Shown here: positions 1 to 16,709 of the stretch, piece by piece
How the letters are laid out: every line of letters begins with the position of its first letter
Numbering within the stretch: position 1 is the first letter of the stretch
Origin: a virus
Direction: 5' to 3' (one strand)
Virus record (IMG/VR): IMGVR_UViG_3300045988_069484
Span: 1 to 16,709 of that record
Length of the DNA stretch: 16,709 nucleotides
The notes under the pieces: generated by a model
The model's database searches: none
The model's input: only the letters and a program-made list of their open reading frames with translations
Told to the model about the DNA's origin: nothing
Made by a program: the position numbers and the translations under genes

Positions 1-84
1 TTTGGTATTCCGCGAATCTCGAAAATCGTAGCTTCCCCATGCACCTTTCTGCGGTACGCAGTGCGTCCGTTCGCTACGCTCACT
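1..84. repeat. Left inverted terminal repeat. It is mosaic: 1-30 perfect, 31-45 divergent, 46-84 near-perfect. This is the presumed protein-primed replication origin.
   Basis: The reverse complement of 16680-16709 is identical to 1-30. The reverse complement of 16625-16663 matches 46-84 with one mismatch (position 76). The intervening 15/16 nt differ. Similarity beyond position 84 is only patchy. Confidence 0.9.
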
Positions 85-251
85 ACTCCACTTCGTGCTA
101 TCGCACTACGTTCACTTAAATGGGTGCGCACCGTTCGCGCTTTGCGCTTACTCACCTATACTCGCTCGCGTCCGTCGCTCGCACCTGCGGTGGGCTGTTT
201 GTTATTGTATTTATAAAGTACAATAATATACAATTAATTTATACAAATCTA

Positions 252-280
252 TTGACATTAAAAAGGAACAATGCTATAAT
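252..280 (+). promoter_or_regulatory. Consensus sigma-A promoter P1 (left early)
   Basis: TTGACA at 252-257, a 17-bp spacer ending in TGC (extended -10), and TATAAT at 275-280. It lies upstream of the first ORFs. Confidence 0.75.
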
Positions 281-322
281 GTAATTACAGTAAAGGAAAA
301 GCAATAAGAAAGGATAAACGCT

Positions 323-484
323 ATGAAATCATTAACGCAATCAGAACTTGAGGTATTAAAAGAAGCAGAAGATATTCTGTTCAATCATGTTGACTATGGA
401 ACAAACAGTGTATTTGATAAAGCTTTTTGCGAACTGCATAAATCGCTTAAAAGATACAATGAATTAGAAAGGAGGGATGAATAA
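323..484 (+). CDS. Small acidic early protein (53 aa) of unknown function
   Basis: ATG at 323 is preceded by AAGGA. The ORF (MKSLTQSELEVLKEAEDILF...ELERRDE) ends in a TAATG overlap with the next ORF start at 484. It falls below the ORF-track length cutoff. Confidence 0.5.
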   Translation: MKSLTQSELEVLKEAEDILFNHVDYGTNSVFDKAFCELHKSLKRYNELERRDE

Positions 485-831
485 TGGCTGAATGGATAAC
501 CCACGCACAAGTCCGCAGGCGTTTCCAAGACCACTTCTGCGAAACACTTTATGACCACCCGAACTTAGTAACACCTAAAACAGTGGAAGAGTACGAACAT
601 ATGAAAGACATAATGAGAGAGGAAAATGGCACAGCTCTCACTCTGTGCAACACAACATACAGAACTAACTTACATTATGCTTTCATTTATAAGGTGAAAG
701 ACCACGTCTATGATAACGGCAAATACTATATCGCATATATAACAAACGACCAGCGTATAGACGTACCAATTAGTAAATCATTAATAAAGGAGTATTATTC
801 ATGGATATTAGAAAAATTAAAAGAATCATAA
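484..831 (+). CDS. Hypothetical early protein (115 aa)
   Basis: The ORF has a strong RBS (GAAAGGAGGG) about 8 nt upstream and is translationally coupled to the preceding small ORF. I recognised no family motif. Confidence 0.65.
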   Translation: MAEWITHAQVRRRFQDHFCETLYDHPNLVTPKTVEEYEHMKDIMREENGTALTLCNTTYRTNLHYAFIYKVKDHVYDNGKYYIAYITNDQRIDVPISKSLIKEYYSWILEKLKES

Positions 832-938
832 AAAATCTTATAAAGTCAATTATTTCAATCTTAGTATTAACAACTATTTTTCTTGCCACATTTTATTGGG
901 TTGCCGTTATTGTGAATTTCTTTGTCCCGATGCCATAA
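801..938 (+). CDS. Small membrane peptide (45 aa): basic N-terminus plus one hydrophobic helix
   Basis: ATG at 801 follows AAAGGAG (787-793). The translation is MDIRKIKRIIKNLIKSIISILVLTTIFLATFYWVAVIVNFFVPMP. Confidence 0.4.
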   Translation: MDIRKIKRIIKNLIKSIISILVLTTIFLATFYWVAVIVNFFVPMP

Positions 939-972
939 ATTACCAATAGCATTTTTGGAGGTGCATGTAAAA

Positions 973-1074
973 ATGAGAAAATTTAAAATTATTGCTACAT
1001 ATTTGACAGCTATTTTCATTGTGGTATATGTTTTCATTCAGACAATTACACTTGATTATCTAACATTATTTTAG
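973..1074 (+). CDS. Small membrane peptide (33 aa)
   Basis: ATG at 973 follows GGAGG (957-961). The translation is MRKFKIIATYLTAIFIVVYVFIQTITLDYLTLF, with the same architecture as the preceding peptide. Confidence 0.35.
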   Translation: MRKFKIIATYLTAIFIVVYVFIQTITLDYLTLF

Positions 1075-1094
1075 AAAAAACTTTTAAAAACTAC

Positions 1095-1123
1095 TTGACA
1101 TTTCAAGTAACATCTGATATAAT
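1095..1123 (+). promoter_or_regulatory. Consensus sigma-A promoter P2 (replication operon)
   Basis: TTGACA at 1095-1100, a 17-bp spacer ending in TGA, and TATAAT at 1118-1123. Confidence 0.75.
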
Positions 1124-1128
1124 TAATA

Positions 1129-1310
1129 ATGTAAGGAAGATAAAAAATTTTTTCCAACTTACATACCACACCATACGGGCGGTGCCCACAGCATCGTCCA
1201 CTCACAAAAAATAACAGATATTCCGACACCCATGTAGGCGAAAAAAATCGGTGGCAACGTGTAAAGGTTCGATTCCTTTTATCTGATTCGGCTTCAAATA
1301 GAAGTCGCTC
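1129..1310 (+). ncRNA. Candidate structured 5' leader or ncRNA with a tRNA-like T-arm/acceptor module
   Basis: There is no convincing ORF between P2 and the RBS at about 1345. Three structures are visible:
- A hairpin, ATGTAAG (1129-1135) paired with CTTACAT (1158-1164).
- A T-arm, AAAGG-TTCGATT-CCTTT (1263-1279), closed by a 6-bp stem of CAGATA (1215-1220) with TATCTG (1280-1285).
- A hairpin at 1289-1307. Confidence 0.3.
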
Positions 1311-1360
1311 ATTCAGCAGTCTAGCAAGCACAAACAAAATGAAAAGAGGTGAAAGGCAAA

Positions 1361-1672
1361 ATGGCAAGAGCAAGAAAAGTAACAAGAACAATTTCTTCAA
1401 CTAAGGTAATCGTTATGTGTGTAGACACAGAGACAGCTAAGGTTAACAACTACGAGGTAACAATCGCAGGTGCTTACACAGATGATAAGAAGCTGATGAA
1501 AGCAGTCACTAAAGTAGTAGAGACAGAAACGCTTAAACCAGTATCAGTTGTTTCAACAGAAGTTATCGAGATATTGTATGGAATGGATGAACAGAAGTTT
1601 ATCGAAATGGCAGATGTATTACCGCCAAGAGACAAAAAAGAAGTAGATAAAAATGCAGATGTAGAAGCATAA
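1361..1672 (+). CDS. phi29 p6-like double-stranded DNA-binding protein (candidate), 103 aa
   Basis: ATG at 1361 follows AGAGGTG (1345-1351); the ORF track starts it at an upstream GTG. It is the first gene of the replication operon, has an acidic C-terminal tail, and matches phi29 gene 6 in size and position. The assignment rests on synteny and recalled similarity only. Confidence 0.4.
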   Translation: MARARKVTRTISSTKVIVMCVDTETAKVNNYEVTIAGAYTDDKKLMKAVTKVVETETLKPVSVVSTEVIEILYGMDEQKFIEMADVLPPRDKKEVDKNADVEA

Positions 1673-1697
1673 GTAAAAGAAAAAGGAGAAAATAAAA

Positions 1698-2057
1698 ATG
1701 AGTAAAATCACAATCACAAAAACAAGTAGAGAGTTAACAGAAGTAGAACAGTATCTTATGACAATGGACGCAGGAATTACATCCATGAAAGATGTAGCAG
1801 ACGGCACTTCAATTCCAGTAGATGCATACATTGAATATAAGGACACAAAGAATGACGGAACAGAGGCAGAGCTTCTTTCAATCATTACAGTTGACGGAAA
1901 GGTATATTCAACACAGTCCGCAACTTTCAAGAGTTCTTTAAAGTCAATTCATGAGTTGATGCACGGTAAACCGTACGCAATTGTAAAACGTAGCGGAGAA
2001 ACAAAAGCAGGTAGACCATTTGTTGACTGTGGTCTTGATGTAAACTCAGTAAAATAA
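1698..2057 (+). CDS. phi29 p5-like single-stranded DNA-binding protein (candidate), 119 aa
   Basis: It has a strong RBS (AAGGAG). It sits between the p6-like and terminal-protein genes, as in phi29. The segment ADGTSIPVDAYIEYK...ITVDGKVYSTQS resembles the phi29 p5 pattern (DGT.I...A...YK....DG..YS..S) as I recall it. Confidence 0.5.
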   Translation: MSKITITKTSRELTEVEQYLMTMDAGITSMKDVADGTSIPVDAYIEYKDTKNDGTEAELLSIITVDGKVYSTQSATFKSSLKSIHELMHGKPYAIVKRSGETKAGRPFVDCGLDVNSVK

Positions 2058-2105
2058 GTAAAGTATTTTTTCATAGCAAAATGATTTTCTTTCCTAAAAT
2101 ATAAT

Positions 2106-2132
2106 GGGTGGGCAGAACGCCTACCCTTTTTT
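2106..2132 (+). terminator. Intrinsic terminator or attenuator inside the early operon
   Basis: Stem GGGTGGGC (2106-2113) pairs with GCCTACCC (2119-2126) with one G-T wobble. The loop is AGAAC and a TTTTTT run follows at 2127-2132. Confidence 0.65.
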
Positions 2133-2158
2133 ATCTAAATGTGAGAGGTGTGATAAAA

Positions 2159-2950
2159 TTGAAAAAGAGCAAATCAAAGTATAGTCAGTACTATAAGCAA
2201 TATCAGCGCAAAGTATCAGCATTAAGAAAACAGAATATTGAACTCCGTGGCGCGAACGTATACCAAACAGAAACCCAGTTGCGTAAATGGGGTATCCAAG
2301 GAAGAGACTTAGCAAAGATAACAAGACAGTTAAAAGCAGATATAAAGAATCTTTCAAAACAGGAAGCCTATTCAACAGCAACAGGGGAAATCTCAACCGT
2401 TGGTAAACTTAAACACGAACTTGCTTCTGAACGTGCAAAGCGTAGTGCAGAGACAAGAAAGCGTAATAAAGAATCTGCTAGGGAATTTTGGACTAGTGAT
2501 AATCTACCAACTACACACGATTTAGATGGCGAATATCATTTGAATCAGCCACAGTTGGGGGATATCACAAATAGCAACTTTATTACAGAGTTTTTAAGTC
2601 GTATAACATCACCAATTCCAACAGAGACTATATACGGCAATAAAAGAAAGAACGCTAATATAGAAAGAGCGCAAGAAGCGCAGTCAGCTCTATTAGCACT
2701 TTATCGCAATACTTTAAGTAAAGATGGTGAAATAGCTGTAGGAGAACGCCTTGCGAATAACTGGGATGCAATAAAGTTGCACTTGGAAGTAGTTTTAACC
2801 GATTCAAAAGGCGTGAATGTTGCTTCTTCATTGGAAGCTATTGGAGAAATTATTAGTGGTAGGACATTATCTGTTGTAGAACGAGATGCCTTAAATGATG
2901 AACAGGAATCGCTTTATTCATGGGATATAGAGGATAACACTTATGAATAG
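2159..2950 (+). CDS. Candidate terminal protein (DNA-priming protein)
   Basis: It lies immediately upstream of the DNA polymerase and overlaps it, as in phi29 gene 3. The N-terminus is basic and the C-terminus acidic. I place the start at TTG 2159, 8 nt after AGAGGTG (2144-2150), because the track's upstream extension (2108-) runs through the terminator hairpin. Confidence 0.55.
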   Translation: MKKSKSKYSQYYKQYQRKVSALRKQNIELRGANVYQTETQLRKWGIQGRDLAKITRQLKADIKNLSKQEAYSTATGEISTVGKLKHELASERAKRSAETRKRNKESAREFWTSDNLPTTHDLDGEYHLNQPQLGDITNSNFITEFLSRITSPIPTETIYGNKRKNANIERAQEAQSALLALYRNTLSKDGEIAVGERLANNWDAIKLHLEVVLTDSKGVNVASSLEAIGEIISGRTLSVVERDALNDEQESLYSWDIEDNTYE

Positions 2951-4943
2951 TAAACGCACAACAAGAATGTTCATGTGCGACTTTGAAACCACAGTATACG
3001 ACAATCAAGACCACACAGAAGTGTGGGCAGTTGCCATTGTAGAACTATTCACAGAGAATGTTACAATCCTACATCGTATTGAAGATATGTTCACGTACTT
3101 TCGTGCGTTAGATACAAACATCATAGCATTTTTCCACAACCTAAAATTTGACGGTGCTTTCATCCTTGATTACTTACTAGCGCAGAAGAAATATCCACAG
3201 GCATTAAATAACGATAATGGCGTGTATTCATGGAAAAAGAACAAAGAAATCCAAACCAATGAAGTCCGTTATAGCATATCAGATAAGGGTATGTGGTATT
3301 CTATTACACAGAAACTACCAAACAATAAGTTATTGGAGTTCCGTGACTCTTTGAAGTTGTTACCATTTTCCGTTGAAGTTATTGGTAAATCATTCGCAAC
3401 GAAACATAAAAAGCTAGATATGGAATACACTGGCTATAGATATGCAGGATGTGAGATTACTGAAAAGGAGAGAGAGTACATTGCAAATGATGTTCTTGTA
3501 GTAAAGGAAGCACTTGAAATCATGCTAGAACAGGGACACGATAAATCTACTATTGGGTCATGCTGTTTGGAAGAGTTCAAAAAAGGCTATGACAAGACAG
3601 ATTACGCACAACTATTTCCCGACATATACAAGATAGAAACAGGTATAACAAAGTATCCTACTTTTGGTGATTACATCCGAAAATCATATCGTGGTGGATG
3701 GTGTTACCTTGTAAGAGGAAAAGAAAATAAAATATACTATAAAGGCACAACAGCAGATGTTAATAGCCTATATCCATCTATGATGCACTCCGACAGCGGT
3801 AACTTTTACCCAGTTGGAAAACCACACTATTGGAGTGGAAACTTTATACATGAAGAAGCCTTAAAAAAAGATCCACAAGGTGATCCAAGATATTTTTTCT
3901 TACGTATCCGAACAAGGTTTCACGTGAAACATGGCTACTTGCCATTTATACAGATAAAAGGGTCTCCGCTCTATCGTGGTACAGAAATGCTAGAAACAAG
4001 TGACGTATACAGTAAGAAATACGACAAGTATTTTCCGTATTACTATGATAGCGGGAATAACAGACATGAAGCTATTGTAGAAATGGTTGTTACTTGTACC
4101 GATTATTATTTGATGCTAGAACACTATGACTTATATGATTTTGAAATCATAGATGGCGTATGGTTCTACGCCATGAAAGGTATCTATGACGAATATATTA
4201 ATAAGTATGCAGAGATTAAGCAGAAAAGCAAGGGCGCACAGCGTACTCTTGCAAAGCTGTTTCTTAATAATCTCTATGGTAAGCAGGCATCTTCTAAAGA
4301 TAGTTCATTCAAGATAGCGTATGTAAAAGATGATGAATCACTTGGTTTTATAAGGCAGGAAGAAAACAACAAGAAAGCAGGCTACATTCCTTGTGGTTCT
4401 GCCATTACATCATATGCAAGAGAGTTTACAATCCGAGCCGCCCAAAAGAATTACCATGGCGTTAATGAAAGAGGTTTTATATACGCCGATACTGATTCTA
4501 TTCACTGTGATTTACTGCCCGATGAAATTGTTGGTATAAGAGAACACCCAACGGAATTTAACTCATGGTCATTAGAGTCGTGTTGGGATATTGCGACATT
4601 TACAAGACAGAAAACATATATCGAACATGTAACGCATGAAAACAGAGAACCAATAGAAGAACCGTTTTATGATGTGAAGTGTGCAGGTATGCCTAGTAAA
4701 TGCAAGAATCTGTTTGTGCTATCCATGCAAGGTAACGCAGATATTAACGGTTATAAAGAACCAAGAACAGGAACACACAAGGAATGGTCAGAAGAAGAAA
4801 AACAGTTCTTATTTAAAGGTAGTGCCCCTATTAAACGTGATTTATCAGATTTTAAGATAGGCTTAAAAGTGCCAGACAAGTTACGACCTAAAAGAATGAG
4901 GGGCGGCGTGTTACTCGTAGAAACAAGTTATGAAATGAGGTAG
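2943..4943 (+). CDS. Protein-primed family-B DNA polymerase (phi29 gp2-like)
   Basis: All expected motifs are present: Exo I CDFETT, Exo II FHNLKFDGAF, Exo III YIANDV, motif A DVNSLYPS, motif B KLFLNNLYGK, motif C YADTDS, and the KxY region RQKTYIE. A TPR1-like segment (GYLPFIQIKGS) is also present. Confidence 0.95.
   Translation: MNSKRTTRMFMCDFETTVYDNQDHTEVWAVAIVELFTENVTILHRIEDMFTYFRALDTNIIAFFHNLKFDGAFILDYLLAQKKYPQALNNDNGVYSWKKNKEIQTNEVRYSISDKGMWYSITQKLPNNKLLEFRDSLKLLPFSVEVIGKSFATKHKKLDMEYTGYRYAGCEITEKEREYIANDVLVVKEALEIMLEQGHDKSTIGSCCLEEFKKGYDKTDYAQLFPDIYKIETGITKYPTFGDYIRKSYRGGWCYLVRGKENKIYYKGTTADVNSLYPSMMHSDSGNFYPVGKPHYWSGNFIHEEALKKDPQGDPRYFFLRIRTRFHVKHGYLPFIQIKGSPLYRGTEMLETSDVYSKKYDKYFPYYYDSGNNRHEAIVEMVVTCTDYYLMLEHYDLYDFEIIDGVWFYAMKGIYDEYINKYAEIKQKSKGAQRTLAKLFLNNLYGKQASSKDSSFKIAYVKDDESLGFIRQEENNKKAGYIPCGSAITSYAREFTIRAAQKNYHGVNERGFIYADTDSIHCDLLPDEIVGIREHPTEFNSWSLESCWDIATFTRQKTYIEHVTHENREPIEEPFYDVKCAGMPSKCKNLFVLSMQGNADINGYKEPRTGTHKEWSEEEKQFLFKGSAPIKRDLSDFKIGLKVPDKLRPKRMRGGVLLVETSYEMR
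3917..3930. repeat. Palindrome GTTTCACGTGAAAC, copy A (inside the polymerase gene)
   Basis: It is a perfect 14-bp palindrome. The same 14-mer recurs at 7456-7469 and 10541-10554. Confidence 0.9.
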
Positions 4944-4948
4944 ATAAC

Positions 4949-5152
4949 ATGAAAATTAGAATGCAAGATGTTGTGAAACATTGCGTGGAGATGAAGAAAG
5001 ATTGCTATTTTTGCGTTTACCACAAAGACGGGGAATGTTTAGTTAATATTGATGGATATATACCTAGTGTATTTTCTGAATATGTTGGTTTATGTGGTAA
5101 TTCGCCCGAACTGGCAAAAGCACTATATACAAACGAGGAGTTAGAACTATGA
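4949..5152 (+). CDS. Small 4-Cys protein (67 aa), paralogue 1
   Basis: RBS is GAGGT. Cysteines fall at positions 12, 19, 22 and 30, with an IP dipeptide at 38-39. Confidence 0.6.
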   Translation: MKIRMQDVVKHCVEMKKDCYFCVYHKDGECLVNIDGYIPSVFSEYVGLCGNSPELAKALYTNEELEL

Positions 5153-5343
5153 AAATAACAGTAAGGGAATTAATAGAAATATGTTCATCAAATTATAATC
5201 GAGGTTGTGAGGGTTGTGACTTCTACGCATACAAATGTTATATGCCAACTTATCCTCATATTCCACGTGACGCAAAGAAACACAGCAAATTTAAGAAAGA
5301 GAAAGAACTGAATAAAGAAGTTGAATTAAAATTAGATAAGTAA
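5149..5343 (+). CDS. Small 4-Cys protein (64 aa), paralogue 2
   Basis: RBS is GAGGAG, with an ATGA overlap to the previous ORF. Cysteines fall at positions 12, 20, 23 and 30, with IP at 38-39. The C-terminal tail is lysine-rich. Confidence 0.6.
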   Translation: MKITVRELIEICSSNYNRGCEGCDFYAYKCYMPTYPHIPRDAKKHSKFKKEKELNKEVELKLDK

Positions 5344-5350
5344 AAAAACA

Positions 5351-5382
5351 AAAAGGTACAATGCATAAGCAAAGTACCTTTT
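5351..5382. terminator. Bidirectional intrinsic terminator between the convergent early operon and the ATPase gene
   Basis: Stem AAAAGGTAC (5351-5359) pairs with GTACCTTTT (5374-5382). T-rich tracts follow the hairpin on both strands: TTTTATT on plus and TTGTTTTTTT on minus. Confidence 0.7.
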
Positions 5383-5446
5383 ATTATATCACAAACTACT
5401 GGTGAAAACGGTCTAAAGCCTGTTAGGGCAAGGGAGCAACCCCGAC

Positions 5447-5495
5447 CATAGAAACAGCGATTTCTTTCACTCGTGCGTTCTGTTTCTATGTTTTT
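5447..5495 (+). terminator. Second plus-strand hairpin with T-run (back-up terminator or end of a small RNA)
   Basis: An 11-bp stem pairs CATAGAAACAG (5447-5457) with CTGTTTCTATG (5480-5490). The loop is 22 nt and a TTTTT run follows at 5491-5495. Confidence 0.5.
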
Positions 5496-5520
5496 CGCTT
5501 TCTGACAGTAGATGATACCA

Positions 5521-6552
5521 TTAATAACTAAGAGCCTGTAACACAGCTTCTTTGCACTGTAAGTCTTTGAATCGGAAACAACCACGTTCAAAGAAGTACC
5601 TCATATTAGACAAGAACAAGTCGTTGCTCTTTAGCATCACATAATTGACGTTGTGATCATCTGTCGTAATACTGATTCTATAAGGATATGTTTTATCTGC
5701 TCTATCATCACAGTAGATAATACCTAAGTTCATATACTCTTTAATCGCATAGTCTCTACCAAGATACCGAAGTGTTGCAACATAAGTACACTCTCCAACA
5801 GGTTTCTCAATAAATGCATTGCTATCATTAAGGTAAGTAGCTTGTGCAGAATAAGCCACGTAATCATCATTGATAAATGCACGATTGAACCCACTTTCTG
5901 TCTGAGCCTTACTTGCGCTTTCGTTATAACCCTGCTCTAGCACGAACCCATTCCCACGTAAGAATTTCGTATCAGATTTAAGTCTGTTTGAAATCTTCAT
6001 GGCAATATAATATGGGTTAATCAGTGAAACAGGGTTCGCCATCATATATACAGGGACATAACGCACTTGTTTTCCCTGTCCACGGGCAATAGAGGTGTGT
6101 ATAGAAATGAATTTCTTAACTTCATCTGAGCAGTAACGGTTTGTTTCACTTTGAAACTCGTCAAAAATAAGACAGCTGATATCACTGAACATATGAGAGT
6201 TCTTCTTAACGGCATCCGCATTGTTAAGTGCCATAGCATAACCACAGGAAACGTTATTCAAAAATAACTCATGAAACTTCCCATGCATCATTGGTTTGCT
6301 TGTCATTTCATATTCATTGAAAAATAATTCTTTGATATCTTTAAAAAATTTCTCTGCTACACCACTAAGCTCGTAATCGTAACGATAGAGCAATCCAAAC
6401 TTTTCGCCCTTTGACAAAAATTTATTAACTACCAATTTGCCAAAGTAAGTTGTCTTACCGCCAGTACGGTTACTTGTTACCATGTATATTTCAGGTCTTT
6501 TATTATTTAGGTCTAATAGACTTAATAGTTTTGTACCGTCATAATAACTCAT
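5521..6552 (-). CDS. DNA encapsidation ATPase (phi29 gp16-like)
   Basis: Walker A is present as NRTGGKTT, and a Walker B-like CLIFDEF also occurs. The size (343 aa) is typical. RBS is AGAGGTG. It is the only convincing minus-strand gene. Confidence 0.8.
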   Translation of the reverse strand: MSYYDGTKLLSLLDLNNKRPEIYMVTSNRTGGKTTYFGKLVVNKFLSKGEKFGLLYRYDYELSGVAEKFFKDIKELFFNEYEMTSKPMMHGKFHELFLNNVSCGYAMALNNADAVKKNSHMFSDISCLIFDEFQSETNRYCSDEVKKFISIHTSIARGQGKQVRYVPVYMMANPVSLINPYYIAMKISNRLKSDTKFLRGNGFVLEQGYNESASKAQTESGFNRAFINDDYVAYSAQATYLNDSNAFIEKPVGECTYVATLRYLGRDYAIKEYMNLGIIYCDDRADKTYPYRISITTDDHNVNYVMLKSNDLFLSNMRYFFERGCFRFKDLQCKEAVLQALSY

Positions 6553-6569
6553 TTTATCACCTCTTTTAT

Positions 6570-6598
6570 ATTATAGCATAAAATAGACAAACTGTCAA
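6570..6598 (-). promoter_or_regulatory. Consensus sigma-A promoter for the ATPase gene
   Basis: The minus strand reads TTGACA (6598-6593), a 17-bp spacer ending in TGC, then TATAAT (6575-6570). Confidence 0.75.
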
Positions 6599-6620
6599 TT
6601 ATTAAACAGCATGTATTTTA

Positions 6621-6637
6621 ATAGACACGGTGTCTAT
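6621..6637. promoter_or_regulatory. Palindromic candidate operator between the divergent promoters
   Basis: The sequence is ATAGACAC-G-GTGTCTAT, with 8-bp arms. A further half-site, ATAGACA, lies at 6583-6589 inside the spacer of the ATPase promoter. Confidence 0.4.
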
Positions 6638-6651
6638 AATTATACAATATG

Positions 6652-6680
6652 TTGACAAACATACATTATGATGATATAAT
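6652..6680 (+). promoter_or_regulatory. Consensus sigma-A promoter for the lysis and structural (late) operon
   Basis: TTGACA at 6652-6657, a 17-bp spacer ending in TGA, and TATAAT at 6675-6680. Confidence 0.75.
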
Positions 6681-6707
6681 TAAATAAGAAAGGATGTGAT
6701 TAAAGCT

Positions 6708-6911
6708 ATGGATATGAACGCAGTAACAACAGCAATTTCAACGCTTGGTTTCCCTATTGTGATGTGCGGTGCTATGTTTTGGTACATGATTAAAGAAAAA
6801 GATGCACATAAAGCAGAGATGGACAGCGTGACAGAAGCATTAAATAATAACACATTGATTTTGCAGAAGTTATGCGACAGACTGGACGGTGACAAAGATG
6901 GCAACGTATAA
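6708..6911 (+). CDS. Holin, BhlA/UviB-like (single N-terminal transmembrane helix plus charged coiled C-terminus)
   Basis: The sequence MDMNAVTTAISTLGFPIVMCGAMFWYMIKEKD... has the BhlA/UviB architecture. It lies directly upstream of the amidase and overlaps it. The start is ambiguous: GTG 6696, ATG 6708 or ATG 6714. Confidence 0.6.
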   Translation: MDMNAVTTAISTLGFPIVMCGAMFWYMIKEKDAHKAEMDSVTEALNNNTLILQKLCDRLDGDKDGNV

Positions 6912-7659
6912 TGTGCACGGTGGACACTCTTTAAAATGCCGTGGTGCTAGCGATTTACTGGATGAAGTAAATGAAGATAGAGCTGTAAAAAATAAGTTAA
7001 TCGAACTATTAAGAGCGAATGGCAATACAGTATATGATTGTACAGATGACTACAGTACAACACAGAACAAAAATTTATCTTCTATTGTTTCTAAGTGTAA
7101 CGCTCATACTGTGGACTTGGATATATCAATTCACTTAAATAGCGCAAGAAACGACAGAGTAGGTGATGGAAAATGTGGTGGTGTAGAGGTCTACGGATAT
7201 GATGATAGAATCTATGGTGTAGCTTATAAGATTGCAGAGAATATTGCTAACACACTTGGTATTGGGTTTCACGGTTCTCCCGTGAAATACGAAAAAGATT
7301 TACGTGTCCTAAGAGAAACAAAAGCAAAAGCGATTCTCATTGAATGCTGTTTTGTAGATGATAGAGACGATGTAAGCCGTTGGGATTCTACAAAGTGTGC
7401 TATGGCTATTGCATCTGCTCTTGGGTGTAAAACAAACGTGAAACCACAGACAAATGTTTCACGTGAAACATATTTTCCAGTTTTTAAGTTAAATAGCTGT
7501 TCCATTGTAGATTGCTTAAGATCAATCAATGTGGATTCAAGTTTTGTGTATCGTAAGCGTATTGCAAGTAAGAACGGTGTAGCGAACTATAAAGGCTCAG
7601 CACCACAGAATGACAAACTGGTTTCACTTGGTAAGAAAGGAAAGCTTATTAAACCGTAA
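6898..7659 (+). CDS. Endolysin: N-acetylmuramoyl-L-alanine amidase (Amidase_3 type) with a C-terminal putative wall-binding module
   Basis: Amidase_3-like signatures are HGGHS, ISIHLNS and ILIECCFVDD. It follows the holin. The C-terminal roughly 60 aa (..YKGSAPQNDKLVSLGKKGKLIKP) resembles modules seen in clostridial lysins. Confidence 0.8.
   Translation: MATYNVHGGHSLKCRGASDLLDEVNEDRAVKNKLIELLRANGNTVYDCTDDYSTTQNKNLSSIVSKCNAHTVDLDISIHLNSARNDRVGDGKCGGVEVYGYDDRIYGVAYKIAENIANTLGIGFHGSPVKYEKDLRVLRETKAKAILIECCFVDDRDDVSRWDSTKCAMAIASALGCKTNVKPQTNVSRETYFPVFKLNSCSIVDCLRSINVDSSFVYRKRIASKNGVANYKGSAPQNDKLVSLGKKGKLIKP
7454..7471. repeat. Palindrome ATGTTTCACGTGAAACAT, copy B (18 bp, in the endolysin linker)
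   Basis: It is a perfect 18-bp palindrome. The stretch 7450-7470 is identical to 10535-10555 (21 nt). Confidence 0.9.
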
Positions 7660-8696
7660 TGGCTATCAACATCAACAAAGGTTATCAATGGGCAATCAAT
7701 ACTTGCAACGCCCCAAATGTGGGATACTCTCAACAGTACCGATATCAAAAGACGGTAAATGGTATCACATATTATGATTGTTCCACGTTTGTTGGTTATG
7801 CAGTAATCGAAGCAGGATTCCCATTAAATATTAGTGGCTTCTATACTGGAAATATGGTAAGTATCTTAAAAGGGTTAGGGTTTACACAGTATGATAGCAA
7901 AGATGTAGAATGGAAACCATTTGACATCTTATGGCGAAGTGGGCATACCGAGATATGCTATCAAGGTGGCGGAGTGGGTAAAGGTATTACAATGGGAGCA
8001 CATACCAACGGTATCCCACTAGCTGACCAAGTAAGCATCAATAACAGTGAATCAACAGCAAACAGCTTTCCAATTCTACTGAGATACGGTGACGGCGGTG
8101 CGACCGGAATAGGCGCCAGTATATATGTAATCTCTGCGTTATGCGGTAATGCTTGGAGAGAATCAAATATCAACCCTGCTCTTAACGAGCGTGGTGGCGG
8201 TGGTTTCGGACTATTCCAGTGGACAGGCGGAAGAAAGACAGCATTGCTTAACTACCTTAGTTCACAAGGCTTATCAAGTACAGACCCTAACGGGCAGATG
8301 CAATACTTGATTGAAGAAAATGACTGGATTGGTACAAGCCACGGTATCTCTTCACTTGATGAATTCTTACATTCAACCAGTACAGATATTGCAGGGCTAA
8401 CCGAAGCATTTATGTCATGTTGGGAAAGACCTGGTGTTCCTGCTCTTGAAGAGCGTATACAGAACGCAAACAAATGTTACAATTACATTCAGACTCATGG
8501 TAACGACACTTCAATCAACAGATGGGTAGCAGAGGACAGATATTTAACAGAAGCAGAAATACTTAACAACGCAGTTTTAATGTACCGATTTTATAGCGTA
8601 GGTGGTGGTGGCGGTGGCGGTACACCTTATAAGCCAAAATCAAAGTTCCCTATGTGGTTCGCTATAATCGGTGGCGGTATTCAAAGGAGATACTAA
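7659..8696 (+). CDS. Tail-associated peptidoglycan hydrolase (functional analogue of phi29 gp13): NlpC/P60 endopeptidase plus phage tail-lysozyme-like domain
   Basis: NlpC/P60 motifs are YDCSTFVGY and GHTEICY. The tail-lysozyme-like motif is GNAWRESNINP...GGFGLFQWTGGR. A poly-Gly run is followed by a short hydrophobic C-terminal tail. Confidence 0.7.
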   Translation: MAININKGYQWAINTCNAPNVGYSQQYRYQKTVNGITYYDCSTFVGYAVIEAGFPLNISGFYTGNMVSILKGLGFTQYDSKDVEWKPFDILWRSGHTEICYQGGGVGKGITMGAHTNGIPLADQVSINNSESTANSFPILLRYGDGGATGIGASIYVISALCGNAWRESNINPALNERGGGGFGLFQWTGGRKTALLNYLSSQGLSSTDPNGQMQYLIEENDWIGTSHGISSLDEFLHSTSTDIAGLTEAFMSCWERPGVPALEERIQNANKCYNYIQTHGNDTSINRWVAEDRYLTEAEILNNAVLMYRFYSVGGGGGGGTPYKPKSKFPMWFAIIGGGIQRRY

Positions 8697-8697
8697 A

Positions 8698-9012
8698 ATG
8701 GCAGTTTTATCGAAAGAGGATTTTTTAAATCTAATCAAAGAGCGCACAAAAGACAGCACAGATGATGACACCTTAAAATTTATTGAGGATGCAACAGACA
8801 CAATTAACTCACTGTCAGATTCAGACGGGGTAGATTGGAAAGCTAAGTGTGAAGAAACAGACAAAATGTGGAGACAGAAATATAAAGATAGATTCTTTTC
8901 CGCAGGTGATAGCGCAGGAAATAATCATAAAGCAAAAGATGAAGAAGAGGAAGAGGAAGAAGAAAAAGACAAGGAAATTGTAGCAGAAAATTTTGACGAA
9001 TTATTTAAGTAA
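8698..9012 (+). CDS. Scaffolding protein (candidate)
   Basis: ATG at 8698 follows AAAGGAG. The protein is small and acidic with an E-run (EEEEEEEEK). It lies immediately upstream of the major capsid gene. Confidence 0.55.
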   Translation: MAVLSKEDFLNLIKERTKDSTDDDTLKFIEDATDTINSLSDSDGVDWKAKCEETDKMWRQKYKDRFFSAGDSAGNNHKAKDEEEEEEEEKDKEIVAENFDELFK

Positions 9013-9025
9013 AGGAGATGTAAAA

Positions 9026-10507
9026 ATGGCTCACAGAGTTAAACTAACTACACTTGATGCTAGTTCTCTGAAAATCATTAACACAATTAGAGAAAATGCA
9101 TCTTATGAGTATCAGCAAAATGTACCAGTAATTACTGATGCCAAAATGATTCCTAAAGTTGGGGAAATCATTGTAGGAAACGGATCACTACAGAATCAGT
9201 TCCTTAACGCGCTCATGAACAGAATCGCAAAAGTTGTGATTGAGAGTGCAACATTCAACAACCCATATGCACACCTTAAAAAGGGTTATCTTGAAACAGG
9301 TGAAACAATCGAAGATATCTTTATTGGTATCGCTAATGTTGTAGAATATGACGCTGAAAAAGGCGAAGCAAGAGAGTTCAAGAGAAATCTTCCGGACGTA
9401 AGAAGTGCTTTCTACGTTATGAACTGGAGAACACAGTACCCTCTTACAATCCAGGATGAAGACCTTAGAATGGCATTTACATCCATTGATGGTGTAACTT
9501 CATTTATCGCCAAACTGGTAGACGGTATTTACACAGCAGCTGAATATGATGAATTCTTACTATTCAAATATCTACTAATTAAAGCCATTTCACACGGTAA
9601 GACTACTCCTGTTTCAATCGGTGACGGTACAACACTTACAAATGATGCAAGCAAGTATAGAGGTATTTCTAACAAGCTTACATTTATGTCTAAGAAATAC
9701 AATCAGGCAGGAGTAAGAACAACAACACCAAAATCAAGGCAGGCTATCTTTATGGATGCCGAGTACAATGCGAAATTTGATGTAAACGTTCTTGCAAGTG
9801 CGTTCCACATGGAAAAAGCAGACTTCATGGGTAGACTTCACTTGATTGATGACTGGACAAGTTTTGACAACGAAAGATTTAATATCATTCGTGCAAATTG
9901 TGACTCAATCGAAGAGGTAACGGCAGAAGAACTTAAAGCAATGGAAAATGTAAAAGCTGTTCTTGTAGATGAAAATTACTTCCAAGTATATGACAACTTG
10001 TCAAGAATGACAGAACAGTATTGTGCAAGTGGTATGTACTGGAATTACTTCTATAACACATGGAAGACTGTGGCGGTTTCACCGTTCTCAAACATGGTTA
10101 CTTTCGTGATTGACGGTGCTGATATCGCACAGCCTGCAACAGTAACAGTTGAAGTTAGTAGCAAAGATATTGCAGAAGAAGCAACAGTATTTACACTTGA
10201 AGTGCAGGACGATAATGTATCTCTTGCGAACGGTGCTTACCAGTTTGTACAGACACAGGATGCAGTAACTAACGGAATCGCAATCCACAAGTATGGCGCA
10301 GTTATCTTCCCGGCAGGAAAGACCACAACTACACTTGAAATGATTTACGGTGGCTACAAGTATACAACAGATACAGCACTTACAACAGCTTCTAATGTGG
10401 GTGATACAATTGTCTTTAACAAGGGTGATGCAGTAGCGCTTACGGTAGAAGGTGGAAAAACTGTGGCTGACGAGCATACAACAAAAGGAGTTAAGAAACT
10501 TAACTAA
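9026..10507 (+). CDS. Major capsid protein with a C-terminal Ig-like domain (phi29 gp8-like architecture)
   Basis: ATG at 9026 lies 8 nt after AAGGAG. The position after the scaffold fits. The C-terminal roughly 130 aa are T/V-rich and beta-rich, like the BIG2 domain of phi29 gp8. A strong hairpin lies downstream. Confidence 0.7.
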   Translation: MAHRVKLTTLDASSLKIINTIRENASYEYQQNVPVITDAKMIPKVGEIIVGNGSLQNQFLNALMNRIAKVVIESATFNNPYAHLKKGYLETGETIEDIFIGIANVVEYDAEKGEAREFKRNLPDVRSAFYVMNWRTQYPLTIQDEDLRMAFTSIDGVTSFIAKLVDGIYTAAEYDEFLLFKYLLIKAISHGKTTPVSIGDGTTLTNDASKYRGISNKLTFMSKKYNQAGVRTTTPKSRQAIFMDAEYNAKFDVNVLASAFHMEKADFMGRLHLIDDWTSFDNERFNIIRANCDSIEEVTAEELKAMENVKAVLVDENYFQVYDNLSRMTEQYCASGMYWNYFYNTWKTVAVSPFSNMVTFVIDGADIAQPATVTVEVSSKDIAEEATVFTLEVQDDNVSLANGAYQFVQTQDAVTNGIAIHKYGAVIFPAGKTTTTLEMIYGGYKYTTDTALTTASNVGDTIVFNKGDAVALTVEGGKTVADEHTTKGVKKLN

Positions 10508-10518
10508 TTAAAACTTTC

Positions 10519-10556
10519 GTGTTTCACGTGGGATACAAATGTTTCACGTGAAACAC
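10519..10556 (+). promoter_or_regulatory. Strong hairpin after the capsid gene, with no U-tract
   Basis: GTGTTTCACGTG (10519-10530) pairs with CACGTGAAACAC (10545-10556), giving a 12-bp stem and a 14-nt loop. It contains palindrome copy C (10540-10555). Confidence 0.6.
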
Positions 10557-10575
10557 CACAGAAAGGAGAATAACT

Positions 10576-11055
10576 ATGGCAAAACAAACTTATGCAGATA
10601 ATGTTGATTCAAACGGCGTTGCTTATAAAACCGTAGGCGATAACATAAGAGAGGGAGCAAAAGGCGCTGAAAGTGTTGTTAAAGCTTTACAATCGGAAGA
10701 TATTACGTTTGATATGCAGGCGTTAATGAATGTACTGCCGTTTATGGATAGCACAAAGAAAATTATAGAAATTAATATATCAGCATCTAACGGTATATGG
10801 CATGCCGATAAATTTGAACAGCTTAACTCGCCATATGGTGTTGGTATTAATGCCAAATGTTATGGACATTTAATTGGGGAAATTAATAGAGGGGGAATAA
10901 TAGATGTTAATAAAATTACTCCGGTTGTAACAGCATCCCCGACAGGAACAAATAAAGCTTATATTAAATTTTCTTCTGGAATAACAAATAATGATGATGT
11001 AACCGATACTAATATTAAAATGTTCATTGTAACTGACAAAACAGTAGAGGGGTGA
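10576..11055 (+). CDS. Hypothetical structural protein (159 aa), at the position of phi29 head-fibre gene 8.5
   Basis: It has a strong RBS (AAAGGAG) and lies between the capsid and tail-knob genes. I recognised no motif. Confidence 0.5.
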   Translation: MAKQTYADNVDSNGVAYKTVGDNIREGAKGAESVVKALQSEDITFDMQALMNVLPFMDSTKKIIEINISASNGIWHADKFEQLNSPYGVGINAKCYGHLIGEINRGGIIDVNKITPVVTASPTGTNKAYIKFSSGITNNDDVTDTNIKMFIVTDKTVEG

Positions 11056-11059
11056 TACC

Positions 11060-12679
11060 TTGATTGAACCAAAAACAGATATCCGACTCCTAACCAACGT
11101 CCCTCTTGACCCAACCTACAACCACACCATTCGTTTCACAGACGTAACCGCCCAAAGCACCTACTTTGCGAACAAAACAAAACACCAATTATCACGACAA
11201 TCCTATCAGCGTGTGCAACGTGGTTACGCAAAAGTCCAGTTACCCGCAGATGATTGTTACGACTGCAACTATATGATGTTTCGCAACACTTCCTACGGTT
11301 CAAAGTGGTTCTATGCGTTCATTACTGGTGTAGAATACCTCAACGACAACGCCTGTTACATTACATTCGTGCTAGACGTTATGCAGACATGGTGGTTTGA
11401 CTTTACCATCCGAGACAGTATGGTTGTTCGTGAACACAGTGCCACAGATGCAATCGGCGATAATATCCTACCCGAACCTGTGAAACTTGGAGAGTATGTA
11501 GAAGGTAGCACTGGTGGAAGTATAAACCTGCTAAAAAATCTTTCTGTAGTGGTTGCAATTTGTGACAATGAAGAGCAAAATATCGGTGGTTTGTTTGAGG
11601 GCGTGTATTCGGGTTGTACCTATTACGCTTTCGATGTTACATCGGAACTTGAAAGAGAAAAGCTATTTGCACTAAACCTAAAATATGTTCAAAGTCCCGA
11701 TAGTATTGTAGCTATGTGGATGTGCCCAACAATGTTTATCGGGTCAAAAGATGATGACGGTAAAATCAAAAATACAAACACTGGTTCTTCCTACGATTCA
11801 GATGGCACAGAGATTTCTCCTGTAAACCCTGCTACAACATCTCTGAATGGTTATATGCCAAAGAACATGAAAATGTATACTTACCCATATAACTATTTCC
11901 AGTTTGACAATGGTGTAGATAATAGTCTTGTTTTAAGGTATGAATTCTTTGAGAACTTAACACCAAGATTCCGTATTGAAGGTACAAAGAATACACCCGT
12001 AAAAGCGTGCGTATATCCAACGCACTACAAGGGTAGTGGAGAAACACCATACAGAATGGAGTCACTAAACATGATGGACTTTCCAATGTGTAGTTGGAAT
12101 AATGACGCTTACAAAGTGTGGCTTGCACAGAACACCTACATCAATAAGGTTAAAATGGCACAAACCGTTACAAACTCAACAGTTGGTGCTGTAGCAGGTA
12201 TGACAATGGGAGCATTAAGTGGAAATCTTGGCGGTGTAGTTGGTGAAGCTGTCAACGCAATCATGCAACCTGCGAATGAATATGTGAACCAAACTCTTAA
12301 CGAATATGGTGCAAGCATCCAAGCAGACTTATTCAGAGGAACACTTGGAAACAGTAACTTGCTAGTCGCACAGGGAGAAAACAAACTGTTCTATCGTAGA
12401 ATGTGCATCCCTTATGAATACGCACGAAGCATTGATACATTCTTTACCATGTTCGGGTACGCTTGCAACAGGGTGAAACAACCTAACGTTTGTAGTGGTC
12501 AAGGTCTAAGACCTCATTGGAACTACATTCAGACAAGCGGATGCGTTGCTCGTGGCAGTGTTCCTGCCCCTGATATGCAAGTTATCTGTAAGATTTTCGA
12601 TAGCGGAATCACATTTTGGGAAAATGGTGAGGAAATTGGCAACTATTCGTACGACAACAGCCCCCGTATAAAGAGGTGA
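11060..12679 (+). CDS. Tail knob / distal tube protein (phi29 gp9-like)
   Basis: The TTG start at 11060 follows GAGGGGTGA. The N-terminus (IRLLTNVPLDPTYNHTIRF) resembles the gp9 N-terminus as I recall it. A G/A-rich hydrophobic loop (VGAVAGMTMGALSGNLGGVVGEAV, about 12155-12270) resembles the gp9 membrane-penetrating loop. Confidence 0.65.
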   Translation: MIEPKTDIRLLTNVPLDPTYNHTIRFTDVTAQSTYFANKTKHQLSRQSYQRVQRGYAKVQLPADDCYDCNYMMFRNTSYGSKWFYAFITGVEYLNDNACYITFVLDVMQTWWFDFTIRDSMVVREHSATDAIGDNILPEPVKLGEYVEGSTGGSINLLKNLSVVVAICDNEEQNIGGLFEGVYSGCTYYAFDVTSELEREKLFALNLKYVQSPDSIVAMWMCPTMFIGSKDDDGKIKNTNTGSSYDSDGTEISPVNPATTSLNGYMPKNMKMYTYPYNYFQFDNGVDNSLVLRYEFFENLTPRFRIEGTKNTPVKACVYPTHYKGSGETPYRMESLNMMDFPMCSWNNDAYKVWLAQNTYINKVKMAQTVTNSTVGAVAGMTMGALSGNLGGVVGEAVNAIMQPANEYVNQTLNEYGASIQADLFRGTLGNSNLLVAQGENKLFYRRMCIPYEYARSIDTFFTMFGYACNRVKQPNVCSGQGLRPHWNYIQTSGCVARGSVPAPDMQVICKIFDSGITFWENGEEIGNYSYDNSPRIKR

Positions 12680-12686
12680 TAACAGA

Positions 12687-13583
12687 ATGGGAAGAAACAG
12701 AAGAAACAAGTATAAAAACCAGTTTTTTACAAGTATGTTGCAAAACTGTGTATCATGGCAATACTACTATAACCGATTAAAAGAAATCGCAATTTCTTGT
12801 ATCGAATGGAAGAATTTACCTGATACCGTTGATGCTAGATTCTTGGAGCTGACATTGTTTGAAGATGGTGCAGGGGTTTACTTTAATGACGAGGTGCTTG
12901 GAAACTTATTTTTACAGGCTACTCTTGACGGTAGACTTAACGTATACCGTGAACCAATTAAGACAAAAGCGTATGCCGTCACAGGATACTTAAAAGACTT
13001 GAACGAGACAAACAGCGTTATTATCCATAACAATATGCTACACACGAACAGTGTAGAAGCTTGTAAAATGTTTGCTATGCGACTGGCTAATATTGACCGA
13101 ACGATTGATGTTAATATCAACGCACAGAAAACTCCAGTTCTTATTAAGTCAGGTGAAAATGAACGTTTATCCATGGTAAATCTGTATCAACAGTATGACG
13201 GAGGAATGCCTTTCATCTTTGGTAGTGACCAGTTGAACACAGACAACATCACAGCACTTAGAACAGATGCACCTTTCGTTGCACCACAGCTTTACGAATT
13301 GAAGACAAACATATGGAATGAAGCACTGACTTATCTTGGTATTTCAAACGTAAACATTACGAAGCGTGAACGACTTGTGAGTGACGAAGTGAACCGTTCG
13401 CAGGGTGGTAGCATTGCAAGCAAATTTAGTCGTTTACATGAACGCCAAACAGCAGTAGAGAAAATCAACAAAATGTTCGGAACAAATATAAGCGTAGATT
13501 ACAGGGAAGAACTTGATACAAGTTTAGATGGAATGGGTATTTCAAGTGGAACATCACAGAAAGGAGATGAAGCAGATGAGTAG
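12687..13583 (+). CDS. Head-tail connector / upper collar (portal) protein (phi29 gp10-like)
   Basis: NAQKTPVLIK and TDAPFV match conserved gp10 segments (NAQKTPVLIR, TDAPYV). The WKNLP motif is also present. The N-terminus is basic and the size is about 300 aa. Confidence 0.85.
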   Translation: MGRNRRNKYKNQFFTSMLQNCVSWQYYYNRLKEIAISCIEWKNLPDTVDARFLELTLFEDGAGVYFNDEVLGNLFLQATLDGRLNVYREPIKTKAYAVTGYLKDLNETNSVIIHNNMLHTNSVEACKMFAMRLANIDRTIDVNINAQKTPVLIKSGENERLSMVNLYQQYDGGMPFIFGSDQLNTDNITALRTDAPFVAPQLYELKTNIWNEALTYLGISNVNITKRERLVSDEVNRSQGGSIASKFSRLHERQTAVEKINKMFGTNISVDYREELDTSLDGMGISSGTSQKGDEADE

Positions 13584-14319
13584 TTACACAACAGAGGTGC
13601 GCTTTATCTGCGAATCTCTTTACCGACTGGAACACAGCACTGGCTACAACGATATTGAAAAGATACTGAAATCTGTTCACAAAAAGATATTCGACTTTGA
13701 CTATCCTATCTTTGATGAAAAATACAGAAGTGTGCTTGAAATCAAGATTTTGAGACACTTCTATACAAGGGAAATAGGATTCGAAACAGTTGGGTTATGG
13801 AAGTTGAAACTTGCTGACAAAATGAACACGATTATGCCGTACTACAATAAATGGTACGCTAGTGATTTACTGAAATTCAATCCTTTATGGGATACAGATT
13901 TTACTAGAAAAGGTAATATTAACGACACAAACAAAAGTAAAAACGACAGCACAGCAAACAGCACAACAACAGACAACGGTAAACAGACAAACAGTAACGC
14001 TAGTAAGACAAAAAGTAAATTTTCTGATACTCCGCAGGGTAGTATTTCAAGTCTTGAAGATGACACTTATCTTACAAGCGCAACGATTGACGAAACAAAC
14101 GGAAGTTACACCAATACAACAGAAAACACAAACGTAAACAATTCAACAAACACAATAAATCATGAAGCCACAAACTTAAACGAATACTTTGAAATCGTAC
14201 AAGGTAATCGTGGAGTATTTGACAATGGAACAATGTTAAAACATTACCGTGATACATTCACTAACATTGACAAGATGTTGTTAAAAGAAATGGAAGATTT
14301 ATTTATGCTATTATGGTAA
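13576..14319 (+). CDS. Lower collar protein (phi29 gp11-like)
   Basis: ATG at 13576 lies 9 nt after AAAGGAG and overlaps the connector stop. The position after the connector fits. It has an FSDTPQG motif and an N/T-rich low-complexity insert. Confidence 0.6.
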   Translation: MSSYTTEVRFICESLYRLEHSTGYNDIEKILKSVHKKIFDFDYPIFDEKYRSVLEIKILRHFYTREIGFETVGLWKLKLADKMNTIMPYYNKWYASDLLKFNPLWDTDFTRKGNINDTNKSKNDSTANSTTTDNGKQTNSNASKTKSKFSDTPQGSISSLEDDTYLTSATIDETNGSYTNTTENTNVNNSTNTINHEATNLNEYFEIVQGNRGVFDNGTMLKHYRDTFTNIDKMLLKEMEDLFMLLW

Positions 14320-14331
14320 AGGAGAAAACTT

Positions 14332-16404
14332 ATGTTTGATTTTGACAGAAATGAATGTAGAGTAGGAAATCCAGTTCTACCTCTGACATATGACGATTCA
14401 TTAAGTTATGAAGAGCAGATTGCAAAACTGTATAAAATGCTTAATGAACTGAAAGCAGAAAGAATTTACAACAATACATTCAACATCACAGACAACACAA
14501 AACTAGCGGATGCCGTTATTCCAAGGAAACTGATTCGTAACTACACTTATGATATGATGGTAGAAGATATCGACACACTGATGCTGAACTACCCGAAAGT
14601 ACGCAAAAAGATTATCGGTACATCTGTTCTTGGTTTACCGTTGATTGCTATGGAGTACGGAACGGAAACAGCTACGAGACATATGTTTGTTTTCAATGGC
14701 TTTCATGGTACAGATTGTAGTGCTAGTATCGCAATTGCACAGATGGAAGTGTTAGCAAAGAACGCTACTTATGGTGGGGTAGATATGTGGAGTGAGATTC
14801 TTGACAATGACACTTGCATCCACGTAATTCCAATGGCGAACCCTGATGCTTGGATGCTTGGGTTACAGGGATACAGTTACTTCAACGACATTCCTGAAGC
14901 AATCAAGACAAAGATTGAGGAACTGACAACAGACTATATCAGAAACCATGCAAAAGATGAACCAAACGGTTCAACATGGGATGTTGAAAGCAGAACAGAC
15001 CTTGAAGATTATATTCGCTCTCTTGGTGGTGACCCAAGTGTCAGCTATGAAGCCTATGTGTTCAGAGAGAAAGACTTGCACGCTTGGAAAGCGAATGCGA
15101 ACGGTATTGATTTACACTATAACTGGTGGACAGACTCAATGAAGAAGACTGTTGATGTTGCATTAAAGGGCGTAAACTATGGTCACGCTGATGCGTATGT
15201 CTATGGTGCGCAGGGTATTAGAGCTTACGTTGATGAAAATGCTTCATATAGAGCTTATATCTCACAATATGAAAGAAGTGACGGAAATTATTACTTCACA
15301 TTCATGAATTATCATCAAAAAGGACCAACTAACATTTGGAACTACAGATTGAAAGGGTTACAGAACAATCGTAACTTTGACTGTGGTGTACAACTGTGTG
15401 AGCTAATGCAAGTACCATACTCACCACAGGTGGGTAATCAGAGTACACCAATCGGTTTCAGTGCGTGGGCAGGCATCAACTACGCAGGAAATTACACTTT
15501 AAGCTATACTAATGAAGTAGGTTGGAAACACGTGAAAAAACGTGGTGACTGGTGGGATGATGAAAACAGTGATATCGTGAGAAGTCCTGTACCTGATAAC
15601 CAGTGGAACGATATTTACACAAGTAACAAAGCTGTGTTCATTTGGATGTTACGTTACTATGCTAGTTTGAGGGATGTGTGGAACAGGCATCAATATTTAA
15701 GCGAATATAACTTAAAAGACAAATACACAGATGAGCGTTTCGCTATTCCTAGCATGGCTATGATGATGAATATTGCTAATAAAGTAGGTGCTTACTACAC
15801 GTCATTAAGTGAAATGGGATTCAGCAACTATGGTATTAGTGCATCTTTAGATGATATTTTAACAAAGCTTAACTGGGAAGCATCTGCAACATTTAATGTA
15901 GGGTCTTCTATGACTGTAGCAAAAGATTTGCCTACTTGGGCATTCAACAAGAGTGGTAACATGAAAGTATTCCCTGTTAGTTCAAAGCAGATGATGTGCG
16001 AGTTCTATGTAAACAAAACAACATTTATTTATAGATGTCTGTATATTAAGGACAGTGACACAAAAATGCACAGAACAGAGTGGGTCAACGCTACACCGAC
16101 CACGACTGACTATGTAAGCATGGGTATTGCTGAAGGTGTTGTTAATAGTAGTGTGAAAGCCATTGCAAGTAAAGTGCCTATTTATCATGAGCTTATTATT
16201 GATTTGAATAAGGATGATAACAATGTGGCGGGGTTACCGAGTAATGTGGGTGACTACTATAGACTGAAAATAACGGGACACAGACCGAATAACAGAGTGG
16301 AGATTACTGATATCTCTAGTGGTAATATTTGGGTGAACCATTATAGCAGAACTAACGATGAATTGCAGACATGGTATAAGATACAAGCAAACCCTTTAAC
16401 ATAA
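14332..16404 (+). CDS. Tail appendage / receptor-binding protein with an internal M14-like (gamma-D-glutamyl peptidase-like) domain
   Basis: The N-terminal anchor motif LTYDDSLSYEEQIAKLYKMLNEL is typical of Gram-positive phage fibre and appendage N-termini. M14-like blocks are IGTSVLGLPL, NGFHGTD, IPMANPDAW, WKANANGIDLHYNW, YHQKGPTNIW and YTNEVGW. It occupies the position of phi29 gene 12. Confidence 0.7.
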   Translation: MFDFDRNECRVGNPVLPLTYDDSLSYEEQIAKLYKMLNELKAERIYNNTFNITDNTKLADAVIPRKLIRNYTYDMMVEDIDTLMLNYPKVRKKIIGTSVLGLPLIAMEYGTETATRHMFVFNGFHGTDCSASIAIAQMEVLAKNATYGGVDMWSEILDNDTCIHVIPMANPDAWMLGLQGYSYFNDIPEAIKTKIEELTTDYIRNHAKDEPNGSTWDVESRTDLEDYIRSLGGDPSVSYEAYVFREKDLHAWKANANGIDLHYNWWTDSMKKTVDVALKGVNYGHADAYVYGAQGIRAYVDENASYRAYISQYERSDGNYYFTFMNYHQKGPTNIWNYRLKGLQNNRNFDCGVQLCELMQVPYSPQVGNQSTPIGFSAWAGINYAGNYTLSYTNEVGWKHVKKRGDWWDDENSDIVRSPVPDNQWNDIYTSNKAVFIWMLRYYASLRDVWNRHQYLSEYNLKDKYTDERFAIPSMAMMMNIANKVGAYYTSLSEMGFSNYGISASLDDILTKLNWEASATFNVGSSMTVAKDLPTWAFNKSGNMKVFPVSSKQMMCEFYVNKTTFIYRCLYIKDSDTKMHRTEWVNATPTTTDYVSMGIAEGVVNSSVKAIASKVPIYHELIIDLNKDDNNVAGLPSNVGDYYRLKITGHRPNNRVEITDISSGNIWVNHYSRTNDELQTWYKIQANPLT

Positions 16405-16435
16405 AAGGGATTTATCCTAGCAATATGTAAAATGA

Positions 16436-16470
16436 GAAACGCCCTAGTGTGTAATGCACTGGGGTGTTTT
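16436..16470 (+). terminator. Late-operon intrinsic terminator
   Basis: Stem CCCTAGTG (16442-16449) pairs with CACTGGGG (16457-16464). The loop is 7 nt. The stem is extendable by A-T and G-T pairs and is followed by TGTTTT. Confidence 0.65.
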
Positions 16471-16624
16471 GAATGTACAGAGGTGGGTGAGTGCAAAGCA
16501 CGAATGGAGAGTATCTATTGCAGTGAACGTAGCACGACAGTGGTTCTGTACAGCAGTGAGCCGAACGAAGTGAGGTGTAGTGTATACTTAAGTGAGCATA
16601 GGAGCGACAGCGAAGATGCGGAAC

Positions 16625-16709
16625 AGTGAGCGAAGCGAACGGACGCACTGCGTACCGCAGAAAGTGTGCTCATATGGTATACGATTTTCGAGATTCGCGG
16701 AATACCAAA
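16625..16709. repeat. Right inverted terminal repeat (mosaic, partner of 1-84)
   Basis: 16680-16709 is the exact reverse complement of 1-30. 16625-16663 is the reverse complement of 46-84 with one mismatch. The 16-nt patch at 16664-16679 differs from left positions 31-45. Confidence 0.9.

What the first reader, a model, noticed from the sequence alone, without database searches (positions are those of the whole stretch)
1095..1360. A consensus promoter drives a roughly 200-nt structured non-coding leader with a tRNA-like T-arm/acceptor module (candidate ncRNA or pRNA analogue)
P2 (1095-1123) is a perfect extended -10 promoter, yet the first credible start codon (ATG 1361) is about 230 nt downstream and no supported ORF lies between them. 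The interval contains three structures:
- A 5' hairpin, 1129-1135 paired with 1158-1164.
- A canonical T-arm, AAAGG-TTCGATT-CCTTT (1263-1279). It is closed by a 6-bp acceptor-like stem, CAGATA 1215-1220 with TATCTG 1280-1285. This gives a 73-nt unit of exact tRNA size, but without a D-loop GG or any anticodon stem.
- A 7-bp hairpin at 1289-1307.

GGTTCGATTCC is an 11-mer unlikely to occur by chance in this window. phi29-family Bacillus phages need a promoter-driven roughly 170-nt packaging RNA (pRNA) encoded near the left end, and no pRNA is established for most non-Bacillus relatives. A tRNA-like module could also serve as an RNase P/Z processing signal that releases an upstream RNA, as a CCA-adding or aminoacylation mimic, or as a decoy against tRNA-targeting defences. 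All functional readings here are speculative.
Basis: partly seen in the sequence, partly recalled or inferred. Interest (0 to 1): 0.7.

Follow-up and report, generated by a model that had tools for sequence, protein, structure and literature searches.

The report
tRNA-like processing module before phage p6-like gene
The non-coding leader holds a conserved tRNA look-alike with no anticodon arm, sitting just upstream of a DNA-binding-protein gene in hundreds of small gut phages; it most likely tells the host's tRNA-trimming enzymes where to cut the message, and it is not the phage's packaging RNA.

Summary
A perfect extended -10 promoter (1095-1123) drives a roughly 230-nt leader with no credible ORF. 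The leader holds hairpin 1129-1164, hairpin 1177-1199, a tRNA-like structure (TLS, 1215-1286) and hairpin 1289-1307.

On its own the TLS is only weakly better than chance: 16% of shuffled windows give one. Comparison settles it.
- In 42 close relatives the TLS is 94% identical, against 65-75% at third codon positions.
- A clade with 64% DNA polymerase identity, and the cultured Clostridium phage CS229P2, carry very different TLS versions in the same place, directly upstream of p6-like genes.
- Across 35 distinct variants the acceptor+T helix stays 11-13 bp, is 99.7% paired, and 10 of 11 pairs show compensatory changes.
- The T-loop is always TTCRANN and no CCA is encoded.
- A hairpin starts 1-4 nt after the acceptor helix in all but one variant.
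- The anticodon arm is absent, or replaced by 29-65-nt inserts.

Best reading (confidence 0.55): an RNase P/RNase Z processing signal that releases a hairpin-capped mRNA for the p6-like protein, analogous to plant mitochondrial t-elements.

The pRNA reading is not supported. A better pRNA candidate lies at 5386-5518 on the minus strand, directly after the packaging ATPase gene.

The parts
1095..1123 (+). Sigma-A type promoter with extended -10 (TTGACA, 17 nt, TG-n-TATAAT). The inferred transcription start is near 1130.
   Evidence: It scores 12/12 with an upstream TG. TTGACA and TGATATA are invariant in 42 relatives.
1129..1164 (+). 5'-terminal hairpin hp1, carrying the motif GTAAGGAAGAT.
   Evidence: It is in the minimum-free-energy fold. 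It is kept in relatives through U-A to U-G changes. The same element, GTAAnnAAGAT in a hairpin at the transcript start, occurs in b-type leaders of the distant clade.
1177..1199 (+). G/C-rich hairpin hp2 (GGGCGGTGC / GCATCGTCC).
   Evidence: It is in the minimum-free-energy and alifold structures. The equivalent hairpin in b-type leaders has a different sequence.
1215..1220 (+). TLS acceptor-like stem, 5' strand (CAGATA). The inferred RNase P cleavage site lies between 1214 and 1215.
   Evidence: It pairs with 1280-1285. In L023 the C-G pair has changed to A-U on both sides.
1221..1262 (+). TLS middle part, standing in for the D-arm and variable region, with no anticodon arm. It contains CCG...CGG and GG dinucleotides. 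Its fold is unresolved.
   Evidence: The TLS as a whole (1215-1286) is 94% identical across relatives. Two alternative pairings are possible and neither can be tested, because the relevant positions do not vary.
1263..1279 (+). T-arm AAAGG-TTCGATT-CCTTT, with the canonical positions G53, T54, T55, C56, R57, A58 and C61.
   Evidence: Seen directly in the sequence. In L029 and L035 an A-U pair has changed to C-G on both sides. TTCRANN and the G-C closing pair are invariant in 35 variants.
1280..1286 (+). Acceptor-like stem, 3' strand (TATCTG), plus discriminator A1286. The inferred RNase Z cleavage site is after 1286. The next bases are TTC, not CCA.
1289..1307 (+). Hairpin hp3 (CGGCTTC-AAATA-GAAGTCG), which starts 3 nt after the discriminator. 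It is the inferred 5' protective cap of the processed mRNA.
   Evidence: Three of its seven pairs show compensatory changes in the close clade. An equivalent hairpin starts 1-4 nt after the acceptor helix in all but one variant (L165b).
1346..1351 (+). Shine-Dalgarno sequence GAGGTG, 9 nt before the ATG.
   Evidence: AAAGAGGTG is invariant in 42 relatives.
1361..1672 (+). Gene for the putative p6-like dsDNA-binding protein (103 aa). It is the constant downstream neighbour of the TLS.
   Evidence: It matches phrog_6370 'dsDNA binding protein' at E = 7.7e-5. It lies directly upstream of a Phi29-type SSB gene (PF17427). Pfam gives no hit for this protein itself.
1698..2057 (+). Phi29-type SSB gene in the same operon. 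An intrinsic terminator follows at 2106-2126.
   Evidence: PF17427 at 28 bits, above its cut-off of 25. The terminator was found.

Best explanation
The module at 1215-1286 is a tRNA-derived mimic. It keeps only what tRNA end-processing enzymes read:
- an 11-13-bp coaxial acceptor/T helix;
- a canonical T-loop;
- a GG-containing D-loop analogue that forms the elbow.

It has no anticodon arm.

Inferred mechanism:
1. Host RNase P cuts at the 5' side of the acceptor stem (1214/1215). This removes the promoter-proximal leader; in the intercistronic versions it removes the upstream cistron.
2. Host RNase Z cuts after the discriminator (A1286). No CCA anti-determinant is encoded there.
3. The downstream product begins with UU followed immediately by hairpin 1289-1307. 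That hairpin shields the monophosphorylated 5' end from 5'-to-3' exonucleolytic decay (RNase J type).
4. The result is a stable, well-translated mRNA for the p6-like protein, which is inferred to be needed in large amounts, and for the SSB.

Shown here: the structure, its conservation and covariation, its fixed position relative to the p6-like gene, and the hairpin spacing.

Inferred: every cleavage event and the stabilising effect.
For: 1. Purifying selection. The TLS has 0.94 pairwise identity, against 0.65-0.75 at third codon positions of the two downstream genes and 0.45 upstream of the promoter.

2. Covariation.
- In the close clade, compensatory changes occur in the acceptor stem, the T-stem and hairpin hp3.
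- Across 35 distinct TLS variants from three lineages the 11-bp acceptor+T helix is 99.7% paired.
- 10 of its 11 pairs changed on both sides.
- The covariation score is 1.01 against 0.21 in shuffles (0 of 500 reach it).
- Slid registers give only 35-48% pairing.

3. The total helix length stays 11-13 bp while its split between acceptor and T-stem varies: 6+5, 5+7, 7+5 and 6+6. This is what enzymes that measure from the elbow would require.

4. The variable part is exactly the part these enzymes ignore.
- The anticodon arm is absent in the window clade, the a-type and CS229P2.
- In the b-type it is replaced by 29-65-nt inserts.
- One b-type TLS still scores 41.5 bits on Rfam tRNA (gathering cut-off 29), with a 61-nt insert at the anticodon stem-loop.
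- ARAGORN in intron mode assigns 10 different amino-acid identities in its 16 calls on homologous b-type elements, so no anticodon is conserved.

5. Fixed context.
- The TLS precedes the p6-like gene in 42 of 42 window-clade genomes.
- The automated scan recovers it upstream of 31 of 31 second paralogues and at least 21 of 29 first paralogues of the distant clade.
- Cultured phage CS229P2, whose p6-like protein is 36% identical, has one too.
- The a-type has no promoter of its own and fills an 88-nt gap between two cistrons.
- In 9-10-kb loci of the window clade GGTTCRANNCC occurs essentially only at this site, and in the distant clade it occurs upstream of each p6-like gene.

6. The 3' flank. 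No CCA occupies positions 74-76. T-rich bases follow instead, and a 5-7-bp hairpin starts 1-4 nt after the acceptor helix in all but one variant.

7. Precedent.
- In plant mitochondria, t-elements with a perfect GGTTCRANYCC arm upstream of cox1 direct RNase Z cleavage, and that cleavage creates the mRNA 5' end (PMC1920247).
- In Firmicutes, 5' roadblocks protect RNA from the RNase J1 5' exonuclease (PMC3997798).

8. A Firmicute host is plausible. The relative CS229P2 infects Clostridium symbiosum, and the promoters match the sigma-A consensus.
Against: - No RNA ends have been mapped. Every cleavage is inferred.
- The acceptor stem is 6 bp here, not 7, and the -1 base is A, not the U that I recall bacterial RNase P preferring.
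- A hairpin only 2-3 nt from the RNase Z site might hinder the enzyme rather than follow from its action.
- The 42-nt middle part is more conserved (the TLS is 94% identical overall) than a bare processing signal would seem to need. Some b-type inserts carry conserved sequence of their own. Both hint at an extra function for the excised RNA.
- Hairpins hp1 and hp2, which processing would discard, keep the same architecture between clades. This is unexplained.
- A few first paralogues lack the TLS: L138, L147, L156 and L163.
- For the acceptor part of the composite helix, the 5' partner was chosen by complementarity. Its pairing percentage is therefore partly circular. The T-stem and the within-clade aligned changes are not.
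Confidence: 0.55

Rival explanations
1. The excised TLS is itself the product. It would be a stable, tRNA-shaped small RNA, possibly CCA-tailed, that acts in trans. For example, it could be a decoy or sponge for host factors or defence nucleases that recognise the acceptor/elbow. Or it could be a natural tRNA scaffold carrying a variable cargo in place of the anticodon arm. Its placement on the p6-like transcript would simply ensure early, high expression.
For: - The middle part of the window TLS is strongly conserved in sequence.
- b-type inserts carry conserved motifs with covarying hairpins, for example TCATGCG-hairpin-CGAGGTCnAGnACACyGG.
- Excised plant t-elements accumulate and receive non-encoded C/A residues.
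Against: - The middle part differs completely between lineages: 8 nt, 14-16 nt, 21 nt, 42 nt and 60-87 nt. No common cargo exists.
- Strict linkage to the p6-like gene, including both paralogues in one genome, and the always-adjacent downstream hairpin point to a role in cis.
- There is no anticodon loop, so it cannot act as a decoy for anticodon nucleases.
Confidence: 0.15
2. The structure acts in cis on the intact mRNA and is not excised at both ends. One version is that only RNase P cuts and the TLS stays as a base-paired 5' cap. Another is that it serves as an operator bound by a protein, for example autoregulation by the p6-like protein or the SSB, or that it enhances translation.
For: - Its position in the 5' UTR of the p6-like gene is fixed.
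- The window clade is highly conserved in sequence.
- A possible CACC (1170-1173) / GGTG (1348-1351) pairing with the ribosome-binding site appears in the alifold structure.
- From my own knowledge, phage SSB-type proteins are known to autoregulate through leader structures, for example T4 gp32.
Against: - A protein operator would not need a canonical T-loop, an elbow GG and a helix of 12 +/- 1 bp kept across lineages while everything else changes.
- The anti-SD pairing is only 4 bp, never varies, and has no counterpart in the a-type or b-type leaders.
- The conserved T-rich bases and the closely spaced hairpin after the discriminator are not explained.
Confidence: 0.17
3. This is the first reader's headline idea: the promoter-driven leader RNA (about 1130-1310) is the functional analogue of the phi29 prohead/packaging RNA.
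For: - It is promoter-driven and structured, has roughly the right size, and lies in the early region of a phi29-like genome that encodes a gp16-type ATPase.
Against: - The Rfam pRNA model gives no match.
- The element also occurs as a 40-45-nt promoterless minihelix between cistrons.
- Its architecture is not conserved between clades, although they share the packaging machinery.
- A separate conserved, covarying RNA with a closing helix and a multi-hairpin junction lies directly after the ATPase gene in all three lineages.
Confidence: 0.03
4. It is a decaying tRNA pseudogene or a chance motif with no function.
For: - In the single sequence the motif is not significant: 16% of shuffles give one.
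- ARAGORN and Rfam find no tRNA in the window.
Against: - The TLS is 94% identical, against 65-75% at third codon positions.
- Compensatory changes are pervasive.
- It is kept at the same position in lineages whose neighbouring protein is only 36-50% identical.
Confidence: 0.02

Closest known systems
Plant mitochondrial t-elements (tRNA-like elements that define mRNA ends, e.g. upstream of Arabidopsis cox1; PMC1920247)
   Same: - They are non-decoding tRNA-like folds with a perfectly kept GGTTCRANYCC T-arm and an acceptor stem.
- They are embedded in mRNA leaders or spacers.
- The downstream mRNA 5' end is made by RNase Z and the upstream 3' end by RNase P.
- No CCA is encoded.
   Different: - They occur in organelles, not in a bacteriophage.
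- They are scattered across various genes rather than tied to one gene family.
- No conserved protective hairpin immediately follows the cut.
- In the phage elements processing is inferred, not mapped.
mascRNA / MALAT1 and MEN-beta tRNA-like elements (my own knowledge; Rfam family mascRNA-menRNA)
   Same: - A tRNA-like module inside a longer transcript is cut by RNase P and RNase Z.
- Cleavage separates a small tRNA-like RNA from a long RNA, whose new end is protected by an adjacent structure.
   Different: - They are eukaryotic and nuclear.
- The protected product is the upstream RNA, through a 3' triple helix, not a downstream mRNA with a 5' hairpin.
- No Rfam match was found here.
tRNA punctuation of polycistronic transcripts (animal mitochondria; bacterial tRNA-mRNA co-transcripts such as the tufB operon; my own knowledge)
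   Same: tRNA-shaped units between or ahead of cistrons serve as cleavage marks for RNase P/Z.
   Different: Those units are genuine decoding tRNAs. Here the anticodon arm is missing or replaced, and no anticodon is conserved.
tRNA-like domain of tmRNA
   Same: It has an acceptor stem, a T-arm and a D-loop analogue with no anticodon arm, and it is processed by tRNA enzymes.
   Different: - ARAGORN detects no tmRNA.
- There is no G3:U70 pair, no tag reading frame and no pseudoknots.
- This element lies in an mRNA leader.
phi29 pRNA (Rfam RF00044)
   Same: It is a small structured RNA encoded by a phi29-like phage and transcribed from a strong early promoter.
   Different: - There is no sequence or structure match.
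- This element is tRNA-shaped and tied to the p6-like gene.
- It is promoterless in some genomes.
- A separate RNA next to the ATPase gene fits the pRNA role better.

Membership tests
tRNA (Rfam RF00005; ARAGORN) | Detected as a tRNA by standard covariance or heuristic models | tested here: not met
   - ARAGORN finds no gene in the window or in 14 distant loci.
- Rfam gives no hit in 1080-1400 even at E <= 10.
- Homologous b-type elements differ: L142 scores 41.5 bits, above the cut-off of 29, but with a 61-nt insert in place of the anticodon stem-loop.
tRNA (Rfam RF00005; ARAGORN) | Anticodon stem with a 7-nt loop and a conserved anticodon | tested here: not met
   - The window has 42 nt between the acceptor and the T-arm, with no anticodon stem.
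- ARAGORN in intron mode b-type homologues with 10 different amino-acid identities.
tRNA (Rfam RF00005; ARAGORN) | Acceptor stem stacked on a 5-bp T-stem with T-loop TTCRANN and a G53-C61 closing pair | tested here: met
   It is seen directly in the sequence at 1215-1220, 1263-1279 and 1280-1285, and it covaries in 35 variants.
tRNA-like processing elements (t-elements / mascRNA type) | Non-decoding tRNA-like fold with a conserved T-arm and acceptor stem, embedded in a longer transcript | tested here: met
   It lies in a 5' UTR or an intercistronic gap.
tRNA-like processing elements (t-elements / mascRNA type) | RNA termini that coincide with the 5' and 3' ends of the element (RNase P / RNase Z cleavage) | not testable with these tools
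   No transcript-end data are available. The only indirect support is that no CCA is encoded and a hairpin starts 1-4 nt after the predicted cut.
tRNA-like processing elements (t-elements / mascRNA type) | Excised element detectable, often with non-encoded CCA-type additions | not testable with these tools
   This needs small-RNA sequencing or a Northern blot from infected cells.
phi29 pRNA (RF00044) | Match to the pRNA covariance model | tested here: not met
   No hit at E <= 10 in the whole window or in 1080-1400.
phi29 pRNA (RF00044) | Conserved architecture that co-varies with the packaging machinery across related phages | tested here: not met
   The region between the acceptor and the T-arm ranges from 8 to 87 nt with unrelated folds, and the upstream hairpins are absent in a-type copies.
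phi29 pRNA (RF00044) | Binds proheads and is required for packaging | not testable with these tools
   This is a biochemical test.
tmRNA | tRNA-like domain plus tag reading frame; G3:U70 | tested here: not met
   ARAGORN's tmRNA search is negative. The acceptor pairs are C-G, A-U, G-C, A-U, U-A and A-U.
T-box or other known cis-regulatory leaders | Match to a curated leader or riboswitch model | tested here: not met
   The only Rfam hit in 1080-1400 is a chance-level snoRNA match at E = 7.6. No U-tract terminator follows hairpin 1289-1307.

The most novel reading that the evidence does not exclude
These small gut phages use a natural 'tRNA scaffold'. The module would be excised by RNase P and RNase Z, CCA-tailed, and accumulate as an abundant anticodon-less tRNA mimic that acts in trans. 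It could titrate a host factor or defence enzyme that recognises the tRNA acceptor/elbow. In the b-type versions it could display a variable RNA cargo where the anticodon arm used to be. The same cuts would also mature the p6-like mRNA.
Probability: 0.15. Interest if true: 0.85.

Novelty: new variant of a known kind. Interest (0 to 1): 0.6.

Why it matters
If the mechanism holds, this would be the first family I could find in the searched literature and in Rfam of tRNA-like 'punctuation' elements in a bacteriophage.

- A 17-kb virus would be borrowing the host's tRNA end-processing enzymes to cut out and stabilise the message for one of its most needed early proteins.
- The family shows a graded series, from a near-complete tRNA that passes Rfam's tRNA threshold down to a 40-nt minihelix. 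That series is a natural experiment on the minimal substrate for RNase P and RNase Z.
- It explains why tRNA finders may sporadically report 'tRNAs' in some phi29-like genomes.
- It offers compact natural parts for processing polycistronic RNA in Firmicutes.
- It can be tested directly, because Clostridium phage CS229P2, which infects Clostridium symbiosum, carries a version.

Separately, rejecting the pRNA reading exposed a conserved RNA next to the packaging ATPase gene. That RNA bears on the long-standing question of whether phi29-like phages outside Bacillus have a packaging RNA.

Tried and rejected
- ARAGORN with standard settings found nothing in the window or in 14 distant loci.
- Rfam on the whole window and on 1080-1400 gave nothing relevant.
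- The weak Clostridiales-1 hit at 16379-16516 (23.8 bits, cut-off 48) overlaps the right terminal repeat. I dropped it.
- An exact gapped DNA pattern, CCGACACC..GGTTCGATTCC, in IMG/VR recovered only the same close clade plus unrelated real tRNAs. It did not extend the family.
- Small-ORF explanation: rejected.
- Minus-strand 109-aa ORF 1071-1400: rejected. It has low-complexity sequence and is broken by the indels seen in relatives.
- Anti-Shine-Dalgarno pairing CACC/GGTG from alifold: only 4 invariant bp, and absent in other lineages, so I did not adopt it.
- A cloverleaf with a D-stem CCGA/TCGG versus the minimum-free-energy pairing ACAC/GTGT for 1221-1262: this cannot be decided, because the positions do not vary.
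- ARAGORN in relaxed, intron and mitochondrial modes gives inconsistent and spurious identities. I used this only as evidence that no anticodon is conserved.
- Alifold on a mixed-clade alignment of the pRNA candidate failed through misalignment. The close clade alone worked.
- Literature searches found no description of this element. The phi29-like phage review only notes that some clusters have predicted tRNAs.
Full report
**What the window is.** The 16,709-bp window is a complete linear phi29-like phage genome.
- It has inverted terminal repeats: 1-30 is perfectly complementary to 16680-16709, and the repeat continues in degenerate form to about 160 nt.
- The gene order is phi29-like:
  - a putative p6-like dsDNA-binding protein (1361-1672, phrog_6370, E = 7.7e-5);
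  - a Phi29-type SSB (1698-2057, PF17427);
  - a terminator (2106-2126);
  - a probable terminal protein;
  - a family-B DNA polymerase (2943-4943);
  - a gp16-type packaging ATPase on the minus strand (5521-6552, PF05894);
  - then lysis, capsid and tail genes.
- The nearest public record is an unannotated human faecal phage, MT835854, at 85% identity over 39% of the genome.
- A cultured relative, Clostridium phage CS229P2, infects Clostridium symbiosum.

**The observation.**
- The promoter at 1095-1123 is one of four perfect TTGACA-17-TGnTATAAT sites in the genome.
- From the inferred start near 1130 to ATG 1361 there is no credible ORF. Relatives differ by 1-nt indels in A-runs, which excludes coding.
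- The minimum-free-energy fold of 1128-1360 (-52.3 kcal/mol, z = -2.6) contains five elements:
  - hairpin 1129-1164;
  - hairpin 1177-1199;
  - the acceptor-like stem 1215-1220/1280-1285;
  - the T-arm 1263-1279;
  - hairpin 1289-1307.
- ARAGORN and Rfam find no tRNA or other family here.
- The module is not significant in isolation. The 11-mer is expected 0.1 times per window, and 16% of dinucleotide shuffles contain an equally good T-arm plus acceptor.

**Close relatives.** Forty IMG/VR genomes and MT835854 share the p6-like gene at 83-96% protein identity.
- In the alignment of the upstream 310 nt, the promoter hexamers, both upstream hairpins, the whole tRNA-like structure (TLS) and the ribosome-binding site are nearly invariant.
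- Sequence upstream of the promoter is mosaic, at 0.45 pairwise identity.
- The TLS has 0.94 pairwise identity. That equals second codon positions (0.95) and far exceeds third positions (0.65-0.75).
- RNAalifold recovers the same helices. Compensatory changes occur at:
  - the outermost acceptor pair (C-G to A-U in L023);
  - a T-stem pair (A-U to C-G in L029 and L035);
  - three pairs of hairpin 1289-1307.

**Distant relatives.** A second clade, with 63-64% DNA polymerase identity, usually has two p6-like genes. Nearly all of them are preceded by a TLS of a different build.
- The 'a-type' version has these features:
  - It lies in a short gap between two cistrons and has no promoter. In L135, for example, the upstream stop is at 482, the TLS at 489-528 and the ATG at 571.
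  - It is reduced to an acceptor stem, either a 3-4-bp mini-hairpin with a GNNGG loop or a single-stranded AAGGTGTA, and a T-arm. The whole element is 40-45 nt.
- The 'b-type' version has these features:
  - It has its own consensus promoter and the same two upstream hairpins as the window.
  - It is a near-complete tRNA: a 7-bp acceptor, a true D-arm (for example CAAC-AAATTGGTAA-GTTG) and a T-arm.
  - The anticodon loop is replaced by a 29-65-nt insert.
- One b-type element scores 41.5 bits on Rfam tRNA (cut-off 29), with a 61-nt insertion at the anticodon stem-loop.
- ARAGORN calls none of them in standard mode.
- In intron mode ARAGORN assigns ten different amino-acid identities in its 16 calls on homologous elements. 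No anticodon is therefore conserved.
- CS229P2, whose p6-like protein is only 36% identical, has yet another version in its 173-nt gap: CCCGGA, 21 nt containing GG, GAGGGG-TTCGACT-CCCCTC, TCCGGG, A.
- All versions fold as predicted on their own.

**What is constant.**
- I took the 11 base pairs nearest the T-loop, regardless of how they split between T-stem and acceptor stem. The 35 distinct variants are 99.7% paired.
- 10 of the 11 pairs changed on both sides. The covariation score is 1.01 against 0.21 in shuffles (0 of 500 reach it), and slid registers give 35-48% pairing.
- One caveat applies. The 5' acceptor strand was located by complementarity, so that half of the helix is partly circular. 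The T-stem half, and the compensatory acceptor changes at aligned columns within each clade, are not.
- The total helix length is 11-13 bp throughout, while the partition varies: 6+5, 5+7, 7+5 and 6+6.
- The T-loop is always TTCRANN closed by G-C.
- A GG-bearing D-loop analogue is present in most variants.
- No element encodes CCA. T-rich bases follow the discriminator, and a 5-7-bp hairpin with an A-rich loop begins 1-4 nt after the acceptor helix in all but one variant (L165b, 6 nt).
- GGTTCRANNCC occurs essentially only at these sites in the 9-10-kb loci.

**Interpretation.**
- The conserved features are exactly those read by RNase P, RNase Z and the CCA-adding enzyme: the elbow and a coaxial helix of about 12 bp. 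This statement about the enzymes rests on established knowledge.
- The parts those enzymes ignore are free to vary or vanish.
- The only constant neighbour is the downstream p6-like gene. The element works equally with a promoter upstream or a cistron upstream.
- I therefore read it as a tRNA-like processing signal. RNase P would detach whatever lies upstream. RNase Z would cut after A1286. The mRNA would then begin with UU plus hairpin 1289-1307, a 5' roadblock of the type that protects RNAs from RNase J1 in Firmicutes (PMC3997798).
- The closest precedent is the plant mitochondrial t-element. There a tRNA-like fold with a perfect GGTTCRANYCC arm in the cox1 leader directs RNase Z to create the mRNA 5' end (PMC1920247).
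- All cleavage steps are inferred. My confidence is 0.55.

**Open points.**
- The high sequence conservation of 1221-1262 is unexplained.
- The conserved inserts of some b-type elements are unexplained.
- So is the conservation of the two upstream hairpins.
- Together these leave room for a trans-acting role of the excised RNA (0.15), or for an uncleaved cis-regulatory role (0.17).

**The pRNA idea.** It is not supported for this leader, for the reasons above. In addition, a better candidate exists on the minus strand.
- Positions 5386-5518 start right after the ATPase stop codon and end at an intrinsic terminator. They fold at -57.1 kcal/mol with z = -5.2.
- Seven close relatives keep 41 pairs, 10 of them through compensatory changes.
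- The same architecture occurs at the same place in the distant clade and in CS229P2 (z = -4.1). It has a 5' GGUAUC / 3' GAUAUAA closing helix and an internal GUGAAAGA loop.
- It matches no Rfam family.

**Novelty.**
- Rfam 15 has no family for the leader module.
- Full-text searches found no description of it. A 2024 review of phi29-like phages only remarks that some clusters, including the one holding CS229P1, have predicted tRNAs. These may be the b-type elements.
- I class it as a new variant of a known kind, tRNA-like processing elements, found here in a new host system and with a characteristic downstream hairpin.

Noticed in passing
window 5386-5518, minus strand (terminator 5352-5382, minus): A conserved structured RNA lies immediately downstream of the gp16-type packaging ATPase gene and is a candidate pRNA. 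Its fold is -57.1 kcal/mol with z = -5.24. It has a 13-bp closing helix with a bulge, a second helix and three hairpins. In 7 relatives, 10 of its 41 pairs are kept through compensatory changes. The same place and architecture occur in the distant clade and in cultured Clostridium phage CS229P2 (L176:1217-1400 minus, z = -4.07). It has no Rfam match, including pRNA.
   Followed up: partly
window 3917-3932, 7454-7471, 10539-10555: A perfect palindrome, (A)TGTTTCACGTGAAACA(T), occurs three times. The same palindrome forms the loop of the terminator after the candidate pRNA in relatives L097, L124 and L129, and it sits directly after the ATPase stop codon in CS229P2. It may be a regulator binding site or a mobile hairpin.
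   Followed up: no
window 1-160 and 16550-16709: There are inverted terminal repeats. The first 30 nt are perfect and the match degenerates to 75-90% out to about 160 nt. They are unusually G+C-rich for this genome. This shows the window is a complete linear genome, probably protein-primed.
   Followed up: partly
window 16379-16516, + strand: There is a weak Rfam hit to Clostridiales-1 RNA (23.8 bits, cut-off 48, E = 0.15). It overlaps the right terminal repeat and is probably chance.
   Followed up: partly
window 252-280 (+), 6652-6680 (+), 6570-6598 (-): Three more perfect 12/12 extended -10 promoters are present. One is at the left end. The other two form a divergent pair between the ATPase gene and the late genes.
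   Followed up: no
L135 571-861 and 1877 onward; likewise most of L134-L166: The distant clade carries two paralogous p6-like genes. Each has its own, differently built tRNA-like element. L156 and L163 have a TLS, then a remnant of a p6-like start, then a second degenerate TLS before the gene.
   Followed up: partly
b-type elements, e.g. the L142 and L135 loci (alignment A5): The inserts that replace the anticodon loop contain conserved sequence (TCATGCG-hairpin-CGAGGTCnAGnACACyGG, or an 8-nt bulge UGRUCAGC) together with covarying hairpins. Their function is unknown.
   Followed up: no

Follow-up and report, generated by a model that had tools for sequence, protein, structure and literature searches.

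The centromere-like site parS is bound by dimers of the chromosomal partition protein ParB/Spo0J. Its B. subtilis consensus is TGTTNCACGTGAAACA (PMC7022226), and the consensus parS used experimentally, TGTTTCACGTGAAACA, contains a 14-bp core identical to GTTTCACGTGAAAC; a related 16-bp palindrome of Firmicutes, the NBS TATTTCCCGGGAAATA, is bound by the ParB paralogue Noc (PMC7383237). Five parS sites have been reported in phage phi29, with evidence that Spo0J takes part when its genome is segregated to the prespore (PMC2731898, which cites Meijer et al. 2005, EMBO J 24:3647, for the parS sites of phi29 and Nf). We located four TGTTTCACGTGGAACA sites in phi29, three of which lie at the 3' end of the connector gene, within the linker of the endolysin and immediately 3' of the ATPase stop codon, and two parS sites in Nf (connector 3' end and endolysin linker). 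Among phages of Clostridium, CS229P1 of C. symbiosum has one parS directly 3' of the packaging-ATPase stop codon and phiCP7R of C. perfringens has seven sites. Use of parS is known for phi29; our literature search found no report of it in gut or clostridial phi29-like relatives. The plasmid prophages P1 and N15 likewise carry a centromere-like site for segregation of a phage genome, but their ParA and ParB are self-encoded and their parS is non-chromosomal.

A consensus parS sequence on a phi29-like genome

The window, i.e. the whole stretch of 16,709 nucleotides analyzed here, holds a complete, linear, phi29-like genome of 16.7 kb. The palindrome GTTTCACGTGAAAC occurs in it exactly three times (3917-3930, 7456-7469 and 10541-10554), as the original prediction had it, and did not occur even once in 200 dinucleotide shuffles of the window. 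It is the sole perfect 14-bp palindrome of the window and, terminal repeats aside, the only 14-mer found more than once; none of 300 Markov simulations contained any palindromic 14-mer twice. With its flanks it reads (A)TGTTTCACGTGAAACA(T), and when scored against the 16-bp palindromic consensus TGTTNCACGTGAAACA, drawn from PMC7383237 and PMC7022226, two copies match at 16/16 positions and one at 15/16 (Table 1). Further details of the original prediction held on inspection, namely the extension of the second copy to an 18-bp palindrome, the 21-nt identity between the second and third copies (7450-7470 and 10535-10555), the partial copies at 10521-10530, 7436-7444, 7267-7287 and 15529-15537, and the placement in two coding frames and one intergenic region. 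The last of these regions separates the stop of the major capsid gene (10507) from the start of the next gene (10576). A fourth, decayed site in the connector gene is immediately upstream of the ribosome-binding site of the gene that follows. Isolated GTTTCAC half-sites number 12 in the window against about 3.2 expected; their clade-wide excess (observed/expected 2.5) falls inside the spread of control heptamers, and the half-site excess is therefore not conclusive.

Table 1. Positions of the parS-like sites and associated hairpins in the window
Feature	Position	Strand	Sequence	Description
parS copy A	3916..3931		GGTTTCACGTGAAACA	15/16 to consensus, 14-bp core exact; inside polymerase gene
parS copy B	7454..7471		ATGTTTCACGTGAAACAT	18-bp palindrome enclosing perfect 16-bp consensus; inside endolysin gene
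parS copy C	10539..10556		TGTTTCACGTGAAACA	perfect 16-bp consensus at 10540-10555; intergenic
Decayed parS	13539..13552		ATTTCAAGTGGAAC	3 mismatches to 14-bp core; 3' tail of connector gene (12687-13583)
Half-site	7436..7444		ACGTGAAAC	11 nt upstream of copy B; can pair with its left half
Bidirectional terminator-like hairpin	5351..5382		AAAAGGTAC ... GTACCTTTT	between convergent early operon and packaging ATPase gene
Hairpin after capsid gene	10514..10561	+	GTTTCACGTG	5' arm 10514-10530, with the half-site; 3' arm 10545-10561

The Noc-binding site TATTTCCCGGGAAATA was considered and rejected, as the window sites have a central CACGTG and a G at position 2. Since CAC-GTG rather than CCC-GGG occupies the positions that discriminate parS from NBS, the sites are of the parS type. 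The exact 18-mer is present in at least 120 bacterial genome stretches from several phyla. In a metagenome-assembled Lachnospiraceae genome it is found just upstream of parA and parB, the latter encoding a protein with ParB_N, HTH_ParB and ParB_C domains, and in Mobilisporobacter two sites flank parA and adjoin gidA and gidB. The identical 18-mer thus occurs at the parAB loci of two members of the Lachnospiraceae, likely the host family of this phage: an overwhelming majority of the endolysin's nearest bacterial homologues come from Lachnospiraceae, and the closest cultured relatives (polymerase identity 58.5%) are phages of Clostridium symbiosum. The phage sites resemble the chromosomal parS of Firmicutes and other bacteria in their 16-18 bp identity to sites of the Lachnospiraceae parA-parB operon, their multiple copies and their frequent location within coding sequence. 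Unlike those, they are carried by a 16.7-kb virulent phage genome rather than arrayed around a chromosomal origin, and have no linked cognate parA or parB.

Conservation in relatives and the probable reader of the sites

Absence of the motif from close relatives had been named at the outset as one finding that would speak against a function; the clade of 21 close relatives (window included, 349 kb in total) contains 74 exact copies against 0.002 expected, distributed over seven positional classes and with flanks that lengthen the palindrome to 18 bp. Copies A, B and C are each exact in 14 clade genomes, and the connector position (13539 in the window) has an exact site in seven relatives, a site with one mismatch in four and the symmetric variant GTTTTACGTAAAAC in three. 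The motif is found in none of 43 relatives with 50-64% capsid identity, nor in one remote relative (32%). These 44 genomes share the same replication mode, and this bears on a further suggestion of the original prediction, that the palindrome forms a hairpin in displaced single strands during replication; such a hairpin, or a cruciform, might serve protein-primed replication as, for instance, a pause or SSB-loading signal. Displaced single strands must exist in this phage, since both its polymerase and its SSB are of the phi29 type, but neither the motif-free relatives nor the identity with parS would be explained, and we know of no such signal in phi29-like replication. As a general explanation the proposal was not borne out, and we regard it as highly improbable.

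A binding site for a dimeric regulator had also been suggested. One form of this would be an operator through which a phage-encoded dimer, perhaps one of the small early proteins, controls transcription or replication. In its favor, the perfect palindrome fits a dimeric protein, a number of early ORFs could be assigned to no family, and several copies lie just 5' of genes. However, none of the four perfect sigma-70 promoters in the window (252, 1095, 6652(+) and 6598(-)) is near any parS site, and two of the three window copies are deep within genes. Searches of the window proteins and the clade accessory proteins for helix-turn-helix, ribbon-helix-helix, ParB_N, HTH_ParB and ParA domains recovered none, and on this ground a self-encoded ParABS of the P1 or N15 kind was rejected. 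Furthermore, phage lineages whose proteins are only 23-60% identical share the same 16-18-mer, as does even an inovirus-like genome, a distribution that favors a single, conserved reader of cellular origin over co-evolving phage regulators. We accordingly consider a phage operator quite unlikely. The part of the suggestion that stands is a dimeric DNA-binding protein as the most likely reader: the motif being consensus parS, its likely binder is the host partition protein ParB and not a phage transcription regulator.

The two coding copies allow the level of selection to be judged. Copy A belongs to the gene for the protein-primed DNA polymerase (2943-4943), where AGG TTT CAC GTG AAA CAT encodes R-F-H-V-K-H. 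Three relatives have RFRIKD or RFRVKD at this site and the outgroups read F-Y-I-K-D/E; in L157, an independent lineage, the position is again occupied by parS and reads FHVKH. The ancestral F-Y-I-K-D/E was replaced by F-H-V-K-H twice, in separate lineages, on each occasion through point substitutions and with no indel. Copy B, in the endolysin gene (6889-7659), is read in a different frame (AAT GTT TCA CGT GAA ACA, N-V-S-R-E-T) and encodes part of the linker that joins the Amidase_3 domain (aa 12-177) to the C-terminal domain (about aa 200-252). This linker varies in both sequence and length around an invariant site, and neither coding copy displays covariation. As the motif stays the same where neighboring codons, and even the amino acids encoded, differ, the constraint is evidently on nucleic acid and not on protein; a DNA- or RNA-level function, as originally predicted, is well supported, and the selection acts on the DNA sequence itself.

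Placement follows a comparable logic across the genome, the sites being located where a fixed 16 bp is tolerated, i.e. in a variable stretch of the polymerase, in the endolysin linker, in an intergenic hairpin and in the C-terminal tail of the connector. The window phage shares with phi29 and Nf a small, virulent, protein-primed linear genome bearing several host-type parS and no parB, and the same placement in the connector 3' tail and the inter-domain linker of the endolysin. Its connector site corresponds in position to those of phi29 at 10445 and Nf at 10042, and the phi29 and Nf endolysins, which have parS in the linker, are not homologous to that of the window (lysozyme and LysM in phi29 as against Amidase_3). 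Relatives of the window phage additionally share with phi29 a site by the terminator adjoining the packaging ATPase gene. The differences are that the window sites are the perfect palindrome TGTTTCACGTGAAACA rather than the B. subtilis-type TGTTCCACGTGAAACA, that there is an additional copy within the polymerase gene, that the intergenic copy is also an arm of a conserved RNA hairpin, and that the probable host is an anaerobic gut member of the Lachnospiraceae instead of a Bacillus.

Predicted RNA hairpins and the parS positions

The right half of copy C and its flank make up the 3' arm of the hairpin that follows the capsid gene. Its predicted RNA fold has an energy of -23 kcal/mol (z = -6.2), and in an alignment of 14 relatives 97.9% of cells are paired, with compensatory changes in four pairs and U-G wobbles in two sequences, a level of pairing and covariation matched by none of 500 shuffles. 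Several relatives have lost the intergenic parS consensus and kept the hairpin through compensatory changes (L014, L016, L053 and L002 retain it without the consensus). The intergenic copy hence doubles as an arm of a predicted RNA hairpin that is conserved in its own right. In the window this hairpin is strong and covarying but is not followed by a T run, and a terminator scan makes no call; relatives have a partly U-rich ATTCTTACTAT 3' of it. Between the early operon and the packaging ATPase gene, the tip of the terminator-like hairpin is GCATAAGC in the window, so the parS position is empty there, whereas in 10 relatives the tip is GTTTCACGTGAAAC (-15.7 kcal/mol, z = -5.4). A weaker fold joins half-site ACGTGAAAC to copy B (-10.1 kcal/mol, z = -2.4); relatives of the window phage present no compensatory pattern, which leaves the significance of this pairing uncertain.

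These structures raise the alternative that the palindrome and its half-sites are RNA-level elements, forming hairpins that terminate, attenuate, stabilize or process polycistronic transcripts, with the likeness to parS incidental. Besides the covariation after the capsid gene and the terminator tip, it would account for the terminator-like hairpins that enclose the motif in other lineages too, for the connector-site changes C-G -> C.A -> U-A, which look compensatory, and for the ribosome-binding site that lies 3-12 nt downstream of many copies. Yet hairpin function needs no identical 16-18 nt at seven unrelated positions, and does not explain why unrelated phage families and bacterial parAB loci share one sequence; the 14-mer alone gives a stem of only 5-6 bp, the polymerase and endolysin copies are invariant without covariation, and no Rfam family matches. 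Although the RNA hairpin named in the original prediction is borne out for the intergenic copy, we think it unlikely to explain the motif in general. The loss of the consensus with retention of the hairpin at the intergenic site, and the symmetric variant GTTTTACGTAAAAC at the connector, imply that conservation at these two positions partly reflects hairpin potential and not ParB.

Probable use of the host ParB

The sites are identical to consensus parS and to the parS of Lachnospiraceae parAB loci, are conserved in multiple copies, are under DNA-level selection and parallel those of phi29, Nf and CS229P1 in placement. We propose that they are probably host-type parS sites bound by dimers of the host ParB (Spo0J), the phage having no ParB of its own. 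Extrapolating from ParB biology and the phi29 precedent, host ParB would nucleate on the sites after injection, spread across the 16.7-kb linear genome and link the viral DNA to the machinery that segregates the host origin (ParA/Soj and SMC), whereby phage genomes would be retained or partitioned and not lost; if the host sporulates, they would end up inside the forespore, as has been reported for phi29. Most likely, the phage relies on host ParB to have its DNA segregated or retained, possibly through spore entrapment as in phi29. What it gains may be spore entrapment, carrier-state partition or titration of ParB.

An essential part of the spore-entrapment strategy of phi29 is the suppression of the lytic cycle through Spo0A boxes (TGTCGAA) at its early and late promoters. 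The window phage has another component of that strategy, host-type parS on a phi29-like genome that is virulent and encodes no parB, but lacks the Spo0A-box signature: the window contains none against 1.9 expected, and the clade is depleted (16 observed, 40.6 expected). Apart from the parS sites themselves, nothing here therefore supports spore entrapment. Moreover, parS-like 18-mers are also found in phages of Microbacterium, Arthrobacter and Listeria, hosts that do not form spores, implying that a sporulation-specific role is not general.

Copies have been gained and lost among relatives at the seven positions, and some relatives carry a 42-nt cassette with a GC-rich hairpin exactly at the parS dyad center, in three positional classes and both orientations, which indicates that sequence has been exchanged between copies. 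Together with the 21 nt common to copies B and C, this might suggest a selfish or recombination-prone palindromic cassette, copied by template switching during strand-displacement replication to no benefit of the phage. Nothing would make such a cassette match the bacterial parS consensus, however, and it would not explain a polymerase copy built twice by point substitution, or copies located where they are least damaging and maintained throughout the clade; we judge this very unlikely. On the preferred reading, as host-type parS, the candidate cases of parS in phages without partition genes (phi29-like phages of Clostridia and gut Lachnospiraceae, and inovirus-like genomes) allow the tentative suggestion, which we consider less likely than not, that host consensus parS has been acquired repeatedly as a general strategy of small phages lacking such genes. 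In this clade it would allow a strictly virulent gut phage to ride host ParB into daughter cells or spores, and so to persist and pass from host to host without becoming lysogenic. The 42-nt cassette would then switch individual parS sites off, adding a second, unexplained layer.

The palindrome as a consensus parS site

Every feature on which the original prediction was based was recovered in the window, including the 14-bp palindrome in three copies; none of 200 shuffled sequences held any copy. It is the only perfect 14-bp palindrome of the window and, the terminal repeats aside, its only repeated 14-mer. Together with its flanks it reads (A)TGTTTCACGTGAAACA(T), which is the idealized consensus of parS, the centromere-like site for dimers of the chromosomal partition protein ParB (Spo0J). 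The 18-bp palindrome of the window is included in the 20-bp duplex crystallized with ParB (GATGTTTCACGTGAAACATC; PMC7383237), the B. subtilis parS consensus being TGTTNCACGTGAAACA (PMC7022226), and the CAC-GTG center sets the site apart from the related Noc-binding site (PMC7383237). Among bacteria the exact 18-mer is also present in at least 120 genome stretches, which span many phyla. In a MAG of the inferred host family Lachnospiraceae it lies immediately upstream of parA and parB, the latter with ParB_N, HTH_ParB and ParB_C domains, and in Mobilisporobacter two copies flank a parA gene lying beside gidA and gidB.

Genomic context and conservation

The window is a complete linear phi29-like podophage genome of 16,709 bp, whose first and last 30 bases form a perfect inverted repeat. 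Its four perfect sigma-70 promoters define early transcription units, a divergent unit with the ATPase gene and a late unit. The only near-identical match in GenBank is a human fecal contig, while the closest cultured relatives are the Clostridium symbiosum phages CS229P1, P2 and P3 (58.5% polymerase identity); Lachnospiraceae account for almost all of the nearest bacterial homologs of its endolysin. A search of the window against Rfam gave no match at the parS sites. Its sole match, a weak one to the Clostridiales-1 RNA (23.8 bits against a gathering score of 48, E = 0.44), sits in the non-coding right end, where phi29-like phages might be expected to have a packaging RNA; in eight relatives no match reached the gathering threshold.

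Coordinates of parS-related sites and other features in the window, in phi29 and in relatives with the 42-nt insert
Genome	Feature	Position	Remark
Window	parS site in polymerase gene	3916-3931	
Window	parS site in endolysin gene	7454-7471	
Window	parS site after capsid gene	10539-10556	
Window	Decayed fourth copy	13539-13552	connector
Window	'Empty' terminator tip	5363-5370	GCATAAGC
Window	Half-site near intergenic parS	10521-10530	
Window	Split palindrome	7267-7287	TTTCACGG-TTCTC-CCGTGAAA, inside amidase domain
Window	phi29-type SSB	1698-2057	
Window	Protein-primed family-B DNA polymerase	2943-4943	
Window	gp16-type packaging ATPase	5521-6552	minus strand
Window	Amidase_3 endolysin	6889-7659	
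Window	phi29-type major capsid protein	8993-10507	
Window	Connector	12687-13583	
Window	Tail lysozyme and tail knob		also encoded
Window	sigma-70 promoters	252-280, 1095-1123, 6652-6680 (+); 6598-6570 (-)	perfect 12 of 12, extended -10 TG
Window	Clostridiales-1 RNA match	16379-16516 (+)	
phi29	parS site	10445	connector C-terminal tail, 17 nt before gene 11
phi29	parS site	15903	gp15 linker between lysozyme and LysM domains
phi29	parS site	17243	base after gene 16 stop codon, beside terminator TD1
phi29	parS site	18760	in gene 17
Relative L002	42-nt insert	~7921-7962	
Relative L007	42-nt insert	~7503-7544, ~10630-10680	
Relative L017	42-nt insert	~2230-2275	
Relative L001	42-nt insert	~15440-15500	record orientation
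Relatives L272, L278, L281	42-nt insert		

A capsid-based search yielded 63 related viral contigs, and a close clade of 21 genomes, counting the window, was delimited by capsid identity of at least 92%. In keeping with the original prediction, the motif is conserved at equivalent positions among these close relatives, with 74 exact copies in 349 kb against 0.002 expected; no exact copy was found in 43 relatives with 50-64% capsid identity or in one remote relative at 32%. The copies fall into seven positional classes: left-end intergenic spacers (10 copies), upstream of the putative terminal-protein gene (5), inside the polymerase (14), the tip of the bidirectional terminator adjoining the ATPase gene (10), the endolysin linker (14), after the capsid gene (14) and the 3' tail of the connector gene (7). 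Of these classes the window has the three commonest; its connector copy is decayed and its terminator tip is 'empty'. An excess of half-sites is real in the window, but clade-wide it lies inside the spread of control heptamers and was not used as evidence; the half-site at 7436, upstream of the endolysin copy, showed no covariation with that copy in the relatives compared. The split palindrome within the amidase domain looks like two parS half-sites around a 5-nt spacer.

Selection on DNA and on a hairpin

That the constraint acts on DNA or RNA rather than on protein, as proposed from the differing reading frames of the copies, is borne out by two of the coding positions. Across the clade the endolysin linker differs in length and in the codons on either side of the 14-mer, which is itself constant. 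At the polymerase position, phi29 and the other outgroups show F-Y/E-I/L-K-D/E/P where the clade has the parS-encoded F-H-V-K-H/Q, and the three clade members without this site have F-R-I/V-K-D. A separate lineage (L157, 57% polymerase identity) independently displays a perfect parS and F-H-V-K-H at the same position. As the clade and this lineage share parS-encoded residues that differ from those of the outgroups, the DNA motif was selected at the protein's expense at least twice. For annotation, a perfect palindrome within a phage gene can be a site for a host factor that takes precedence over the protein sequence.

The original prediction had also offered an RNA hairpin as the function of the palindrome, and at the intergenic copy this is borne out in part. 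Here the neighboring half-site pairs with the right half of parS in a hairpin of -23 kcal/mol (z = -6.2), whose helix is 97.9% paired across 14 relatives, with compensatory changes in four pairs and U-G wobbles in two sequences. In four relatives (L014, L015, L016 and L053) both arms have changed (TTTCGCATG ... CATGCGAAA; the L014-type variant of the site being GTTTCATGCGAAAC), so that the parS consensus is lost and the hairpin kept, and another (L002) retains a hairpin with a quite different stem. Since the hairpin is kept where the parS consensus is lost, it is selected at the intergenic position in its own right, probably acting in RNA; it would serve as a stabilizer, attenuator or processing site after the capsid gene, and parS overlaps it. 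The connector-site variants GTTTCACGTAAAAC and GTTTTACGTAAAAC hint at similar hairpin selection. However, an RNA hairpin does not account for the recurrence of the same 16-18 nt, which occupy seven positions in the clade and are shared with unrelated phages and bacterial par loci.

parS sites in other phages

Host-type parS is already established on phi29: a passage of PMC2731898, citing Meijer et al. 2005, states that this phage carries five parS sites and refers to evidence for a role of Spo0J in segregating its genome into the prespore. We located four TGTTTCACGTGGAACA sites in phi29, each one mismatch from perfect parS. In Nf, as in phi29, sites are kept in the connector and in the endolysin linker. 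CS229P1 has a single perfect site, immediately following the ATPase stop codon, and all seven sites of the C. perfringens phage phiCP7R are intergenic, six of them forming tandem pairs 25-26 bp apart; GA-1 has no parS site. The phiCP7R genome also encodes a SpoVG-like protein. Three positional classes of the gut clade mirror those of phi29 despite their non-homologous endolysins, an argument that sites were placed repeatedly where the position is permissive.

Of the first 120 contigs listed for the exact 16-mer in IMG/VR, about 20 are phi29-like phages of diverse lineages; these often carry it at the tip of a terminator-like hairpin, and one has it in the terminal repeats. A BLAST census recovered parS-like 18-mers in 468 of 50,697 phage records, including phages of non-spore-forming hosts. 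One inovirus-like genome from rodent feces (PQ006098.1), 5.8 kb long, carries five perfect 16-bp parS sites, and at three of them a gene stop codon lies immediately or almost immediately before the site; judged from these sites, small chronic phages too may borrow host ParB. Limited full-text searches turned up nothing relevant on parS in gut phi29-like phages, nor any reference to it in the phiCP7R description or in a 2024 review on the diversity of phi29-like phages.

Proposed function

A phage-encoded ParB or helix-turn-helix reader was considered and rejected, as neither Pfam nor PHROGs detected a ParB-like, helix-turn-helix or other DNA-binding domain in the window or in the accessory ORFs of the relatives. 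None of the four sigma-70 promoters of the window has a parS site nearby. On sequence evidence, the most economical reading is that host ParB would load at the phage parS sites and, once loaded, tie the phage DNA to the segregation apparatus of the host. The benefit could be phi29-like spore entrapment, partition in a carrier state or titration of ParB. The window has no Spo0A box and the clade fewer than expected, so we do not claim the full phi29 strategy; this depletion and the parS-like 18-mers in phages of non-sporulating hosts argue against a plain copy of the phi29 model. If host ParB does bind these sites, virulent phi29-like phages of gut Clostridia might be retained, partitioned or packaged into spores, which would be relevant to the persistence of lytic phages and to their spread along with spore-forming commensals. 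C. symbiosum DA229 and CS229P1, with its single perfect parS, provide a usable system for testing this proposal.

A 42-nt insert at the parS dyad

In relatives only, a 42-nt segment (e.g. TCTTCGAACCGTCCACTGGACGCTTCTTGAAATGCTTGGCAA) lies exactly at the dyad center of parS copies, splitting them into two half-sites. It occurs in three positional classes and both orientations, and is in frame when within the endolysin gene. Neither the insert nor its hairpin core, GAASCGTCCASTGGACGSTTC, matched an Rfam family or a publication that we could find. A Lachnospiraceae MAG has 25 nt in common with the insert, in an intergenic region that is strongly structured (L405, 5915-5939; z = -7.6), and the core was detected in 59 bacterial genome stretches (L406-L463) from several phyla, comprising Coriobacteriia, Rhodobacteraceae, Burkholderiales, Bacteroidales and Clostridia. 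The core is often multi-copy and within longer palindromic repeats. Its context is terminator-like in some cases, and an Acutalibacter genome has it directly 3' of a 5S rRNA gene with a T run after it.
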